Below the pieces are notes generated by a model that was not told the origin of the DNA, ran no database searches, and saw only the letters and a list, made by a program, of their open reading frames with translations. A stretch of DNA of 56,428 nt, taken from positions 1-56,428 of the IMG/VR virus record IMGVR_UViG_3300046051_000019. One strand, written 5' to 3'. This document shows positions 1 to 56,428 of the stretch, piece after piece. Both the position numbers and the translations under genes were made by a program. Position 1 is the stretch's first letter. Every line of letters starts with the position of its first letter. The DNA is from a virus.

Positions 1-55
1 CGTCGCATCTCTATCAGTTACAAACGTATATGTGGGCGATGGATTGCCCGGGTGA
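1..55. repeat. Terminal overlap: bases 1-55 are identical to 56374-56428
   Basis: Direct comparison of both ends (cgtcgcatctctatcagttacaaacgtatatgtgggcgatggattgcccgggtga). The unique unit is 56373 bp. Confidence 0.95.
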
Positions 56-272
56 GATCGCGTACATGACGCGTAACGAGCTCGACGAGATGGTGTTCGA
101 TTTCGAGCGTGATGGACAGGTCGAGCAAGACATCGAGATCCGCACCACGCGGCATCACGCGAATCTCCTCGATGACGAACCGCCGGACACCGATCCGGTC
201 ACGGATCGTCGATGTAAGTATTGCGAATGGCGGAGTGAATGCGAGTCACTGGGTGGGTCACGATGGGAGTAA
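3..272 (+). CDS. Cas4/RecB-like PD-(D/E)XK nuclease, C-terminal part. Same gene as 55887..56428, read across the junction.
   Basis: In frame with the ORF that runs off the 3' end. Ends with CKYCEWRSEC (C-x2-C-x5-C), as in the Cas4 Fe-S cluster. Confidence 0.75.
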   Translation, partial: SHLYQLQTYMWAMDCPGEIAYMTRNELDEMVFDFERDGQVEQDIEIRTTRHHANLLDDEPPDTDPVTDRRCKYCEWRSECESLGGSRWE

Positions 273-280
273 GATTTACA
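269..280 (+). promoter_or_regulatory. BRE/TATA-like box GTAAGATTTACA for the polB gene
   Basis: Centre lies about 27 nt upstream of the GTG start at 305, which implies a leaderless transcript. Confidence 0.45.
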
Positions 281-304
281 TACAGACAGAGGTAATACAG
301 TATC

Positions 305-2860
305 GTGCAACGCTACGATCTCCGCTACAGTACTCAACCGGAACTCGTGCTCGAAACGCTCGCGAAGAACGAGAACGGTGACAAGGAGATCGAGACGTTC
401 CACCCGCCGTGTCGCCCATATTGCTATGTCAAGACTGCGAGTGACGTCTCGACTGACAGGAAACGGTACCTCTCTGCACTCATCCAATCCGTTACGGACA
501 ACGATTGCAGGGTACGACGCGACGAGACGCATCGCCACGTGAACGGTGACTTCGAGTTATGGAAAGTCACAGCTGGGATCCCATGGGACATCCGAGATTT
601 CAAACACGGCTTCGAGTACGAGACGTTCGAAGCCGATATCCCGTACGCTCGGCGGGTCATGATAGACGAGGGCATCCAAGCCGATGTACCCGAACCCGAA
701 GACATACTCTACTTCGATATCGAGGTGGATCCGCGCGGCGAGTTCCCAGACCCAGAGGAAGCTACAAAGCAAATACTGTCCATCGCGTGGACCGATGGCG
801 TTGGGAGCGAAGGATTCATCTGTTACGACGACGAGGAGCGCGTGCTCAGGGAGTTCTTCGATCTTCTCGACGACTACTTCGTGCTCGCTGGATGGAACTC
901 GGAGACGTTCGATTGGATGTACGTGTTAAACCGGAAACAAATCCACGATATTTACTACGACGAGTTCGAGATCGTGCATCTCGACTTACAGTACTTATTC
1001 ATGCACGTCAACCGCGAGGAACGGCAATCGTTCGCGCTTGACGCAGTCGGTGAAGACGAGGTCGACATGACTAAAACGATGAGTGAAGAAGACCACGAGA
1101 TGGGCTACGAGGTCCTCTGGCACTGGTTCCAAACCGATCGCGAGACACTCGAAGAATACAACGTCGAGGACGCTCGTATTACAGCTGCTATCGACGAGAA
1201 ATACCGACTAACACGTATCGTGTTCCGGATCTGTCGACGCGGGTACACGCGACCCTCTACGTTGATGTACAACACCGATAGCGGTCAAGTCAACATGGCC
1301 GTGGGAAAAGCGTGTGACGGCGCGATACTCAACCACAACGACGAATCGTTCAACGACAAAGGCAAATATCGAGATCTACACGACTTCCCTGGAGGTCGCG
1401 TCTTCAAACCCATCCCAGGCACGTATAGCGACGTGATGACCGCTGATTTCAGTGGGATGTACCCGGCGATCATCAGGGATTTCAACGTCGGTGTCAAATC
1501 GTGGCTCGACACAAACGATATCACCGAAGCAGTCGAGACGGCGAATCAGCGATTCGACGAGGACGTCACGAAAACCGATATCATCACTGGTATCGGGCCG
1601 GAACCCGAAGACGCGTACGAGACCACGGGGCAACTCGACAACGTCGGTAAAGCTCGCGGATATTTCGTGAAACCCGGTATCGTGGAGTCAGAGATCGCGG
1701 GGTCACTCGACGGTATCGAGTCGCTACGTAAAGAATTCAAGTCGCTCAAGAAACAAGCGAGTAAAGGTTCAACGGAATGGCATCGCCGTAACAACCAAGA
1801 CCGTGGACTCAAAGTGCTCACGAACTCGATGTTCGGCGTCGCCGCGTCACCCGTTCACCGGTACTACGAGCCCGGGATGAGCGAGAACATCACGGAGATC
1901 GGTCAGCACCTCACGTCAGCGTGTAAGCTCTGGGCGGAGGAGAACCTCGAGGAAGTCGAGAAAGTAGTGTACGGGGACACGGACAGTGTACAATTCGAGC
2001 TCGTCGTCGAGAACACCGACGTGGACATGGACGGGTTCGACGAGTACGTCGCTGATTTCGTCGACGAAGTCGGGCCTGACAACGAGCTCGATCTCGATAT
2101 CAATGACCTCGAGGAGTGCTATCGGGCGCGGCGCGTCGCGCAACGAACCGCGTCGAAGCTCAACGACTTCGTCGTGACGTACGTTCGCGACGTGTTCAAC
2201 TCGCCTGGAGACCACATGGAGATGGATCTCGATGACGTGTGGAAACGGTACCACATCACGGATCGAAAGAAGAAGTACGCGGGTGACGTGGTGTACGACG
2301 ACGGTCCGTGCGCGTACCGTAAAATCAAGGGTTTCAAGTGTGTGAAAGCGAATACCTCTGACGCGATCGTCGATTTCCAGGAGGACTTGATCGACGCGAA
2401 GCTCAGTGGCGACGACACGACTGGGATCGTTAGAGAGTACAAAGACAAGTTATTCACGGGTCGATTCGACGAACAGATGGTCCAACATACTCGATTGAAC
2501 CAGATGCCAAACGAATACGAGACGATAATGGCTCATGCACGCGCGGCGAAGAAAATCATCGAGCGAGAAGGCGATCGCGGCGCCGTGAGGACGGGTGACA
2601 AGATAGCGTATCTCAAGTACGGTGACGACACTGGGCAAGTGATGCCGGTCGATAACGGGATCGAGGATTTCAGGCCGAACGAACAGTATTGCTCTACGTG
2701 TAGCGACGTCGTGTTCACGCCACACGGGCACGAGACCACTGGTGGCCCGCGGTTACGGCGGTCTCATTACGCGTACTTGTGGGCGAATCGATTCGAGCCC
2801 ACGATGGAGTTATTGCAAGTAACGTTGTTCGAGCAAACCGGGCTGGAGTCGTTTGCATGA
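305..2860 (+). CDS. polB: Family B DNA polymerase with 3'-5' exonuclease domain
   Basis: Exo motifs FDIEVD, GWNSETFDW and YNVEDA. Pol motifs A DFSGMYPAI, B KVLTNSMFG and C YGDTDS. Confidence 0.95.
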   Translation: MQRYDLRYSTQPELVLETLAKNENGDKEIETFHPPCRPYCYVKTASDVSTDRKRYLSALIQSVTDNDCRVRRDETHRHVNGDFELWKVTAGIPWDIRDFKHGFEYETFEADIPYARRVMIDEGIQADVPEPEDILYFDIEVDPRGEFPDPEEATKQILSIAWTDGVGSEGFICYDDEERVLREFFDLLDDYFVLAGWNSETFDWMYVLNRKQIHDIYYDEFEIVHLDLQYLFMHVNREERQSFALDAVGEDEVDMTKTMSEEDHEMGYEVLWHWFQTDRETLEEYNVEDARITAAIDEKYRLTRIVFRICRRGYTRPSTLMYNTDSGQVNMAVGKACDGAILNHNDESFNDKGKYRDLHDFPGGRVFKPIPGTYSDVMTADFSGMYPAIIRDFNVGVKSWLDTNDITEAVETANQRFDEDVTKTDIITGIGPEPEDAYETTGQLDNVGKARGYFVKPGIVESEIAGSLDGIESLRKEFKSLKKQASKGSTEWHRRNNQDRGLKVLTNSMFGVAASPVHRYYEPGMSENITEIGQHLTSACKLWAEENLEEVEKVVYGDTDSVQFELVVENTDVDMDGFDEYVADFVDEVGPDNELDLDINDLEECYRARRVAQRTASKLNDFVVTYVRDVFNSPGDHMEMDLDDVWKRYHITDRKKKYAGDVVYDDGPCAYRKIKGFKCVKANTSDAIVDFQEDLIDAKLSGDDTTGIVREYKDKLFTGRFDEQMVQHTRLNQMPNEYETIMAHARAAKKIIEREGDRGAVRTGDKIAYLKYGDDTGQVMPVDNGIEDFRPNEQYCSTCSDVVFTPHGHETTGGPRLRRSHYAYLWANRFEPTMELLQVTLFEQTGLESFA

Positions 2861-3507
2861 TAGTAATCGATACGCGTGAACCGGAGTCGATCACTGAACA
2901 GCTCAGGGAAGAAGCGAGCGACGTCGAAGTCACTGAGGAGCACCTCGATACGGGTGACTTCTTAGCCGGTAGCTATATCGTTGAGCGTAAGCAGTACGGG
3001 GATTTCATTGGTCGCATGACGAACTCGGAGCGCGACGTCTGGCAACAAGTACTCGCGATGGAATCAGCTGCTGACGAGCTCGGGTACACCCCGGTGTTGC
3101 TCCTCGAGGGCGAATGGGCTGAAGCGATGCGATGGTCGAGCTTGACACCGAAAGAACCGACGATGGCGATCGGTAGTATCATGAAACTCGGTATCAGCGT
3201 CGTGCACACGTATGGTCCACGAGCGTCGTGTCAATTACTGGTCAAGCTCGGTGATGACTCGTCGCACGACGTCGGTAGTATCCGGGACTCGCCATCAGTA
3301 CCGCCAGAGATGTACCCGAGGTATATGACTGAGGGGTTTGTTGGCGTCGGCACGGCGCGTGCCGAGGATATCCTGGACAGGTATAGCAGTTTCGCTAGCG
3401 TGGTTCGACAGTTACTCGAGGACCCTGAGGATCTCAAGGAGATACACGGTATCGGTGACGCCACCGTCGAGAAAATGGTCGATATGGTGACGCGGGAATG
3501 GGAGTGA
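2857..3507 (+). CDS. ERCC4 (XPF/Mus81/Hef-type) structure-specific nuclease with C-terminal HhH
   Basis: VIDTRE...GDF...ERK signature and IHGIGDATVEKM hairpin. ATGA overlap with the polB stop codon. Confidence 0.8.
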   Translation: MIVIDTREPESITEQLREEASDVEVTEEHLDTGDFLAGSYIVERKQYGDFIGRMTNSERDVWQQVLAMESAADELGYTPVLLLEGEWAEAMRWSSLTPKEPTMAIGSIMKLGISVVHTYGPRASCQLLVKLGDDSSHDVGSIRDSPSVPPEMYPRYMTEGFVGVGTARAEDILDRYSSFASVVRQLLEDPEDLKEIHGIGDATVEKMVDMVTREWE

Positions 3508-3508
3508 G

Positions 3509-3766
3509 CTACGCCGCGTCGACCTTTACGTCGGTCACGGTGCCGGTGAACGGGTGTCGCGAGCCAACTGAGAGGAGCTCTCGGTCATCAGTGACTTTCA
3601 TGTGCTGTCCGTCGCTCCGCTGGAACGTGATAACGGTGTCTGGCTCCGTTTGGACTCGCTCCACCGTGCCGCTCCGCGTCTGGTGCTCGTCGCTTCGAAC
3701 GGAGTCGTACGTGACGACGACGCGATCGGTTTCGTCGAGTCGAGCGCTGATGTGGATGAGTGCCAT
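3509..3766 (-). CDS. Hypothetical protein
   Basis: 85-aa ORF that starts 1 nt after the stop of the upstream minus-strand gene, suggesting an operon. Confidence 0.55.
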   Translation of the reverse strand: MALIHISARLDETDRVVVTYDSVRSDEHQTRSGTVERVQTEPDTVITFQRSDGQHMKVTDDRELLSVGSRHPFTGTVTDVKVDAA

Positions 3767-3767
3767 G

Positions 3768-3944
3768 TCAGTTCTCTCCGCAAGCGGCCATGTAGCGCAG
3801 CGTCGCAGTGATGAGCCCGTCGTAGCGCTCCGCGGCTGATTTCTGTTTTGCTGCGTCGAGACCGTCTTCGTGGATCACGGTGACCATGAATCGGATGTGG
3901 TACGTCTCGAATTCTTCGCCGTCAGCGAATGTGTGTGCGTTCAT
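3768..3944 (-). CDS. Hypothetical small acidic protein
   Basis: ATG at 3944 lies directly behind the conserved leader with a GGAGG box. The longer ORF to 4175 only translates the leader and promoter. Confidence 0.6.
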   Translation of the reverse strand: MNAHTFADGEEFETYHIRFMVTVIHEDGLDAAKQKSAAERYDGLITATLRYMAACGEN

Positions 3945-4005
3945 CGTTGGGACCTCCTTTCCATTTAGACTAATGGCCGGTATCACAATAAGTCTTTCTC
4001 TTACA
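3945..4005 (-). promoter_or_regulatory. Conserved promoter+leader cassette, copy 1
   Basis: Minus strand reads TGTAAGAGAAAGACTTATTGTGATACCGGCCATTAGTCTAAATGGAAAGGAGGTCCCAACG then ATG. Confidence 0.75.
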
Positions 4006-4020
4006 GATACACTTATTACC
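4006..4020 (+). promoter_or_regulatory. Divergent TATA-like box (ACACTTATTACC)
   Basis: Centre lies about 27 nt upstream of the GTG at 4042. Confidence 0.4.
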
Positions 4021-4041
4021 GTCCGGTCCAAACAAATCCAT

Positions 4042-4533
4042 GTGCAACTATTCGCGTTCCACAAAAACACCGCGCTGTGCGCGCAATGGCTCTGCGACAA
4101 ACACGTCGTCAAGATCCCGACCGAAGCAGTGCAAATCCTCAACACCGCGCTACACGTCAACGGGTGTGACGACACGTTCTACAAACCAACGCACACGCGA
4201 CACCCCATCGTGCAATGGACAGCTGACTCGTTGATGAACTGGCGCTGGGCTCGCTTGTACGCGTACGCCGTCGGTGGCGAGTACACGAATCGCTACGACA
4301 AATCGCACACGTCGACCCAAAAACTACGCGACTGGCGATACGGCACAGCGGCGCCGTACGAGTACTTCGACGACGTCCAGTTCACTCCGCCACCGCGTGC
4401 GTTTGATTACGAGTCCGATGCCGATTCAGTGTGGCTTGCGTATCGCGACTACTACCGCGACTACAAAATCGATGCGATGGACGTGCGTTACGATCGCGGT
4501 CGACAGGCTCCCGAGTGGCTGTTTGAGGACTAA
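4042..4533 (+). CDS. Conserved viral protein with an LCDKHVVK...YKPTH..HP motif. Possibly related to the pyrimidine-dimer DNA glycosylase fold; uncertain.
   Basis: N-terminus reads QLFAFHKNTALCAQWLCDKHVVKIPTEAVQIL...YKPTHTRHPIVQW. The GTG start is inferred from promoter spacing. Confidence 0.5.
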   Translation: MQLFAFHKNTALCAQWLCDKHVVKIPTEAVQILNTALHVNGCDDTFYKPTHTRHPIVQWTADSLMNWRWARLYAYAVGGEYTNRYDKSHTSTQKLRDWRYGTAAPYEYFDDVQFTPPPRAFDYESDADSVWLAYRDYYRDYKIDAMDVRYDRGRQAPEWLFED

Positions 4534-4550
4534 CGTTCACAAAGACAGAC

Positions 4551-4566
4551 AGAGAAAGTTTTATTG
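4551..4566 (+). promoter_or_regulatory. BRE/TATA box AGAGAAAGTTTTATTG
   Basis: Lies about 30 nt upstream of the ATG at 4593. Confidence 0.45.
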
Positions 4567-4592
4567 TCTATCCTGTCCAACTCGAAAACGCA

Positions 4593-5612
4593 ATGCCTGG
4601 ATACCAATTGGCGCATACGTTCGAAGGGCTAGCAGAGTTTCGTGAAACGTTGCCACAGTTGGCACACGCTTCATCGCATCCAGTCTACATCGATCTCGAT
4701 AGTCAATACGGTGAAGAGACGAGTAGTCTGTCTAACGCCGTGCAAGTTGAACATCAAGGTGTATACAATAACCGGGACGACAGGCTCGCGTACATCGGCA
4801 CCGACAAATACAGGATCACGCAACACGAAGAAGTACTACGCGTCATCGACGACGCCGTCGGGCAAACCGTTGGCGAGATCGACATCGGTCAAATCCGTGA
4901 CTTCGGTGAACGCATCGACGGCATGCTCACACTCGAAGGGCACAGCGTCGACGTCGAGGAACTCGTCGACGACGGCTACGTCCCACCAGAAGGCGAAGTC
5001 ATGACAGATCGAGCCGAGGAGTTCCAGGGTTTCGGTGAACACGACGGCACGGTGCGCGACGTCCTCGGCGTCGGTGTCAGGTTCGCTAACTCGTTCGACG
5101 CGTCAGAGCGGATCCGCGTCGAAACCATGGGATATCGCTACATCTGCCAGAACTGGATGGTCTGGGGCGAGGAAACCATCGGGGAGTTCACTCAGTTACA
5201 CATCGACGAGCTCAGTCAATCCGACGTCGAGACCTTGATCTTCGACGTGCTCGAACAACGATCCGAAGTCGAAGGGCTCATCGTGGACTCCATCCAGGAC
5301 GACGACTACCCGTTGACCTGGGCGATGCCAGCGCTCGACGACGCCGGGTTCGGCCCGAATTACCAGAAACGCATCCTCAAGAAACTCCGAGACTACGGCG
5401 CCGTCGACGACGAGTTCCGGCGCTGGGACTTGTACAACGCGGTCACGGAGTACCTCGACCACGACACGATGCAACTCGGCGACGACGGCGTGAACCCCAA
5501 CGTGTACGATCGTCACCAAGGACGAGCGATCCAGATCCTCATGGAAGAAATCGACTCGCCGAGCGACAACGCGCTCGACGCGTCCCAAGAGGCGCTCGAG
5601 GAACTCGCATGA
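4593..5612 (+). CDS. DUF932-like phage/plasmid protein
   Basis: Core RFANSFDASERIRVETMGYRYICQNWMV resembles the NSxDxS...R.xC.N signature of DUF932. Confidence 0.6.
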   Translation: MPGYQLAHTFEGLAEFRETLPQLAHASSHPVYIDLDSQYGEETSSLSNAVQVEHQGVYNNRDDRLAYIGTDKYRITQHEEVLRVIDDAVGQTVGEIDIGQIRDFGERIDGMLTLEGHSVDVEELVDDGYVPPEGEVMTDRAEEFQGFGEHDGTVRDVLGVGVRFANSFDASERIRVETMGYRYICQNWMVWGEETIGEFTQLHIDELSQSDVETLIFDVLEQRSEVEGLIVDSIQDDDYPLTWAMPALDDAGFGPNYQKRILKKLRDYGAVDDEFRRWDLYNAVTEYLDHDTMQLGDDGVNPNVYDRHQGRAIQILMEEIDSPSDNALDASQEALEELA

Positions 5613-5947
5613 CCCTTGACGGGGACGACTACAGGGCGTTTCTCGAGAAAGTCGGTGACGACGTCGCGGAAGAGTTCAACGAGGAGCTCTTCGGTCACGA
5701 CGCGCATCGACAGATCGAGCTCCCGGACTCGATCGCGAAAGTAGAGCTCCACCACTTATTGAGCGCGCTCATCACCGCTCACAACCACGCGAGTGATAAC
5801 GGTGATTTCTACGATTGCGTGATGTACCACGCGCTCATCACGGAGTTCGCGGAGCTCGACGAGGAACTGTACCGTGAATTCGAGGAAGCACAGAAACGCG
5901 ACCACTCGCTCACCGCGGTTCTCGGCATGGCTGGTGGGCAGGTATGA
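5609..5947 (+). CDS. Hypothetical protein
   Basis: ATGA coupling to the upstream gene. Acidic composition. Confidence 0.6.
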   Translation: MTLDGDDYRAFLEKVGDDVAEEFNEELFGHDAHRQIELPDSIAKVELHHLLSALITAHNHASDNGDFYDCVMYHALITEFAELDEELYREFEEAQKRDHSLTAVLGMAGGQV

Positions 5948-6405
5948 GCGACGACGACGTGTCGCTCGACGACTTCGATTTAACCGCTGGGATGGAATTC
6001 GACATCGACGTCGAGGACATCGAGGAGATGTCGAATCAGCTCCGGCAAGCAGAAGCGTTCGACGTCGAGGAAGCGAGCTCGGAGCGACTCGCAGAGTTCT
6101 CGAGTGCGCTCAAGGAACTCGCGGATCACGTCGAGGACGCTCGGAAAGACGTGTTCGAAGCGCAGCTCGACAAGCGAGTCGAGGTCGACGAAAACGTCGG
6201 ACCGTTGGTGAAGCGTCATGGCAGTCGACGATACGTCGAGAATCGTGAACGCGCGATCCGCGCGTTGGAAGCGAACGACATCGATCCAGTCGCCGCGATG
6301 AAGTTCAACGCGAAAGACCTCGAGGAGATACTTCGAGAACACGGTCTCGACCCACGCGAGCACGTGTCGACGACGGAGTACGAGTACTTCCGGAGGCGCC
6401 GCTGA
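5944..6405 (+). CDS. Hypothetical acidic protein
   Basis: ATGA coupling. 153 aa. Confidence 0.6.
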   Translation: MSDDDVSLDDFDLTAGMEFDIDVEDIEEMSNQLRQAEAFDVEEASSERLAEFSSALKELADHVEDARKDVFEAQLDKRVEVDENVGPLVKRHGSRRYVENRERAIRALEANDIDPVAAMKFNAKDLEEILREHGLDPREHVSTTEYEYFRRRR

Positions 6406-7052
6406 TGGCTCGGAGATCGGCTCGGTTCTTCGACTTGATGGAGAGGCTCGACTACGACCACCCGGATAACCCACCGGGGAATCGGTTCGGTCGTGTCAGG
6501 TGGGAGAAAACGGTACCGAAAGAAGCGATGGTCGAGATAGCTGGAAAACTCGGCATCGACACGAGTGGCGACAAGCCTGAACTCAGGCAACGTATCAGAG
6601 AGCACTCGCACTCGCACGGTAGCGAGAAATCACCGGAGTCGAAACTGTCAACGAATGACCTCTTACGCATCCGTCTGGCACTCAATCGAGCGCTGCGTCT
6701 CGATGCTAGCGAAGTCGACGTTTACGACGATTTGCCGAAGTGGGGCGGTAACCTCGTCGTCACGACTGAAGAGCACGACGAGCTCGAAGTCGAAGTCGTC
6801 GATAAAGGCAAAGCTAGTTGGAAGGACCATTGGGGCGACGAACCGAACTACAGTGAGTACGAGCTGTACAAACTCGCAGGGCGTCACTTCGAAGACGGCC
6901 GGCGTCATCGCGTGATGGTGCTTCACGACCTCGATTACGATCAGTTCAACTATCGTGGTTCGGTCGTGCTCGAGAAGCAAGTCGGCTATGGCCCGTATCA
7001 ACGCTGGAAGAAGCAGTGCTACGTTCGCGAGGTGATGGTCGATGACCAGTGA
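6405..7052 (+). CDS. Hypothetical protein with a possible SAP-like motif
   Basis: TGATG coupling. EAMVEIAGKLGIDTSGDKPELRQRI resembles a SAP helix-extended-helix. Confidence 0.55.
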   Translation: MARRSARFFDLMERLDYDHPDNPPGNRFGRVRWEKTVPKEAMVEIAGKLGIDTSGDKPELRQRIREHSHSHGSEKSPESKLSTNDLLRIRLALNRALRLDASEVDVYDDLPKWGGNLVVTTEEHDELEVEVVDKGKASWKDHWGDEPNYSEYELYKLAGRHFEDGRRHRVMVLHDLDYDQFNYRGSVVLEKQVGYGPYQRWKKQCYVREVMVDDQ

Positions 7053-7443
7053 CGCACTCCAAAACGGTTTTGACTGCGTTAGTTGCGGCGATGAAATCGC
7101 TGACATCGTACAGCTCGTCGAACACGAGTGCGACGAGGTCTTACACGTGGACGCGCTTGGCTCGAGCGAGATCTCGACGCTGCTCTACGTCGAGGCACGT
7201 GTCGTCGATGGCTACGCTGAGTTGGAAGAAGCCCGGATGAACCATGAAGACTGGCAGAACCTTAAGCTATTCGAAGTCGCTGGCATCCTTACGAGGGGCG
7301 AGACGAAACGAGCATCCAGTGACGACGTTCAGACGGAACACGCAGAGCGAGGCGAGATGGTGACACCAATCAAACGGTTCACTGAGGAAGCGTGGAGCCT
7401 AGCCGCTGGGTGTCGAAAGCTGCGCGGTCAGCGGAACTTGTAG
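7042..7443 (+). CDS. Hypothetical protein (N-terminal CxxC)
   Basis: 133-aa ORF that overlaps the upstream stop codon. Confidence 0.55.
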   Translation: MTSDALQNGFDCVSCGDEIADIVQLVEHECDEVLHVDALGSSEISTLLYVEARVVDGYAELEEARMNHEDWQNLKLFEVAGILTRGETKRASSDDVQTEHAERGEMVTPIKRFTEEAWSLAAGCRKLRGQRNL

Positions 7444-7479
7444 CACACGCTTTTCACTCTTCATGTGCTACTCTCTACC

Positions 7480-7749
7480 ATGGAGAGACCGGTCTGTACG
7501 AACGGTAACAGGCTTGACGAGTATCCGACACAGCGGCGTCAAGCGACGCGTATTGGCATCAACTTTCGCGGCTGGGTGGAGTACGCTAACGTCAAGGACG
7601 GCGTGGTGTACGAAGCGGTGTACCCGGTTCACGAAACAGAGTATTTCGCGGAGTTGAGACAGCACGATATGCTTGGTGAGACGATCGACGAGCACGTCGA
7701 GCGCTCTGAAGAGATCTTCGACGAGTGGAAACACGCAGAGATACAGTAA
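7480..7749 (+). CDS. Hypothetical protein
   Basis: ATG at 7480 lies about 27 nt after ACGCTTTTCACTC. The same box recurs at 26789. Confidence 0.5.
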   Translation: MERPVCTNGNRLDEYPTQRRQATRIGINFRGWVEYANVKDGVVYEAVYPVHETEYFAELRQHDMLGETIDEHVERSEEIFDEWKHAEIQ

Positions 7750-7750
7750 G

Positions 7751-7765
7751 GTTTTTTATCTTTCA
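7751..7765 (+). promoter_or_regulatory. T-rich TATA box (GTTTTTTATCTTTCA)
   Basis: Lies about 27-30 nt upstream of the ATGs at 7781 and 7787. Confidence 0.4.
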
Positions 7766-7786
7766 GTCTTTTATCTTTGTATGTGT

Positions 7787-7936
7787 ATGGCGTATCAATG
7801 CTCGGCACCGAACTGTGACAACGACGTCATCTTGGACGAGACACCGCATTGGACACTAACAGAAACGATTACACTCGAACGGTTTTGCAGTCACGGTTGC
7901 GCGAAAACGTATCTCGAACAAGTGATCCAGACATGA
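7787..7936 (+). CDS. Small zinc-binding protein (TRASH/FCS-like Cys pattern)
   Basis: MAYQCSAPNCDN...CSHGCAKTY. The start could also be 7781. Confidence 0.5.
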   Translation: MAYQCSAPNCDNDVILDETPHWTLTETITLERFCSHGCAKTYLEQVIQT

Positions 7937-8532
7937 CGCTCATCGTGCTCGAAGGCGCGAGCCGTAGCGGCAAATCAACGATCAGAGACCGGCTCGTCGA
8001 GCGACGTCCAAAATGGGTCACGTGGAAAGGCACTAATTTGATGCGTGAAGGGATCGGTGAGAGCTGGATCGATTACCGTGAGCGTTACCACGAAGCACTA
8101 CATCGGCTCTACGAGCTCAACCCGGAAAACGTTATCCTCGCGGATCGAGGGTTCACTGATTGCGTGTACAACTCCGACGAGCAAATCCGCGAGGAGTTCC
8201 GTCGCTTAGCGGCGTGTTACGGTGACGCGTACGTCTTGTACTTCTTCCCGGGTGATCTCCGATGGTCGAACCAGCGCTTCGACGAAACCGATTCCTCGGA
8301 GCGTCACGCTCACTTGGTGCACGAGTCTGAGGGTCGCGACGTCCTCTTCGAGCGCGGTACTCGAGATCAACCGAAGCTCAACCGCGTTCTTAATGAGTAC
8401 GAAGAGCTATTGTCGATGTTCCCGTATCAGCACATCGACACTGATGAACTCGACGTCGAGACGGCGACGAACGTCGCGGAGCAAGCGATACTGGACTGGT
8501 ACGGGACGGGTGAACACGACCCGGACGTGTGA
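7933..8532 (+). CDS. P-loop (deoxy)nucleoside-monophosphate kinase, thymidylate-kinase-like
   Basis: MTLIVLEGASRSGKST Walker A and an ADRGF motif. ATGA coupling. Confidence 0.65.
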   Translation: MTLIVLEGASRSGKSTIRDRLVERRPKWVTWKGTNLMREGIGESWIDYRERYHEALHRLYELNPENVILADRGFTDCVYNSDEQIREEFRRLAACYGDAYVLYFFPGDLRWSNQRFDETDSSERHAHLVHESEGRDVLFERGTRDQPKLNRVLNEYEELLSMFPYQHIDTDELDVETATNVAEQAILDWYGTGEHDPDV

Positions 8533-9101
8533 TGTCACGACGAATATACGAACTGTCGGCTGAAGCGCCGGACGCTGTCGAGGACATGCGACAGCTCCTT
8601 CAAGGGTTGCCTGTTGACACTGATGACATCACTGTGATTCACGTCAACGTCGAAGCGGAGCTCAACCCGGAGGACATCCTCGATTCACTGGAACAGGCGC
8701 AGCTCGACGAGTACGACGTAATCGAACAAACGGACGTAGAGTACGGTCCGGTGCCAGATTTCGAGCGTGACGAGCGACCTGGCACCGGTACGGTGTCGGG
8801 CGGAACGTATAGAGGCGCCATCCACGAGGACGCCGTGATGCCGGACACCAAGCACGCCACTGTGTTGCGTACGGTGAATGGTCGCTGGCTGACTAGCACT
8901 GAAGTTGCAGGTCAGATCGACGATTTGGACACCAACGCAGCCTCGGCGTATCTCAGCACTGCGTTTAAGGACCGTGGATACGTCAAGCGCCGTAGCGACG
9001 CGCCGTATGAATACACGTTGGACCAGGATGGTGAGTCTGCTCTCGCACTCGGTCAGGACTTGTACGAGCAGGAGCTGGAGGACGAAGAGGGGTTAGAGTA
9101 G
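8532..9101 (+). CDS. Hypothetical acidic protein with a probable C-terminal winged helix
   Basis: TGATG coupling. C-terminal TKHATVLRTVNGRWLTSTEVAGQI...YVKRR. Confidence 0.55.
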   Translation: MSRRIYELSAEAPDAVEDMRQLLQGLPVDTDDITVIHVNVEAELNPEDILDSLEQAQLDEYDVIEQTDVEYGPVPDFERDERPGTGTVSGGTYRGAIHEDAVMPDTKHATVLRTVNGRWLTSTEVAGQIDDLDTNAASAYLSTAFKDRGYVKRRSDAPYEYTLDQDGESALALGQDLYEQELEDEEGLE

Positions 9102-9125
9102 TCAAAAATACCCGTTCGTATAACA

Positions 9126-9190
9126 GTGAAAAAGTGAAAGACTTATTGTGATACCTGCCTAACATTCACGTGGACAGGAGGTCCCAACGC
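9126..9190 (+). promoter_or_regulatory. Conserved promoter+leader cassette, copy 2 (diverged middle)
   Basis: GTGAAAAAGTGAAAGACTTATTGTGATACC...GGACAGGAGGTCCCAACGC then ATG at 9191. Confidence 0.65.
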
Positions 9191-9598
9191 ATGCCAGACG
9201 CAGACGAACTAGACGAACAGTACACCGCGGACGAGCTCCGGCGCGGCCCAGCGATCGGCGTCACAGGTCGCTGGGACATGACGAAGCAAGAACTCATCGA
9301 CGCCATCACCGAGGAGACCGGTGTCGAGCGAGTCACCGACGAAGCGTTTCAAGGCGTGCACGATGTCGAGCCTGGCGACACCGTCGAGATGAACCATCTC
9401 CAAGCCGTGCTCACCGTCACCGACGTCGAGCGAAGCGAACACCGCGTCGCGATCGAGATGGAAACGACTCACGGCGGTCGCCACAGACTCGTGTACGACG
9501 AGTTCGAGATCCCGCACCTCGAGCGCTGGCGTGCGAACGACGACAAGTGGATGAAAAACAGTACTGACCCGGAGTACTTCCGAGTCGTTCAGGACTGA
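9191..9598 (+). CDS. Hypothetical protein (possible Rho_N/SAP-like motif MTKQELIDAITEETG)
   Basis: ATG lies 8 nt after the GGAGGTCCC box. Confidence 0.6.
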   Translation: MPDADELDEQYTADELRRGPAIGVTGRWDMTKQELIDAITEETGVERVTDEAFQGVHDVEPGDTVEMNHLQAVLTVTDVERSEHRVAIEMETTHGGRHRLVYDEFEIPHLERWRANDDKWMKNSTDPEYFRVVQD

Positions 9599-10248
9599 AA
9601 CGCAATTTCTTTCGCGTCACCGAGCTGCTCTCGATAAATATGAGCGGACGTCATGACGTGCTCGTGGCGACCGATCTCAGCATCGATCTCCTCTGCGAGC
9701 TCGTGGTGGTAATGACCGAATACCCCGACGTCCATCGGGTACGCGAACATCAAGTCCTGTGACCTGTTATACGTGAAGCAATGTAAGTACGTCCCGTTCC
9801 CGTTCTCGTCCGCGCGGATCATCCACTGCACGCGGCTCGTGCACGGCGAGTCCGGGGCACCGCCGAATTGGCTCGTCGCTTTCCGGGTACCGTGGTCACG
9901 GGTTAAGAGCTCGATCCATTTCTCCCAATCCGCGCTAATTCGTTTCCTGATGACGTCTTCGTAGAACGTCCCGTCGTCGAGATCCAGTCTCGTGTCGAGC
10001 TCACTCGATGCTGTGAACTCGGGTTCCTCGCCGCTCCGCACGGTTTCTATTTCGCTCCATAAGTAGTCGTGTCGTGGGTCGTCTTCGCTCCAGACGACGT
10101 ATTCATCCGGGGTGTGCGCGGTGACGCAGTAGTTCTGTAGTTCGAGCGTCTCGAAGCCCCGGGTCTCGACGCGTTGTCCGTGTTGGATAACTGATCGAAG
10201 CACTGATGGGTAGGAGTCGGCGACGTTCGCGACGTATAGTTCGTGCAC
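9589..10248 (-). CDS. Thymidylate-synthase (ThyA) family pyrimidine C5 transferase, paralogue 1. Asp at the base-specificity position suggests a dCMP substrate.
   Basis: SPCTSRVQWMI carries the catalytic Cys. YNRSQDLMFAYPMDV aligns with YQRSxDxxLGxPFNI, with N replaced by D. The GTG start lies 27 nt after AAACTTAAT. Confidence 0.7.
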   Translation of the reverse strand: MHELYVANVADSYPSVLRSVIQHGQRVETRGFETLELQNYCVTAHTPDEYVVWSEDDPRHDYLWSEIETVRSGEEPEFTASSELDTRLDLDDGTFYEDVIRKRISADWEKWIELLTRDHGTRKATSQFGGAPDSPCTSRVQWMIRADENGNGTYLHCFTYNRSQDLMFAYPMDVGVFGHYHHELAEEIDAEIGRHEHVMTSAHIYREQLGDAKEIAFQS

Positions 10249-10327
10249 GGTTCGTGGTAAGGAACGAGTAACATTAAGTTTTTCTCTTACAGTTACATTT
10301 ATCAATACTCGGTGTTTAACACCGTAC
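10249..10327. promoter_or_regulatory. Divergent promoter region with two outward TATA boxes
   Basis: Minus strand reads TGTAAGAGAAAAACTTAAT and plus strand ACATTTATCAAT. Each lies about 27 nt from its start codon (10248 and 10328). Confidence 0.5.
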
Positions 10328-10945
10328 ATGAGGTCCGTATGGCAGAACTTTCAAGACGGCGTGTCTCACTGCTCGGAGTGCCCCGGGCAAGAAGCACCGT
10401 ACCCACTTGGCGGTATCGGTAACCATGGCGCCGACGTGATGCTCGTCGGGCAAGAACCAGCGTACAACGTCGACGACGACACGGTTACCACGGAGATGAA
10501 CTGGCTCGACGCAGTAGCTACGATGATACAGAACCGTCGTGACTCCATGAACCCGCTCTGGAAACACATGATGAACGTCGCTGTCGCGGCGGAGTGCTCG
10601 CCAACCGATCTCTACTTCACGAATATCAGCAAATGTTCAACAGACAATACATCGTTTAGCGACTGCCTCGAACATTGCAGAGGGTACTTCCCACGCGAAG
10701 TCGCACAGGTCGATCCAGACGTCATGCTACTATACGGTGGGAAAGTCATCAGTACGGTGTTCGACATGTTCGACATCGAGTGGAGCGGGTCAGTTGGTGA
10801 CGTGCACGGCGAGATCCATGAAACGTCGAGCCTGAAACTCGCCGCGTTCTACCACTGGGGCTACATTTATAGACAGGGGGATCTAACGTCTTACCGCGAA
10901 GAGGTGACCAACGTTGTCCAAGACACTGTATCAGCGGAGAACTGA
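10328..10945 (+). CDS. Uracil-DNA glycosylase superfamily protein (family 4/5-like)
   Basis: N-terminal CSEC, motif MLVGQEPAYN in place of GEAPG/GLAPA, then YFTNISKC and HWGY. Confidence 0.6.
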   Translation: MRSVWQNFQDGVSHCSECPGQEAPYPLGGIGNHGADVMLVGQEPAYNVDDDTVTTEMNWLDAVATMIQNRRDSMNPLWKHMMNVAVAAECSPTDLYFTNISKCSTDNTSFSDCLEHCRGYFPREVAQVDPDVMLLYGGKVISTVFDMFDIEWSGSVGDVHGEIHETSSLKLAAFYHWGYIYRQGDLTSYREEVTNVVQDTVSAEN

Positions 10946-10948
10946 TCA

Positions 10949-12193
10949 ATGAGCATCCTCGAAACCGATCTCGCGGACGTTACCCCTGGGGGTCACGCGG
11001 CTCAAGCACTGCTCCACAAGTACGGTCTCGGCGCGCTCTTCGCCGCTAATGTATTAGGTGCCGGGTCAATATACATCTTATCGCAGACCGGCGCCTCAGT
11101 CGGGTTCACGTTGCTCTGGGTGCTACCGCTCGCGTTCGCTGTGGACATGGTGATGCACGACATGTCGTCGCGACTCGCGGTTAGGGATCGACCCCTAATG
11201 GAGTACATCAGTGACGCGCTCCACGAGCTCACTGGGAGTACACGGATCGGCGTCGCGTATGCCATACTGATGGCGCTCGTCATGCAACTCTGGGCCGTGG
11301 CGAACTACGCCGTAGCCGGCGCCGCGTTCTCGTGGTTCACAGGTGTCAACGTGTACGTCGCGATCCTCGCCGCGTCAAGCATCGGTGTCGTGCTCGTGAT
11401 GACGCGCACGTACAACTATATCGAAGCGGTTATCAGTGCGTTGCTCGTAACCGTGTTCGTTTCCTACGCCGCGTTGTCATTCGGGTTAGACGTCAACACG
11501 GCTGATCTCGTCAGTGGGTTCGTGCCCGGCGACGTGTCGAGCGCGACACTCGTCATCGCGATGCTCGGCACCACGATTTACTATCCGAACTTTTTTATCC
11601 AGAGCTCGATGCAACCGACAAAGGAATGGACGTCACTGAGAAAGTATCGTCGCGACAACGCGGTAGGTATCGCGTTCGCGATACTGATCTCAGTCGGGAT
11701 GCTCGTCGTCGCAGCTGTCGCGCTCGAGCCCGGTGAGCTATCCCTCACAGATCCAGCGATACCGCTCGTCGACTCCGTTGGCGCGTGGACGCTTCCCGTG
11801 TTCATGGCAGCTGTGCTCGCCGCGTCGTTCACATCAGCCACTGGGACGCTATTCGGTTCGTCGTTCGCGGTGCCTCAATCGCTCGGGAAGAAAACGATCT
11901 TTGGCGACACTGTGTTCACCGTGGTCACCGTCGTGCTGATCGGTGTCAGCTCGGTGCTATCCATCTTGGCGCTCGAGTTCACGGAGATGACACCGGTCCG
12001 GATGGCTATCACGATGCCAGCGTTGAACGGCGCGATCTTTCTCCCAGTGACGATCTTAGCGATGTACAACGCGACGGCGTACGAGATGGACGCGTGGCAA
12101 AAAACCGTCTCGGCGATCGCTGTCGTCGTCATGTTCGCGGGATCGATCCTCACAGCCGAGTCGCTGTTCGACACAGTGGTGAGCTTCCTATGA
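10949..12193 (+). CDS. NRAMP-family-like integral membrane transporter with non-canonical substrate-site residues
   Basis: About 11 hydrophobic segments. GLGALFAANVLGAGSIYILSQTGASVGFTLLWVL aligns with NRAMP TM1, with GAGS in place of DPGN. TM6 has YYPN in place of MPHN. Confidence 0.65.
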   Translation: MSILETDLADVTPGGHAAQALLHKYGLGALFAANVLGAGSIYILSQTGASVGFTLLWVLPLAFAVDMVMHDMSSRLAVRDRPLMEYISDALHELTGSTRIGVAYAILMALVMQLWAVANYAVAGAAFSWFTGVNVYVAILAASSIGVVLVMTRTYNYIEAVISALLVTVFVSYAALSFGLDVNTADLVSGFVPGDVSSATLVIAMLGTTIYYPNFFIQSSMQPTKEWTSLRKYRRDNAVGIAFAILISVGMLVVAAVALEPGELSLTDPAIPLVDSVGAWTLPVFMAAVLAASFTSATGTLFGSSFAVPQSLGKKTIFGDTVFTVVTVVLIGVSSVLSILALEFTEMTPVRMAITMPALNGAIFLPVTILAMYNATAYEMDAWQKTVSAIAVVVMFAGSILTAESLFDTVVSFL

Positions 12194-12513
12194 CTGACCC
12201 GTATATCCGACAGGTACAAGAAGCCACGCACGCGTGGCGTATGGAGAAATGGCCAGATCTCACGCCGCTCGCGCAACTCGCTGGCACCGACGTCGAGGTA
12301 TCGGAGCTCCTCGAGATGGAGGTGAAGAGCGAGTATTACGACGACGACTGGGCGAGCGAGGAACGATTCAAGGAAGAGATCGGAGACGTCATTATTTACT
12401 TGATGGGGTACTCGTCACTCCGTGGGTTCGACGTCGACGAGTGCGTCGAAGCGGCGCTCGATAAGAACGAGGACCGAGACTGGGAGGAACACATGGAAGC
12501 ACCTGAGCGATGA
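12190..12513 (+). CDS. MazG-like all-alpha NTP pyrophosphohydrolase
   Basis: EVSELLEME...EEIGDVIIYLMGY...ALDKNEDRDW. ATGA coupling to the transporter gene. Confidence 0.7.
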   Translation: MTDPYIRQVQEATHAWRMEKWPDLTPLAQLAGTDVEVSELLEMEVKSEYYDDDWASEERFKEEIGDVIIYLMGYSSLRGFDVDECVEAALDKNEDRDWEEHMEAPER

Positions 12514-12650
12514 CTCGGTGTCCAATCGGTGGTTGTGACAATGCGGTGGAGCCCGGGCCGAATTGTTACGTCGAAGTCGAGCTCAGTAGTGAATCCGTGA
12601 AGAAACTGGTCTGTGAAGACTGCGCGGAGACGTTCAAGGACCATGTTACT
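12510..12650 (+). CDS. Small zinc-ribbon protein (46 aa)
   Basis: MTRCPIGGCDN...CEDCAETF. ATGA coupling. Below the ORF-track length cutoff. Confidence 0.5.
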
Positions 12651-13116
12651 AAGTGACGTATCGATCCGGGAGCGAATCAGTGAAGATATCGTCGTTACGC
12701 CTGAACCGGTAGAGGAACAGTTCCAACCGGCGTCGTTCGACGTCAGGCTCGGAGAGCAACTCTACCACGCGGCGACGGACACGACGAGTGTCGACGGGAA
12801 TAGCCACGTACTCGAGCCACGGGAAGCGTACATCGGGCACACGATGGATTACGTCGAGTTACCGCTCGACGTAGCTGCGCAGTTGACTGGCCGGAGTAGT
12901 ATCGGTCGTCAAGGCGTCATTATCCATAAAACCGCTGGGTGGATAGATCCCGGTTTCCGCGGCGAGATCACGCTCGAGCTCTATAATTTCAGTGAAGACC
13001 CCGTTGTTCTCGACGTCGGTAGCCGCGTCGGTCAACTAGTGTTCTTCCAACTCGACCAAGAGAGCACGGGGTACGATGGACAATTTCAAGATCAACTGGG
13101 CCCGACGGCACGGTGA
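12643..13116 (+). CDS. dcd: dCTP deaminase / dUTPase family protein
   Basis: GRSSIGRQG and AGWIDPGFRGEITLELYN signatures. Confidence 0.8.
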   Translation: MLLSDVSIRERISEDIVVTPEPVEEQFQPASFDVRLGEQLYHAATDTTSVDGNSHVLEPREAYIGHTMDYVELPLDVAAQLTGRSSIGRQGVIIHKTAGWIDPGFRGEITLELYNFSEDPVVLDVGSRVGQLVFFQLDQESTGYDGQFQDQLGPTAR

Positions 13117-13150
13117 CTTGTACGAGTTGCGACTCGACTGGAATGTCAAA

Positions 13151-13170
13151 GTGAAAGAAAGACTTATCAT
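13151..13170 (+). promoter_or_regulatory. GTGAAAGAAAGACTTATCAT promoter box
   Basis: Same AAGACTTAT core as the cassette family. Lies about 30 nt upstream of the ATG at 13198. Confidence 0.5.
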
Positions 13171-13197
13171 GGAGCGTGCCTTAGATCCAACCGGACT

Positions 13198-13413
13198 ATG
13201 GACGACATCGCACCAGCGGAGAAAACCAAGGAGTACAGTCAAGCGAAGACGTACGTCGTCACCGAAGCCGAGACCGAAGCAGATGCTCGACGCAGTGCGG
13301 AGACGCAATATCGCGACGAGATCGAGCACCAATTCCTCATCAAGGACTTACAGGCCTTCGTTCGAACGCACCCAAAGGGCTACGAGGTCGCGGTCGTCGC
13401 GAGACTACAGTGA
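13198..13413 (+). CDS. Hypothetical protein
   Basis: 71-aa ORF located after the promoter box. Confidence 0.55.
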   Translation: MDDIAPAEKTKEYSQAKTYVVTEAETEADARRSAETQYRDEIEHQFLIKDLQAFVRTHPKGYEVAVVARLQ

Positions 13414-15218
13414 TGTTCGAATACGATATCGTCGAGAACGAGTACGGGCCACAACTCGCCGTGTCGTTCCAATACGACGAACGAACAATCGAACAGATCA
13501 AGTCACTGAGCTGGGAGACGACGCATCGAGCATGGTCAGAGGACCACGACGCGTGGCTCATCGATTACACCGAGCAGTCGCTCGAAGAATTCCAAGACCA
13601 AATGAACGTCGTTATCCCGCCGCGATACACGCCCAGCGAGGACCACAGCGGCGTGGTTCATGCAGTGGTTCCAGACGAATACGCGTGGTTCTTCCTTCAA
13701 GACCCGTCGAGCGAGATCGATGATTTACTCTGGCAAGAGCTCGCGTACTGGAACGACGCGTACAAGGAACACCAACAACAATGGATTCGACTCTACGATA
13801 CAGATACCCATGGCGCACCGATCGGTCTCCTCGACAAGACACGGAAGCTCGTCGAGGCGAGTGGCTACGAGTTCACAGTTACGTGGAACGGTGACCGAAA
13901 GGGCGGCGCGGTCCAGCTCGACTGGGAGTTCCCCTCGGAGCTCCGCGGATACCAACGAGACGCGATCAACGCCGTGAAAGCGAATGACGGAGGTATCATC
14001 GCGTTACCAACCGGGACCGGGAAAACCGTCACGGCGATGAAACTCCTCGAGGAAGTGTCGCTCGAGATGGGGCGAGGTATCGTTCTCGTGCACACACAAG
14101 AACTGCTTTATCAATGGGAGAGTGAGATCCGCGATGCGCTACGCGTGGAGCCCGGCGTGATTGGCGATGGGAACTGGAGCGAGGGCCCAGTTACGATCGC
14201 GGTGATGCAGACGTTGATGAGCCGTGGCGTGGACGAGCTCGACGAGTCGTATGGCGTCGCGGTGTTTGACGAGTGTCACAGGACATCAGCGGCGGACACG
14301 ATGCACGACATCGGGATGGATTTAAACGTCGCGATGCGTGTCGGGCTCAGCGCGACGCCGTGGCGTCGGATCGAGGGCGAGGAACTCATGATCGAGGGCG
14401 CGGTTGGCGGCGAGGCGCACACCGTTACCGCCGAGGAAATGATCGACGCCGGGTATCTCTCAGAACCGCGATTCGACGTCATCGACCCTCGAGACTACGG
14501 GCGTGTCGACACCGCTAATACCGGTGAAGCGTATCACGACGCGTACCGTCGCTGTATCAGTCTCACCGCGACGAGGAACCGCGCGATCGCGGCGAAAACC
14601 GCGGAGCTCGCCAACCTAGGGTACCAAGTGTTGGTTAACGTGGATCGTATCAAGCACGGGCGTCTCCTCGAGTACGCATTGAACCGAGACGTCGATCACG
14701 ACGACGTCATTGACGCCGTTGACTTCGACGACGCGCAATCGAGGCGCGAGTTCATCAGCGCGTTGCAAGCGACGAGTCGAGTCGCTGATACGAACGCCGA
14801 GTTCATGCACGGCGCTGATACCACTAAGATCCGTCAGGATACACTCGACGAGTTCCAAAACGGTGACCTCGATATCCTCGTCTCGACGCTATTGAGGGAG
14901 GGCGTCGATATCCCGAACATTAGCGCTATCGTTCTCGCGCAAGCAGGGAAAAGCGACGTCAAGCAAATCCAGGTCATCGGGCGAGCGCTACGACCGAAGA
15001 ACGGCGACCACGCTCGCATCGTGGACGTGAACGATACTGGTCGATACTTTCGCAGTCAATTCGAGAAGCGCATAACCGCGATGCGGGAATACTATGGAGA
15101 GTATGGACCGTCTTTGAGTGACTTCGATGTCGAGCCGACATCGGATGATGGACCACCCGAGTCGCGGAGCTTAACTGACGAGCCACCGGAGTCGTTCGAG
15201 GACCTCTATGATAACTGA
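13413..15218 (+). CDS. Superfamily 2 DNA helicase (Rad25/XPB- or type III res-like)
   Basis: ALPTGTGKT, VFDECHR, GLSATPWR and QVIGRALR motifs. TGATG coupling. Confidence 0.85.
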   Translation: MFEYDIVENEYGPQLAVSFQYDERTIEQIKSLSWETTHRAWSEDHDAWLIDYTEQSLEEFQDQMNVVIPPRYTPSEDHSGVVHAVVPDEYAWFFLQDPSSEIDDLLWQELAYWNDAYKEHQQQWIRLYDTDTHGAPIGLLDKTRKLVEASGYEFTVTWNGDRKGGAVQLDWEFPSELRGYQRDAINAVKANDGGIIALPTGTGKTVTAMKLLEEVSLEMGRGIVLVHTQELLYQWESEIRDALRVEPGVIGDGNWSEGPVTIAVMQTLMSRGVDELDESYGVAVFDECHRTSAADTMHDIGMDLNVAMRVGLSATPWRRIEGEELMIEGAVGGEAHTVTAEEMIDAGYLSEPRFDVIDPRDYGRVDTANTGEAYHDAYRRCISLTATRNRAIAAKTAELANLGYQVLVNVDRIKHGRLLEYALNRDVDHDDVIDAVDFDDAQSRREFISALQATSRVADTNAEFMHGADTTKIRQDTLDEFQNGDLDILVSTLLREGVDIPNISAIVLAQAGKSDVKQIQVIGRALRPKNGDHARIVDVNDTGRYFRSQFEKRITAMREYYGEYGPSLSDFDVEPTSDDGPPESRSLTDEPPESFEDLYDN

Positions 15219-15236
15219 CAGAGAAAGACTTATACC
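15217..15236 (+). promoter_or_regulatory. GACAGAGAAAGACTTATACC promoter driving the tRNA and the structured RNA
   Basis: TATA centre lies about 27-30 nt upstream of the tRNA 5' end at 15261. Confidence 0.55.
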
Positions 15237-15260
15237 GTTACGTGTTTAACTTACACTCGA

Positions 15261-15334
15261 TGCGAGGTAGGACAGCTAGGCTACTCCGCACGGCTCATGC
15301 CCGTGAAACCGATGGTTCGAGTCCATCCCTCGCA
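15261..15334 (+). tRNA. tRNA with CAT anticodon (Met, or Ile if C34 is modified)
   Basis: Hand-folded cloverleaf. Acceptor stem TGCGAGG/CCTCGCA. U8 is present and the D loop has GG. Anticodon stem CACGG/CCGTG with loop CTCATGC. T arm GATGG-TTCGAGT-CCATC. Confidence 0.85.
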
Positions 15335-15339
15335 ACTGC

Positions 15340-15447
15340 CCGGCAACCGTGTCAGTTACTTCGAAAGCTCCCGAACACCCTGACACGGATTCACCCGGGC
15401 TTATGGGAACGACGAAGGGTTCGAGTCCCTCCGTTCTCACTTGCCGG
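15340..15447 (+). ncRNA. Structured tRNA-like RNA module A (three-way junction)
   Basis: Closing stem CCGGCAA/TTGCCGG. A 9-bp hairpin pairs 15347-55 with 15380-88. The minihelix is GGGAACG-acg-AAGGG-TTCGAGT-CCCTC-CGTTCTC at 15405-38. No credible ORF. Confidence 0.55.
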
Positions 15448-15548
15448 AGCGAAAACAGCTCGCCGTCTCGGAAGGGACACATCCAGTGACCGCGTACCGT
15501 CGTGCGGACCTGGAGGACTCGCGGGCACACGACGGGCTCCGGCGCACT

Positions 15549-15613
15549 CGGCAAGGGAACCGGTTACTTCGCATCTAGCGCGAGTGACTCGCGTTCGAAT
15601 CGCGACTTGTCGT
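15549..15613 (+). ncRNA. D-arm-less tRNA-like module B with a 7-nt loop AUCUAGC
   Basis: Acceptor stem CGGCAAG/CTTGTCG. Long stem pairs 15563-72 with 15580-88. T arm TCGCG-TTCGAAT-CGCGA. Confidence 0.4.
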
Positions 15614-15688
15614 GCACAGCACGGCAACGTGGTCTAACACGGCATAAGACACTAACACCCGGTTCCCACTCATCCGAGGTACATACCA

Positions 15689-15940
15689 ATGAACGATTTC
15701 AACGTCGAGGTTAAGAAAGACGACGAGCCACGATTACACGTCCCGAGTGACGCGAGATCCGAGCTCAGCGAGGACGAGATAGCGTCCATCACGCGCCAAG
15801 CGATGGATCGATTCGGCGTCGAGACCATCCCGGAGCTCATCGTCACGACGGAGAAAACCATCGAGGAAGAATACGTTCTCGGGACAGTCGAAATCGTCGA
15901 GGACGGCGTCGTGTTCACCGCGAAGGACGAGAGGTTCTAA
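15689..15940 (+). CDS. Hypothetical acidic protein
   Basis: 83-aa ORF immediately upstream of the TROVE gene. Confidence 0.6.
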   Translation: MNDFNVEVKKDDEPRLHVPSDARSELSEDEIASITRQAMDRFGVETIPELIVTTEKTIEEEYVLGTVEIVEDGVVFTAKDERF

Positions 15941-15942
15941 CC

Positions 15943-17478
15943 ATGGACTTGAACTCGTCTAAAACAGAAGCGCGGAACCTCGCTGGTGGCCATCGCCACG
16001 AGATCAATGACCCACTGGAAGCGCTTCGAATGGTCATGATTACCAACTTACTCGAGGACACGTACTACGAGGACGACTCCGAGTCGCTCGAGAAACTCGT
16101 CGAGCGCTTTCAAGCAGCTGCGAACGTGGATCCCGAGTTCCCGTTGCGACTCGCCGCGTGGGCGCGACGAGACGCATACGTTCGAGACGTCCCGCAAGTA
16201 TTACTCGTGCTCAGCGCGCGCCACGACGACGCGAAGCACTACGTTCGACGATACGCGAGCCACGTGATCGATCGAGCCGACGAGCTCTGCACGACGCTCG
16301 CGTTTAACAACACAGTGGCTGGTGACGGCCCGGGTGACTTCTCCGCGACGATTCCATGGGTCTTGAAACGAGCCATTGCTGATGTGATCGAGGACGCGTC
16401 GTTCGACGCGTACCAGTACGCGAAGTACCGACAAGGGCACCGAGCGGTCTCGATGCACGACGTGTTCAACCAAGTGCACCCATATGGGTACGAGGACAGT
16501 CCAGAACCCGTCGAGGGACAATCCGAGATCGCGAATAGGATAACCAAGGGAGGGAAGGACGCGTATCCAGACGTACAGTCTCTCAGCCAGAGACGTACGT
16601 GGGAAGACACCATCAGTGAAGCGGGGCAAGACGGCGACGTCACGGCTGATGACTGGCGCCGCGTGCTCGACGACATGGGGTTATTCGCCCGAGTCCGGAA
16701 CTTACGGAACATGCTCGAAGCTGGGCTGACTGGTGAAGAAATCCTCGAGGACGCGAGCGACGAGTGGATCCGGAACAGTCAACTATACCCGTTCAGGTTT
16801 TACCAAGCACGGAAAGCACTCAAGGGCGCTAGTGAGATGGATCGCTACGTGCACGAGTGGCTTGAGAACGCGGTGAACGTCGCGTGTGAAACCGTGCCAG
16901 ACGAGCTCGTACACACAGCGACGCTCGTGGACCTGTCGGGCTCGATGCAACAACGGGTGTCGAACCGGAGCGACCTTAGTCGCGTCGAGATCGCGGCGTT
17001 GTTCGGCGCGATGCTCGGTCAGAGACGCTCGGATGTCATCGGGTTCGCCGATACAGCGACTCGTGTCCCCGTTGACCCGCTCGAGAACAGTGTGCTCTCG
17101 TTGCAAGAAGCGATCGTGTCCACGGATGTCGGGAGTAGCACGTTCGCTCACAAGGCGCTCGAGTTCATCGCGGACGAGTCTACTGATGGAGAAGTCGTTC
17201 CTGATAGAGTCGTGGTGTTCACTGATTTCCAGATCTGGGAGAGACAGCGGTACGGTAACGACCCGAACGCGTTCCGTGGTGCGTGGGAGATGCTTCGCGA
17301 GATGCACTCCGAGGAACCGTATTTGTACATCGTGGACTTGGCGAGTTACGGCGAGATCAAGCTCCCAGAGAACTACCCGGGCGTCACGAGACTGCAGGGA
17401 TGGAACGACGGCGTGTTGGATTACATCTGGCACGCCGAGAACAGTTTACTAGACGACATTCAAGCGTATGACCCATGA
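15943..17478 (+). CDS. Ro60/Rsr-like TROVE-domain protein with C-terminal vWA domain
   Basis: N-terminus has NLAGGHRHEINDPLEALRMV..TYYED..DPEFPLRLAAWARRDAYVRD, which is TROVE-like. The vWA MIDAS is DLSGSM. Confidence 0.7.
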   Translation: MDLNSSKTEARNLAGGHRHEINDPLEALRMVMITNLLEDTYYEDDSESLEKLVERFQAAANVDPEFPLRLAAWARRDAYVRDVPQVLLVLSARHDDAKHYVRRYASHVIDRADELCTTLAFNNTVAGDGPGDFSATIPWVLKRAIADVIEDASFDAYQYAKYRQGHRAVSMHDVFNQVHPYGYEDSPEPVEGQSEIANRITKGGKDAYPDVQSLSQRRTWEDTISEAGQDGDVTADDWRRVLDDMGLFARVRNLRNMLEAGLTGEEILEDASDEWIRNSQLYPFRFYQARKALKGASEMDRYVHEWLENAVNVACETVPDELVHTATLVDLSGSMQQRVSNRSDLSRVEIAALFGAMLGQRRSDVIGFADTATRVPVDPLENSVLSLQEAIVSTDVGSSTFAHKALEFIADESTDGEVVPDRVVVFTDFQIWERQRYGNDPNAFRGAWEMLREMHSEEPYLYIVDLASYGEIKLPENYPGVTRLQGWNDGVLDYIWHAENSLLDDIQAYDP

Positions 17479-18362
17479 ACCTATACCAGTTACTACGAGC
17501 GCTGCTCGAACGGTTCAGGCGCACTGATAGCGGCGACCAGAGCGACACCAGTAGTGACCAGGACGTCGAAGAGACGCCTGATACTGAGAGCGACGTTAAC
17601 GAGACTGAAGACCCTCCAGTCGAGGAGCACACGCCACCCAGCGACGACGACGAAGAAGAAGAGACGGAGGACGTGAATCGCTCGAGCGACGAGTCGCTCG
17701 ACATCACGTGGCCACCGAACCCGTGCGTGGACCCGCCGCATCGCGGCGTCGGCGACGAGACCATCGAGGTACGACTGTATTGGCGCGTCGGCGACGAGCT
17801 CGGCGAGTGGGCGTGTAAGATGGCGAAGCCCTACGTGGAGTATTGCTACGAGGAAGCCTGGGGCGAGGGCTACGAAGTCGACTGCGTCATCCACCCCGAA
17901 CCGTTACCGATCGATAAAGACTCGCGTGACCATCACGGATCGTGGTTCGTCGCGTTCAAAGAGTACTACTGGCACCAATTAACGTCGGAGAACCGAGCGA
18001 AGCACGCGAACGCGCTCATCGGTCACCTTCCTGGGGTGTACGGGGAGGGCGGTGGGCACTACTGTGTCGTGAACCTTCACAAGCTCGATGGTCCAGTCGA
18101 CCACGAGCCGTGGAGAGACGACGCGTGTATCCGTGAACGGCACTACGGCGGGCTCGGGTACTCGATTAACTCGATGCTACACGAGATCGGGCATTGTCTC
18201 GGGTTGTCCCACGACGACCACGAGCCCGATCAAGACGACTTCGTCGAGGCCTATGGGTATTCACACGTCACCGTGATGAATAACAGTTATCACACTGGGA
18301 ATGGCCAGATTCATATCTTGAGCGATCGAGTCCGTGGCAGGGAACCCGATTTGTCGTACTAG
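17475..18362 (+). CDS. Metzincin-like zinc metalloprotease with an acidic low-complexity N-terminus
   Basis: HEIGHCLGLSHDD matches HExxHxxGxxH(D). ATGA coupling to the TROVE gene. Confidence 0.6.
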   Translation: MNLYQLLRALLERFRRTDSGDQSDTSSDQDVEETPDTESDVNETEDPPVEEHTPPSDDDEEEETEDVNRSSDESLDITWPPNPCVDPPHRGVGDETIEVRLYWRVGDELGEWACKMAKPYVEYCYEEAWGEGYEVDCVIHPEPLPIDKDSRDHHGSWFVAFKEYYWHQLTSENRAKHANALIGHLPGVYGEGGGHYCVVNLHKLDGPVDHEPWRDDACIRERHYGGLGYSINSMLHEIGHCLGLSHDDHEPDQDDFVEAYGYSHVTVMNNSYHTGNGQIHILSDRVRGREPDLSY

Positions 18363-18811
18363 ATGTCGATGGTGTGTCGACAGTTCGGGTAGTTCGAGCA
18401 CCCCCAGAACTCGCCGTGCTCGGATTCGCGACGAGCCATCCACGCTTCGCACTCGTCGCATCGCGGGTTGATAGCTTCTCTCCAGTTGAGCGCCATGTCC
18501 TGGATCTTGGGACGGAGGTTGCTCCGCCACGACTCGATCCTGAGTGTTTTTCTGCGCCCAGAAACTGGGCGGTCGTCCTCGAGGCTCCACACGACGTTTC
18601 GGATCGCGTCGTCCCCGCGGTCGCGAGCGCTCCCGTTTTGGAGCGTCGAGAACACTCGGAGCTCGAGGTCGTCCGTTGGGAGATCGATGGAGTAAACGAC
18701 CTCGTTGACATCGTCCATGTCGACTTCCTCGAATTGAGCGAAGTCGTCGAGGAACTCCTCGAATTCGTCCTGTGCGATGTTGGTGTAGCGTCGCGCCTGT
18801 GATTGTGCCAT
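18359..18811 (-). CDS. Protein with a C-terminal topoisomerase-type C4 zinc finger
   Basis: CDECEAWMARRESEHGEFWGCSNYPNCRHT. The ATG at 18811 follows the conserved leader. Confidence 0.6.
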   Translation of the reverse strand: MAQSQARRYTNIAQDEFEEFLDDFAQFEEVDMDDVNEVVYSIDLPTDDLELRVFSTLQNGSARDRGDDAIRNVVWSLEDDRPVSGRRKTLRIESWRSNLRPKIQDMALNWREAINPRCDECEAWMARRESEHGEFWGCSNYPNCRHTIDI

Positions 18812-18872
18812 CAATGGGACCTCCTGTCCATTTAGACTAATGGCCGGTATCACAATAAGTCTTACTCTTTTT
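18812..18872 (-). promoter_or_regulatory. Conserved promoter+leader cassette, copy 3
   Basis: Minus strand reads AAAAAGAGTAAGACTTATTGTGATACCGGCCATTAGTCTAAATGGACAGGAGGTCCCATTG then ATG. Confidence 0.75.
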
Positions 18873-18894
18873 CATAGACCATGCGCCTAAAGCA

Positions 18895-18908
18895 ACACTT
18901 TTTATCTT
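18895..18908 (+). promoter_or_regulatory. ACACTTTTTATCTT box
   Basis: The same box occurs at 54683-54696 and 54955-54971. A second TATA-like CTATACG at 18933-39 lies 27 nt before the ATG at 18963. Confidence 0.4.
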
Positions 18909-18962
18909 TCAAACACTACCTTCTATACGTTATACCGCTCGTCAAAAAGGTACTGACATCAC

Positions 18963-19817
18963 ATGAACGAACAACAGATCTTGGAGACACTCAGAGACGA
19001 GCCATTCGGCGTCGAGTGGAGCGCTTGGTGCCACCCAGAGACGCTACGCGACCTGCGCGACGACTGCCAATCGCTGCGCACTAAAGACGACCCGATACCA
19101 CCCACGCCACGTGAACGATTCGGCAGGGACTTCGTCGCGGATCCCGCGCTACCGCGCGACGAGTTCTTCGTCTACCCAGAAGACGTAACAGAGTTCATCG
19201 ACGCGTACGTCACGCACCCGCCGCGACGGCTCGTCGAACAACTCATCGAGCGACAAGGCATCGATGCACGCGACGAGGACTACAACACCGTCGTCACGAC
19301 CACGCTCTGGTACAGTCTCGAAGAAACGCGTCACGAGTTCGATGTAGACGCGATCAAGGACGTCGAGCGCATCCCGGCGCTTCGACAGCTCATCGAGCGA
19401 CACGTTCCAGACGACCACCCGCCCGCGTCACCCGAACTCGTCGAGTGGGAGTCGACAAGCGATTATCTCGACGTCGACGTCACGGATACCACGTGGCGAT
19501 GGACCATGGATTACACCGATAGCGACGTCGCGTCGCGTGTACAGTTCAGTTACCGAGTCGCTCACCGAGATTTACTCGAGATGCACGAGGACCACGTTAT
19601 AGGTGCGATGGACGCGTTCGCGAGGCGAGCGATCGACACAGTGAACTCAACTGAGACACGCGAACTCACTGGTTGGCTCACGGAGCACAGTGAGCCACGC
19701 ATAGCGACGGAGCCCGATAGCGGCGAGATCTCGGACGTCCATACGTCTGTTGGAGAAAAAACCATCTCGTACGGTGATTTATACATGCAACCGCGGAGGG
19801 TACCGTCATGTCGCTAG
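18963..19817 (+). CDS. Hypothetical protein
   Basis: 284-aa acidic ORF. Confidence 0.6.
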   Translation: MNEQQILETLRDEPFGVEWSAWCHPETLRDLRDDCQSLRTKDDPIPPTPRERFGRDFVADPALPRDEFFVYPEDVTEFIDAYVTHPPRRLVEQLIERQGIDARDEDYNTVVTTTLWYSLEETRHEFDVDAIKDVERIPALRQLIERHVPDDHPPASPELVEWESTSDYLDVDVTDTTWRWTMDYTDSDVASRVQFSYRVAHRDLLEMHEDHVIGAMDAFARRAIDTVNSTETRELTGWLTEHSEPRIATEPDSGEISDVHTSVGEKTISYGDLYMQPRRVPSCR

Positions 19818-20227
19818 ACGCGCTCCGCGCGTTCAGGAAGCGATTCTTCACGAAACCCCGGCCCTCAGGGAGGTACTTCCTCGCCGACGCCACCGTGAGC
19901 GACGTGACGCGCGCCCTCGGGACACAGTCGTTCGCGCCGAACTGGGAGTACAGTTACAACTATCGCGGTGAAGACGTCAACCTCGCGAGAGTAGTCTACG
20001 AGGAACACCGCGGCGTCGAGTGGTGGCAAACACACGTCAGGGGGTGGATCGCTGACGACGGCGTCGAGCTCAGCGCGCACTGGGAACCCGAGCCCACCGA
20101 GCACCCCTCGATGCATCTCAGCGGTGACGCGTGTACCGTCACTCGCGGCGAAGAAGAGTTACGCGCCGCGCTTGACGCGATCGAGTACATGGAGTTTATT
20201 TGGGACGAGACTCGATCACTCGGATAG
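19808..20227 (+). CDS. Hypothetical protein
   Basis: 139-aa ORF overlapping the upstream gene by 10 nt. Confidence 0.55.
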   Translation: MSLDALRAFRKRFFTKPRPSGRYFLADATVSDVTRALGTQSFAPNWEYSYNYRGEDVNLARVVYEEHRGVEWWQTHVRGWIADDGVELSAHWEPEPTEHPSMHLSGDACTVTRGEEELRAALDAIEYMEFIWDETRSLG

Positions 20228-20477
20228 GCATCTCTTTCATCGATCGACGAGTCCCGCGTTTCCGCATTAGCTCGATGTTCTCTTGATAGGTTAACTCGGG
20301 GTCTACGCGCGACGTCCAATCCTGGACCTCGTAGTGCACCGCGGCGGCTTTCACGCACTGCCAGGACATCACGGGTTTCTCGCGTCGCTCCGTGTATTGG
20401 TTCCCGAGTGGGAGTCGTGATTGTTCGTGCTCGGTGAGCCTGGCTTGACCGAGCGCTGGTTCGCGTCGCTGTTTCAC
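20196..20477 (-). CDS. Hypothetical protein
   Basis: GTGA overlap with the upstream minus-strand gene. The start is uncertain; an alternative ATG lies at 20369. Confidence 0.4.
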   Translation of the reverse strand: MKQRREPALGQARLTEHEQSRLPLGNQYTERREKPVMSWQCVKAAAVHYEVQDWTSRVDPELTYQENIELMRKRGTRRSMKEMPIRVIESRPK

Positions 20478-20731
20478 ATGTCGAGTCGTCGCGTCATCTC
20501 GTCGAACATCTCAGCGATCTCGTCGCCGCGAGTCTCCATTACCGCGTCGTCGACGAGTAACCAGATGGAGCGCTTGATTTTCCATTCCTTGATGGATTCT
20601 AAGCACGGGTCGCAGATGGCGAGCTCGGTGTCCTCGATCGCGTGGAACGTTACGTCGACCTCGCTTCGCTCGTCGCCGTATTTACACATCACGCACCACA
20701 CGGGGTCCGTGAATGGCTCGACGACGCTCAT
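20474..20731 (-). CDS. Small zinc-ribbon protein
   Basis: CVMC...CDPC pattern. Operon overlap on both sides. Confidence 0.55.
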   Translation of the reverse strand: MSVVEPFTDPVWCVMCKYGDERSEVDVTFHAIEDTELAICDPCLESIKEWKIKRSIWLLVDDAVMETRGDEIAEMFDEMTRRLDM

Positions 20732-21204
20732 GTTAGTTCCTTGAATAGCCGAGCGGCGCGGCGCCAGTCGTGTTCTTGCGCGTCACCCTTGGTCCGGGCT
20801 AGCTGGAGTGTTTCCTCACTGAATAACTCGATGAATTGGTGTTTCGCGATCTCGCGGGCGTGGTGTTCGGGCACGAGCTCGTCGGTGACGTTTTGCATTA
20901 TCGCTGTGACGAGTGATTCGTGGAACGACGCCATCCCGTCGATGATGGCTTGTTCGCCGGTCTCGGTTAATCGGTACCATCGCAGCGAGCCGGGTTTGTC
21001 GTAGGTATCGGTGTACACGAGCTCGAGCGAGCCTTCGTCGCGGGCTTGCCTGAGTGCCTTTGAGACCTGCTGTCGAGATAAGTTTATCTCGATGTCTCGA
21101 TGCGTGAATTCGTTCTCCATGTTGCTTATTTGTTGTACTATTTTGAGCCGTGAATCGTGGCGTCCGCGGCCGTGTGCTGACGCGAGCGGGTTGAATGCTT
21201 GCAC
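20728..21204 (-). CDS. Winged-helix transcription regulator (candidate)
   Basis: ISNMENEFTHRDIEINLSRQQVSKALRQARDEGSLELV...RWYRLTETG. The start is GTG 21204 (leaderless) or ATG 21120. Confidence 0.55.
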   Translation of the reverse strand: MQAFNPLASAHGRGRHDSRLKIVQQISNMENEFTHRDIEINLSRQQVSKALRQARDEGSLELVYTDTYDKPGSLRWYRLTETGEQAIIDGMASFHESLVTAIMQNVTDELVPEHHAREIAKHQFIELFSEETLQLARTKGDAQEHDWRRAARLFKELT

Positions 21205-21224
21205 GGTCTAGTGTAGTGCTCGAA

Positions 21225-21432
21225 CCGTGATAAACTTACCTCTTTCGCTTGTTTCCAACGAGGGTAGTCGCGTAGAGCCTTTGTTTACACTATTCCGAAA
21301 CTGTCTCGCTGCCTTGTTACCGAGCAAGACAGCTTGAATAAAAATCGACGTGTTAACAGATGAAAACAAGTCTTACTGTCTTACAGCGACGACAGGAAAA
21401 CGGTGTTGCTTACTATAATAAGAACAACACCC
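21225..21432. repeat. Left arm of an imperfect inverted repeat (partner 24348..24575)
   Basis: A 34-nt identical core at 21399-21432 is the reverse complement of 24348-24381. A 16-nt block at 21317-21332 is the reverse complement of 24451-24466. Weaker similarity lies between the blocks. Confidence 0.75.
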
Positions 21433-21697
21433 ATCCAGTTGAAGCTGACACTCTCCCGTCTCACATACCGATACAACAGAGCAAGAACGCACTCACACAC
21501 CGTTCCAAGACGCGATTCCCGGCGCTTCAAGCACGGACGTAGATCCCATTGCTTCGCCGCTCGCCACGTAGCTCGCTGCCCGCTGAACCAGCCATAGCCT
21601 TGCAACACTGCCCAAGCCCGCCTCCGTTCAGTGTGGTTTGGTTCTTGATGGCGTTGTCGCGTGGCGATGTCGTGGTTGGTTTCTACGCGGCGCGGTA

Positions 21698-21756
21698 TGT
21701 GTAAGAGTAAGACTTATTGTGATACCGGCTATTAGTCTAAATGGAAAAGAGGTCCC
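21698..21756 (+). promoter_or_regulatory. Conserved promoter+leader cassette, copy 4
   Basis: TGTGTAAGAGTAAGACTTATTGTGATACCGGCTATTAGTCTAAATGGAAAAGAGGTCCC then ATG at 21757. Confidence 0.75.
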
Positions 21757-22719
21757 ATGTATTACGACTACTCCCACGGCATGGAAATCGAGCAAGATCC
21801 CAACCAAGCGCCGCGAGACGTCGTGCAAGGCGACGACTGGCACAGGGACGGTAGCGGTCCCCAAGAAACCGATTACGGCGCGTACAACCAAGTCAAATCC
21901 ATTCTCAACGCGTTCAAGGACGACTGCGACGGCTCGACGTGGACGTGGCACAACGAGACCACTGATGGCGCGGGATGCGGGAGCCATGTTCATCTCAACG
22001 TCGGCTCGGATTTCGACGACGAGCTCCAAGCCTGGACCATCACGCACAACACCGTCATCGAGCTCGCGCCATTCATGCTCCCGTTGTTCTGCGCGGACTG
22101 GACCAACGGCTACAGGGACTCAGTCGCTCGATGGGCGAGCCCCACGACGACGCGGTACTCGCAGGACACACTGCAATCGATGGTCTCCAACCCTCGGAGT
22201 CAATCACGGAGCTACGACGCAGTCACGATGAACGGCGCGGATTACTCCGGGAAACCGCTCACGCTCGAGCTCCGGATGAACGAGGCGCACCCGGCTCGAG
22301 CCATCGTGGGGTTGTTGTTCCTCCGAAGGGTCGCGGGGCGCTGCGTGGAGAAGGGATGGTCACCCAAACTCGCTGGGGATCGCTCCAGGGTCATCGCGGA
22401 GATCTACGACGCGGCGTACGACGCGAGCGACCCGATCGAGGCGCTCCGCGACGCGGGGTCCATTGAATTCGAGGACGGGCGCGGGATCCCCGGGGTCGGC
22501 GAGGCGTTCGATACCGCGCTCGAGGTGCTTCGAGCGATCCTCGGGTCGATGGGCACGGATCACGGGAATTACAAGGATCGCGTCAACGCGTTCACGGTGG
22601 CTCGGATCGACGGGAGACACGAGTCGGGCCCGGAGGACCTTGGTCGCGAAGCGTGGAGGGTCGACGAGGGCTCTCGATTTTGGAGCATGGTGGACGACCG
22701 GCGCTGGGACGAGGTGTAG
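21757..22719 (+). CDS. Amidoligase (Pfam Amidoligase_2 / glutamine-synthetase-like COOH-NH2 ligase fold)
   Basis: GMEIE, DGSG, GCGSHVHLN and LELRMNEAH motifs, typical of this family. Confidence 0.65.
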   Translation: MYYDYSHGMEIEQDPNQAPRDVVQGDDWHRDGSGPQETDYGAYNQVKSILNAFKDDCDGSTWTWHNETTDGAGCGSHVHLNVGSDFDDELQAWTITHNTVIELAPFMLPLFCADWTNGYRDSVARWASPTTTRYSQDTLQSMVSNPRSQSRSYDAVTMNGADYSGKPLTLELRMNEAHPARAIVGLLFLRRVAGRCVEKGWSPKLAGDRSRVIAEIYDAAYDASDPIEALRDAGSIEFEDGRGIPGVGEAFDTALEVLRAILGSMGTDHGNYKDRVNAFTVARIDGRHESGPEDLGREAWRVDEGSRFWSMVDDRRWDEV

Positions 22720-22940
22720 TGCTCCTCGAGGTATTCGCAGCGGTCTCGACACGGTTTTCGAGCTGTGAACAGCTGAGATATCGGTGTTTGAGACCGGGTT
22801 TCGCGCTCGAAGCTGCTGTAGCGGTGTTTGGAGCGTGTTTAGCATGGGGGTAACGCTGCTCGAAGCGGCGCGCAGTACGCCCGGGTGGTTCGCGAGACGA
22901 TGAGTCACTGCTGTTCGCCCTGCTCACACACTCGCGTCAG

Positions 22941-22962
22941 TGTGTAAGAGTAAGACTTATGG
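22941..22962 (+). promoter_or_regulatory. TGTGTAAGAGTAAGACTTATGG promoter box
   Basis: Same core as the cassette family but with no downstream ORF. The predicted TSS is near 22984. Confidence 0.5.
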
Positions 22963-22983
22963 CGTTACTGGTCTTACGTGTAC

Positions 22984-23100
22984 ATGGAAGGCAGCTGGTT
23001 CGATCCCAGCCGCTCACCTGGCTGAAGCGCGAAGGACAGGTGACGTGCCCGAACAGGGGCGCCGTGGCGATTAACTGTCACGCACCACACCCTTCCTCAC
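22984..23100 (+). ncRNA. Promoter-driven structured small RNA with a T-arm-like hairpin
   Basis: Ends pair as GGAAGG (22986-91) with CCTTCC (23091-96). The T arm GCTGG-TTCGATC-CCAGC lies at 22994-23010. A 7-bp hairpin pairs 23014-20 with 23037-43. Confidence 0.5.
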
Positions 23101-23113
23101 ACGCTCCCTTTCA

Positions 23114-23177
23114 GTGAAAAAGAGAAAGACTTATTGTGATACCGGCTATTAGTCTAAATGGAAAAGAGGTCCCACAG
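23114..23177 (+). promoter_or_regulatory. Conserved promoter+leader cassette, copy 5
   Basis: GTGAAAAAGAGAAAGACTTATTGTGATACCGGCTATTAGTCTAAATGGAAAAGAGGTCCCACAG then ATG at 23178. Confidence 0.75.
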
Positions 23178-23360
23178 ATGGCACGCTACAAACTCACCGG
23201 GTACACCGTCAACACCGACGAGCTCCCAGACTGGAAAATCGACGAGCTCACCAAGAGCACCACGATCGTCACCGCGGAGAACAAGGAACACGCTCGACGC
23301 GTGCTCCGCGACGAATACGTCGACGAGTTCCACGACGTCGAGATCGAGGAAGTGAACTAA
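23178..23360 (+). CDS. Hypothetical small protein
   Basis: MARYKLTGYTVNTDELPDWK..., 60 aa. Confidence 0.6.
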   Translation: MARYKLTGYTVNTDELPDWKIDELTKSTTIVTAENKEHARRVLRDEYVDEFHDVEIEEVN

Positions 23361-23361
23361 C

Positions 23362-23943
23362 GTGTGCTGGATGACTGCGCGGCGCGGTGACTCCCCGCTC
23401 GCCTCGGGGCTCGACGCGTGCCAACGACACGAGGACGCGAGCGGCGGGCACTCCTGGGGCTACGCGATCAGTGATGGCGAGAAACTCGAGACGTTCACAC
23501 AAGTCGGGACCATCGACACGTTCGCGACGAGCCCCGAGGCCGAGGTCGCGCTCGTACACACGCGACTCGCGACTCGCGGCGAGATCACGGAGGAGAACGC
23601 GCACCCGTTCTTGATTCACTGGCACGAACCCGGGGGTGCGTCGCGCACAGCGGCGCTCGCGCACAACGGCACGTGGCACGACGCTCCACACGATGGCCGT
23701 GCGGACTCGTGGCACATGGCCCGTGAACTCGAAGCACGCCTCGAGGACGACGCCGAGCTCCGCGACGCAGTCGAGTCGCTTGGCGCGCTCACGAGTGAAA
23801 CGTTTATCGTCGTCACTGATATGGCCCGGGCGCTCGTGTACTCGGGGCGCTTCACGGTCACCACTGATGACGTCGAGTCCCCGCGAGTCGTGCAGTCGAG
23901 CGAGCTCGACGAGATCCCGACTGGCTCGACCCTCGAGCTCTAA
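23362..23943 (+). CDS. Class II (Ntn-type) glutamine amidotransferase
   Basis: The GTG start is followed by Cys2, the Ntn nucleophile. HTRLATRGEITEENAHPF motif. Confidence 0.7.
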   Translation: MCWMTARRGDSPLASGLDACQRHEDASGGHSWGYAISDGEKLETFTQVGTIDTFATSPEAEVALVHTRLATRGEITEENAHPFLIHWHEPGGASRTAALAHNGTWHDAPHDGRADSWHMARELEARLEDDAELRDAVESLGALTSETFIVVTDMARALVYSGRFTVTTDDVESPRVVQSSELDEIPTGSTLEL

Positions 23944-23963
23944 CCGTCACGGATCGAGTGACA

Positions 23964-24011
23964 GTAAGAGAAAGACTTATTGTGATACCGGCCATTAGTC
24001 TAAATGGAACA
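23964..24011 (+). promoter_or_regulatory. Conserved promoter+leader cassette, copy 6 (lacks the GGAGGTCCC part)
   Basis: GTAAGAGAAAGACTTATTGTGATACCGGCCATTAGTCTAAATGGAACA then ATG at 24012. Confidence 0.7.
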
Positions 24012-24101
24012 ATGGAACTCAGTGACGAAGAACTCGCGCGCCAAGAAGCACAGACCCGAGCCAGCAAGGCCCGCCGCGAACTCCCCGACGACTGGATCTA
24101 A
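24012..24101 (+). CDS. Possible 29-aa peptide MELSDEELARQEAQTRASKARRELPDDWI
   Basis: Follows cassette copy 6. Acidic composition typical of haloarchaea. Confidence 0.35.
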   Translation: MELSDEELARQEAQTRASKARRELPDDWI

Positions 24102-24347
24102 CGTCTCGTTTTCCAACACGTGAGCTCACGACACGCTAGTAGGCACACCACGCCACACCAACAGCAGTAGCGTCACCAGACTCACGTAGCGAGGACACGT
24201 TCTCGTAGCTCTCACAATGCCCCTCCTACGTGGGGCCACACCCCGCCCGTTCTCGACGAGTGGAGGTACAGCGGCCGTGACTCTCACGAGGCGCACGTGT
24301 CTATACGGCTGACGCTGATTTGACGGGCTCTGTATGTAAGTGATGGG

Positions 24348-24575
24348 GGGTGTTGTTCTTATTATAGTAAGCAACACCGTTTGACACCGTTTCCCGATGG
24401 TGCTGTGGGGTCGCTACGCGGCGTGGATCTGTCTATTGAGTTGACACGTTCTGTCTTGCTCGGTAAGTCGGCAGTCTTACGGACTCGGTTTTTTGTAAAG
24501 TAAGGCGCGTGGCATACTTTCAACTCGGAATATAGCGTATTGGCCTCTCTTTCACGGTAAGAAAGACTTACAATC
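24348..24575. repeat. Right arm of the imperfect inverted repeat (partner 21225..21432)
   Basis: See the left arm. The outer end contains the GTAAGAAAGACTTAC promoter for the gene at 24596. Confidence 0.75.
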
Positions 24576-24595
24576 TCGGGGTTCCAATACCAATC

Positions 24596-24808
24596 ATGGA
24601 GGCACTCGACGAGCTACGACGATACGTGAGCAGGAACGAGTACAGCACGGAGGTCACGATCGACCAGGACAACCTCGACGACGTACAGTGCATCGCCGAC
24701 GAGCACGAGTGGATCTACGTCGAGGAGCGACACCTCGATGAATTCGACGTCCCGGCATCAGTCACCATCAGGGTGACGATTGATCTCGACGAATGGAGAA
24801 ATGAGTGA
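24596..24808 (+). CDS. Hypothetical acidic protein
   Basis: 70-aa ORF starting about 30 nt after the AAGACTTAC box. Confidence 0.55.
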   Translation: MEALDELRRYVSRNEYSTEVTIDQDNLDDVQCIADEHEWIYVEERHLDEFDVPASVTIRVTIDLDEWRNE

Positions 24809-25076
24809 AGCGTTCCGCTGCGATGGCTGTGACGAGTACTATGGCGGGACCCCGACCACTATCTCGATTGGACTCGAGCACGGAGTGGTTGGCGACTCCG
24901 TGACGCTCGGTCACTTCGCTGGCCGGGACGACGCGCACCCGCGTGACGACGAGCCCGAGCATATCGTCGAGTGGCCGTTTCACGACGGTGGTGTCGAGCT
25001 CTGCGCGACGTGCACCGCGAGCTACGTGGTGCCCGGCGTCCAGGAAGCAGCGCAGCAAGGGCGATACGATGACTGA
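24801..25076 (+). CDS. Small zinc-ribbon protein
   Basis: CDGCDE...CATC pattern. Overlaps the upstream stop codon. Confidence 0.5.
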   Translation: MSEAFRCDGCDEYYGGTPTTISIGLEHGVVGDSVTLGHFAGRDDAHPRDDEPEHIVEWPFHDGGVELCATCTASYVVPGVQEAAQQGRYDD

Positions 25077-25299
25077 CGAGCCCAGGATTGAAAGAGTTCA
25101 CAACGGCGAGCGCATCGCTGTCAATAAGACTATCGGTGAACAGTCGAAGGAGTTGAACGGGATCGAGCGCTCAGTCACGTGCCCGTGTGGGACTCGACGG
25201 AATATTAGGAGCGTGTATCAGTGCCTCTATTGCGAGGTCTGGTTCTGTAAAAATTGCGCGAGGGAACACTTCGGTGACCAGGAGGCTGGCGATGACTGA
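25069..25299 (+). CDS. Small Cys-rich zinc-binding protein
   Basis: CPCG...CLYCEVWFCKNC pattern. Confidence 0.5.
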   Translation: MTDEPRIERVHNGERIAVNKTIGEQSKELNGIERSVTCPCGTRRNIRSVYQCLYCEVWFCKNCAREHFGDQEAGDD

Positions 25300-25612
25300 C
25301 GGGTTGAAGAACCCGATGCGCTTCAGTATCCGGAACCGCTCCATAAACATCGAGGAGAAGCTTCGACACCCTGATTTCGACGAGAAACACGTGACGCGGA
25401 TCGAGATCGTGGACGAACAGATGTACGTTCATTGGGAATGGCTAGATGGGACCGAGCAGTCCGAGACTATCGAAATCGACCAGCAGAAAGCAGCGACGAT
25501 GCTTCACCAATTGACGTTGACACGGGAGCGAGAGCGTCTTTCACCGGTATCTGACGAACACCTGGATACGGCTACGACGTGGCTGGAGGAGTCACTCCAG
25601 GATGATGAGTAA
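25292..25612 (+). CDS. Hypothetical protein
   Basis: ATGA-type coupling. 106 aa. Confidence 0.5.
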   Translation: MTDGLKNPMRFSIRNRSINIEEKLRHPDFDEKHVTRIEIVDEQMYVHWEWLDGTEQSETIEIDQQKAATMLHQLTLTRERERLSPVSDEHLDTATTWLEESLQDDE

Positions 25613-25889
25613 CGTTCTGGAGAGCGAGCCAGGCGTTATTTGCGTGATGGAACCTGGGTACGAGTACGAGTATCAGGTCGGTCAAGCGGACGGTGAGGGC
25701 GTTGTTCGAGACGACGAAGGTAGGTGTTACAGTAGCGATCGGTTCGACGTAGTGTACGAGATAGATTCGTGTAACGTGTGTGGCGCGAGTGACCTCGCGG
25801 ACTTCGAGCTCGTGAGGAACGTGTTGGAGTGCCAGGAGTGTAGTCATCTCCACATAGATAAGCGGTTCTCGGAGTTGATTGGTCTATGA
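25602..25889 (+). CDS. Small zinc-ribbon protein
   Basis: CNVCG...CQEC pattern. Confidence 0.5.
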   Translation: MMSNVLESEPGVICVMEPGYEYEYQVGQADGEGVVRDDEGRCYSSDRFDVVYEIDSCNVCGASDLADFELVRNVLECQECSHLHIDKRFSELIGL

Positions 25890-25936
25890 GGGACGTGTTG
25901 ATAGCGACGAGCGGCGTGGTATTCTTCATCCTGCGG

Positions 25937-25984
25937 TGTGTTAAAGAAAGACTTATAACGGTACGGGTCCATTATCCAACTGGA
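25937..25984 (+). promoter_or_regulatory. Promoter+leader cassette, copy 7 (diverged)
   Basis: GTGTTAAAGAAAGACTTATAACGG...GGAATGAGGTCCC. Confidence 0.5.
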
Positions 25985-26125
25985 ATGAGGTCCCATCAAT
26001 GTAGCGAGCACGACCGATGCGAGCGCCCCGATGGCCACACTGGCCCCCATGCAGCTGGGTTCCCCAATAACGCTGCTCGGCGACCAGACTCCGAACCACG
26101 GGCCGTGTGGAGCAGCGACGAATGA
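25985..26125 (+). CDS. Possible small protein (46 aa)
   Basis: Its ATG lies inside the GAGGTCCC box. ATGA coupling to the next ORF. Confidence 0.3.
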   Translation: MRSHQCSEHDRCERPDGHTGPHAAGFPNNAARRPDSEPRAVWSSDE

Positions 26126-26244
26126 CAGCCCAGAAACACAGCGGTCCCGTCTGTGAAGAATGCGGCGCGTCAGTCTACCGTCCAGACACAGCTACAAAGT
26201 GCGACGCGTGTAGCCACGTGAACCCCGATGGGATCGCGGAATGA
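26122..26244 (+). CDS. Small zinc-ribbon protein (40 aa)
   Basis: CEECG...CDAC pattern. ATGA couplings on both sides. Confidence 0.45.
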   Translation: MTAQKHSGPVCEECGASVYRPDTATKCDACSHVNPDGIAE

Positions 26245-26594
26245 TCGACAAAACGTGTAGCGAGTGTAACGGTGAACTCGAAGCAGTCGCGGATCGCACC
26301 GTGAAATGCCAGGAGTGCAACCGGTCCATCGTTACGAGTCGAGCCGTCGTCAGTCACGTGTTCGGACCACGGCTCGACTGGTCGCTCCGTGCCGTGCGAC
26401 TCGACGAGCCACGTGACGAGCATCGAGTCGTGTTCGATGTCACGGGGGAAATCGACGCCCGAGTCGTCGCTCGAACGACCACAGATGGCGACTTCGTCGA
26501 GTGGGAGCCGTCGCCACCCGAGAGCGATCGAGCGTTCCTCGAGGAACGCGCCGTGAAAACAGCTCGATCGTTCGAGTGCACGAAGCTCGAATGA
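26241..26594 (+). CDS. Zinc-ribbon protein
   Basis: CSECNG...CQECN pattern. 117 aa. Confidence 0.55.
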   Translation: MIDKTCSECNGELEAVADRTVKCQECNRSIVTSRAVVSHVFGPRLDWSLRAVRLDEPRDEHRVVFDVTGEIDARVVARTTTDGDFVEWEPSPPESDRAFLEERAVKTARSFECTKLE

Positions 26595-26779
26595 AGGAGT
26601 ACACGTTCGACGAGTTGGAGCGTCGTCACCGCGAGGCGCAAGGGACACTCGTCGACATGAGCACAGATGGAAACATGGTCGGGTCGATGAACTGGCGAGC
26701 GCTCCAAGAACGCGAAGAAGAACTCCGAATGGAGAGACTACGACGCGCACTGCGGCGAGACAGCTCTGACTCCCAGTGA
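26591..26779 (+). CDS. Hypothetical coiled-coil protein
   Basis: ATGA coupling. 62 aa. Confidence 0.5.
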   Translation: MKEYTFDELERRHREAQGTLVDMSTDGNMVGSMNWRALQEREEELRMERLRRALRRDSSDSQ

Positions 26780-26875
26780 TTCCGGGGCAACGCTTTTCAC
26801 TCATCAGACCCCTATTCTCTAATAGGCCTCACTGGACGAGTTGACGCATCGACTCCAGTGAGTTCAAACACTAGC

Positions 26876-27391
26876 ATGTCTTCTCGCACCGAGGCGTTCA
26901 AGGAACTCGTGCAACGCGACAAAGACGTGTGTAACAACTGTTTCCGTCGCACGCACGACACCATCGAACGGAACTACGCGAAGCGAGCGTTCAAAAACAG
27001 TGACGGGGAACCCGACGTATGGTGGGAAGAAGTCGATTTACCCTCGATGCGATTCGTTCGCTCGACTCGAGTCGAACACATGTACCCCGATAGCGACGAC
27101 GGCGCGACGATACAGTCGTGTAAATGCGGTCAACGCGGGATCCCACTCAGGCCAGTCGAGCTCGAAGTCGCGATGACGTACGCGAAACGCGTCGCGACTC
27201 GACTCGACGAGAAAAACGTCGATTTCGACAGAGACACGTTACTCGACAGGGTGCGAATGGACATGCAGAGACCCGAGAACCAGTCTCGACTCGACTCCGT
27301 TCTCGGGCAAGCCGTTCAAGGAGCGATCAAGGTATGGACATTGAGAAACTCGGGTGCACAGATTACGGAGACGTCTGCGAGCTCGCAGTAG
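26876..27391 (+). CDS. Hypothetical protein
   Basis: An ORF with a CxxC...CxC pattern. An alternative GTG start lies at 26858. Confidence 0.55.
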   Translation: MSSRTEAFKELVQRDKDVCNNCFRRTHDTIERNYAKRAFKNSDGEPDVWWEEVDLPSMRFVRSTRVEHMYPDSDDGATIQSCKCGQRGIPLRPVELEVAMTYAKRVATRLDEKNVDFDRDTLLDRVRMDMQRPENQSRLDSVLGQAVQGAIKVWTLRNSGAQITETSASSQ

Positions 27392-27546
27392 GGTCAATCG
27401 TCACAGTCACGTTTTTCGTCGGGACAGTGCTCGGCGCGCTCGACCCACCGAGCTGGTTGTTCCAACTCGTCGTCGTCTCAGCGGTCGCGGCGATTTTCGG
27501 CGATAAAATCTACAAATACAAGAAGCGAATCAAAGGTGGTAAGTGA
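27334..27546 (+). CDS. Small membrane protein
   Basis: Two hydrophobic segments and a basic C-terminus. Confidence 0.45.
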   Translation: MDIEKLGCTDYGDVCELAVGSIVTVTFFVGTVLGALDPPSWLFQLVVVSAVAAIFGDKIYKYKKRIKGGK

Positions 27547-27977
27547 TGCCCGATTCATCCAATGGTAACTGGCAAGGCGTCGATCTCAACAGGATACCGA
27601 TCCCCGATGACCTCTCGGAGTGTCACGCGCGTCAACGCAGGGCGTATATCTACGAGCGCGTGAAAGAAGAGGGACACCCGAGTCTCATCGACACACAGGA
27701 AGAGTGCGAGAAACTCGACGTGTCCAGGCGCCAGATCTACTACGATCTCGACGCCATCGCGGAGTTCATCGAGTCGTTCCTCGGCGAGCACCACACCGGT
27801 GAGAACTGGACTGTGTTCGAGAAAGCGAAGCGAGAAGCGCTCCGCGAGGGCGACTGGAAAGGCGCCGTGGAGATCCTCGAGAAAGAAGCCGAGTGGCTCG
27901 AGCGCCGTGGCGCGATCAACACCGAGCCCGAGGAACACGAGATCACGTGGCGCGAATACATCGAGTCAAGTGAATGA
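27546..27977 (+). CDS. Putative terminase small subunit
   Basis: Located directly upstream of TerL. HTH-like LDVSRRQIYYDLDAI. Confidence 0.5.
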   Translation: MPDSSNGNWQGVDLNRIPIPDDLSECHARQRRAYIYERVKEEGHPSLIDTQEECEKLDVSRRQIYYDLDAIAEFIESFLGEHHTGENWTVFEKAKREALREGDWKGAVEILEKEAEWLERRGAINTEPEEHEITWREYIESSE

Positions 27978-29572
27978 GTCAATCGAAACCAGCGCCAAGT
28001 GATTACACGTCGGGCGACGATCGCTACGTTCGCTTCGCTGAGGATTTCCTCGAGCTCCAAGTGTCGGAACCGCAGAAGCGTATCCTACGCGCGGTCGCGA
28101 CGAATCAACACGTACTCGTCGTGGGCGCGAACGGGTTCGGTAAATCCTATATCATCGCGGCGCTGTGCGACGCGTTCATCGCGACGAACACTGATAGCGT
28201 CGGTCTCGGTACGTCGGGTTCCTATAGCCAGTTCGTCGACACGATGTGGAACCCGATGAAATCGCTCGCGAAGAAACTCCGAGACGAACACGACATCCCG
28301 GTTCGTGTCTACGACGGGAATCAACCGAAACTCGAGCTCGACGACGAATGGTTTTTCAAAGTCGTGAGCCCACGGGATCCAGGGGACCTCGAGGGCAGGC
28401 ACGCAGCTGATGTTCTCATCGTCATCGAGGAAGCGGATAAAGCGTATATCACGGGGGAGCACTTCGATAGCGCTGGGTCCTCGGTGACGGATATGAACGA
28501 TCGAATGATCGCTGTGGCGAACCCACCGGAAGACGAAGCGAACGTCGTGTACGACTTGATGCAAGACGAGTCCCGGTGGCACGTCCTCGAGTTATCGTCG
28601 TTCGAAGCCCATAACGTCCAAGTCGACATGGACGAGTTGGACGACGAGCGCATCCCGGGTATCGTGGATCTCGTCACCGTGGCCGCGGATTGGGAGGACT
28701 GGAACAACGAACCGTGGCCAAGGGCCGAGGAGCAGTGGAGCGACGGCGAGTACCCCGGGGTTTCCGAGCTGAAAGACCGCGTCCAAAACGATGCGTTGAC
28801 GCGTGACGAGCTCGTCGACGTGCTCAAACCAGGGGCGTCGAGGGCGAGACACGCGCACATGGAGCGCGACGATTTGGATAAACGCTGGTATCGTCGACGC
28901 GCCGGCGTGATGCCGCCGGACTCCGCGATGGTGTTCCGTCCGTTCAACGTGCAAGACGTCGAGGAAGCGTACGAGCGCTCCCCTGATATCAGTACCGCGA
29001 CGCCGCAAGGTGTCGGGCTAGACGTCGCTCGGAAAGGCGGGGATCACAACGTCCTCGCGGCGAAGCACAGCGACGTGATACGCGTGCACGGGCGCTGGCA
29101 AGGCGTCGATCACAACACCAATGAATCAAAGGCGAGGAACCACCTCGAGGACTGGGCTAATGTCACGGTCGCGATCGACGCGCAAGGCGAGGGCTCTGGA
29201 CTCGCGGATCGTGTGCACTCGTTCCACGACGAGCTTGTCCGGTTCAACGCCGGGGAAGAAGCAGCTGAGTCCACTGAGTACTACGACAGGTGGACTGAGG
29301 GCTTGTACAAGCTCGGTCAGTTCCTCCGTGATGGCGGCGTGTTCAATAGTCGCCGGTTACGCGAAGAACTCCTCGCCGCTGCTCGGACGATCGAAATCGG
29401 GGAGAAATACTATAAGTCACGGGAAGAAACAGTGTTTCAAGCGACGTCGAAAGACGACGTCAAGGAACACCTCGGGAGATCACCCGACTTGCTCGACGCG
29501 GCGTACATGGCTGTGTGGGCGGCGAGCGACGCCCCGGAGCGCGAGAAAAAGAAACAAGTGCTAACGTGGTAA
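27974..29572 (+). CDS. terL: Terminase large subunit
   Basis: Walker A VVGANGFGKSY and Walker B LIVIEEADK, plus a C-terminal nuclease-like region. Lies just upstream of the portal gene. Confidence 0.85.
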   Translation: MSQSKPAPSDYTSGDDRYVRFAEDFLELQVSEPQKRILRAVATNQHVLVVGANGFGKSYIIAALCDAFIATNTDSVGLGTSGSYSQFVDTMWNPMKSLAKKLRDEHDIPVRVYDGNQPKLELDDEWFFKVVSPRDPGDLEGRHAADVLIVIEEADKAYITGEHFDSAGSSVTDMNDRMIAVANPPEDEANVVYDLMQDESRWHVLELSSFEAHNVQVDMDELDDERIPGIVDLVTVAADWEDWNNEPWPRAEEQWSDGEYPGVSELKDRVQNDALTRDELVDVLKPGASRARHAHMERDDLDKRWYRRRAGVMPPDSAMVFRPFNVQDVEEAYERSPDISTATPQGVGLDVARKGGDHNVLAAKHSDVIRVHGRWQGVDHNTNESKARNHLEDWANVTVAIDAQGEGSGLADRVHSFHDELVRFNAGEEAAESTEYYDRWTEGLYKLGQFLRDGGVFNSRRLREELLAAARTIEIGEKYYKSREETVFQATSKDDVKEHLGRSPDLLDAAYMAVWAASDAPEREKKKQVLTW

Positions 29573-31017
29573 TGATTACGTTTAACGACACCGAGTACTC
29601 GCGCGACGTCGTGGAGAAAGCCGCTGAGGTCGCACCCGGGCTCACGCGACGCGCACTCGCGTCGAATCGAGCGCCGAGCGCGTCCCTTCGCTCACAAGCC
29701 GCGTTCGGTCAGCAGTATGGCGGGGATCGCGAGATCTGGGACGTGCTCGGGTACGATCGAGACGTCGACGCAGAGCAATACCGCGCGAAGTATCAGCGTC
29801 AAGACATCGCGGCGAAGGTCGTGAAGCTCCCCGCGGAGGACACGTGGCGCTACTCGCCGAGTGTCAGCGACGATCTCGACGCGGAGAACACCACTGGGTT
29901 CGAGCGTGACGTACAGCGACTCGTCGACGAAGCGAAGTTATTCCACTACATGCGCCGAGCTGACACCGTTGCGGGCATCGGTGAGTTCGGCGTGTTACTC
30001 GTCGGGCTCAGGGACGGGCAACCGCTCGACGAACCGCCGAACCAAGCAGTGCTTAGTGGTCCTAGCGACGTCGCGTTCTTCACCCCGTTCGCGCAAGACA
30101 GCGTCGACGATTGGTTACTCGGGAAAGACGGTGACCGCGCGCCGACTGACCCGAGGTACAATAGGCCAGTCGAGTACACGATCGACTTCGCTGACGTCGA
30201 CGACACAAATGGGAGTGACCTCCGCGACGTTCACTGGCAGCGAGTGTTCCATATCGCTGAAGGGAAAGACGACAGCGATTTAAAGGGCACGCCGCGATTG
30301 CGACCGATTTACAACAGGCTCGAGGATCTCGAGAAAACCGTTGGCGCGTCAGCTGAGATGTTCTGGGCAGGCGCCGATAGGAAACTCCACTTCGATATCA
30401 GTAGCGATAACTCGGCTGATATCCCTGACGACGAACTCGACGATCTCGACGAGGAAGTCCAGAAACTTGTTCACGACATGCAATCTCACATCAAGACGTT
30501 TAACACCGATATCAACGTCATCGACGGTCAAGAAGTAGACCCATCAGGGATCGTCGACGAGCTACTAAAATTCATCGCGGGCGCGACGGGTATCCCGAAG
30601 CGAGTGCTAACCGGCTCCGAACGCGGCGAGTTAGCGTCGAGTCAAGACAGAGCGACGTGGTTCGGTCGGATCGAGACGCGTCAAAACACGTTCGCGGAGC
30701 CCATGATACTGCGCCCAGTGCTCGATCGCTTCGTCGAATGGAGCGTTCTCTCAGACCCAATCGATGGATCGTACGTCGTGCAATGGCCGAACTTGTTCGA
30801 GTTAACTGAAGTCGAACAATCAGAGGTCGTCAACAATCGCGCGCAAGCAGTGAGTCGCATCGCGCCACAGGGCAACACGGATTTGCTCGGTACACCGGAA
30901 GAGCTCTTCGCGTTCATCGCGGATGGCGAGAAACCCGACTTCGAGGACCGAGCCGAGATCGAGCTGCTCGACGAGCGAGTACAGCGAGAGAACTTCCAGG
31001 AGCTCGTAGACCAATGA
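29572..31017 (+). CDS. Portal protein
   Basis: Size and position between TerL and the MuF-like gene. Confidence 0.75.
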   Translation: MITFNDTEYSRDVVEKAAEVAPGLTRRALASNRAPSASLRSQAAFGQQYGGDREIWDVLGYDRDVDAEQYRAKYQRQDIAAKVVKLPAEDTWRYSPSVSDDLDAENTTGFERDVQRLVDEAKLFHYMRRADTVAGIGEFGVLLVGLRDGQPLDEPPNQAVLSGPSDVAFFTPFAQDSVDDWLLGKDGDRAPTDPRYNRPVEYTIDFADVDDTNGSDLRDVHWQRVFHIAEGKDDSDLKGTPRLRPIYNRLEDLEKTVGASAEMFWAGADRKLHFDISSDNSADIPDDELDDLDEEVQKLVHDMQSHIKTFNTDINVIDGQEVDPSGIVDELLKFIAGATGIPKRVLTGSERGELASSQDRATWFGRIETRQNTFAEPMILRPVLDRFVEWSVLSDPIDGSYVVQWPNLFELTEVEQSEVVNNRAQAVSRIAPQGNTDLLGTPEELFAFIADGEKPDFEDRAEIELLDERVQRENFQELVDQ

Positions 31018-31886
31018 GCGCGACACGGCGACACGCGCACAACGCGATCGATAGCCGAGTCGACCCGACTCAATCCAAACAACTCAGGCGTCGCTACGAG
31101 CGAGCGTTACGGAGACCACTACGTAAACTAAAAGGACTTATCCGGGACGGTATCGTGGATCGCGGCGCGATGGACATGGCGATGAACGAACCGATGCCCG
31201 TGTTCCGGTTCACGACTGATGAGCGACGAGAAGTCGTGAAACACTTCATGGACTGGCTGAACAGCCAGCAGCGACAAGGGTACTTGGACGTCATCGATTC
31301 ACGAGACAATCGCTTCGTGAGGAACGCGTACACGAAAGGCGCTAGGTTCAGTGACGCTCGGTTACGAGAAACCGGGTTGAACGTTCCAAGCGAAGAAATC
31401 GAAGCCGTACTGAATAAACCGATCCACGAGAGCAAGGTACAAGAACTGTTTACTCGTAACTTCGAACTGTTAGAAGGCGTCGATACCGATATGCAATCAG
31501 CGATGCGGGAAACCTTGAGCGGAGGACTCGCTCGAGGGCAGGGCCCTGGTGGAATCGCGTCGGATCTCAACGATCGAGTCGACGCGATCGGTACGCGTCG
31601 ATCCAATCTCATCGCGAGAACCGAGGTCATCAATGCTCACTCAGAGGGCACGTTGACTCGATTCGAGGAACTCGGCGTCGACACAGTCACTGTGAAAGCC
31701 GAGGTACAAACCGCTGGCGACGACAGGGTCTGTGAACGCTGCTGGTCCATCGAGGGCGACGTGATGACAGTGGAGGAAGTCAGGGAAGACACGTTCACTT
31801 TTGATGGCACTGATTTCCCGGTTAAGCCACCGATTCACCCGAATTGTCGATGCGTGCTCCTCCCAGTCACTGACACGGTGAACTAA
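31014..31886 (+). CDS. Head morphogenesis protein (SPP1 gp7 / Mu F family)
   Basis: ARTEVINAHSEG and PPIHPNCRCVLLP motifs. Confidence 0.8.
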   Translation: MSATRRHAHNAIDSRVDPTQSKQLRRRYERALRRPLRKLKGLIRDGIVDRGAMDMAMNEPMPVFRFTTDERREVVKHFMDWLNSQQRQGYLDVIDSRDNRFVRNAYTKGARFSDARLRETGLNVPSEEIEAVLNKPIHESKVQELFTRNFELLEGVDTDMQSAMRETLSGGLARGQGPGGIASDLNDRVDAIGTRRSNLIARTEVINAHSEGTLTRFEELGVDTVTVKAEVQTAGDDRVCERCWSIEGDVMTVEEVREDTFTFDGTDFPVKPPIHPNCRCVLLPVTDTVN

Positions 31887-31888
31887 CA

Positions 31889-33523
31889 ATGCAACTCGTC
31901 ACGAACGAACTCGACACTAGCAGTATTAGGTACGAGGACTTCCGTGGTCGCGAGTGGCTCGTGGCGCCAGTCACCGCGATGCGCGCGATGAATCTAGATA
32001 AGGGTTATGTACCGAGCCACGAGATCAAGAAGAGCGCCTCGGCGTGGAACGGGACACCGATCACGTTGAACCACCCGCGGAGCGAGACCGGTGAACTCGT
32101 CTCCGCTAACTCGCCGGACATCGCGGAGAAAACGTGGATGGGATACCTGTTCAACGTACACGCGGCGAATGGAGGTGAGAGACTAGACGGCGAGGCATGG
32201 TACGATATCGAGCATTGTAAACAACTCGGTGGGCGAGCCACGAACGTCATCGAGAAACTACTGTCAGACGAACCAGTCTCGGTCTCGACGTCGTATTTCT
32301 TCGACCGGTTACCCGCTGGGAACTACGACGACGAGTATCGAGAAAAAGTATCCGGGAATCTCAGGCCAGATCACCTCGCTACGCTCCCGGACACGAAAGG
32401 AGCGTGCTCGATCGAACAAGGGTGCAAGGTAGCTGCTACGAATAATGAAGAGCGATTCACGGTTACTGCGCTCCCCGATGACCCCGATGAGCCCGACGCG
32501 GGCCCGATGGGCGAGGATAGCAGTGAGGAAACCGTGCAATCTAGTGACGAGCAATCTGGAAACACAGATGACGGCATCATAACCGCGATCCGGAACCTAG
32601 CAGAGAAAACTGGGATCGTCGGGTCCGGTGACGCTCGCGGGTACGTCGTGTTCGATGAACAGACGTCGAACGGTGAGCAAGTCACGGTGACTGAAGCATC
32701 GTTCCGAGATGCACGGTGGATGACTGTTATCCACGTGCGTGAAGACGATGAACTATCTGAGCCGATCGGCTCGGGTGAACCGCAAGACGCCGGGGAGATC
32801 GTTCAAAGCGAAGAAATCGAGCTCGACGAACCGTTAGAGGACGATGCCACAGTCGCGGCGATGTTACACTACGTCACCGAGGAGAATGAAATGTCTGAAG
32901 CCATCACGGCGCGTGACGGTGAACGTTTCATGAACTCGGCATTCGTCGGTGTAGCGCCGAGCGACGCAGACGTCGGGGAACAGTCGCTGAACGAGACGGA
33001 CATGGAAGATACATCCAACAACATGAGCGACCGAGTCGAAGAGCTCGTGGAGCAACACGAGTTCAACGCGGAGAACCTTCCTGACGAAGAAACCGAGTGC
33101 TTCGATCGTATCTACGAGTCGTTCGCTAGTAACGAGGAGAGCGACGAAGATACGAGCGACGGCGACGTCACGGAAGACGAACAGATCACGATGAACGTAG
33201 AGGACTTCGAGGCACGGCTCGAAGAAGTCAAGGAAGAAGCCAAGGAAGAAGCCAAGGCCGAGATCGCACGGAACCAAGAAGAAGAAGCGCGTGAAGAGTT
33301 AGTCGACGACATCGTCGCGAACAGTGACCGTGAACGCGAAGACCTCGAGGGCATCGAGACAGTTGACGCGCTCGAGGTCATCCGCGAGGAAGTCCGCGGG
33401 CAAGCCGCTGCGAACTTCGCCGCGACGCCGGGCGCGTCAGTCGAGTCGTCGAGCTCGGATACGATGCCGAGTCTCTCTGCGAGTGAGCGCATCGCGGAGC
33501 GAGAGGGAGGTGACGAACGATGA
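31889..33523 (+). CDS. Scaffold-like protein (DUF2213-like N-terminus, very acidic coiled-coil C-terminus)
   Basis: Position before the capsid gene. Contains long runs rich in E and D. Confidence 0.6.
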   Translation: MQLVTNELDTSSIRYEDFRGREWLVAPVTAMRAMNLDKGYVPSHEIKKSASAWNGTPITLNHPRSETGELVSANSPDIAEKTWMGYLFNVHAANGGERLDGEAWYDIEHCKQLGGRATNVIEKLLSDEPVSVSTSYFFDRLPAGNYDDEYREKVSGNLRPDHLATLPDTKGACSIEQGCKVAATNNEERFTVTALPDDPDEPDAGPMGEDSSEETVQSSDEQSGNTDDGIITAIRNLAEKTGIVGSGDARGYVVFDEQTSNGEQVTVTEASFRDARWMTVIHVREDDELSEPIGSGEPQDAGEIVQSEEIELDEPLEDDATVAAMLHYVTEENEMSEAITARDGERFMNSAFVGVAPSDADVGEQSLNETDMEDTSNNMSDRVEELVEQHEFNAENLPDEETECFDRIYESFASNEESDEDTSDGDVTEDEQITMNVEDFEARLEEVKEEAKEEAKAEIARNQEEEAREELVDDIVANSDREREDLEGIETVDALEVIREEVRGQAAANFAATPGASVESSSSDTMPSLSASERIAEREGGDER

Positions 33524-33996
33524 GTCGACCCGAGGACCCGAGCACGGTCCTGTTGCACGGCGACGACACGAGTCGCTATCTCAAGGACGGTGTCGCGCAA
33601 GCAGCGATCACGCCTGGCGAGCTCCTCGAAGTTCAGGGCACTGAGGACACAGGGGCTGACATGGCTCGTCAACTCGCCCCGCAATCGAGTGCAGCTGTTC
33701 CGGTCGCGACTCGCGTCGCGCTCGAGTACGGTCACACTGGGCGTGGGATCGACTCCGACTACGAAACCGATGACCACGTGGAGTACCATCACTTCAAGAA
33801 AGGCGAAGAAGCGTACATGTGGCTCGCTGACGGGGAGAACGTCACTGTGGATGATCTCCTCGTTAGTGATGGCACGGGTGCGCTCCGCGCAGCTGCTGGT
33901 GACGGTAGTGAAGACGCAGCTGCTGTGCTCGTCGCGACGGAAGCAGTGGATAACACGAGCGGTTCACCCGCTCGTATCAGAGCGGAGGTGATCTAG
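33520..33996 (+). CDS. Putative head decoration protein (DUF2190-like)
   Basis: Position and size. Confidence 0.45.
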   Translation: MSRPEDPSTVLLHGDDTSRYLKDGVAQAAITPGELLEVQGTEDTGADMARQLAPQSSAAVPVATRVALEYGHTGRGIDSDYETDDHVEYHHFKKGEEAYMWLADGENVTVDDLLVSDGTGALRAAAGDGSEDAAAVLVATEAVDNTSGSPARIRAEVI

Positions 33997-33997
33997 C

Positions 33998-35020
33998 ATG
34001 AGTCAAGCAGCTAATGTCTCTGGCGGAGCTGATGCCGTCGCTGGTGCGTTCGGCGAGGGCCTCAGTTACTTCATGGCATCGAACGCGGAGCGAAAAGAAA
34101 TCGCTGCTAACGCGACTACGCTTCAAGACGACGAGTGGCGAACGGTTAGCGACCGGATGGTCGAGATCTATCGCGGTGACCTCGTCGGTATCAACGACTT
34201 GATGGACGCTGGCTTGACGCGCGACATCTCACTCGCCACGAAGGTCGACTTGTGGCAGACGATGAGCCAGATGACTGGCGCGGAAGTCTCGATGGACGGC
34301 GAGACCGAGTCCGAGGAAGACCGAGGGACTGGTCAAACCGAGGGCGTCCCGGTTCCCATCGTTCACAAGGACTTCCGTATCAGTGAACGTGACTTGCTCA
34401 CGTCGCGGAACCTCGGTAATGATCTCCGGACTGACATGGTCGCTGACGCGACCCGCGCGGTCTCGGAGACACTCGAGGACATCTTGTTCCACGGGTGGAG
34501 CCCTCAGATCCGTGATGGCCGCGATAGCTTCGAGCTCTACGGGTACACGAGTCACCCGAATCGTAACACTGTTAGCGCGAGCGAAGAGTGGTCTCGCTCC
34601 GGTACTGGCGCGGAGGCTATCCGGGAGACGCTCGTCACTGCGCTAGACGAGCTCGATAAGGACGATCGCGCTGGCGGTGAGTTCTGGGTGTACCTCGCCC
34701 CTGAAGAGTGGCGCGTCTTCAGGTCGGCTATCGACCCTGATGGCGACGGGAACCTCACGGTTCGCGAGCGCTTCGAGAACGAGTTCGACACCGAGATCGC
34801 GTCAGTTCAGCGATCGGATCGCCTCGACGAGGGCACTGGTGTCATGGTCGACCCGCGTCAAGACGTCGTCGAGCTCGCCGTCGCGGAAGACGTACAAACC
34901 GTGGAGTGGCAGTCTGGCTCGGGGATGACGAATCACTTCAAGGTCATGGGCGCGATGGCCCCGGAGATCAAGGCTGATAGCACTGGTCAGAGCGGCGTCG
35001 TCGAGATGACGGGGCTCTGA
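33998..35020 (+). CDS. Major capsid protein, HK97 fold (encapsulin-like)
   Basis: 340 aa. Sequence looks encapsulin/linocin-like, for example EDILFHGW. Position is canonical. Confidence 0.8.
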   Translation: MSQAANVSGGADAVAGAFGEGLSYFMASNAERKEIAANATTLQDDEWRTVSDRMVEIYRGDLVGINDLMDAGLTRDISLATKVDLWQTMSQMTGAEVSMDGETESEEDRGTGQTEGVPVPIVHKDFRISERDLLTSRNLGNDLRTDMVADATRAVSETLEDILFHGWSPQIRDGRDSFELYGYTSHPNRNTVSASEEWSRSGTGAEAIRETLVTALDELDKDDRAGGEFWVYLAPEEWRVFRSAIDPDGDGNLTVRERFENEFDTEIASVQRSDRLDEGTGVMVDPRQDVVELAVAEDVQTVEWQSGSGMTNHFKVMGAMAPEIKADSTGQSGVVEMTGL

Positions 35021-35025
35021 TATCG

Positions 35026-35355
35026 ATGACTGAGTATCGAGTCACGTGGAAACGCATCGCTCGCGGCGACGAGGTGTTCGAGGAAGGTGACGTGTTCGAG
35101 CCCACTGACGCCGAGCTCGACGCGTTCGGCGATCGCCTCGAACCTGTCGATGGAGACGAAGACAACGCTGAGGACGGCGACGAGCTCGACACGGCGCCGT
35201 TCGACCCCGCGGAGTACACGAACGAGGAGATCGCGGAGAGGGTCGAAGTCGCTGACGACGAAGAAGCGCTCCATGCGCTATTGGACCTCGAGGAAAACCA
35301 GCAGGACCGCGATGGCGCGACTAGTGCTATCGAGGAGCGACTCGAAGAACTGTAA
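35026..35355 (+). CDS. Hypothetical acidic protein
   Basis: ORF within the head module. Confidence 0.55.
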   Translation: MTEYRVTWKRIARGDEVFEEGDVFEPTDAELDAFGDRLEPVDGDEDNAEDGDELDTAPFDPAEYTNEEIAERVEVADDEEALHALLDLEENQQDRDGATSAIEERLEEL

Positions 35356-35741
35356 TGCCCCGAACGGATGCGTCGCGAGTCGCTGGGATCCTCCCATCGG
35401 ACCCGGGCTCGACTGTTCTCGACATCCATATCGAGGACGCGAATAGCATGGTGAGCGAGGACTTACCCACCGAAGACGTCAGTGACAGTAGACTCGAGCG
35501 CATCGAGCGTTACCTCGCCGCGCATTCCTATAAGTTCCTCGAGAACCGTCAAATGGAGGAATTCAGTCGTGAATCGTCGAGCGGCACGTTCACAGGGGTG
35601 TTCGGTGAAGGGCTAAAAGCGACGAGTTACGGGCAAATGGCCGTCGAGGCTGACCCGACGAGTACGCTCTCGGATCGCGTCAAACCAACAGCTACGATCA
35701 AGACGCTGGACAGTCGTAACATCGATAATCCACGACACTGA
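35355..35741 (+). CDS. Putative head-tail connector
   Basis: Position. TAATG coupling. Confidence 0.45.
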   Translation: MPRTDASRVAGILPSDPGSTVLDIHIEDANSMVSEDLPTEDVSDSRLERIERYLAAHSYKFLENRQMEEFSRESSSGTFTGVFGEGLKATSYGQMAVEADPTSTLSDRVKPTATIKTLDSRNIDNPRH

Positions 35742-36100
35742 TGCCAAGTAGATTCGTACGCGCCGCCGGGTTCGAGCGCGTCATGAACGGGTTCGAGGAT
35801 CTCTTGGACTCCGCTGGGTCAGACACGTGGATCGTCGGTACGAACGTACGGTACGGGTTATACTTGGAATTCGGGACGCGAAACCACCCACCGTACCCGT
35901 GGCTTCGACCAGCGATCGAGAAAGTAGCTGAGAACGACGCCGACGAGATCGCTGACAACGCTGAGAGCACCGAGGAGCTCGTCGCGGAGATCGCACTCGC
36001 GATCGAGCGACGCGCGAAAGAGATAACTGATAGCAGGGGCGAGCGACCGTTCCGTCAAACCGGGAACTTATCAGCGAGCATCGAGGCACAGGAGCTATGA
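35741..36100 (+). CDS. HK97 gp10-family head-tail joining protein
   Basis: YGLYLEFGTRNHPPYPWLRPAIE motif. Confidence 0.65.
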   Translation: MPSRFVRAAGFERVMNGFEDLLDSAGSDTWIVGTNVRYGLYLEFGTRNHPPYPWLRPAIEKVAENDADEIADNAESTEELVAEIALAIERRAKEITDSRGERPFRQTGNLSASIEAQEL

Positions 36101-36471
36101 GGGACGAAGTAGCTGAGCCGTCGCGCGAGATGCTGAGATTCGCTGGGAGACCCCTCACCGTGGTTACACGGACTAACCCCGTTCAGGACGAGCGACACCG
36201 AGACGTGCACTGGGATAGCGAGGAACGAGTCGACACGACGGGTGAAGTCGCGGAGCGCGGGACGCCATCGTTCCAGAAGCGCGCGAACTCAGTCGATGTC
36301 GACGTCGATCTCTTCGTCTGGCTTCCAGGCGACGTCTCAGTGACGACTGGTGACGACGATCAAAACACGCCATCGACTCACATCGAGGACGGTGACAGGA
36401 CGTACAGGGTGTACGAGGTCTACCCCGAAGACAACGGGTTAGTGAGGTGCCACTGCGTCAAGCATGACTAA
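36097..36471 (+). CDS. Putative head closure / tail adaptor protein
   Basis: Position. ATGA coupling. Confidence 0.4.
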   Translation: MRDEVAEPSREMLRFAGRPLTVVTRTNPVQDERHRDVHWDSEERVDTTGEVAERGTPSFQKRANSVDVDVDLFVWLPGDVSVTTGDDDQNTPSTHIEDGDRTYRVYEVYPEDNGLVRCHCVKHD

Positions 36472-36952
36472 CGAAGAAGCGAACGTGATACTCGTTGGCA
36501 TGCTGATCGACGAGTGGACGCCACAAGACATCGATGCGTCGTTCGACGAGGAATCCCGGATCAGTACAGGGTGGTGGAACGAGGACAACGCTCACCCACA
36601 AATCACGGTTACGAGCATCACTGAAGACCCAAGTTACGACGGGATAAACCCGTCAGGCGCCGGTGCGACGAGCTGGGTGAACGGCACCGTCGACGTAAAC
36701 GTATGGGTCGCGAACGATCGCGACGCCACGGATGGGCTTCACCCGAAGATACTACGACACCAGTTACGGAAAGAAGTCGAGGACGTCATCACGGATCACG
36801 CAACGGGGTACGAGTACGTTGACCCGGATGGCGGTACTCACTTCTTGACACGAGTCGAGCCTACTGGAACCGACTCTAACGTCGAGACGGGTAACGAACC
36901 GACGGTGTTCCGGTACACGATCGAGACGAGTTACGTCTACCATAAACGGTAG
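36464..36952 (+). CDS. Putative tail completion protein
   Basis: Position. Confidence 0.4.
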   Translation: MTNEEANVILVGMLIDEWTPQDIDASFDEESRISTGWWNEDNAHPQITVTSITEDPSYDGINPSGAGATSWVNGTVDVNVWVANDRDATDGLHPKILRHQLRKEVEDVITDHATGYEYVDPDGGTHFLTRVEPTGTDSNVETGNEPTVFRYTIETSYVYHKR

Positions 36953-36994
36953 GTGCGCGTCACTGATAGCTGAGTGGCGCGACTATACTAAGAC

Positions 36995-37020
36995 GCGAGT
37001 CGTTATCGCGAACGACTCGC
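36995..37020 (+). terminator. 10-bp perfect hairpin GCGAGTCGTT-atcgcg-AACGACTCGC between the head and tail modules
   Basis: Seen directly in the sequence. Its function as terminator, attenuator or processing site is unproven. Confidence 0.35.
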
Positions 37021-37058
37021 TTGGAGTTGAACACCACGGCCCAGTAGAGGCCAGTACA

Positions 37059-37247
37059 ATGTGGATACGAACTACGCTCGACAACCGCGTCTCGTTCTTC
37101 GACGCGGACGTGATGAACGAACCGATCGAGTGGTCCGAGAACGAGACCGCGAAAGTAACAGCTGAAGTCGGGGAAGCGCTCATCGAGAAATACGAGCACA
37201 TCGAGGAACACGAGACTAATGAGTCAAAGTCAACGTATAGCCCCTGA
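37059..37247 (+). CDS. Hypothetical small protein
   Basis: 62-aa acidic ORF. Confidence 0.4.
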   Translation: MWIRTTLDNRVSFFDADVMNEPIEWSENETAKVTAEVGEALIEKYEHIEEHETNESKSTYSP

Positions 37248-38508
37248 AACCGGGCTTCGAAGCGATCGCATTGAGTGGCTCCGTGAGGACGTGACTGGAG
37301 CTATCCAGGACGACCCCGAGTGGCGCGTGTACTCGGATTCGATGAACACGTTCACGTGGTCACCGAGCGTGAATAACACGCGACGCGATAATCTCGGTAC
37401 TCCATACGCGGCTGGGCACCATAGCGGTATGGAGGAACACGAGCTCACCGTCGCGTACGACTTACAGCGCCCACTCGTGGACACGAATAGTGACCCTGAT
37501 GACGCGAGCTACGACGCTATCATCCGAGCGACGACTGGGTTCCTACCGCACACACACGCCGTCGTGGAGCGCGAAGTACGGAACAGTACGTTGGACGAGC
37601 CGAGTGACGTCGCTGGCGCTCGAACGTATACTGTCGCGAAGGGTGGGTACCCTGATGTCACGTACGAGGGCGACCCGGAGGACGGGCAACCGATCCCAGC
37701 GGAGCTCTCGTATCAATTCGAGAAGATCCGGTCATACGAGATCCGGCAACCAGCGAACGCAGAACTGATCTGTGTTCGATCCACTGAGAGCAGCGACGAC
37801 TCACAAGACGTGACTATCGAGAGCGAGGGCGCGGCGGAGAGCGAAACCGTTACCCTCGACGGGACGAACCTCGTGAGCACATCGGTGCAGTTCAGTGACA
37901 TCGACGCTATCGAGCTATCAGCTGAAACCACGGGCGACGTCAAGGTATTCATTAACGACGGCGATCAATCGACGCCAAGCGAAGGCACTGAGCTCGTGAA
38001 CCCTGAGATCCGCGGGTCGATGTATTACAGCGAAGACGAGCAACCATTGGAGGGTGATCTCGGCGTCCCAGCTCTGGGCGCGGGGAGTCACGGCACGGAG
38101 ATCGGCACGACGTTCGAGCACTTCATCGGCGACAGGGTCGAGCGCCCCGCGGGCACGTCACTCGCACCCGATATCAATAACTACACGATCGAGACGGATA
38201 ACGGGTACGACTCGACGAGTCGCCACGATTCTCAGCGCCCGCGGATCTCTGAAGCGAACGTCGAGCTCACGATCAGTGCTGACGTTATCGGTGAACGGAC
38301 GTCGCATAGCCATATCATGGACGCGCTCGGGACGGAGGGACTCGACATGGAATGGGAATTGAGCAGGTCGCTGTTCACGTTCTACGACGCGACGTTCACT
38401 GATGCGGGCGAGCGTGGTCGTGAAACTGACGACGCAGCCGTGCAGCGCTCCGTGGAGCTCGAGCCAAGCGGTGACCCAGCTGTGGACGTGGAGAACATCG
38501 AGTCATGA
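37219..38508 (+). CDS. Putative major tail protein
   Basis: The gene order of this ORF, chaperone, frameshift extension and tape measure is that of siphoviruses. Confidence 0.5.
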   Translation: MSQSQRIAPETGLRSDRIEWLREDVTGAIQDDPEWRVYSDSMNTFTWSPSVNNTRRDNLGTPYAAGHHSGMEEHELTVAYDLQRPLVDTNSDPDDASYDAIIRATTGFLPHTHAVVEREVRNSTLDEPSDVAGARTYTVAKGGYPDVTYEGDPEDGQPIPAELSYQFEKIRSYEIRQPANAELICVRSTESSDDSQDVTIESEGAAESETVTLDGTNLVSTSVQFSDIDAIELSAETTGDVKVFINDGDQSTPSEGTELVNPEIRGSMYYSEDEQPLEGDLGVPALGAGSHGTEIGTTFEHFIGDRVERPAGTSLAPDINNYTIETDNGYDSTSRHDSQRPRISEANVELTISADVIGERTSHSHIMDALGTEGLDMEWELSRSLFTFYDATFTDAGERGRETDDAAVQRSVELEPSGDPAVDVENIES

Positions 38509-38855
38509 CTGAATACGGGCTCCCTGACGTCCGCGACCCGGATAGCGGTGAACTCCAAGCGGTGGATCACTCGTACACGTTCGACGGTCAAGACGTCACG
38601 ATCCAACTCGTACCGCCGACTATTTCTCAATTCGAGGAGTACGAACAGATGGGCACTGATGTCGACGTCGACGAGTTATTCGTCGTGGTCGACGAGCACC
38701 TCGTGAAACCCGAGATCGACAGGAAAGACGCGACGGTTCGAGAGCTCACGTGTTACTTACAAGGGATCATCGATTACGGTGTCGGTGGCGGTTCTAACTT
38801 CATGCAAGGAGTCCGTCGTGAGCTCGAGGAACGGGATGGTGGCCCGGGAAACTGA
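38505..38855 (+). CDS. Tail assembly chaperone (G-like)
   Basis: Position. The slippery heptamer lies 4 nt before its stop codon. Confidence 0.65.
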   Translation: MTEYGLPDVRDPDSGELQAVDHSYTFDGQDVTIQLVPPTISQFEEYEQMGTDVDVDELFVVVDEHLVKPEIDRKDATVRELTCYLQGIIDYGVGGGSNFMQGVRRELEERDGGPGN

Positions 38856-39091
38856 ACGAGACGGAGAGCAAAGCAGCGTTCGTCGCGTGGCTCCACGATC
38901 GAGCGTACACGTTTAACGGGGATTCATTGATCGCTGGGCTCACGCCGAACGAGGTATCAGTGTTACAGCTCGGGTGGATCGTCAGGCAAGAAAAAACACG
39001 GGAACGCATGGACTCGAGTCATCGCAGGAAGTACAGTAAGCCTCGTAAGTCGACAAGGGAAGCCTTGCACGATTACAGTGAGAAACTATAG
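38843..39091 (+). CDS. -1 frameshift extension of the tail chaperone (GT-like product)
   Basis: CCCGGGA at 38843-49 is in X_XXY_YYZ phase. The -1 frame stays open for 82 codons and stops 3 nt before the tape measure ATG. Confidence 0.65.
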   Translation, partial: PGKLNETESKAAFVAWLHDRAYTFNGDSLIAGLTPNEVSVLQLGWIVRQEKTRERMDSSHRRKYSKPRKSTREALHDYSEKL

Positions 39092-39093
39092 TC

Positions 39094-41661
39094 ATGGCCT
39101 CAAATCCATTCAGTGACGGTATCGACGTCAAAGTCGACGCGGAGACCAGTGGGTTTGAGAGCGCTCTAGGCGGCGCGATGAGCCAGTTGGGTAATTTCAA
39201 GTATCAAATCGGGTTGCTAGGCGGCGCGATAGCGACTGTCTCGGCGGGTGGCATCGCGAAGGGCGTGAGTGCGTTCAACGACTTCGAGGACGCGATGACT
39301 GAGTCCCTCGCGATCATGGGGGACGTTAGCGACGAGATGGAGGGTAACATGGAGGACACCGCGCGGAGTGTCGCGCAAGAAACGACGTTTAGCGCGAACG
39401 AAGCAGCTAACTCGTATTATTACTTGGCGAGCGCGGGGATGGACGCGCAAGAGAGTATTAATTCCTTGCCGCAAGTAGCTGATTTCGCGCAAGCTGGGAT
39501 GTTTGACATGGCTACTGCGACGGATCTGCTCACGGACAGCTTGACTGCTCTTGGGCAGGACTCTGAGGATCCTCAAGAGCAAATGAAGAACATGCAAGAG
39601 CTCTCCGACCAACTCGTGAAAGCGAACACGATGGCTAACGCGTCGGTTGAGCAGTTCTCTGAAGCGTTAACGAATCGAGCCGCTGCTGCGATCCGTAACT
39701 ATAACGTCGATCAAGAAGAGGGCATCGCGCTCTTAGCGTCGTTCGCTGATCAGGGCGTGAAGGGCCGGAAAGCGGGTCGACGGCTCTCCATCATGTTACG
39801 CGACATGCAGAACGCTGCGCAGGACAACGCCGAGAAATTCGAGGAGCTCGGTATCCAGGTCTTTGACTCTGAAGGTAATATGCGCGACATGACTGATATC
39901 ATGTCTGATATGGAGAACGCGCTCGGTGATATGAGTCAAGAACAGCGAAACGCCGCTATTAACCAGCTCGGGTTCACTCAGCAAGCACAAGCTGGTATCA
40001 ACGCGCTACTTGGTCAATCTGACGCGATAGCCGAGTACAAGGGCGGGTTGGAGGACGCGGGTGGCACGACTGAAGAAGTCGCGAGTAAACAGTTGACTTC
40101 GTTTAATAAACAAATGCAGTTACTGAAGTCCCAGGTCAACGAGATCTTTATCTCGGTCGGTGAACAATTGAGACCGGCGCTCGCGTCTATCATCGAGCCT
40201 ATCACGGATGGGATCAGTGCGTTTCAAGACTTTAACGAAGCAACTGATGGGATGGCCGCGACTGTCGCACTCGTCATCGGGCTCGTGACTGGGCTCATCA
40301 CGGCTGGCGCTGCGTTGGTGAGCGCGCTTGGCGGCGTCGCGGCTATCGTCGGGACTGTTAGCGCCGTGTTGACTGGTGTCGTCGCGCCGGCGCTCGCGGT
40401 AGCCGCTGTCGTCGCGGCGTTGTGGCTCGCCTGGAAAAATAATTTCCTTAACATTCAAGGTGTAACGAAGCGAGTCCTGGGTTTCGTTAAAGACCTCGTG
40501 GAAACCGTGCTCGGCGAGATCCAAGCGTTTTGGCAACAGCACGGCGAAGCGATTATTCGCACCGTGAAACAAGCGTTCGCGTTCATCGCGATGGTCATCG
40601 AGACGTACGTGATGTTCTTGTGGAATAACTTGTACAAACCGATTTTTAAGTCGATCGAGGAATTATGGAACGCGCACGGGCAACAGCTCATCGGTGAAAC
40701 GAAGAAAACGTTTGATTTCATCGCTGGTATCGTTCAAGACGTATTGAACTTCGTTATGCCGTTCGTTAAAACCGTGTTGCAAACGATTCACGCGTTTTGG
40801 GACCGGTACGGCGAGTCCATCATGGACATCGTGACGAACGTGTTCGACATGATTCGTGTCGTCATCGAGGGCGTGCTCGACACAGTTATCTCGATCGTGA
40901 GGATCGCGTTAGCGTTGCTTCGAGGTGACTTCAGTGGCGCACTCGATATCCTCGTCGGGCTCGTACAACGACAATTCGATAGAATCGTACAGCTCGTCGA
41001 GCTCGCGCTCGATACACTCGTGAACATCGTGGAGATCAGTGTCGACGCGGTTATCAATGCTATCACGTCGATGCTCGATAGCGTCGTCAACACCGTTAGT
41101 AACTTCGGGAGCGACGTGTACGACGCCGGGAAAAGCTTGATCGAATCATTCGTCGACGGTATCAAGTCGATGGCGTCAGCGCCAGTCGACGCCGTGAAGG
41201 GAATCGCGGGCTCTGTGACGAAGCATTTACCGTCGAGTGACGCGAAGCGTGGTCCGTTCTCTCAACTCACGGATTCCGGTGAAGGGTTCAGTGAAGCGTT
41301 CGCGAAGGGTATCAAGGACTCAGTCGGGATGGTCACGGGCGCGACGTCGATGGTCGCTCGACGAGCGTCAATCGACGGGAGCGACATGGTGAGCGACAGC
41401 GTGGCACTCACGTCCGCTGGGAACCGTGCTCGAGCTGACGCTCTCAGCACGATGGACCCGGCCCAGATGGTAGACACGTTCGAAGCCGCGATGCAGCGTA
41501 CGGACGGATCCACAGATGTCGTTGATAAACTCGACGAGTTGATGCGTCGCTTAGAGCAACTCGAGTTCATCGCCGAACTGAACATGGATAGCAAGAAGAT
41601 GGCTGAAGCGAACGCTACCGCGAAGGATCGCTTCACTGACGCTCAGGTCACCTCGAGATAA
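39094..41661 (+). CDS. Tape measure protein
   Basis: 855 aa, alpha-helical with hydrophobic segments. Canonical position. Confidence 0.85.
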   Translation: MASNPFSDGIDVKVDAETSGFESALGGAMSQLGNFKYQIGLLGGAIATVSAGGIAKGVSAFNDFEDAMTESLAIMGDVSDEMEGNMEDTARSVAQETTFSANEAANSYYYLASAGMDAQESINSLPQVADFAQAGMFDMATATDLLTDSLTALGQDSEDPQEQMKNMQELSDQLVKANTMANASVEQFSEALTNRAAAAIRNYNVDQEEGIALLASFADQGVKGRKAGRRLSIMLRDMQNAAQDNAEKFEELGIQVFDSEGNMRDMTDIMSDMENALGDMSQEQRNAAINQLGFTQQAQAGINALLGQSDAIAEYKGGLEDAGGTTEEVASKQLTSFNKQMQLLKSQVNEIFISVGEQLRPALASIIEPITDGISAFQDFNEATDGMAATVALVIGLVTGLITAGAALVSALGGVAAIVGTVSAVLTGVVAPALAVAAVVAALWLAWKNNFLNIQGVTKRVLGFVKDLVETVLGEIQAFWQQHGEAIIRTVKQAFAFIAMVIETYVMFLWNNLYKPIFKSIEELWNAHGQQLIGETKKTFDFIAGIVQDVLNFVMPFVKTVLQTIHAFWDRYGESIMDIVTNVFDMIRVVIEGVLDTVISIVRIALALLRGDFSGALDILVGLVQRQFDRIVQLVELALDTLVNIVEISVDAVINAITSMLDSVVNTVSNFGSDVYDAGKSLIESFVDGIKSMASAPVDAVKGIAGSVTKHLPSSDAKRGPFSQLTDSGEGFSEAFAKGIKDSVGMVTGATSMVARRASIDGSDMVSDSVALTSAGNRARADALSTMDPAQMVDTFEAAMQRTDGSTDVVDKLDELMRRLEQLEFIAELNMDSKKMAEANATAKDRFTDAQVTSR

Positions 41662-44027
41662 TGTTGAGATTACTCGTCGACGACCCAGATACACCGTCGA
41701 GCAGCGAGGAACTCGTCGCTATCGAGGAAGAATACGAGGTCGGTAAAATGTCGATGGCAACAGTGGTCATCGAGCGAAGTAAGCTTCGAGGGATCTCCAC
41801 TGACCTCGAGGAAGGCCGCACCGAGCTCTACGTGGAGCGCAACAACAGTGTGGAGTTCGGTGGGAAGCTACGCGACGTCGAGCGCGGCGAGCCGGAATCC
41901 GAGCTCGTCGTTAACAGCTTCGAGTCGTACGCGCGAGAAACAGAGCCCGTGCCCGGCGACGATATCTATGAGAACGTCGCTGATAGCACCATTGTGGGAG
42001 ACGCGATCGACGCCGTTCCACACCTATCTCGAGGAACCATCGAGACGGTCGAAACCGGGTTAACCATCGTCTTCTCACACGTTAGCCCGGCTCGGAAGCT
42101 CCGAGAGGTAACCGAGTCAACGGGCGCGTTCCTGTCGTTCAACCCTGATGGAACCGTGGATTACGTAGCTGATCCCGGCGTTGACAACACCGATATCACC
42201 GTTTCGCCGAGTGAGAGCAACGTCACTAACTCGTTTGACGTGACTCGTGACGCGCACGATAAACGAGTCACGCACATGCGGTTGCTCGGCGCTGGCGAAG
42301 GACAGCACCAAGTAACGGCTACGGTCGCGCCACAAGACGACTCAACGGTGTACGAGAACGATGGTCGGTACGCGAACCCTGATTGGGAGCAGGGTGACGA
42401 CAAGACCTGGGACACGTACTCGAATAAAGACGCGCAAGACAGTAGCACGTTGATCAGTCAAGGGCTCGCGAAGATCAACGACGAGAAAGACGTGTCGATC
42501 GACGTCGAGACCACGGTATCCGAGGATATCATCGGGGAGACTATCGATATTGGTGACAGGTATCACTTAGCTCATAGCGAGGACGAAGTCGATCACGACT
42601 TAACCGTTGTTAGCGTCACGCGAGTCTCGGATACAGATGGTATCCTAGCTGATGTCACGTTCAGTAGTCGCTCCACAGCGGTTTCGCTGGAGCGCACGAG
42701 TGAGAAGAACAGGAAAGACCTGGATAGATACGGGCACGCGTTCGAGGGCACGCCGGTCACGCTTACGACTGGCGGCGGTCGACAGCCCGTGGATAGCAAC
42801 GTGAATTACGAGTTCAGTTTCTATTACCCGGACGAAGTCAAACACGAACATCGAGTCAAACTAGTCGTGAAAGGCGACTCGTATCGAGCGTATTCCAGTG
42901 GCGCGGAAGCTGGCGGGGATCACACGCACACGTTCGAGTACATCGTTACTGGTGAACATAACCACGAGATACCGAGCGACGAGTTCCAACATCGACACGC
43001 CCTCGAGCCCTCGAACACTGCTACCGAGGATCACGAACACGGGGATGGCTCGTACGACGCCGATAGTCACCCGCATCGCGACGGGACGTACGACACTGAT
43101 AGCCACGACCACTCGTCGGGCTCGTTCGACGCTAACAGTCACGGTCACTCGCTTAGTGCATCGACTGATAGTGAAGTGAACTACGAGCACGGGCGCGTCG
43201 CCGATGACGATAGCGGTTTACAATACGCTGGCGGTACCGGTGGATCGTGGGAACAGTTTTACACGTTTAACTTCAGTAACTACGAGTTCATCGCGATACA
43301 CTTCATCGCTACTCGATGCAATCAAGTCGTCGAAGTCAGGGTGAAAAACACGCAGAGCACAGCTAAATGGCCGAGCTATAGAGGTCAAGCGATTTGGGGC
43401 ACGTCGAACGAGGCAGGGAGCGGTACTGGGTTCATCATGGTACCTCAAGACGTAGGGTGGGTCGAATGTCAATATAAGACTGACACCAATGACAGTGTCG
43501 GTAACATCGCCGCGGTTGGGCTAGCGATCGGCGAACACTCTCACCCGTTCTCGCTATCGACTGACACTGATAACAGTCAACCAGGCGTAAGCGGTTATAG
43601 CGGGAACACTCAGCCTGGCGTGAGTGGTCGATCGAGTTATACATCGCCGGGCGTCTCAGGGCTCTCCGGGACCGAAGCACCCGGGCTTACGGGTGACTCA
43701 AACGTCACTGGGGGCGTCCGGACGAGCACGACTGAAACCGAAACCACTGAAGAAACGACGACACCGCCAGATCAAGGCGGTCACGAACACGCGGTCGAGC
43801 CAGGTATCAACGAGTTCAACCGTGAACCATCCGGGTGCGACGTGCGCGTGAATGGACAAGTAGTCGAGGAAAATATTGGTGACGGCGAATTCGAGACGCA
43901 AATCGATTTAGAAGGCGAATTGAATACTGGTAGCGTTAACAGTATCGAAGTCACGTCGGATACGCTTGGTCACGTCCAGGCGCATGTCGACATCGACGTG
44001 TATCGACAGATCCTTGGAGACGGATAA
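41661..44027 (+). CDS. Distal tail / baseplate-fibre protein with HxH and PGVSG repeats
   Basis: Position after the tape measure gene. Repeats are described in the findings. Confidence 0.6.
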   Translation: MLRLLVDDPDTPSSSEELVAIEEEYEVGKMSMATVVIERSKLRGISTDLEEGRTELYVERNNSVEFGGKLRDVERGEPESELVVNSFESYARETEPVPGDDIYENVADSTIVGDAIDAVPHLSRGTIETVETGLTIVFSHVSPARKLREVTESTGAFLSFNPDGTVDYVADPGVDNTDITVSPSESNVTNSFDVTRDAHDKRVTHMRLLGAGEGQHQVTATVAPQDDSTVYENDGRYANPDWEQGDDKTWDTYSNKDAQDSSTLISQGLAKINDEKDVSIDVETTVSEDIIGETIDIGDRYHLAHSEDEVDHDLTVVSVTRVSDTDGILADVTFSSRSTAVSLERTSEKNRKDLDRYGHAFEGTPVTLTTGGGRQPVDSNVNYEFSFYYPDEVKHEHRVKLVVKGDSYRAYSSGAEAGGDHTHTFEYIVTGEHNHEIPSDEFQHRHALEPSNTATEDHEHGDGSYDADSHPHRDGTYDTDSHDHSSGSFDANSHGHSLSASTDSEVNYEHGRVADDDSGLQYAGGTGGSWEQFYTFNFSNYEFIAIHFIATRCNQVVEVRVKNTQSTAKWPSYRGQAIWGTSNEAGSGTGFIMVPQDVGWVECQYKTDTNDSVGNIAAVGLAIGEHSHPFSLSTDTDNSQPGVSGYSGNTQPGVSGRSSYTSPGVSGLSGTEAPGLTGDSNVTGGVRTSTTETETTEETTTPPDQGGHEHAVEPGINEFNREPSGCDVRVNGQVVEENIGDGEFETQIDLEGELNTGSVNSIEVTSDTLGHVQAHVDIDVYRQILGDG

Positions 44028-44029
44028 TC

Positions 44030-44317
44030 ATGGAAGCAGAATACGAGGTCATCGAGCAACGAGACAACAACATCAAGCTACGAGTCTCGCTACCGGGCAA
44101 ACGCCACATGATCCAGCACAGTATCCCGGTTCGGAAAGTGAACCGGTCGGATCTCTCGACGCAAGAGTACATCGAGGAAACAGTTGCTCGGATCGCGAAC
44201 CGGCACTGCGAGTGCGAATCGATCCCGGACGACGAGCTACCGAGTGACGGTAGAGTCGAGTTCGAACCCGGGCCACAAGAGCCGAGGGAGGTGAAAGAAG
44301 CGCAGAAGAACGAATAA
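44030..44317 (+). CDS. Hypothetical protein
   Basis: 95-aa ORF. Confidence 0.5.
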   Translation: MEAEYEVIEQRDNNIKLRVSLPGKRHMIQHSIPVRKVNRSDLSTQEYIEETVARIANRHCECESIPDDELPSDGRVEFEPGPQEPREVKEAQKNE

Positions 44318-44360
44318 CTGTTCGCGGGACCAATCAATGAATGAAGAAGCCACGTAACAC

Positions 44361-44813
44361 ATGACAACGCAACTACATCGGACTGGTGAAGAGTTCGCCG
44401 TGAAGAAAGTGTTCAGGACCGACGAGCTCGGATCCGTGACCACGGTTAGTGTCGGGCTGTACGACGACAGTACAGATGGGCTCAGTGACACGAGTGGCCC
44501 TAGCGATATCTCGACTGAACCGACTGGTGGCTCGTACACTCGACAAACAGCTGACCTGGACACGAGTGACTTCACGACGGAGGAGAACTCGAATAACAAC
44601 TGGCAAGCCGTCATCGCGGATCAGACGTTCGACGTCTCTGACTCGGACGCGAACGTGGACGCGTACTTCGCGATCGTGACGTTTCAATCCGAGAGCGAAG
44701 GCGACGGTTCGCAAAACGATAACTTGTTCTGGACGGGTGACCTCGACCAACTGTACGATTTACAGTACGTCGACGAGTTCGTTCTACAGGGATCGGGGCT
44801 CGAGTTCACATGA
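44361..44813 (+). CDS. Hypothetical tail-module protein
   Basis: 150-aa ORF. Confidence 0.5.
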   Translation: MTTQLHRTGEEFAVKKVFRTDELGSVTTVSVGLYDDSTDGLSDTSGPSDISTEPTGGSYTRQTADLDTSDFTTEENSNNNWQAVIADQTFDVSDSDANVDAYFAIVTFQSESEGDGSQNDNLFWTGDLDQLYDLQYVDEFVLQGSGLEFT

Positions 44814-45019
44814 CGTTGTTCAGCGACGAGGAACGCGACGCGATCTGTATCGACTCGGAGTGCAAAGAGCACGGTGACGGGTCAATGGAGTGCCGGGTTC
44901 CTCGCAGTATCGAAGAAGCACGGGAGCTCCAGCGCGACGCACGATCAGCTAGTATGAGCTTTGCTGGCGCAGAGGCGCTGGAAGCAACAGCGATAGTGAG
45001 GCGTAGCGATGGCGACTGA
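44810..45019 (+). CDS. Hypothetical protein
   Basis: ATGA coupling. Confidence 0.45.
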   Translation: MTLFSDEERDAICIDSECKEHGDGSMECRVPRSIEEARELQRDARSASMSFAGAEALEATAIVRRSDGD

Positions 45020-45557
45020 TTTCGTGTTCCCCGAGGACTCGGGGACCGGCGCGGCGGGCGGCGACAACGCTGACGCCGCGAACTTCGCCACGCTCGCCTA
45101 CGCGCTCGGGTACGTCGACACCGCCGTCGAGGGCCTCGGGCTCTCGAACACGACTTACGGAACGGACACCGACGTCGACGCCGGGCTCATGGTCGCGTCG
45201 GACGCCTCCGCTGACGAGGCACAGTCCTCGGCGACCCGCGACCAGGGCGTGGCCTACGCGGCTATCGTCGCCGCCCGCACCGGGCTCTCGCTGAGCAGTA
45301 ACGGCGTCGACGAGATCTGGGCTGACGTCGATCTCTCCGCTGACGACACCATCACGGTACAAGTTGGTGAGCCCGCGAGCCAGCCGAAACTGAAGCTCGC
45401 GGAGGTCGACAACGACAACTCGACGACGACGCTGTTCAACCGCGTCAGGGAAACAGTCGACGTCTACGCGACCGCTGGCGACGTCCCGGCGCTCGCCGAG
45501 GGCCAAGCGGTGTGGGTACAGGACGAGAAGCGGTACTACTACGAGGACGGGAAGTGA
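45009..45557 (+). CDS. Hypothetical tail-module protein
   Basis: 182-aa ORF. Confidence 0.5.
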   Translation: MATDFVFPEDSGTGAAGGDNADAANFATLAYALGYVDTAVEGLGLSNTTYGTDTDVDAGLMVASDASADEAQSSATRDQGVAYAAIVAARTGLSLSSNGVDEIWADVDLSADDTITVQVGEPASQPKLKLAEVDNDNSTTTLFNRVRETVDVYATAGDVPALAEGQAVWVQDEKRYYYEDGK

Positions 45558-45564
45558 ACACGAC

Positions 45565-46212
45565 ATGGCACTGATACAAGCAGCGAACAGGGAAGACGTA
45601 CTGAGAGGCAACGGGTTCACGTTCTACGAACAGCAGTTCCACGAACTCAACGGGACGCCGGAAGGGTTCACTGAGAGCGTCAGTGGCGGCGGTACAGTCA
45701 CATACACTACGAGGGGGGTACAACTTGAGCCCGGCTCGACGGTGGGTGACACCGCCGTCCTGAACATCGGGCGACTCAGCCGGTTCAACAACCACGGGCT
45801 GACCCGGCTGTACCTCATCTACGAGACCCTAATCAATGGTAGTGACGTCACCGCCAGCGACAAGTTCAGGATGGGAGGCTGCTCCGCAATTGGCATCGGC
45901 GACAACGACTCGGTTGCATGTCTCTCGTTCCACGAGGGGCAACTCGTCGCGGGAAACGACAGTTCGACTGTTACTCGGGACGTCTTGACGGAGATGAACA
46001 ACAACGAAAGGGCTGCTCGCTATATGCCGGTCATCATCGACTACGACTACAACAACAACGAAGTGGTCTTCAGACACCTCGGCTGGGGCAAGACGTACAC
46101 GCTCGACGTCGCACCGCCCGAGCGTATCTGGGAACCAATCGTGCAGACGGAGAGCGACGGTGTTGGCGATTTTGTACGGCTGTCCTACTTCGGTATCCAG
46201 GTGATCGAGTAA
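45565..46212 (+). CDS. Hypothetical tail-module protein
   Basis: 215-aa ORF. Confidence 0.5.
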   Translation: MALIQAANREDVLRGNGFTFYEQQFHELNGTPEGFTESVSGGGTVTYTTRGVQLEPGSTVGDTAVLNIGRLSRFNNHGLTRLYLIYETLINGSDVTASDKFRMGGCSAIGIGDNDSVACLSFHEGQLVAGNDSSTVTRDVLTEMNNNERAARYMPVIIDYDYNNNEVVFRHLGWGKTYTLDVAPPERIWEPIVQTESDGVGDFVRLSYFGIQVIE

Positions 46213-46502
46213 TGATCGAGCACACGTTCATCCCCGACGGTGGCGTGGAGATCCCGCGAGAAGCACAGGACAGCATCGCTGTCGCGTCGTACCTGGAAGA
46301 CACCGGGGGTCAAGACGTCGACTGGCGAGACGTCGAGCGCGTCACGCGGAGAGGCGAGTTGGTGCTCCGGCTCGACGGGTCGCTATCAGACTACCCCGGG
46401 GACGCCCTCGACGGGTACGCGACAGCTATCGACGAGTCCATCAACGGCCTCAAGGCTCACCCGGACGGCTGGGTCGAGGTCGAGGACCCGCTCCTCGACT
46501 GA
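46212..46502 (+). CDS. Hypothetical protein
   Basis: TAATG coupling. 96 aa. Confidence 0.45.
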   Translation: MIEHTFIPDGGVEIPREAQDSIAVASYLEDTGGQDVDWRDVERVTRRGELVLRLDGSLSDYPGDALDGYATAIDESINGLKAHPDGWVEVEDPLLD

Positions 46503-47917
46503 TGGCTGATCCCTCGGATTACCTCGGGATCTCGAAGCCAGACCAAGGAAAAGACCCGTGGACGCAGGACTACTACGACTTCGTCGACGAGGTCGACCAG
46601 CAGGTCAAAGAACAGGAGTTCCAAGAGAGCGCGTCCTACTTCGTCTCCCAGCGGGGTGGCGAGACGTATATCATGGACGGTGTCAACGGAGCCGAGACGT
46701 TCTTCGGGACCGTCGACGAGGTCCTCGGCTGGCTCCAGGCAAACACCGAGGACGGCCAGCGGATCGTCTTCCACGGCGTCTCGGGTGAGATCACGACGGC
46801 GAGGACATGGACCACCGACTTGTACCTCGACTTTTACGACTCGTACTTCTTACAGAAACAGAAGGAATACAGTTTCAACTTCGAGGGCGAGAACGTAGCG
46901 AGGTACGACGTACAGAGCGACGTCGAGCAGTGGGCCCGGTACATCGACGTCCCCGACGGCTCAGTTTGGTCCGAGGGCGACCTCGCGTTCCTTCAGAGCG
47001 ACAGGGAGTTCTTCACCAACGTCAGTAGCGCGAACCCGCTCGGCGAGGTCCACGAGGTCCTCGAAGTCAACGGCGACTCCATCCAACTCGCCGACACCGT
47101 CCGGTACTACTACCCGTTGTCGCAGAACCCGACGGTCGACCGCGTCGACCCCGTGACCGTCGTGATAGACGGCATCGAGATCGAGGGCGACGAAGCTGAG
47201 GGGGCGAACGCGGACTACAAACTCCTCCAGTTCTCGTATGCACGCGATTGCGTCCTCAGGGACAGCGAGGTCTATCGCGGCAAGCGCGGTATGTCCATCC
47301 TGGGGTCCTATGGAACTGTGGTGCGGAACAACAAGATATACAGCTTCCGAGGCGGCAGCAGTGGTGGCGTAGGGTACGCGGTTCCCGTAGACCACGGGAA
47401 CTCCTACGTCTGGGTCGAGGGCAACAAGATCTATGACTCTCGCCATTGCACGAAGATGGGTGGGTCTCGGCGAAACGTAATTCCGGGATACCCGTGGGAC
47501 ATCTTCTGGGTCAATAACTACATCAGTGGGAACGATCAGAGCCATGTCTGTGACGCTCACGGCGTGACGGGGTCGAAATACCTCATTGACAACGTTATCG
47601 ACGGCGGCGACAGGCGAGCCATCGCGTCCGGCGCGCACATCACCGTCGTCCGGGGCAACCGGATCACAGCGTCCCAAGAACATCCCTACCTGGACAGGGG
47701 CGACGAGACCGAGTCAATCCTGATCTTCGAGGACAACATGGTGCTCGGGAACGGCGGCCCGATGGTCCGGCTCGACTCTAATGACTTTGACCTCGTGGCG
47801 ATCCGCGACAACTCGACGGAGGACCCCGCGAGCCTCGACTCGACGTCCGTCGGCTCCGGAGCCACCGTCAAGGACTTGATCGAGGAGCGGAACATCGGGA
47901 TCAACTACGGGCTGTAA
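46502..47917 (+). CDS. Right-handed beta-helix (pectate-lyase-fold) tail spike or depolymerase candidate
   Basis: Repeated NNKIY..G / GNKIYD / NNYISGN / DNVIDGG / GNRI turns typical of PbH1 repeats. Confidence 0.55.
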   Translation: MADPSDYLGISKPDQGKDPWTQDYYDFVDEVDQQVKEQEFQESASYFVSQRGGETYIMDGVNGAETFFGTVDEVLGWLQANTEDGQRIVFHGVSGEITTARTWTTDLYLDFYDSYFLQKQKEYSFNFEGENVARYDVQSDVEQWARYIDVPDGSVWSEGDLAFLQSDREFFTNVSSANPLGEVHEVLEVNGDSIQLADTVRYYYPLSQNPTVDRVDPVTVVIDGIEIEGDEAEGANADYKLLQFSYARDCVLRDSEVYRGKRGMSILGSYGTVVRNNKIYSFRGGSSGGVGYAVPVDHGNSYVWVEGNKIYDSRHCTKMGGSRRNVIPGYPWDIFWVNNYISGNDQSHVCDAHGVTGSKYLIDNVIDGGDRRAIASGAHITVVRGNRITASQEHPYLDRGDETESILIFEDNMVLGNGGPMVRLDSNDFDLVAIRDNSTEDPASLDSTSVGSGATVKDLIEERNIGINYGL

Positions 47918-47919
47918 CA

Positions 47920-49713
47920 GTGACTGAACTCGGTGCACTCGACGTCGGCGCGTTCCAGCTCTCTGGAATCGCCGCTAGTGGTAGCGTCACCGAGTCGAGC
48001 ACCGTGCCAAGTGCCACTGTTCCAGGCGCGAAGACTACTGCTGATGCATCGATTACAGGCACCGTTTTAGAGCAGTCTGATGATAACTCGTTTTCTCGCT
48101 CAACGGATGGTAGTGTCACTATACTAACGAGCTCGTCACTCGAGTCAACGGTTACTAGGCGCGGCGTCGCGGGTACTGTTACGTCTCTATCTGCGACTCC
48201 ATTCGTGGATATGCGACGGTTTCAAATCGGTGGCGCCGCGCTGGGCGACGCTACGCTTGGCAGTTATCCATTAACTCGATCCGGTGAAAGTACACGGCGG
48301 TTCCGAATCGGTGGCGCCGCGCTGGGCGACACCGTGCTAGGGACGTCTTTCCGAGCGAATGCAGCGACTAGTGTAGCTACGTCACCAGTAGCGTCCACTG
48401 AGTCCACGAGCACCACGGTTCGTGCACTCGTTACAAAGGTCGGTCCACAGATAGATACGTCGTTCGGTCGTTCGTTCGGTCGATACTTCGGCGGGATCCG
48501 TGGCTTATCGGGGTTAGTAGTTAACCCGTTCACGAAAACTGTCGTTGACTTGACATCGATTTCTCTTGGCGACGCTACGCTTGGCGATGGAGAACTCGGC
48601 GGTATCTCGATGACATCGATGAGTAGTAGCTCGGTTCTCGACGCTAGCGTGAGGCGTAAATACGTCACTGGGCAAATCAGTCAACTAACCAGTGACGCGT
48701 TACAGATACGCTCAGCTGGTGAGTCACTGGGTACTCAGCTCGGCGAGTTCGAGCTCGGTGAAGGAGTACAAGCAGTTGTCCCCGTTACTCGCTCGTATGG
48801 TGGCGAGACGTCACGGCTCGTCACTGGTCCAGTCGAGACTCGTGCTCGATCGTCGCTCGCGTCGCTCGGGAAATTCATGCTCGGCGAGACCATTATTGGA
48901 GCAGCTGTTATCACTCGTTCGCTTGGCGGTGAGACGACTCGAGTCATTGCTCGCGGAGCCGAGCCAGTTCTCGTCCCGATTGGCGCGTTCGCGATCGACG
49001 GGATCTGGGTACAGTTCGATGAATTGAGATTCGATCATATCGGTACTGATATTGGCGCGAACATTAGTCGAGTCAGGCAAGACGCGTTGAAACGAGAAGT
49101 CGATACCGAGCACGAAATCGAGACGATCAATGAATTCGCTGGCGGGTTCACGACGGTGTATAGACCTGAAACCGAGTTGGAGAACGTGAAACCGCCACGC
49201 GAGCTTCGTGACGTGTTCGTCGAAACTGGGCACGCGCTCGACGAGCTCAGTGTCACGCAAGAGAGCCCGTCGAGGTTTGATCTCGGCATCGGGTTACTCC
49301 GTGGTGAAGAGCGTAGCGAGGAGTTCACGGTTCAAGAAACACGTGACTGGGTGATCGATAGCGGTGATTGGGCGATCGGTGTCAATAGCAGGGACGTAGA
49401 GTTACCCGGGGATCCGTCGAAGCGATCGTTCGACATCGGTTTCGCGTTGACGCGTGAACAGATGGAGACCTGGGCGCATCAACTAGCGGTGCCGAGCGCC
49501 GTCGTGGAGCGACGCGTCCCGGATGGCGACGCTGTGTACGTGGACACGACGCCTGACGACGCGCAAACCGTCGAGGTCACGTCACCGGGGACGAGCATCG
49601 TCCCGGATGGCGAGTACGTCGTGTCGAGCTGGGAAGTCGACATGGTACAATCGAGGCGAACGATAGACGCACGCGAACTGCGATTCGAGGTAACTGCAAC
49701 GATTCATGGCTAG
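47920..49713 (+). CDS. Tail fibre-like protein with Gly/Leu repeats
   Basis: RRFQIGGAALGDATLG occurs twice. The 25-nt DNA repeat at 48225-49 equals 48306-30. Further LGDxxLG units follow. Confidence 0.55.
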   Translation: MTELGALDVGAFQLSGIAASGSVTESSTVPSATVPGAKTTADASITGTVLEQSDDNSFSRSTDGSVTILTSSSLESTVTRRGVAGTVTSLSATPFVDMRRFQIGGAALGDATLGSYPLTRSGESTRRFRIGGAALGDTVLGTSFRANAATSVATSPVASTESTSTTVRALVTKVGPQIDTSFGRSFGRYFGGIRGLSGLVVNPFTKTVVDLTSISLGDATLGDGELGGISMTSMSSSSVLDASVRRKYVTGQISQLTSDALQIRSAGESLGTQLGEFELGEGVQAVVPVTRSYGGETSRLVTGPVETRARSSLASLGKFMLGETIIGAAVITRSLGGETTRVIARGAEPVLVPIGAFAIDGIWVQFDELRFDHIGTDIGANISRVRQDALKREVDTEHEIETINEFAGGFTTVYRPETELENVKPPRELRDVFVETGHALDELSVTQESPSRFDLGIGLLRGEERSEEFTVQETRDWVIDSGDWAIGVNSRDVELPGDPSKRSFDIGFALTREQMETWAHQLAVPSAVVERRVPDGDAVYVDTTPDDAQTVEVTSPGTSIVPDGEYVVSSWEVDMVQSRRTIDARELRFEVTATIHG

Positions 49714-50095
49714 CTTAGTAACAGCACTCTTAACGCTCATCTCGGTGGGCGTCATGGTCGTCGGAGCGGCACTCGGGTATGTCATCGGGCAACTCGACCA
49801 GTTAAAGAAAGATGACATTGAACCGATGAAGAGTAAGATCGACACGGTGTGGAACACAGTGTTCGGCGTGGAGAGCCAAGAAGGTTTTTTGAACGAAGCG
49901 GAGGACAGTCACGAGAAGATCCGGGAGACGATCGAGGAGACTCGGAGGGAACAGAACGAGGCTCACGATGAACTCGTCGATGGGTTCATCGAGGTCGAGC
50001 GATATCTACGCGAGTTGAATCGAGCGCTGCGTCGTCAAGACATCGAGGTCCCTGACGAGGAAATCGATAACGACGAGTTGCTCAAAGACGATTAG
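49706..50095 (+). CDS. Membrane-anchored coiled-coil protein
   Basis: N-terminal TM segment LVTALLTLISVGVMVVGAALGYVIG followed by an acidic helical region. Confidence 0.5.
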   Translation: MASLVTALLTLISVGVMVVGAALGYVIGQLDQLKKDDIEPMKSKIDTVWNTVFGVESQEGFLNEAEDSHEKIRETIEETRREQNEAHDELVDGFIEVERYLRELNRALRRQDIEVPDEEIDNDELLKDD

Positions 50096-51018
50096 ACCTG
50101 GTCTTTGAACGCGGTGAACGCGATGTCGTTCGCTATATCTATAGCTGTTTCTTCGTTGTCGTGGAATCGGCGTTGTTCGTACGCGGTCATGTAGCGAAGC
50201 CAATCCGCGTAGAACGCTTCGTACGCGTGGAGCGCGTCGATCTCGCTCCACGGGACGAGCCCGTCGCGAGCCCGTGCTAACCCGTGTGTGAGGTAGAACA
50301 TCACGGCGTCGAGCTCGTCGCGTGGGAGCCTGATATCTGGGAGCGAAACCGGGTCCATGTCCCTCGCGGCGTCGAGCACCATTGGTTCTCGCTCGACGTA
50401 GTAGTGACAATTATTCATGTAGTGCGTGTACGAACCGAGCTCGACGCCGAGGATCCCGGCGAGTACTTCTTGGAGCCACTGGAAGTTATGCACGTCGTAC
50501 GGGTATCCCCAGTACATGTCTTGTGACCGCATCGACGTGAACGCGTGGAGGGAGTCGTCTCGGATCACGAGTTGCATTGTGAGCGTGCACGCGACGTCTG
50601 GTCCGTCGTAGTTCTCGACGTGAGGTTGGTGGAACGCGATAACGGCTCGACGAGTCGTCTGGTTGTCGACGAGTTGTTGGACGACGCGATCGATTTGGTC
50701 GTGCGGGACGCGCCTGAGGTAGCGGCCGTACGCTGAGCCCTTGAGTTCCCCGTCTGTCATGAATTGGGTCATCGTGGAGTTGTATCGCTCGACGTGCCCA
50801 GGGTTTTGCCCCGCCCAGTACGCGATTGCTTCTTGGAGTTGGAACGCGAGGTTGTAGTTCTCCCTGAAGAATAATCGTTCACGCGGGTCTTGTGATTGTA
50901 TCGCGACGCCGAGGCGTTCACGCGTGTCACCGTTCCGCGAGTGCTGAGCGTCTTTTTCGCTCAGCGTCTTGACGATCACTGGGAACGCGTTGGACGTGGT
51001 GCACTCGAACACGTGCAT
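50092..51018 (-). CDS. Thymidylate-synthase (ThyA) family pyrimidine C5 transferase, paralogue 2. Asp at the base-specificity position.
   Basis: RRAVIAFHQP, DVACTLTMQLVI (catalytic Cys), MRSQDMYWGYPYDV (N replaced by D) and NNCHYY. The ATG is leaderless, 27 nt after CGTTTTTAAC. Confidence 0.75.
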   Translation of the reverse strand: MHVFECTTSNAFPVIVKTLSEKDAQHSRNGDTRERLGVAIQSQDPRERLFFRENYNLAFQLQEAIAYWAGQNPGHVERYNSTMTQFMTDGELKGSAYGRYLRRVPHDQIDRVVQQLVDNQTTRRAVIAFHQPHVENYDGPDVACTLTMQLVIRDDSLHAFTSMRSQDMYWGYPYDVHNFQWLQEVLAGILGVELGSYTHYMNNCHYYVEREPMVLDAARDMDPVSLPDIRLPRDELDAVMFYLTHGLARARDGLVPWSEIDALHAYEAFYADWLRYMTAYEQRRFHDNEETAIDIANDIAFTAFKDQV

Positions 51019-51053
51019 AGTTAAAAGTAAGATTTACAGTGTTAAAAACGTTG

Positions 51054-51368
51054 CTATACGTTGTGTCGCGTGAACGCTTTCTTCTCACCGCGCTGGTACC
51101 AATCCATATCCGTGGGGATAACAGCGCTGCAATGACCACACGACACCTGTGGGTCACGTGGTAGTGTCCCCGTGACGTCGTCGTTGGTCTTCGTCACGAA
51201 GTCGTCCGCTGAACCGAGGCACCACGGACACGAATCGTCCGCGAATGGCTCTGCGCCGTCTGGCGCTTCGCGTACCGCGATTTGATACCGAGTATACCCG
51301 CGGTTCCGCTCGTCCGTGTCATCGTCGCGAGCATCCGTGCCGAATTGGTCCAGTGACGATTGATCCAT
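51054..51368 (-). CDS. Zinc-ribbon protein
   Basis: CPWC...CGHC pattern. The ATG at 51368 follows cassette copy 8. Confidence 0.55.
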   Translation of the reverse strand: MDQSSLDQFGTDARDDDTDERNRGYTRYQIAVREAPDGAEPFADDSCPWCLGSADDFVTKTNDDVTGTLPRDPQVSCGHCSAVIPTDMDWYQRGEKKAFTRHNV

Positions 51369-51417
51369 TGGTAGACTAAAGACCGATACCACAATAAGTT
51401 TTTTCTTTTTCTCTTAC
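51369..51417 (-). promoter_or_regulatory. Promoter+leader cassette, copy 8 (diverged)
   Basis: Minus strand reads GTAAGAGAAAAAGAAAAAACTTATTGTGGTATCGGTCTTTAGTCTACCA then ATG. Confidence 0.55.
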
Positions 51418-51428
51418 GGGTAACGTTT

Positions 51429-51659
51429 ATGTATGTACGTGACAAATACTCGAACGTGACACGAACCATCATCGCTGCACTCGTCGTGCTGCTCGGAATC
51501 AGTATCGGCGTTAACTTCACCGTGGTCTCATACCTCAGCGCCCAAATGGGGTTCCCGTTCTGGCGACATTGGGGCTTCATACACTACAGCGGTACCGCGG
51601 CGTCAGCTGGGCTCGGCGCGTTCGCAGCGGTGTATCTCTCCCATGGGAAACCTATTTGA
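51429..51659 (+). CDS. Small membrane protein
   Basis: Two hydrophobic segments. Confidence 0.45.
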   Translation: MYVRDKYSNVTRTIIAALVVLLGISIGVNFTVVSYLSAQMGFPFWRHWGFIHYSGTAASAGLGAFAAVYLSHGKPI

Positions 51660-51687
51660 CCGTGGGGATACAACTAGCTATTAACCC

Positions 51688-51744
51688 GATTCCAAAGGAA
51701 GGATACCGCGGATACCGCGAGTGCCCATTTCTCCTTTGGAATCG
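51688..51744. promoter_or_regulatory. 12-bp perfect inverted repeat enclosing a tandem GGATACCGC x2
   Basis: GATTCCAAAGGA (51688-99) pairs with TCCTTTGGAATC (51733-44). Lies about 50 nt upstream of the primase gene. Confidence 0.6.
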
Positions 51745-51791
51745 AGGAGCAATAAGAGTAACTATGAAAAACCGCGCGAACCACGGGATAT

Positions 51792-54464
51792 ATGCAACCT
51801 GATAGATTCTGGTACATCAAACTCAGGGACCACGGTACTCGTGGAGAACGAAAGATCCCAGCAGAGCCATGGGGTAGTTACACAGACGACTTCGATGACC
51901 TCGACAACGTGTACACGTACGAGGAAACCCAAACCCATAGCCATGGGAACTACGGTATCGTGGGCACTCGTGTCGAGAACCAGAAACTCATCGTCGTCGA
52001 CGTCGACACGCACGATATCCCGGAGTTCGACGAGGACTTACTCGGGTTCGACGTAAACCGAGTCCCATTCGTTCGGTCACGGAAACCCGACGGGCCAGAC
52101 GGGTACCACGGGTACTACGTCGCGCGGAGAATCAGCGAGGAAATCACCGTCGAGCCAGCTCAGTCCTGGGTAGACGTCAAAGCACACGACCAAGGACACG
52201 TCGTGTCACCGTTCCACGAGAACGAGTGGTACGACTCGTTGAACGACGCCGAGCTATACCAGATCTACGATCACGACGAGGTCAATCTCACGTTTAGCTA
52301 CGACGACCGCGATCTCGTGCAACCGACGAGTACACGGGAATTCGAGTCACTCGACGTCCCTGATGACCCGCCGAGAGAGATACCGAGTTGTCTCCACGAG
52401 TTACTACAGCATCGACGCGACCTCGATCGATCACGAACAGATATAGACCCGTTCAAGCTCGACACAGCGGTCGGGATCCGGCTCGTCGCGTTCGGATACA
52501 GTATCGAGGACGCGATGTCACTGCTACGGGAATACCCACCCGAAGACGGGTTCGATGAACAAGAGTCGCGATACCAACTCGAGCTCTTATACAAGAAACA
52601 ACTCTACCCGCACAGTCGCGCGTCGCTCAACGAGATCGGTGTCCAACTCAGTCCTTGTACGTGTCACCACTGCGATACCCGTAGTGACCTCGTCGCGACG
52701 AACCCGGCGCGTGCCGACGAGTGGACCGTCGACACAGAGGGCGAGATACCGAACGTCGCGATGCCATCGATCGCGCGTACCGGGAAATCGTACACGATGA
52801 TCCGCGAAGCCGCGAGGTGCCTGGACCGCGATACACGAGTCGTGTACGTTTCGAGCGCGCACAGCGAAGCCGAAGCGACCGTCGAGAAGTTCAAAGAGCA
52901 CGGAGTCACGGACGTCGCGTATCTCACTGGGCGGGATAGAGCACTGGAAGAATACAACGTCACGTGCACGGGTGACTTCCGGCAAACAGCATCCGCGAAA
53001 ACGCCGAGAGAAGCAGCTCGGCTCTCGAATTGTAACCAGTACCTCGCGTTAACCCGGGGGTGTAAGAACGCACAAGTCGTCGTCACCGTGCCGGAGAAAC
53101 TCCGCGATATCGGTGATCGAGACTGGGTTATCATGACGGAAGAAGCAGCGTTTAACCGTATCTTGAGCTCGTCTGTTAACGTCATCGACGTCGAGCGACA
53201 CCTGGGCGACGATCGAGTCGTGAAAAAGAAGCTCAGTACCCGGGTAGACAGGTTACAACGCGTCGTGGATCACATCGACGATCTCGACCAAGTGCAACGA
53301 GTCCATCGCTGGGTGCGCACGACGGCGCGGGGAATGATCCAGGTGTGTCGACGCATCGATAATTGGCTCCCAGTGGATTGGAACGCAGTGGACGAGTCCT
53401 GGGCGTCACTCGTCGACGACGTCGAGTCACTACTTAGCGACATCGAGTTCGCGGAGCAACCCGTGTTATCGAGGGCTCGGAAATGGCTTGAGCGCTTCCC
53501 GGATCTCCGAGAATCTATTTTGAACGTGATGTTCCATGATGGCGTGAACAGTTACGAGAACGACGAGAAGAAACAGCTATTCATCGTCGGTGATTGCGAC
53601 GAGTTGTTCGTCCCGTTACCTGAGAGCGTCGACACGATATGGACCGCTGGGAACTCGTTGCCTCACATGGAGCATTTCCACGAGATCTCGCATGGAGACG
53701 AGTACGAAGTGAAACCGTTTTATGGCGGTGTGACACCGGTCCAGGATTGCATCCGAGTCATCAAGTACACGGGTGGTGACAATCAAAACGTTCAAGCGAA
53801 TCACGTGCAACGAGCGATCGAGGAGTTACAACGGGCGCTCGCGCCGAGTGACGACACCGTTTCAGGGTTGTTGGTCTCGGGGTCCTCGAAACATTGCGCG
53901 TCGCACGCAGAGAGAATCAATAGATGCACGTCGCCGAGCGAGAACGATACCTTGGAGGACGTGCGATATTACTTGAACCACGCCACGGTGGTCGCGATCC
54001 CGGAGAACAGTCAGTTCTCTGAGGGCGTCGATACCCCTGAAGCGGATTTTGGCGCGTTGTATAACGGTAATTTCGCGACGCCGCGAGAGGACTACATGTC
54101 GGAGACGTACGGGCGCCGGGATTTGAAGAAAGCGGAGAAGATCCGTGCCGCGCAGAACTCGATCCTGCGCCCGAGCGACGTGCTCGACGACGACATGGTA
54201 CAGTACGGGACGGGTGTCACGCCGGTAATTGTCCCGGATATGCACGTCCCGGACGAGATCTGGGCGCTGTTTGAGGAGTATGGCGTATCGGTGTGGGAGC
54301 AACGCGACATTGTCGACGTGAAGAAGTTGTTGGTGACGTTTATCGATAGCGACGACGTAGAGGTGCATTGTGATCGTGTTCTTCACGTCGACGATACCCC
54401 GGAAGAGGTTAGTGACGTGAAGCGTCTTATCTTGGAACAGGGGTCGTCTCGGCGGTTGGATTGA
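51792..54464 (+). CDS. Primase-polymerase (AEP) fused to a PriCT-like and P-loop helicase/NTPase region
   Basis: AEP motifs VVDVDTHD, GYHGYY and VDVKAHD. P-loop IARTGKSYT. Confidence 0.75.
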   Translation: MQPDRFWYIKLRDHGTRGERKIPAEPWGSYTDDFDDLDNVYTYEETQTHSHGNYGIVGTRVENQKLIVVDVDTHDIPEFDEDLLGFDVNRVPFVRSRKPDGPDGYHGYYVARRISEEITVEPAQSWVDVKAHDQGHVVSPFHENEWYDSLNDAELYQIYDHDEVNLTFSYDDRDLVQPTSTREFESLDVPDDPPREIPSCLHELLQHRRDLDRSRTDIDPFKLDTAVGIRLVAFGYSIEDAMSLLREYPPEDGFDEQESRYQLELLYKKQLYPHSRASLNEIGVQLSPCTCHHCDTRSDLVATNPARADEWTVDTEGEIPNVAMPSIARTGKSYTMIREAARCLDRDTRVVYVSSAHSEAEATVEKFKEHGVTDVAYLTGRDRALEEYNVTCTGDFRQTASAKTPREAARLSNCNQYLALTRGCKNAQVVVTVPEKLRDIGDRDWVIMTEEAAFNRILSSSVNVIDVERHLGDDRVVKKKLSTRVDRLQRVVDHIDDLDQVQRVHRWVRTTARGMIQVCRRIDNWLPVDWNAVDESWASLVDDVESLLSDIEFAEQPVLSRARKWLERFPDLRESILNVMFHDGVNSYENDEKKQLFIVGDCDELFVPLPESVDTIWTAGNSLPHMEHFHEISHGDEYEVKPFYGGVTPVQDCIRVIKYTGGDNQNVQANHVQRAIEELQRALAPSDDTVSGLLVSGSSKHCASHAERINRCTSPSENDTLEDVRYYLNHATVVAIPENSQFSEGVDTPEADFGALYNGNFATPREDYMSETYGRRDLKKAEKIRAAQNSILRPSDVLDDDMVQYGTGVTPVIVPDMHVPDEIWALFEEYGVSVWEQRDIVDVKKLLVTFIDSDDVEVHCDRVLHVDDTPEEVSDVKRLILEQGSSRRLD

Positions 54465-54613
54465 ACTGTTCGGCGTAGTCTTTAGTACGCGATTCACATT
54501 TGTTTCAACGTGATTTGTAGTGTTAGTATCGGTTCTCGTGGTTCCTGTGAAACTCGCTGCGCTCAGTCACGCTGTCACGAGCGATCTCGGCCTGAAACGC
54601 GACGGTATTGATG

Positions 54614-54638
54614 GTTGTAGTTACTATAGTAAGACAAC
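54614..54638. repeat. Palindrome GTTGTAGTTACTATAGTAAGACAAC, related to the inverted-repeat cores at 21.4 and 24.36 kb
   Basis: The central TTACTATAGTAA is a perfect palindrome. Downstream CTACGCTGCGCGGTGG resembles GCTACGCGGCGTGG of the right arm. Confidence 0.55.
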
Positions 54639-54682
54639 GCACTGAGATGAGCTCGGGTTACTACGCTGCGCGGTGGAGAGGG

Positions 54683-54696
54683 TTACACTTTTTAAC
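54683..54696 (+). promoter_or_regulatory. TTACACTTTTTAAC box
   Basis: Lies about 27-30 nt upstream of the ATG at 54724. Confidence 0.45.
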
Positions 54697-54723
54697 TTCC
54701 GGTGTTTATCTTTTACTGTAACG

Positions 54724-54951
54724 ATGGCTCAAGCTGAGACGTTAACCTCCGAGGACATCGTTCGGATGGACCTCGACGAACTGAAGCGGACGAGTAACGA
54801 CATCGACGTCGATCCCGGTGACTTGGATTTCCCGTCGATGGCGCATCACATGACGGTGCGCGGGAAGCTCGAGGCGCTCGTGGATAAGGACGCGATCGAT
54901 TACGGTGACATGGAAGAGGTCTACGAGCGGTGGAAAGAGAGCAAGCACTGA
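54724..54951 (+). CDS. Hypothetical acidic protein
   Basis: 75-aa ORF after the promoter box. Confidence 0.55.
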   Translation: MAQAETLTSEDIVRMDLDELKRTSNDIDVDPGDLDFPSMAHHMTVRGKLEALVDKDAIDYGDMEEVYERWKESKH

Positions 54952-54954
54952 AGG

Positions 54955-54971
54955 ATAACACTTTTTATCTT
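54955..54971 (+). promoter_or_regulatory. ATAACACTTTTTATCTT box
   Basis: Lies about 30 nt upstream of the ATG at 55000. Confidence 0.45.
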
Positions 54972-54999
54972 ACAATCTTAAACTTGGATTGGAGCGACC

Positions 55000-55671
55000 A
55001 TGACAGACGACGCAATCGACGCGTTACAAGAACGGAAGTCCAGTGGCGGCGGAGACTACGCGCCCTGGTGGGAACCCAGCGAGGGCGACGAGATCATCGG
55101 GATCGTCGTCGAGAAACACGACTACACAGATCCAGGCGGAGGCACGCACCCAGTCGGGACGCTTCGCTCAGTCGGGAATGGTGACCACGAGAAAGGCACC
55201 GAGGTCGCGACGCCAACGCACTCCTCGCTCACAGACGACGTCCAAGCAGTCTCGATCGGTGACGTGATGCTCATCGAGTACGAGGGCACCGTGAAAGCGA
55301 ACACGGGTCGCGACATGAACGCGTACGCGACATCTATCCTTACCCGTGACGAGTGGCAAGGCACCGAGCAAGCCGATGACTTCCAAGACGTCTGGGAGAA
55401 CTCACCGCACTACAAAGGCACAACCGAGCAAGCCCTCCAGGCGAGTGACAGTACTGGGAACTCTGAGTCAACCGAGTCGACTGATTCACGTGTCCCGGAT
55501 AAAGCGATCGAGTTCGCAGAGGACGTCGTCGCGATGAACGACGGGGAAGTCCCAGTCGACGAGCTCGACGGGTACCTCAACGACGTCAGGGACTACGACG
55601 TCGAACCCGCGGTGGTCGTCGCGAGCTCAGACGAGCTCAGTTCGGATGGGGACTCGGTGGAGAAAAACTGA
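55000..55671 (+). CDS. Hypothetical protein. A role as an OB-fold DNA-binding protein is speculative.
   Basis: 223-aa ORF with an acidic C-terminal tail. Confidence 0.55.
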   Translation: MTDDAIDALQERKSSGGGDYAPWWEPSEGDEIIGIVVEKHDYTDPGGGTHPVGTLRSVGNGDHEKGTEVATPTHSSLTDDVQAVSIGDVMLIEYEGTVKANTGRDMNAYATSILTRDEWQGTEQADDFQDVWENSPHYKGTTEQALQASDSTGNSESTESTDSRVPDKAIEFAEDVVAMNDGEVPVDELDGYLNDVRDYDVEPAVVVASSDELSSDGDSVEKN

Positions 55672-55839
55672 TACCTCTTCGCTGAGTAATCCATGTATAG
55701 GTCATGGCACCTGACCTCGCGCGGCGACACCGTCGTGCTAAACCCGGTGCAATGCACGCGTGGTTTGGTCAACCGTTGGAACCGGGAAGGCTGGGACCTC
55801 GCCCGGAACCGGAACTCGACAAGTCCACCGCTTCGACCC

Positions 55840-55883
55840 GGCCGTGATTAGGTTTTCGATGGTTCGACTCCGTCCACGGCTCC
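55840..55883 (+). ncRNA. tRNA-like minihelix (acceptor stem + T arm) ending 4 nt before the Cas4-like ATG
   Basis: GGCCGTG-attaggttttc-GATGG-TTCGACT-CCGTC-CACGGCT-cc. Lies in a 215-nt ORF-free spacer at 55672-55886. Confidence 0.5.
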
Positions 55884-55886
55884 TAG

Positions 55887-56428
55887 ATGAGCGACTTGAT
55901 CGACAGGTGGTTGGAATCGAAATATACTGGCGGTGAACCCGACGGCGCTCGATTCCGCGACGAGCGCGGGGAGTATCACGCGAGCAATATCAGTAACTGT
56001 CCACGCCGGTGGTACTGGGATTTCGAACGCGAATCAGAGGACTCGTGGAGCCCGTACTTCGAGCTCGGTCGCGTCTTTGAGGACGTGTACGGGCGAGCGC
56101 TGCGCTGGGAGCACGGCGACGACAGAGTGAAGCAAGACGTGAACATCGAGATACGCATCGACGACGATACTCGTATCGTTGGCGAGTCGGATTGGACGGT
56201 GTTCAAGGACGGTGCTCGATACGAGATAGACAAAGTCACGTTGCGTCGAGACGGTACGCGAGACGCAGTTACCCGAGCGGGTGACGTCGTGGAGTACGGG
56301 TGCGACGTTTTGAAAGTCGTGGAGACGAAGACCACGAAAGACATCGATTGGCGGCGCCGGTATGGGCATAAACCGTCGCATCTCTATCAGTTACAAACGT
56401 ATATGTGGGCGATGGATTGCCCGGGTGA
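55887..56428 (+). CDS. Cas4/RecB-like PD-(D/E)XK nuclease, N-terminal part (continues at 3..272)
   Basis: N-terminal Cys (ISNCPRRWYW), GESDW, VVETKT and HLYQLQTYM motifs. The frame is open to the window end and identical to bases 1-55. Confidence 0.75.
   Translation, partial: MSDLIDRWLESKYTGGEPDGARFRDERGEYHASNISNCPRRWYWDFERESEDSWSPYFELGRVFEDVYGRALRWEHGDDRVKQDVNIEIRIDDDTRIVGESDWTVFKDGARYEIDKVTLRRDGTRDAVTRAGDVVEYGCDVLKVVETKTTKDIDWRRRYGHKPSHLYQLQTYMWAMDCPG

What the first reader, a model, noticed from the sequence alone, without database searches (positions are those of the whole stretch)
15405..15438. Recurrent tRNA minihelices (acceptor stem + T arm, no D or anticodon arms) at three separate loci
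Four hairpins besides the bona fide tRNA carry the T-loop consensus GTTCGANYC on a 4-5 bp stem.
- 15415-31: AAGGG-TTCGAGT-CCCTC.
- 15589-605: TCGCG-TTCGAAT-CGCGA.
- 22994-23010: GCTGG-TTCGATC-CCAGC.
- 55858-74: GATGG-TTCGACT-CCGTC.

Two of them, at 15405..15438 and 55840..55881, are directly enclosed by a 7-bp acceptor-like stem. None can be extended to a canonical cloverleaf. All lie in ORF-free spacers on the coding strand of the downstream genes.

Established knowledge: in Haloferax a tRNA-like minihelix upstream of 5S rRNA is used as a tRNase Z processing signal. Minihelices are also substrates of RNase P and the CCA-adding enzyme.

Inference: these could be processing punctuation. The 55840..55883 element ends 4 nt before the Cas4-like ATG, so cleavage there would create a nearly leaderless mRNA. 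Alternatively they could be Ro partners or decoys for tRNA-directed nucleases.
Basis: partly seen in the sequence, partly recalled or inferred. Interest (0 to 1): 0.7.

Follow-up and report, generated by a model that had tools for sequence, protein, structure and literature searches.

The report
Shrunken tRNAs and viral Y RNAs
In this salt-loving archaeal virus, two of the reported hairpins are tRNA genes shrunk to the part that RNA-cutting enzymes recognise, one is part of a tRNA-mimicking Y RNA next to a viral Ro60 gene, and one may be chance.

Summary
The sequences are as described, but the four hairpins are three different things.

- **15589-15605** is the T arm of a YrlA-type Y RNA (15547-15678). 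It lies upstream of a virus-encoded Ro60 (TROVE+vWA, 15943-17478). Eighteen such modules in five related loci share GCAA / 9-bp stem / NUACUUCG / ACUCAU, with strong covariation. Rfam YrlA hits three relatives below threshold.
- **55840-55881** is a tRNA reduced to its acceptor stem and T arm.
  - A 60%-identity relative has a true tRNA-Thr 3 nt before the same Cas4-like ATG.
  - Three closer relatives have non-cloverleaf intermediates.
  - Both stems covary (98% paired; 9 of 12 pairs changed on both sides).
  - The element always ends 2-5 nt before the start codon.
- **15405-15438** starts 5 nt after a short Y RNA. It occupies the slot of tRNA-Trp in two relatives and shares their 3' flank A-CUUG.
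- **22994-23010** has no acceptor stem, is absent from relatives and sits in a lineage-specific insert. It is not distinguishable from chance.

Best reading: the minihelices are virus-kept "t-elements". RNase P and tRNase Z would cut there, trimming the Y RNAs and releasing a nearly leaderless Cas4/PolB mRNA. Cleavage is inferred, not shown.

The parts
15225..15233 (+). Viral promoter-like motif AAGACTTAT (BRE/TATA-like), 28 nt before tRNA-Met. It is the likely start of the ncRNA transcript.
   Evidence: The motif occurs 15 times against 5.4 expected. It is conserved upstream of Y arrays and of leaderless ORFs in relatives. Promoter function is inferred.
15261..15335 (+). Bona fide tRNA-Met(CAU). 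It ends 3 nt before the Y1 module.
   Evidence: Rfam tRNA 52.7 bits; ARAGORN.
15339..15399 (+). Y1, a short Y-RNA module. Layout: outer stem CCCGG/CCGGG, 5' loop CAA, 9-bp stem, apical loop UUACUUCGAAAGCUCCCGAACACC, 3' loop AUUCAC.
   Evidence: Module search; covariation over 18 modules; MFE fold.
15405..15438 (+). Minihelix: acceptor GGGAACG/CGUUCUC (7 bp), linker ACG, T arm AAGGG-UUCGAGU-CCCUC; discriminator A15439. Probably a reduced tRNA-Trp kept as a processing signal.
   Evidence: (mascRNA model 18.1 bits with the middle deleted). It shares the 3' flank A-CUUG and the synteny of tRNA-Trp in L002 and L004.
15440..15546 (+). Structured spacer between the minihelix and Y2 (closing stem GCCGGAGC/GCUCCGGC). 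Function unknown.
   Evidence: MFE fold. It holds the only two substitutions against the 97% relative in this region. No similar sequence elsewhere.
15547..15678 (+). Y2, a YrlA-like Y RNA. Basal stem CUCGG-CAA-GGGAACCGG / CCGGUUCCC-ACUCAU-CCGAG. V hairpin 15569-15583. T arm 15589-15605 (the finding's second hairpin). Closed 7-bp acceptor-like stem 15609-15625. D-like arm 15628-15641.
   Evidence: (z = -5.3). Orthologues in L002 and L004 carry compensatory changes. Rfam YrlA hits paralogous modules in L003, L004 and L005.
15943..17478 (+). Ro60/Rsr orthologue (TROVE + vWA domains), the presumed protein partner of Y1 and Y2.
   Evidence: Pfam TROVE 2e-21 and VWA_2; 251 homologues, many annotated as Ro60 or TROVE.
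22994..23010 (+). Orphan T-arm-like hairpin GCUGG-UUCGAUC-CCAGC with no acceptor stem. It lies about 10 nt after a predicted transcription start, inside a lineage-specific insert flanked by duplicated promoter motifs (22952 and 23126).
   Evidence: Absent from L193-L195. Not separable from chance.
55700..55835 (+). Conserved structured intergenic RNA block upstream of the minihelix (invariant UGGGACCUC...CGGAACC).
   Evidence: Alignment. RNAalifold finds 12 of 40 pairs with compensatory changes.
55840..55881 (+). Minihelix: acceptor GGCCGUG/CACGGCU (7 bp), 11-nt linker, T arm GAUGG-UUCGACU-CCGUC; discriminator C55882. A reduced tRNA ending 5 nt before the Cas4-like ATG.
   Evidence: It is positionally homologous to tRNA-Thr(UGU) of L201. 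Covariation: 98.3% paired, 9 of 12 pairs changed on both sides.
55887..56428 (+). Cas4-like (PD-(D/E)XK) nuclease gene, 252 aa. It runs over the end of the window and continues at 56-272 of the circular genome. It is the first gene of the PolB replication block.
   Evidence: Synteny with PolB in L183, L184 and L186.

Best explanation
**Setting.** The window is a complete 56.4-kb circular genome of a haloarchaeal tailed virus. It encodes Ro60.

**The ncRNA transcript upstream of Ro60.** One promoter drives, in order: tRNA-Met, a short Y RNA (Y1), a minihelix, a structured spacer, and a YrlA-like Y RNA (Y2).
- The hairpin at 15589-15605 is simply the T arm of Y2's tRNA-like domain.
- The true minihelix at 15405-15438 is a tRNA gene (probably tRNA-Trp) that lost its D and anticodon arms. 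It kept the coaxial acceptor-stem/T-arm half, which is the part RNase P, tRNase Z and the CCA-adding enzyme recognise.
- Host RNase P would cut at its 5' side and tRNase Z after its discriminator base. Like the full tRNAs at this position in relatives, it would thereby define the 3' end of Y1.

**The element upstream of the Cas4-like gene.** The minihelix at 55840-55881 descends from a tRNA at the tRNA-Thr position.
- Cleavage there would separate a conserved structured intergenic RNA from the Cas4-like/PolB mRNA.
- The mRNA would be left with a 4-nt leader, which is effectively leaderless, the preferred form for haloarchaeal translation.

**The fourth hairpin.** 22994-23010 is probably unrelated: either chance or a lineage-specific remnant.

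**Shown versus inferred.**
- Shown: the anatomy, the homology to tRNAs, the covariation and the spacing.
- Inferred: cleavage, Ro60 binding and the leaderless outcome.
For: Ro60 and the Y RNAs:
- Ro60 is identified by Pfam TROVE + VWA.
- The Y-module family has 18 modules in the window and L002-L005, all on the Ro60 strand. The 9-bp stem is always 9/9 paired with different sequences. GCAA, UAC.UCG and A.UCAU are invariant. The covariation score is 0.82 against 0.24 for shuffles.
- Rfam YrlA hits L005 2725-2833 (41.9 bits, E = 4e-6), L004 and L003 modules, and a cellular haloarchaeal locus.
- Y modules abut tRNAs within 0-5 nt in every locus. This matches the bacterial tRNA/Y RNA polycistrons described in PMC4201824.

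The 15405 minihelix:
- It starts 5 nt after Y1.
- Its T arm, its 3' acceptor strand and the flank A-CUUG align with tRNA-Trp of L002 and L004, in the same slot: Y module, tRNA, roughly 110-nt spacer, proximal YrlA.

The Cas4 element:
- L201 has a true tRNA-Thr (65 bits) ending 3 nt before the ATG.
- L183, L184 and L185 have elements with a 36-45-nt middle that neither ARAGORN nor Rfam calls tRNA.
- Acceptor strands are GGCCGUG, AACUGUG, GACUAGG and UUCUGGA, each perfectly paired. T stems covary. Pairing falls to 33-55% when the partner is slid.
- The distance to the start codon is 5, 5, 5, 2 and 3 nt.

General:
- No viral promoter motif lies in 55672-55886, so co-transcription with upstream genes is plausible.
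- Minihelices are substrates of RNase P, tRNase Z and the CCA-adding enzyme (PMC3714273).
- Haloferax t-elements are processed in vivo by both enzymes (PMC4326828).
- Very short 5' UTRs are typical in haloarchaea (PMC4574771 abstract).
Against: - No RNA-end, cleavage or Ro60-binding data exist.
- From memory, not checked here: Schierling et al. 2002 reported that removing the D arm strongly reduces cleavage by H. volcanii RNase Z. Hölzle et al. 2012 reported that 47 predicted tRNA-like elements of H. volcanii were not cleaved in vitro. A D-arm-less minihelix may therefore be a poor tRNase Z substrate.
- The 15405 minihelix is seen in only one lineage (the window and a 97% twin), so selection on it is unproven.
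- The 5' acceptor strands in L183-L185 were located by searching for complements. I estimate the chance of a 7/7 match within 60 nt at about 0.06 per sequence.
- Only five lineages were available.
- L186 (54% Cas4 identity) has no element and only a 32-nt gap, so the element is dispensable in some relatives.
- Window Y2 itself gets no Rfam YrlA hit at E <= 10.
Confidence: 0.6

Rival explanations
1. The minihelices are neutral relics: tRNA pseudogenes left by internal deletions, with no present function.
For: - Relatives carry real tRNAs at both positions.
- The tRNA content of these arrays turns over quickly between relatives.
- The 15405 element is known from one lineage only.
- L186 lacks the Cas4 element altogether.
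Against: - For the Cas4 element, four lineages have lost the cloverleaf. Yet both stems stay fully paired through compensatory changes, the T loop stays at consensus, and the distance to the ATG stays at 2-5 nt.
- Neutral decay would not spare exactly the 12 stacked pairs.
- The 15405 element also keeps 7/7 and 4/5 pairs and a consensus T loop.
Confidence: 0.2
2. The excised minihelices are themselves the functional product. They would be small, stable, possibly CCA-tailed RNAs acting as decoys or competitors for host tRNA-binding enzymes or defence nucleases, or as extra Ro60 ligands.
For: - Minihelices are substrates of the CCA-adding enzyme (PMC3714273).
- Plant t-elements accumulate with non-encoded C/A tails (PMC1920247).
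- M. smegmatis YrlA is cleaved by RNase P and CCA-tailed (PMC4201824).
- The virus invests heavily in tRNA-like RNAs next to Ro60.
Against: - They lack anticodon loops, so they cannot decoy anticodon nucleases.
- Acceptor sequences are not conserved between lineages, which argues against a sequence-specific partner.
- The fixed spacing to a start codon points to a cis role.
Confidence: 0.1
3. The Cas4-proximal element acts uncleaved, or cut only by RNase P. It would be a structured 5' cap or regulatory leader that protects or tunes the Cas4/PolB mRNA, together with the conserved upstream block. It could also be part of a DNA-level element such as a replication origin between the primase and polymerase genes.
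For: - The 135-nt block upstream is conserved and shows compensatory pairs.
- The locus sits between PrimPol and Cas4/PolB.
- H. volcanii tRNase Z is reportedly sensitive to loss of the D arm (from memory).
Against: - An orthologous position is filled by an ordinary tRNA-Thr in L201. That tRNA must be excised to function, so cleavage next to the ATG is the ancestral state.
- Covariation indicates RNA-level rather than DNA-level selection.
Confidence: 0.08
4. The elements are attP-type tRNA fragments, or scars of integration into host tRNA genes.
For: Temperate haloviruses often carry tRNA-like attP sequences (PMC7911831).
Against: - No integrase was found among the ORFs tested.
- The elements include a matching 5' acceptor strand, which an att core does not need.
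- They evolve by compensatory change rather than tracking a host tRNA.
- Relatives have complete viral tRNA genes at the same sites.
Confidence: 0.02

Closest known systems
t-elements: tRNA-like processing signals of plant mitochondria (Hanic-Joyce and Gray 1990; Forner et al. 2007, PMC1920247) and the t-element upstream of Haloferax volcanii 5S rRNA (Hölzle et al. 2008, as described in PMC4326828)
   Same: - A non-cloverleaf element with an acceptor-like stem and a T arm carrying GGTTCRANYCC.
- It sits inside longer transcripts, and its ends would define neighbouring RNA 5' and 3' ends through RNase P and tRNase Z.
- One plant case places the mRNA 5' end at +2 of rps4, that is, leaderless.
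- The host group (haloarchaea) is known to process such elements in vivo.
   Different: - These are encoded by a virus.
- They are reduced further (3- and 11-nt linkers) than the described t-elements.
- A graded series is visible across relatives: full tRNA, then degenerate element, then minihelix.
- One flanks a Y RNA rather than an mRNA or rRNA.
- Cleavage has not been shown here.
YrlA / bacterial and phage Y RNAs bound by Ro60 (Rsr) (Chen et al. 2014, PMC4201824; Wang et al. 2018, bioRxiv 10.1101/312249; Rfam RF02553)
   Same: - Encoded on the same strand just upstream of a Ro60 orthologue.
- The 5' and 3' ends pair into a stem with an internal loop.
- The interior is a tRNA-like domain in the order V, T arm, closed acceptor-like stem, D arm.
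- Several Y RNAs per locus, co-transcribed with tRNAs.
- A 7-bp acceptor-like stem, as in M. smegmatis YrlA.
   Different: - The host is an archaeal virus.
- The basal motif is GCAA...NUACUUCG...ACUCAU rather than GNCGAAN0-1G.
- The window copy has a degenerate D arm and does not reach any Rfam YrlA score; relatives reach 33-42 bits against a gathering score of 69.
- Arrays hold up to six modules interleaved with tRNAs.
mascRNA / MEN-beta tRNA-like 3'-end elements and the MHV68 tRNA-like-miRNA units
   Same: A tRNA-like element inside a longer transcript recruits RNase P and/or tRNase Z to mature the neighbouring RNA. The Rfam mascRNA model aligns to 15405-15438 with its middle deleted.
   Different: - Those are eukaryotic nuclear or herpesviral systems.
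- The score here is far below threshold (18.1 against 42.5 bits).
- There is no triple-helix or miRNA context.
- The MHV68 comparison rests on my own knowledge.
Mitochondrial tRNA punctuation model (Ojala et al. 1981; my own knowledge)
   Same: tRNAs or tRNA remnants placed directly against start codons, so that tRNA excision yields leaderless mRNAs.
   Different: Only two sites in this genome are involved, not genome-wide punctuation. The elements are top-half tRNAs rather than functional tRNAs.

Membership tests
canonical tRNA | Cloverleaf with D arm, anticodon arm and 7-nt anticodon loop, scoring above the Rfam RF00005 threshold | tested here: not met
   - Only 15261-15335 passes (52.7 bits).
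- There is no tRNA hit at E <= 10 in 15200-15700 for the other elements.
- ARAGORN's tRNA-Pyl call at 15540-15613 coincides with a YrlA-like module. It recurs on the orthologue in L002, and the putative CUA anticodon is not conserved.
YrlA-type Y RNA | Encoded within about 4 kb of, and on the same strand as, a Ro60 (TROVE) gene | tested here: met
   Y1 and Y2 lie 265-604 nt upstream of the TROVE+vWA gene on the + strand. The same holds for 16 further modules in L002-L005.
YrlA-type Y RNA | tRNA-like domain in the order V, T arm, closed acceptor-like stem, D arm, enclosed by a stem formed from the 5' and 3' ends | tested here: met
   - Y2 has a V hairpin at 15569-83, a T arm at 15589-605, a 7-bp closed stem at 15609-25 and a D-like arm at 15628-41, all inside the 9-bp and 5-bp basal stems.
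- The D arm is canonical in paralogues L003_c, L004_e and L005_c but degenerate in the window.
- Y1 lacks the tRNA-like domain; it resembles the plain hairpin type (YrlB/Yrn2).
YrlA-type Y RNA | Conserved GNCGAAN0-1G motif near the 5' end (the proposed Ro60 contact) | tested here: inconclusive
   The invariant 5' motif here is GCAA followed by the stem, and then NUACUUCG. It is similar in place and flavour but does not match GNCGAAN0-1G.
YrlA-type Y RNA | Scores at or above the Rfam RF02553 gathering threshold (69 bits) | tested here: not met
   - The window gets no hit at E <= 10.
- Relatives score 41.9, 35.4 and 33.6 bits with E from 4e-6 to 1e-3.
- A cellular haloarchaeal locus scores 32.4 bits.
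YrlA-type Y RNA | Bound by Ro60 in vivo | not testable with these tools
   Needs Ro60 immunoprecipitation or in vitro binding.
t-element (tRNA-like processing signal) | Non-canonical tRNA-like fold retaining an acceptor-like stem stacked on a T arm with the GGTTCRANYCC motif | tested here: met
   15405-15438 and 55840-55881 each have a 7/7 acceptor stem, 4-5 bp T stems and GGUUCGAGUCC or GGUUCGACUCC. The 22994 hairpin lacks the acceptor stem, so it does not meet this.
t-element (tRNA-like processing signal) | Structure maintained by selection (compensatory changes across relatives) | tested here: met
   - Met for 55840-55881: 98.3% of cells paired and 9 of 12 pairs changed on both sides, against 33-55% paired when slid.
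- For 15405-15438 this could not be tested, because only a 97% twin is available.
t-element (tRNA-like processing signal) | Element borders coincide with mapped RNA ends, and the element is cleaved by RNase P and tRNase Z | not testable with these tools
   No transcriptome or enzymology is available. The indirect support is the constant 2-5 nt distance to the start codon and a real tRNA at the same site in L201.
mascRNA/menRNA | Scores above the Rfam RF01684 threshold (42.5 bits) | tested here: not met
   18.1 bits, E = 0.52 for 15405-15438.
attP tRNA fragment | An integrase gene in the genome, and identity of the fragment to the 3' part of a host tRNA gene | tested here: inconclusive
   No integrase domain was found in the 29 ORFs scanned, but not every ORF was scanned.

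The most novel reading that the evidence does not exclude
Haloarchaeal viruses, and the Ro60 cassettes of their hosts, run a Ro60-Y RNA system. This would be the first in the archaeal domain. Its RNAs, and at least one replication-gene mRNA, would be matured by a mitochondria-like 'tRNA punctuation'. Former tRNA genes would have been whittled down, step by step across lineages, to the bare acceptor/T-arm top half, because that half alone is what RNase P and tRNase Z need. The excised minihelices may also persist as CCA-tailed small RNAs.
Probability: 0.4. Interest if true: 0.8.

Novelty: new variant of a known kind. Interest (0 to 1): 0.64.

Why it matters
- It would give a natural evolutionary series: full tRNA-Thr, then a cloverleaf-less intermediate, then a 42-nt minihelix. 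The series shows that selection can act on the tRNA top half alone as an RNA-processing signal. That has mostly been shown with synthetic substrates.
- It suggests how a haloarchaeal virus turns an internal cistron that follows a long structured spacer into a leaderless mRNA, the form its host translates best.
- It extends Ro60/Y RNA biology to archaeal viruses, and apparently to haloarchaea. I found no report of this in the searched literature.
- The loci hold unusually rich arrays of Y modules interleaved with tRNAs. That makes the link between Ro60, tRNA mimicry and tRNA processing directly testable in a tractable host group.

Tried and rejected
- DNA similarity to GenBank phages for all three loci gave nothing, or only generic T-arm matches.
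- IMG/VR holds only one relative, a 97-98% twin of the window. It is uninformative for covariation.
- The pattern scan GGCAA-N9-GTTACTTCG of viral contigs was too unspecific, and its 120 loci are chance hits.
- The metagenome scan with Cas4-like proteins gave only four distant (36-38%) loci. One (L198) has a tRNA-like sequence about 20 nt upstream that ARAGORN and Rfam do not call. I did not rely on it.
- A 20-nt match of the 22994 insert to L042 is not a tRNA.
- I considered the ARAGORN tRNA-Pyl(CUA) call as a possible suppressor tRNA. I rejected it: there is no Rfam support, it lies inside a YrlA-like module, and CUA is not conserved.
- Folding energies of the isolated minihelices are not exceptional (z = -0.4 and -1.5), so thermodynamics alone proves nothing.
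- The attP reading was rejected; see the rival explanations.

Full report
**What the window is.**
- The first 55 nt repeat the last 55 nt, so this is a circular assembly of 56,373 bp.
- Its large terminase is 45% identical to Halorubrum virus CGphi46 and 40% to Halobacterium phage ChaoS9.
- It encodes PolB, PrimPol, a helicase, two thymidylate-synthase-like proteins, dCTP deaminase, UDG, an Nramp transporter and a Cas4-like nuclease.
- No integrase was found among the ORFs scanned.
- Almost all genes are on the + strand.

**Checking the observation.**
- The four hairpins and the two 7-bp enclosures are exactly as described.
- The bare 9-mer GTTCGANYC is not enriched (10 against 12 expected).
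- GGTTCGANYCC occurs 4 times against 0.44 expected, all on the + strand, one being the true tRNA-Met.
- T arms with a stem occur 6 times against 2.6 (p about 0.04).
- Perfect acceptor-enclosed minihelices occur twice against 0.17.
- Isolated folding energies are unremarkable.
- The case therefore rests on comparison with relatives, not on statistics within the window.

**Locus 1, the Y RNAs: identification.**
- The ORF 15943-17478 has TROVE and vWA domains, so it is a Ro60/Rsr orthologue. It has hundreds of haloarchaeal homologues.
- Bacterial and phage Ro60 genes are accompanied by Y RNAs. The YrlA type carries a tRNA-like domain in the order V, T arm, closed acceptor-like stem, D arm, inside a stem formed by the RNA ends. 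These RNAs are often co-transcribed with tRNAs (PMC4201824; bioRxiv 10.1101/312249).
- I fetched four relatives whose Ro60 is 55-71% identical (L002-L005).
- In the window and these loci I found 18 modules, all on the Ro60 strand. Each has an outer stem, an invariant GCAA, a 9-bp stem, NUACUUCG, a variable interior, the 3' half of the 9-bp stem, A(C/A/U)UCAU, and the outer stem again.

**Locus 1, the Y RNAs: covariation and the window's two modules.**
- The 9-bp helix is paired in every module with different sequences. All nine pairs change on both sides.
- The outer helix was not used for selection. It is 64% paired in register against 30-47% when slid.
- The covariation score is 0.82 against 0.24 for shuffles.
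- The window holds two modules. Y1 (15339-15399) has a 24-nt apical loop. Y2 (15547-15678) contains a V hairpin, the T arm at 15589-15605, a closed 7-bp stem and a D-like arm.
- Rfam's YrlA model hits three paralogous modules in relatives at 33-42 bits (E from 4e-6 to 1e-3). That is below its threshold of 69. It does not hit the window copy.
- The finding's second hairpin is therefore the T arm of a YrlA-like Y RNA. ARAGORN's tRNA-Pyl(CUA) call is an artefact of that mimicry.

**Locus 1, the minihelix 15405-15438.**
- A promoter-like motif, AAGACTTAT, occurs 15 times against 5.4 expected. One copy lies 28 nt before tRNA-Met.
- The predicted transcript reads tRNA-Met, 3 nt, Y1, 5 nt, minihelix, a 107-nt structured spacer, Y2.
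- In relatives the Y modules abut genuine tRNAs within 0-5 nt on either side. L005 has a non-cloverleaf tRNA-like element directly after a YrlA module (2838-2906).
- The minihelix shares its T arm, its 3' acceptor strand, its discriminator A and the flank CUUG with tRNA-Trp(CCA) of L002 and L004. Those tRNAs occupy the same slot.
- It is most simply a tRNA-Trp gene that lost 38 internal nucleotides. Because only a 97% twin is available, selection on it cannot be shown.

**Locus 3 (55840-55881).**
- Relatives with Cas4-like proteins 68-76% identical (L183-L185) keep the same gene order and a conserved intergenic region.
- Each has, just before the start codon, an element with a perfect 7-bp acceptor stem of a different sequence, a covarying T arm, a conserved UUC before the T arm, AG after the acceptor strand, and a 36-45-nt non-conserved middle. 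Neither ARAGORN nor Rfam accepts these as tRNA.
- The window has only 11 nt in the middle.
- A relative at 60% identity (L201) has a true tRNA-Thr(UGU) there (65 bits), ending 3 nt before the ATG.
- Over the five lineages 98.3% of cells are paired and 9 of 12 pairs change on both sides. Pairing collapses when the partner is slid.
- The gap to the start codon is 5, 5, 5, 2 and 3 nt.
- A relative at 54% (L186) lacks the element.
- Upstream, about 135 nt are conserved and show compensatory pairs.
- No viral promoter motif lies in this spacer.

**Locus 2 (22994-23010).**
- Relatives (L193-L195) have one promoter motif followed by a leaderless small ORF, and no T arm.
- The window and its twin have a duplicated promoter motif (22952 and 23126) around a roughly 165-nt insert. 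The insert begins with a 13-codon remnant and contains the hairpin.
- There is no acceptor stem. The fold is not exceptional (z = -1.5). Nothing similar exists elsewhere.
- One leftover match to an 11-mer expected 0.44 times is not evidence. I leave it as chance or a lineage-specific remnant.

**Mechanism.**
- RNase P, tRNase Z and the CCA-adding enzyme accept acceptor/T-arm minihelices (PMC3714273).
- Haloferax processes t-elements on both sides in vivo (PMC4326828).
- Plant mitochondrial t-elements were found with the same GGTTCRANYCC motif and define mRNA ends, one at +2 of a start codon (PMC1920247).
- Haloarchaeal mRNAs are mostly leaderless or carry leaders of a few nucleotides (abstracts listed).
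- The tRNA-Thr of L201 must be excised to function, so cutting next to the Cas4 start codon is the likely ancestral state. The minihelix is what remains when only that cut is still needed.
- Caveats from memory: H. volcanii RNase Z was reported to be sensitive to D-arm removal, and predicted tRNA-like elements in H. volcanii were not cleaved in vitro.
- Cleavage, Ro60 binding and the leaderless outcome are inferences.

**Comparison and novelty.**
- The elements work like t-elements and YrlA RNAs.
- Membership in YrlA is supported by context and architecture but not by the Rfam threshold or the published 5' motif.
- Membership in t-elements is met structurally and untested functionally.
- Phage Ro60 with Y RNAs is known (PMC4201824; PMC12135203).
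- I found nothing on archaeal or archaeal-virus Y RNAs, or on virus-encoded minihelix punctuation, in the held literature. That is an absence in one library only.

Noticed in passing
L127-L176 (cellular haloarchaeal Ro60 loci), for example L155 15-894, L146 42-977, L128 1261-1445: Chromosomal and plasmid Ro60 genes of many haloarchaea are preceded on the same strand by dense arrays of up to about ten tRNA genes within 1.5 kb. They also carry Y-like modules; Rfam YrlA scores 32.4 bits at L128 1261-1357, with a V hairpin like the viral one. The tRNA-array/Y RNA/Ro60 cassette looks widespread and possibly mobile.
   Followed up: partly
window 55700-55835: A conserved intergenic block upstream of the Cas4-proximal minihelix, with invariant UGGGACCUC...CGGAACC and several helices supported by compensatory changes (12 of 40 pairs). 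It could be an unknown structured RNA. Because it lies between the primase and polymerase genes, it could instead be replication-related.
   Followed up: partly
window 15225, 22952, 23126, 9138, 13159, 21709, 23972, 25948 (+) and 3988, 18855 (-): The recurrent motif AAGACTTAT(A) occurs 15 times against 5.4 expected. It sits about 25-30 nt before gene or tRNA starts and is also conserved in relatives. It is probably the viral BRE/TATA promoter driving leaderless transcripts.
   Followed up: partly
window 22952-23134: The promoter motif is duplicated around a roughly 165-nt insert that starts with a 13-codon remnant of the downstream small ORF's start (ATGGAAGG...). Relatives have a single promoter and no insert.
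   Followed up: partly
window 15440-15546: A 107-nt spacer between the minihelix and Y2 folds into a closed domain (GCCGGAGC/GCUCCGGC). It has no Y-module motifs and no detectable relatives. Both substitutions against the 97% twin in the ncRNA region fall here.
   Followed up: partly
L005 1082-1122 and L005 2838-2906: Two further non-cloverleaf tRNA-like elements in a relative. The first is a minihelix with a 10-nt linker in an intergenic spacer, 32 nt before a small ORF. The second is a 69-nt element with a perfect 7-bp acceptor stem directly after a YrlA module and before tRNA-Lys.
   Followed up: partly
window 1-55 and 56374-56428: An exact 55-nt terminal overlap, so the window is a complete circular assembly of 56,373 bp. 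The Cas4-like gene runs across the junction.
   Followed up: yes
window 10949-12193: An Nramp-family metal transporter gene (Pfam 1.7e-30) in a viral genome, which is an unusual auxiliary gene. There are also two thymidylate-synthase-like genes on the minus strand (9589-10329 and 50092-51018).
   Followed up: no
L004 3875-4004 and L005 3624-3778 (Ro60-proximal YrlA-like modules); window 15609-15625: The closed acceptor-like stems of two relatives have loops beginning AACCA. The window's 7-bp stem is closed by ACA. This recalls M. smegmatis YrlA, which RNase P opens in this loop and which then carries a CCA end.
   Followed up: no

Follow-up and report, generated by a model that had tools for sequence, protein, structure and literature searches.

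A conserved gene pair encoding a divergent amidoligase-like protein and a class-II glutamine amidotransferase in haloarchaeal tailed viruses: a candidate two-component amidating enzyme

The window analysed here, a viral DNA stretch of 56,428 nt (IMG/VR record IMGVR_UViG_3300046051_000019), contains a small module in which an amidoligase-like gene (ORF A) and a glutamine amidotransferase (GATase) gene (ORF B) are accompanied by copies of a conserved leader, short ORFs, a putative untranslated segment and a flanking inverted repeat (Table 1). ORF A and ORF B lie at the coordinates given in an initial sequence-only reading of this DNA.

Table 1 Features of the amidoligase-GATase module and its surroundings (window coordinates)
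Feature	Position	Strand	Basis
Left arm of the perfect 35-bp inverted repeat on either side of the module	21398..21432		Repeat search
Leader copy 1, promoter/leader AAGAGTAAGACTTATTGTGATACCGGCTATTAGTCTAAATGGAAAAGAGGTCCC, ends at the amidoligase ATG	21703..21756	+	Repeat comparison
ORF A, 320 aa, predicted GS/GCS2-fold carboxylate-amine ligase (divergent amidoligase)	21757..22719	+	ORF call, AF2, Foldseek, hhalign
Partial leader copy with the promoter-like half retained and divergence in the 5'-UTR/SD half	22946..22990	+	65% identity to copy 1
Putative untranslated segment, 13-codon ORF and T-arm-like hairpin GCTGGTTCGATCCCAGC	22984..23108	+	Read from sequence
Leader copy 2, precedes the 60-aa ORF	23120..23177	+	Repeat comparison
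60-aa acidic ORF (MARYKLTGY...), lineage-specific cassette, ATG at 23178	23178..23360	+	ORF list, L010 comparison
ORF B, 193 aa, GTG then Cys, predicted stand-alone class-II (Ntn) GATase/glutaminase	23362..23943	+	Pfam, AF2, Foldseek, PDB profile
Leader copy 3	23966..24011	+	Repeat comparison
29-aa ORF; an MT-A70 methyltransferase cassette stands here in L010	24012..24101	+	ORF list, L010 comparison
Right arm of 35-bp perfect inverted repeat	24348..24382		Repeat search

The motifs GMEIEQ, GCGSHVHLN and LELRMNEAH, from which ORF A had been assigned to the Amidoligase_2/glutamine synthetase (GS)-like ligases, are all present and sit on invariant columns of its family. Residues E10, E12, G75, S76, H77, H79, E171 and R173 are invariant among the 45 family members, and in 49 distant relatives the metal/ATP motifs (ExE, HxH and ExR) are still conserved at 90% or more. 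At the level of fold and superfamily the assignment holds. The AF2 model has a pLDDT of 92 and the best 50 of 175 Foldseek matches in the PDB were all YbdK, PafA, Dop, GCL, GS or GmaS, with TM scores of 0.4-0.5 and a lowest E-value of 1e-4 (YbdK). Viral structure matches outside the family included many nameless entries, and those with a name were mostly annotated as amidoligases. Alignment of the family with 26 LUZ24-gp18-type Amidoligase_2 proteins using hhalign gave a probability of 30% (E = 5.6e-4) over 163 columns with every motif in the same order. What did not survive is membership of Pfam Amidoligase_2 (PF12224) itself, as ORF A gave no match to this model at E <= 1 and did not reach the gathering score, one of the 45 homologues matched at E = 0.18 and none of the 49 distant relatives did. 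Searches of Pfam and NCBIfam with ORF A returned no match, the family profile found no meaningful match among PDB sequences, and the sole match in PHROGs was to the unannotated family phrog_23742. One distant relative matched Pfam GCS2 (5e-8). The ORF A family is probably a divergent sister of Pfam Amidoligase_2, and ORF A itself is modelled with high confidence as a GS/GCS2-fold carboxylate-amine ligase that is predicted to form amide bonds in an ATP-dependent manner. A C-terminal HhH domain of a type also found on ribosomal protein L32e is carried by 8 of the 45 family members, and in one relative (L043) the gene for an HhH protein lies directly upstream of the amidoligase gene. Long relatives in the wider family mostly lack a Pfam domain, with one GNAT fusion.

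ORF B starts GTG-TGC, placing a Cys right after the initiator Met as in 33 of 38 homologues, which begin MCW (homologue start MCWMT), and contains the expected HTRLATRG and NAHPF motifs as well as HNGTW. It marginally passes the Pfam GATase_4 cut-off (24.4 bits against 23) and falls below that of GATase_6 (24 against 27). A profile search of the PDB matched PurF (6e-7) and GlmS (9e-6) with the HTR and HNG motifs aligned. The AF2 model (pLDDT 93.6) matched the GlmS glutaminase domain (TM 0.78, E 3e-9), PurF and EgtC (TM 0.68, E 1e-6) in Foldseek and has the four-layer alpha-beta-beta-alpha arrangement of the Ntn fold. Support at profile or fold level is strong for both proteins, coming from Foldseek for ORF A and from Foldseek and the PDB profile search for ORF B; neither protein matched an entry in PADLOC. 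Invariant positions in ORF B are H66, T67, R68, N79, H81, P82, H101, N102, G103 and D115, the last of which also aligns to LUZ24 gp19. In GlmS the glutamine site is formed by R73, which binds glutamine, N98/G99, which form the oxyanion hole, and D123, which contacts the alpha-amino group. We take R68, N102, G103 and D115 to be the counterparts of these GlmS/PurF glutaminase residues. Judged by its model, ORF B represents a class-II Ntn glutamine amidotransferase that stands alone and has all of the glutaminase residues. Made up of the glutaminase domain only, it would have to work with a synthase partner to act as an amidotransferase.

Six full copies of the 55-nt leader occur in the window compared with none expected by chance, three of them in the module region, and all share the invariant core G-AAGACTTA. 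The suggestion that each gene of the pair stands behind its own leader applies to ORF A, where an SD-like GAGGT lies 5 nt ahead of the ATG in copy 1, but not to ORF B, as the nearest upstream copy precedes the 60-aa ORF and the ORF B GTG comes one base after the stop codon of that ORF. The position of the 60-aa ORF is occupied by a different sequence in L010, a 98%-related virus. Neither Pfam nor PHROGs gave a family for a 74-aa version with a GTG start, and PADLOC gave none for the 60-aa form.

The space between ORF A and the 60-aa ORF had been read as a structured RNA of about 115 nt (22984-23100), which our analysis does not bear out. No Rfam family reached the gathering score, the best candidate at the E-value threshold was a chance miRNA match, ARAGORN found no tRNA, and the folding energy is ordinary (z = -1.06). 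Read from the sequence, this part of the module appears to be the promoter-like half of a leader followed by approximately 125 nt whose sole ORF has 13 codons. The segment is 100% identical to L010, and longer identical runs occur nearby; the lack of substitutions over 125 nt is unremarkable as evidence of selection, the adjacent gene being just 1.8% diverged. A tRNA-derived origin of the hairpin, as in an attP site, was also rejected given the negative ARAGORN and Rfam results and the lack of an integrase among the scanned ORFs. The exact hairpin pattern was found within IMG/VR in the same virus lineage only, and its single match in metagenomes was not a tRNA.

The inverted repeat around the module is confined to the lineage of the window virus, and a 16-mer scan for it returned chance matches only. 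Beside its arms lie 56-nt blocks that match each other at 71% (21277-21332 and 24451-24506), and the left arm falls within the longest stretch identical to L010. The arms have the same geometry relative to outward-facing genes and therefore look like duplicated upstream regulatory sequence. An invertible segment or mobile cassette was considered and rejected, as the orientation is identical in both relatives.

The linkage of the two genes that had been anticipated is real and strongly conserved. Of 14 informative, independent lineages of haloarchaeal viruses or plasmids, 13 have an ORF B homologue next to the ORF A homologue, and this adjacency is kept down to 32% identity of ORF A. The distance from stop to start is usually 1-5 nt, as seen in at least five lineages (ChaoS9, PhiCh1, L008, L009 and L041), and the pairwise identities of ORF A and ORF B homologues are correlated (r = 0.88). 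A scan of genome contigs recovered a single locus of the ORF A family, in a MAG labelled Dehalococcoidia, and there too a GATase adjoins the amidoligase. In Megablast against a phage collection, neither the region nor 23 kb of the window gave a match. A conserved third gene was looked for and rejected, the candidates being a 140-aa HExxH ORF that occurs in L003 and L006 only and an ORF39-like gene confined to the PhiCh1 subclade.

Direct homologues in the same order and orientation are found in the Vertoviridae PhiCh1 (ORF41/42 and ORF40) and ChaoS9 (ChaoS9_220 and ChaoS9_215), with identities of 46-47% for ORF A and 42% for ORF B. In these viruses only 4 nt lie between the two genes, and the ORF39-like gene and an HTH gene come next, whereas in the window virus the pair is separated by roughly 640 nt holding a promoter copy and the 60-aa ORF, and the ORF39-like gene is absent. 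The expectation of novelty among archaeal viruses is wrong, as the GATase was already annotated in PhiCh1 and ChaoS9 (PMC8651126) and a Poseidoniales virus is reported to carry an amidoligase with a GATase (PMC11706807). The amidoligase partner is labelled only as an uncharacterized protein in the PhiCh1 and ChaoS9 records, and we suggest that PhiCh1_200 and ChaoS9_220 be corrected to GS-fold amidoligases paired with the annotated GATase.

The most likely reading of these data, which we put forward tentatively, is that ORF A and ORF B form a two-component glutamine- and ATP-dependent amidating enzyme of haloarchaeal tailed viruses. Following removal of the initiator Met, Cys1 of ORF B would attack the glutamine amide while R68 and D115 hold the alpha-carboxylate and alpha-amino groups and N102-G103 provide the oxyanion hole, setting ammonia free. 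ORF A, with ATP and metal ions (E10, E12, H77, H79, E171 and R173), would phosphorylate the carboxylate of an acceptor X, and the amide would form when ammonia from ORF B, or a different amine, captures the acyl-phosphate. The net reaction would be X-COOH + ATP + Gln -> X-CONH2 + ADP + Pi + Glu. Beyond the folds, the catalytic residue sets and the adjacency observed, we infer physical coupling of the two proteins, transfer of ammonia between them and the nature of X. One candidate for X is a nucleic-acid-bound or nucleoprotein substrate because of the HhH fusions, and another is an acidic polymer or glycan of the cell envelope because of the neighbouring genes in some relatives; X is not specifically a hydroxymethyl-pyrimidine. 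Several observations count against a two-component enzyme. The ORF A homologue of L005 has no ORF B homologue within the 13 kb of sequence covered, the two genes of the window virus are in separate transcription units, and ORF A is below the Pfam Amidoligase_2 threshold. Known GS-fold enzymes use an amine or free ammonia as their nitrogen source, and we know of no characterised member that takes ammonia from a GATase partner.

A close rival, which is possible though somewhat less probable, is a gamma-glutamylation cycle in which ORF A couples glutamate through its gamma-carboxylate to an amine on a small molecule or macromolecule and ORF B is an Ntn hydrolase that removes the gamma-glutamyl group or processes a gamma-glutamyl amide in place of donating ammonia. 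Where a GS-fold ligase is known to be paired with a GATase-like protein, namely in EgtA/EgtC of ergothioneine synthesis, PuuA/PuuD and GmaS/NMG synthase (NMGS), the two belong to a ligase-plus-hydrolase pathway. This favours the cycle, as does the fact that, to our knowledge, all characterised GS-fold ligases activate the glutamyl gamma-carboxylate. The structural evidence is consistent with it, given that the EgtA/EgtC folds are matched, with GCS2/YbdK and GCL as the best PDB matches of ORF A and EgtC among those of ORF B, and that a distant ORF A relative matches GCS2. The Arg and Asp of ORF B that would hold the alpha-carboxylate and alpha-amino groups suit gamma-glutamyl-X as well as glutamine, and the LUZ24 cluster includes a gamma-glutamyl cyclotransferase and a RimK-like ATP-grasp protein. 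Conservation is, however, limited to two genes with no intervening tailoring enzyme kept, and a virus that encodes an 'on' and an 'off' step with nothing in between is the less parsimonious arrangement. Tight, translationally coupled adjacency is also more typical of heteromeric amidotransferases.

It is unlikely that the pair serves host-envelope conversion, amidating acidic groups on the host surface such as S-layer glycan uronic acids or polymers of the poly-gamma-glutamate type, with the resulting receptor change excluding superinfecting viruses as proposed for bacterial phage amidoligase-GATase clusters. The genomic context of some relatives points this way. PhiCh1 and ChaoS9 have the pair in an accessory/lysogeny region with integrase, ParA, repressor and HTH genes as neighbours, and other relatives encode surface-related proteins within a few kb, namely an AglB oligosaccharyltransferase and a prepilin peptidase in L006, a UDP-glucose dehydrogenase in L005 and a sugar epimerase in L003. 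A role in cell-wall modification has been suggested for phiEco32-type clusters, as cited in PMC10580990. Such surface-related neighbours are nevertheless sporadic and unconserved, no signal peptide or membrane segment is evident in the ORF A and ORF B models, and the HhH fusions are left unexplained. The window virus itself looks lytic, with PolB, a Prim-Pol-domain protein and no integrase family among the scanned ORFs.

Base hypermodification of viral DNA or RNA, an idea raised for DNA by the sequence-only reading and one that we consider quite unlikely, would have the pair add an amide or an amino acid to a modified base, such as a product of the 5-(hydroxy)methyl-pyrimidine pathway that the window seems to encode. 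Hypermodification would accommodate the HhH domains of the ORF A family and the HhH gene of L043, although this HhH type is a general nucleic-acid-binding module that is not DNA-specific, as its presence on L32e illustrates. Some bacterial phage contigs carry amidoligase and GATase domains alongside thymidine-hypermodification genes (PMC8989533), an MT-A70 methylase follows the GATase in L010, and the window contains DCD-like and Tmk-like genes as well as two ThyA-like ones whose products have Asp at position Asn177. These nucleotide genes are 8-28 kb from the pair, however, and among relatives a ThyA-like gene lies near the pair in L006 only. The complete ChaoS9 genome contains the pair, yet neither the two ThyA-like genes nor the dCTP-deaminase-like, Tmk-like and UDG-like genes have a homologue in it, so the proposed co-occurrence with ThyA-like genes failed, and restriction digests of ChaoS9 DNA agree with in silico prediction (PMC6471424). 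In PhiCh1, too, the pair occurs without a homologue of ThyA-like gene 1, which had no halovirus match among 50,697 phage records. A Pfam scan of 43 window ORFs revealed neither an aGPT-Pplase nor a 5-hmU kinase, and the only kinase-like ORF is the Tmk-like one (7849-8532), 13 kb from the pair. Action on a hydroxymethyl-pyrimidine is thus unsupported on the basis of PhiCh1 and ChaoS9 gene content, the ChaoS9 restriction patterns and the missing kinase and aGPT-Pplase. In a narrower version, which is very unlikely, the pair would use glutamine and ATP to amidate or aminoacylate, after replication, a viral DNA base with a carboxyl or amine group, and in the window virus this could act atop a 5-(hydroxy)methylcytosine pathway. 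Such a chemistry, if true, would be an undescribed form of DNA hypermodification and a first for archaeal viruses.

Clusters that combine an amidoligase with a GATase are widespread among phages, and our literature searches returned no experimental function for any phage pair. The haloarchaeal pair is the most reduced form in this analysis, with two genes and a bare glutaminase domain. It occurs in the cultivable viruses PhiCh1 and ChaoS9, both with hosts that grow in the laboratory, and so offers a practical way to identify the enzyme product. A nucleic acid target would mean a new modification chemistry and an envelope target a new mechanism of superinfection exclusion in archaea.

With regard to known systems, heteromeric enzymes of the MurT/GatD type share the logic proposed for the two-component enzyme, an ATP-activated carboxylate receiving ammonia from a glutaminase encoded next door. 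The folds differ, MurT having a Mur-ligase fold and GatD being a class-I (triad) GATase, unlike the GS-like and class-II Ntn folds of the window pair. EgtA/EgtC, a glutamate-cysteine-ligase-family enzyme and a class-II Ntn amidohydrolase, have the same two folds and are encoded together, but a sequence relation to the pair is undetectable beyond the superfamily and the pair has no EgtB/EgtD partners and a viral context. Clusters of a PF12224 amidoligase with a class-II GATase were reportedly described in bacterial phages by Iyer et al. in 2009 (cited in PMC10580990), examples being LUZ24 gp18/gp19, phage tf and phiEco32. Compared with the LUZ24 type, ORF A escapes the PF12224 model, ORF B is a bare glutaminase domain of 190 aa against the 510 aa of gp19, the window pair is without the COOH-NH2 ligase paralogue, ATP-grasp or gamma-glutamyl cyclotransferase, and HhH domains occur on some ORF A family members. 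The LUZ24-type clusters and the window pair nonetheless have in common a viral GS-fold amidoligase followed by a class-II Ntn GATase with the catalytic motifs in the same order, and gp19 and ORF B are related GATase domains (hhalign probability 90%) that share an unusual HNGT...W...DS pattern.

Both open reading frames picked out by the sequence-only reading are real and lie where it had placed them (table), and the motifs it had noted in ORF A, the amidoligase-like gene, correspond to invariant columns in an alignment of 45 homologues. These columns are E10, E12 and Q13 (GMEIEQ), G75, S76, H77 and H79 (GSHVH) and K166, T169, E171 and R173 (KPLTLELR); R120 and R133 are invariant too. ORF A has no Pfam match at E <= 1 and no meaningful match in NCBIfam, its sole match in PHROGs being the unannotated phrog_23742 (2.7e-75), and a search of 5.8 billion proteins yielded a family of just 48 sequences, all of them free of Pfam domains in the catalytic region. 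An AlphaFold model was built from the family alignment (pLDDT 92, pTM 0.92) and compared with the PDB using Foldseek, where the best 50 of 175 matches are all glutamine-synthetase-fold carboxylate-amine ligases; the PDB matches include YbdK/GCS2 (E 1e-4, TM 0.49), PafA and Dop as well as glutamate-cysteine ligases, glutamine synthetases and GmaS. Among predicted viral structures the top match is from Natrialba virus PhiCh1, and the lower-ranked matches, many of them nameless, are where named mostly phage 'Amidoligase enzyme'. Profile searching of 1.84 billion representatives gave 127 relatives (60 at E <= 1e-30), and of 49 distant relatives one matched Pfam (GCS2, 5e-8) and none matched PF12224. 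Profile-profile comparison with 26 LUZ24-gp18-type Amidoligase_2 proteins was sub-threshold (probability 30%, E 5.6e-4), with an alignment of 163 columns that has all the signatures in matching order, including the PF(F/L)...(D/N)DW motif. ORF A is a predicted GS/GCS2-fold amidoligase, and its family is a distinct and divergent sister of Pfam Amidoligase_2; the family assignments made earlier hold at the level of the fold, but membership of A in Amidoligase_2 does not by the criterion of the PF12224 model, which gives no match.

ORF B, the class-II (Ntn) glutamine amidotransferase (GATase), barely exceeds the cut-off for Pfam GATase_4 (24.4 against 23 bits). Its family of 37 homologues starts with MCWMT and has invariant H66, T67, R68, N79, H81, P82, H101, N102, G103 and D115, a residue set which, from what is known of GlmS and PurF, we take to supply the nucleophile, to bind the alpha-groups of glutamine through Arg and Asp, and to form the oxyanion hole with Asn-Gly. 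Against the PDB the B profile matched PurF (6e-7) and the glutaminase domain of GlmS (9e-6), lining up HTR and HNG, and the confident model (pLDDT 93.6) can be superposed on that GlmS domain (TM 0.78, E 3e-9) and on PurF and EgtC. The N-terminal domain of LUZ24 gp19 is a further relative (hhalign probability 90%). As its family residues match the GlmS and PurF roles, B is predicted to be a complete glutaminase domain that stands alone, lacking an acceptor domain.

Homologues of A and B adjoin in PhiCh1 (ORF41/42 and ORF40) and in Halobacterium virus ChaoS9 (ChaoS9_220/215), and their presence in such cultivable haloviruses is of practical value. To count linkage we used contigs fetched by protein identity together with IMG/VR and GTDB scans, scoring a GATase as adjoining if it was detectable by the family HMM or Pfam. 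The amidoligase has a neighbouring GATase in 13 of the 14 informative independent lineages, down to 32% A identity, the exception being contig L005; gene order is reversed in one of the linked loci. At least five lineages (ChaoS9, PhiCh1 and contigs L008, L009 and L041) have the B start only 1-5 nt from the A stop, and pairwise identities of A and B are correlated (r = 0.88). An ORF39-like gene 3' of B is restricted to the PhiCh1 subclade, and an HExxH ORF of 140-144 aa (LHEFRHHMQ), a candidate small metallopeptidase without any match in Pfam, separates A from B in two distant lineages only (L003 8359-8793, L006 8125-8547), so that the conserved core is two genes. Scanning 185,579 GTDB species genomes gave a single match, on a MAG contig labelled Dehalococcoidia (L020 1-2366, DATKVL010000170.1), with the reversed order GATase, 156-aa ORF, amidoligase; mis-binning of a viral contig or transfer beyond haloarchaea may account for it. 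The linkage is thus real and strongly conserved, and the original observation was essentially right as to ORFs, fold-level families and linkage.

Positions of features in the window
Feature	Coordinates	Strand	Remark
ORF A	21757-22719		320 aa
ORF B	23362-23943		193 aa, start GTG-TGC
60-aa ORF	23178-23360
Segment holding the proposed RNA	22946-23108
Leader, full copies	9139, 21710, 23127, 23973	+
Leader, full copies	3976, 18843	-
Leader, weaker copies	22946, 24559, 25944
Inverted repeat, 35-bp perfect core	21398-21432 / 24348-24382		flanks whole A/B module
Inverted repeat, full extent	21277-21432 / 24348-24506
ThyA-like genes	9589-10329, 50092-51018	-
dCTP-deaminase-like gene	12613-13116	+
Tmk-like kinase gene	7849-8532	+
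UDG-superfamily gene	10328-10945	+
Nramp-family transporter gene	10949-12193	+	Pfam 1.7e-30
Helicase gene	13410-15218		single 602-aa ORF
tRNA-Met	15261-15336
tRNA-like element, anticodon CTA	15540-15613		ARAGORN
TROVE + VWA protein gene	15943-17478

A 55-nt leader element occurs in six full copies in the window against none expected, with three copies and one partial copy in the A/B region. Its invariant core, G-AAGACTTA, is also found upstream of the leaderless-looking gene at 24596, about 27 nt before its ATG, the distance expected for an archaeal TATA box, and the non-core part has a GAGGT Shine-Dalgarno-like site before the ATG; we infer that the element is a promoter with a short leader. 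The claim that each gene follows its own leader holds for A, which is immediately 3' of one copy, but B is the second gene after another copy, behind the 60-aa ORF. Contig L010, from a close, 98%-related virus, is 95-96% identical to the window through A and B. The 60-aa ORF cassette is replaced in L010 by sequence with no relation to it, the position of the window's 29-aa ORF is taken by an MT-A70 methyltransferase cassette, and the breakpoints coincide with leader copies. In a stretch not aligning to the window, 2 kb 3' of the GATase, L010 also has an ORF of 65 aa that matches a GatB/YqeY domain (14504-14701).

The inverted repeat around the module has, in addition to its perfect core, a 56-nt block matching at 71%; the core is internally a hairpin (GGTGTTG...CAACACC). 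It is unique in the window, is kept in the same orientation in L010 and gives no sign of inversion or mobility. Both arms are equally spaced from the outward-facing genes at 21204 (-) and 24596 (+), and they look like duplicated upstream regulatory sequence.

Between A and B a small structured RNA had been proposed. The segment consists of a promoter-like leader half followed by about 125 nt holding only a 13-codon ORF and a tRNA T-arm-like hairpin, and a transcript may start there. It has no match in Rfam (gathering and E-value modes) or ARAGORN, its fold is no more stable than shuffled sequence (z = -1.06), the hairpin sequence matches no tRNA in IMG/VR or in the metagenome collection, and the identity of the segment to L010, although complete, is not exceptional; the proposal is unsupported.

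The window derives from a haloarchaeal tailed virus with no megablast match in the phage collection. Its large terminase is 45% identical to that of Halorubrum virus CGphi46 and 40% to that of ChaoS9, and its close relatives are metagenomic contigs of 55-57 kb whose amidoligase is 98% identical to A. The virus also encodes an Nramp-family divalent-metal transporter and, just 3' of tRNA-Met and a second tRNA-like element, a TROVE (Ro60-like) protein with VWA. This second element was called by ARAGORN only, the Rfam tRNA model being silent even at E <= 1, and may be a Y-RNA-like or tRNA-like Ro partner or a suppressor tRNA. The helicase of L010 (973-3978) was called in three pieces with Hint/intein-splicing matches, and an intein appears to be present in L010 and absent from the window helicase.

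None of the literature consulted assigns an experimentally determined function to a phage amidoligase-GATase pair. The glutaminase site of B, complete but accompanied by no acceptor domain, and the tight, often translationally coupled adjacency lead us to favour, tentatively, a two-component glutamine- and ATP-dependent amidation system, in which B would produce ammonia and A would phosphorylate a carboxylate of the acceptor and then make the amide. A close rival, which we consider somewhat less likely, is a gamma-glutamyl ligase/hydrolase pair: EgtA/EgtC is the sole known precedent for these two folds together and the LUZ24 cluster has a gamma-glutamyl cyclotransferase, but this chemistry requires steps that are absent from the conserved module.

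Readings in which the pair acts on the envelope or on DNA concern its target and overlap with either chemistry. Sporadic neighbours of A and B in relatives (AglB, prepilin peptidase, UDP-glucose dehydrogenase, sugar epimerase) point to the cell surface; envelope conversion is improbable in our estimation. A C-terminal HhH domain is fused to A in 8 of 45 family members (P0009, P0015, P0017, P0021, P0022, P0027, P0031 and P0032), and in contig L043 (3260-4252) the gene immediately upstream of the amidoligase encodes a protein with this HhH type. This context keeps a nucleic-acid-associated target alive; haloarchaeal ribosomal protein L32e has the same type at its N-terminus (E 2.6e-13), which marks the domain as a general nucleic-acid binder and not a DNA-specific one.

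Hydroxymethyl-pyrimidine DNA was the hypermodification substrate originally suggested. The window has a pyrimidine module made up of two ThyA-like genes with dCTP-deaminase-like, Tmk-like kinase and UDG-like genes (table). Both ThyA-like proteins have Asp at the E. coli Asn177 position (in an alignment with an E. coli sequence), as does a T-even dCMP-hydroxymethylase-like protein, and 5-hydroxymethyl- or 5-methyl-cytosine may take the place of cytosine in this virus. The pyrimidine genes are 8-28 kb distant from the pair, and ThyA-like gene 1 has no halovirus match among 50,697 phage records. The pair is present in the complete genome of ChaoS9, where the ThyA-like, dCTP-deaminase-like, Tmk-like and UDG-like genes have no homologues, and restriction digestion of ChaoS9 DNA agrees with the in silico prediction (PMC6471424). 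The link between pair and pyrimidine genes is therefore neither obligatory nor supported. We consider DNA hypermodification improbable as the role of the pair.

Clusters of this type are known in bacterial phages (LUZ24, tf, phiEco32 and OM43 phages), with synthesis of peptide-like metabolites or cell-wall modification as the predicted role (PMC3517423, PMC3890496, PMC10580990), and in some phage contigs amidoligase and GATase domains, with no role assigned, lie beside thymidine-hypermodification genes (PMC8989533). Viral metabolic genes listed previously include the class-II GATase of PhiCh1 and ChaoS9 (PMC8651126), and a Poseidoniales virus is reported to carry an amidoligase-GATase pair (PMC11706807), so the novelty for archaeal viruses that had been claimed falls away. 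The pair described here is a divergent new addition to the known phage amidoligase-GATase type.
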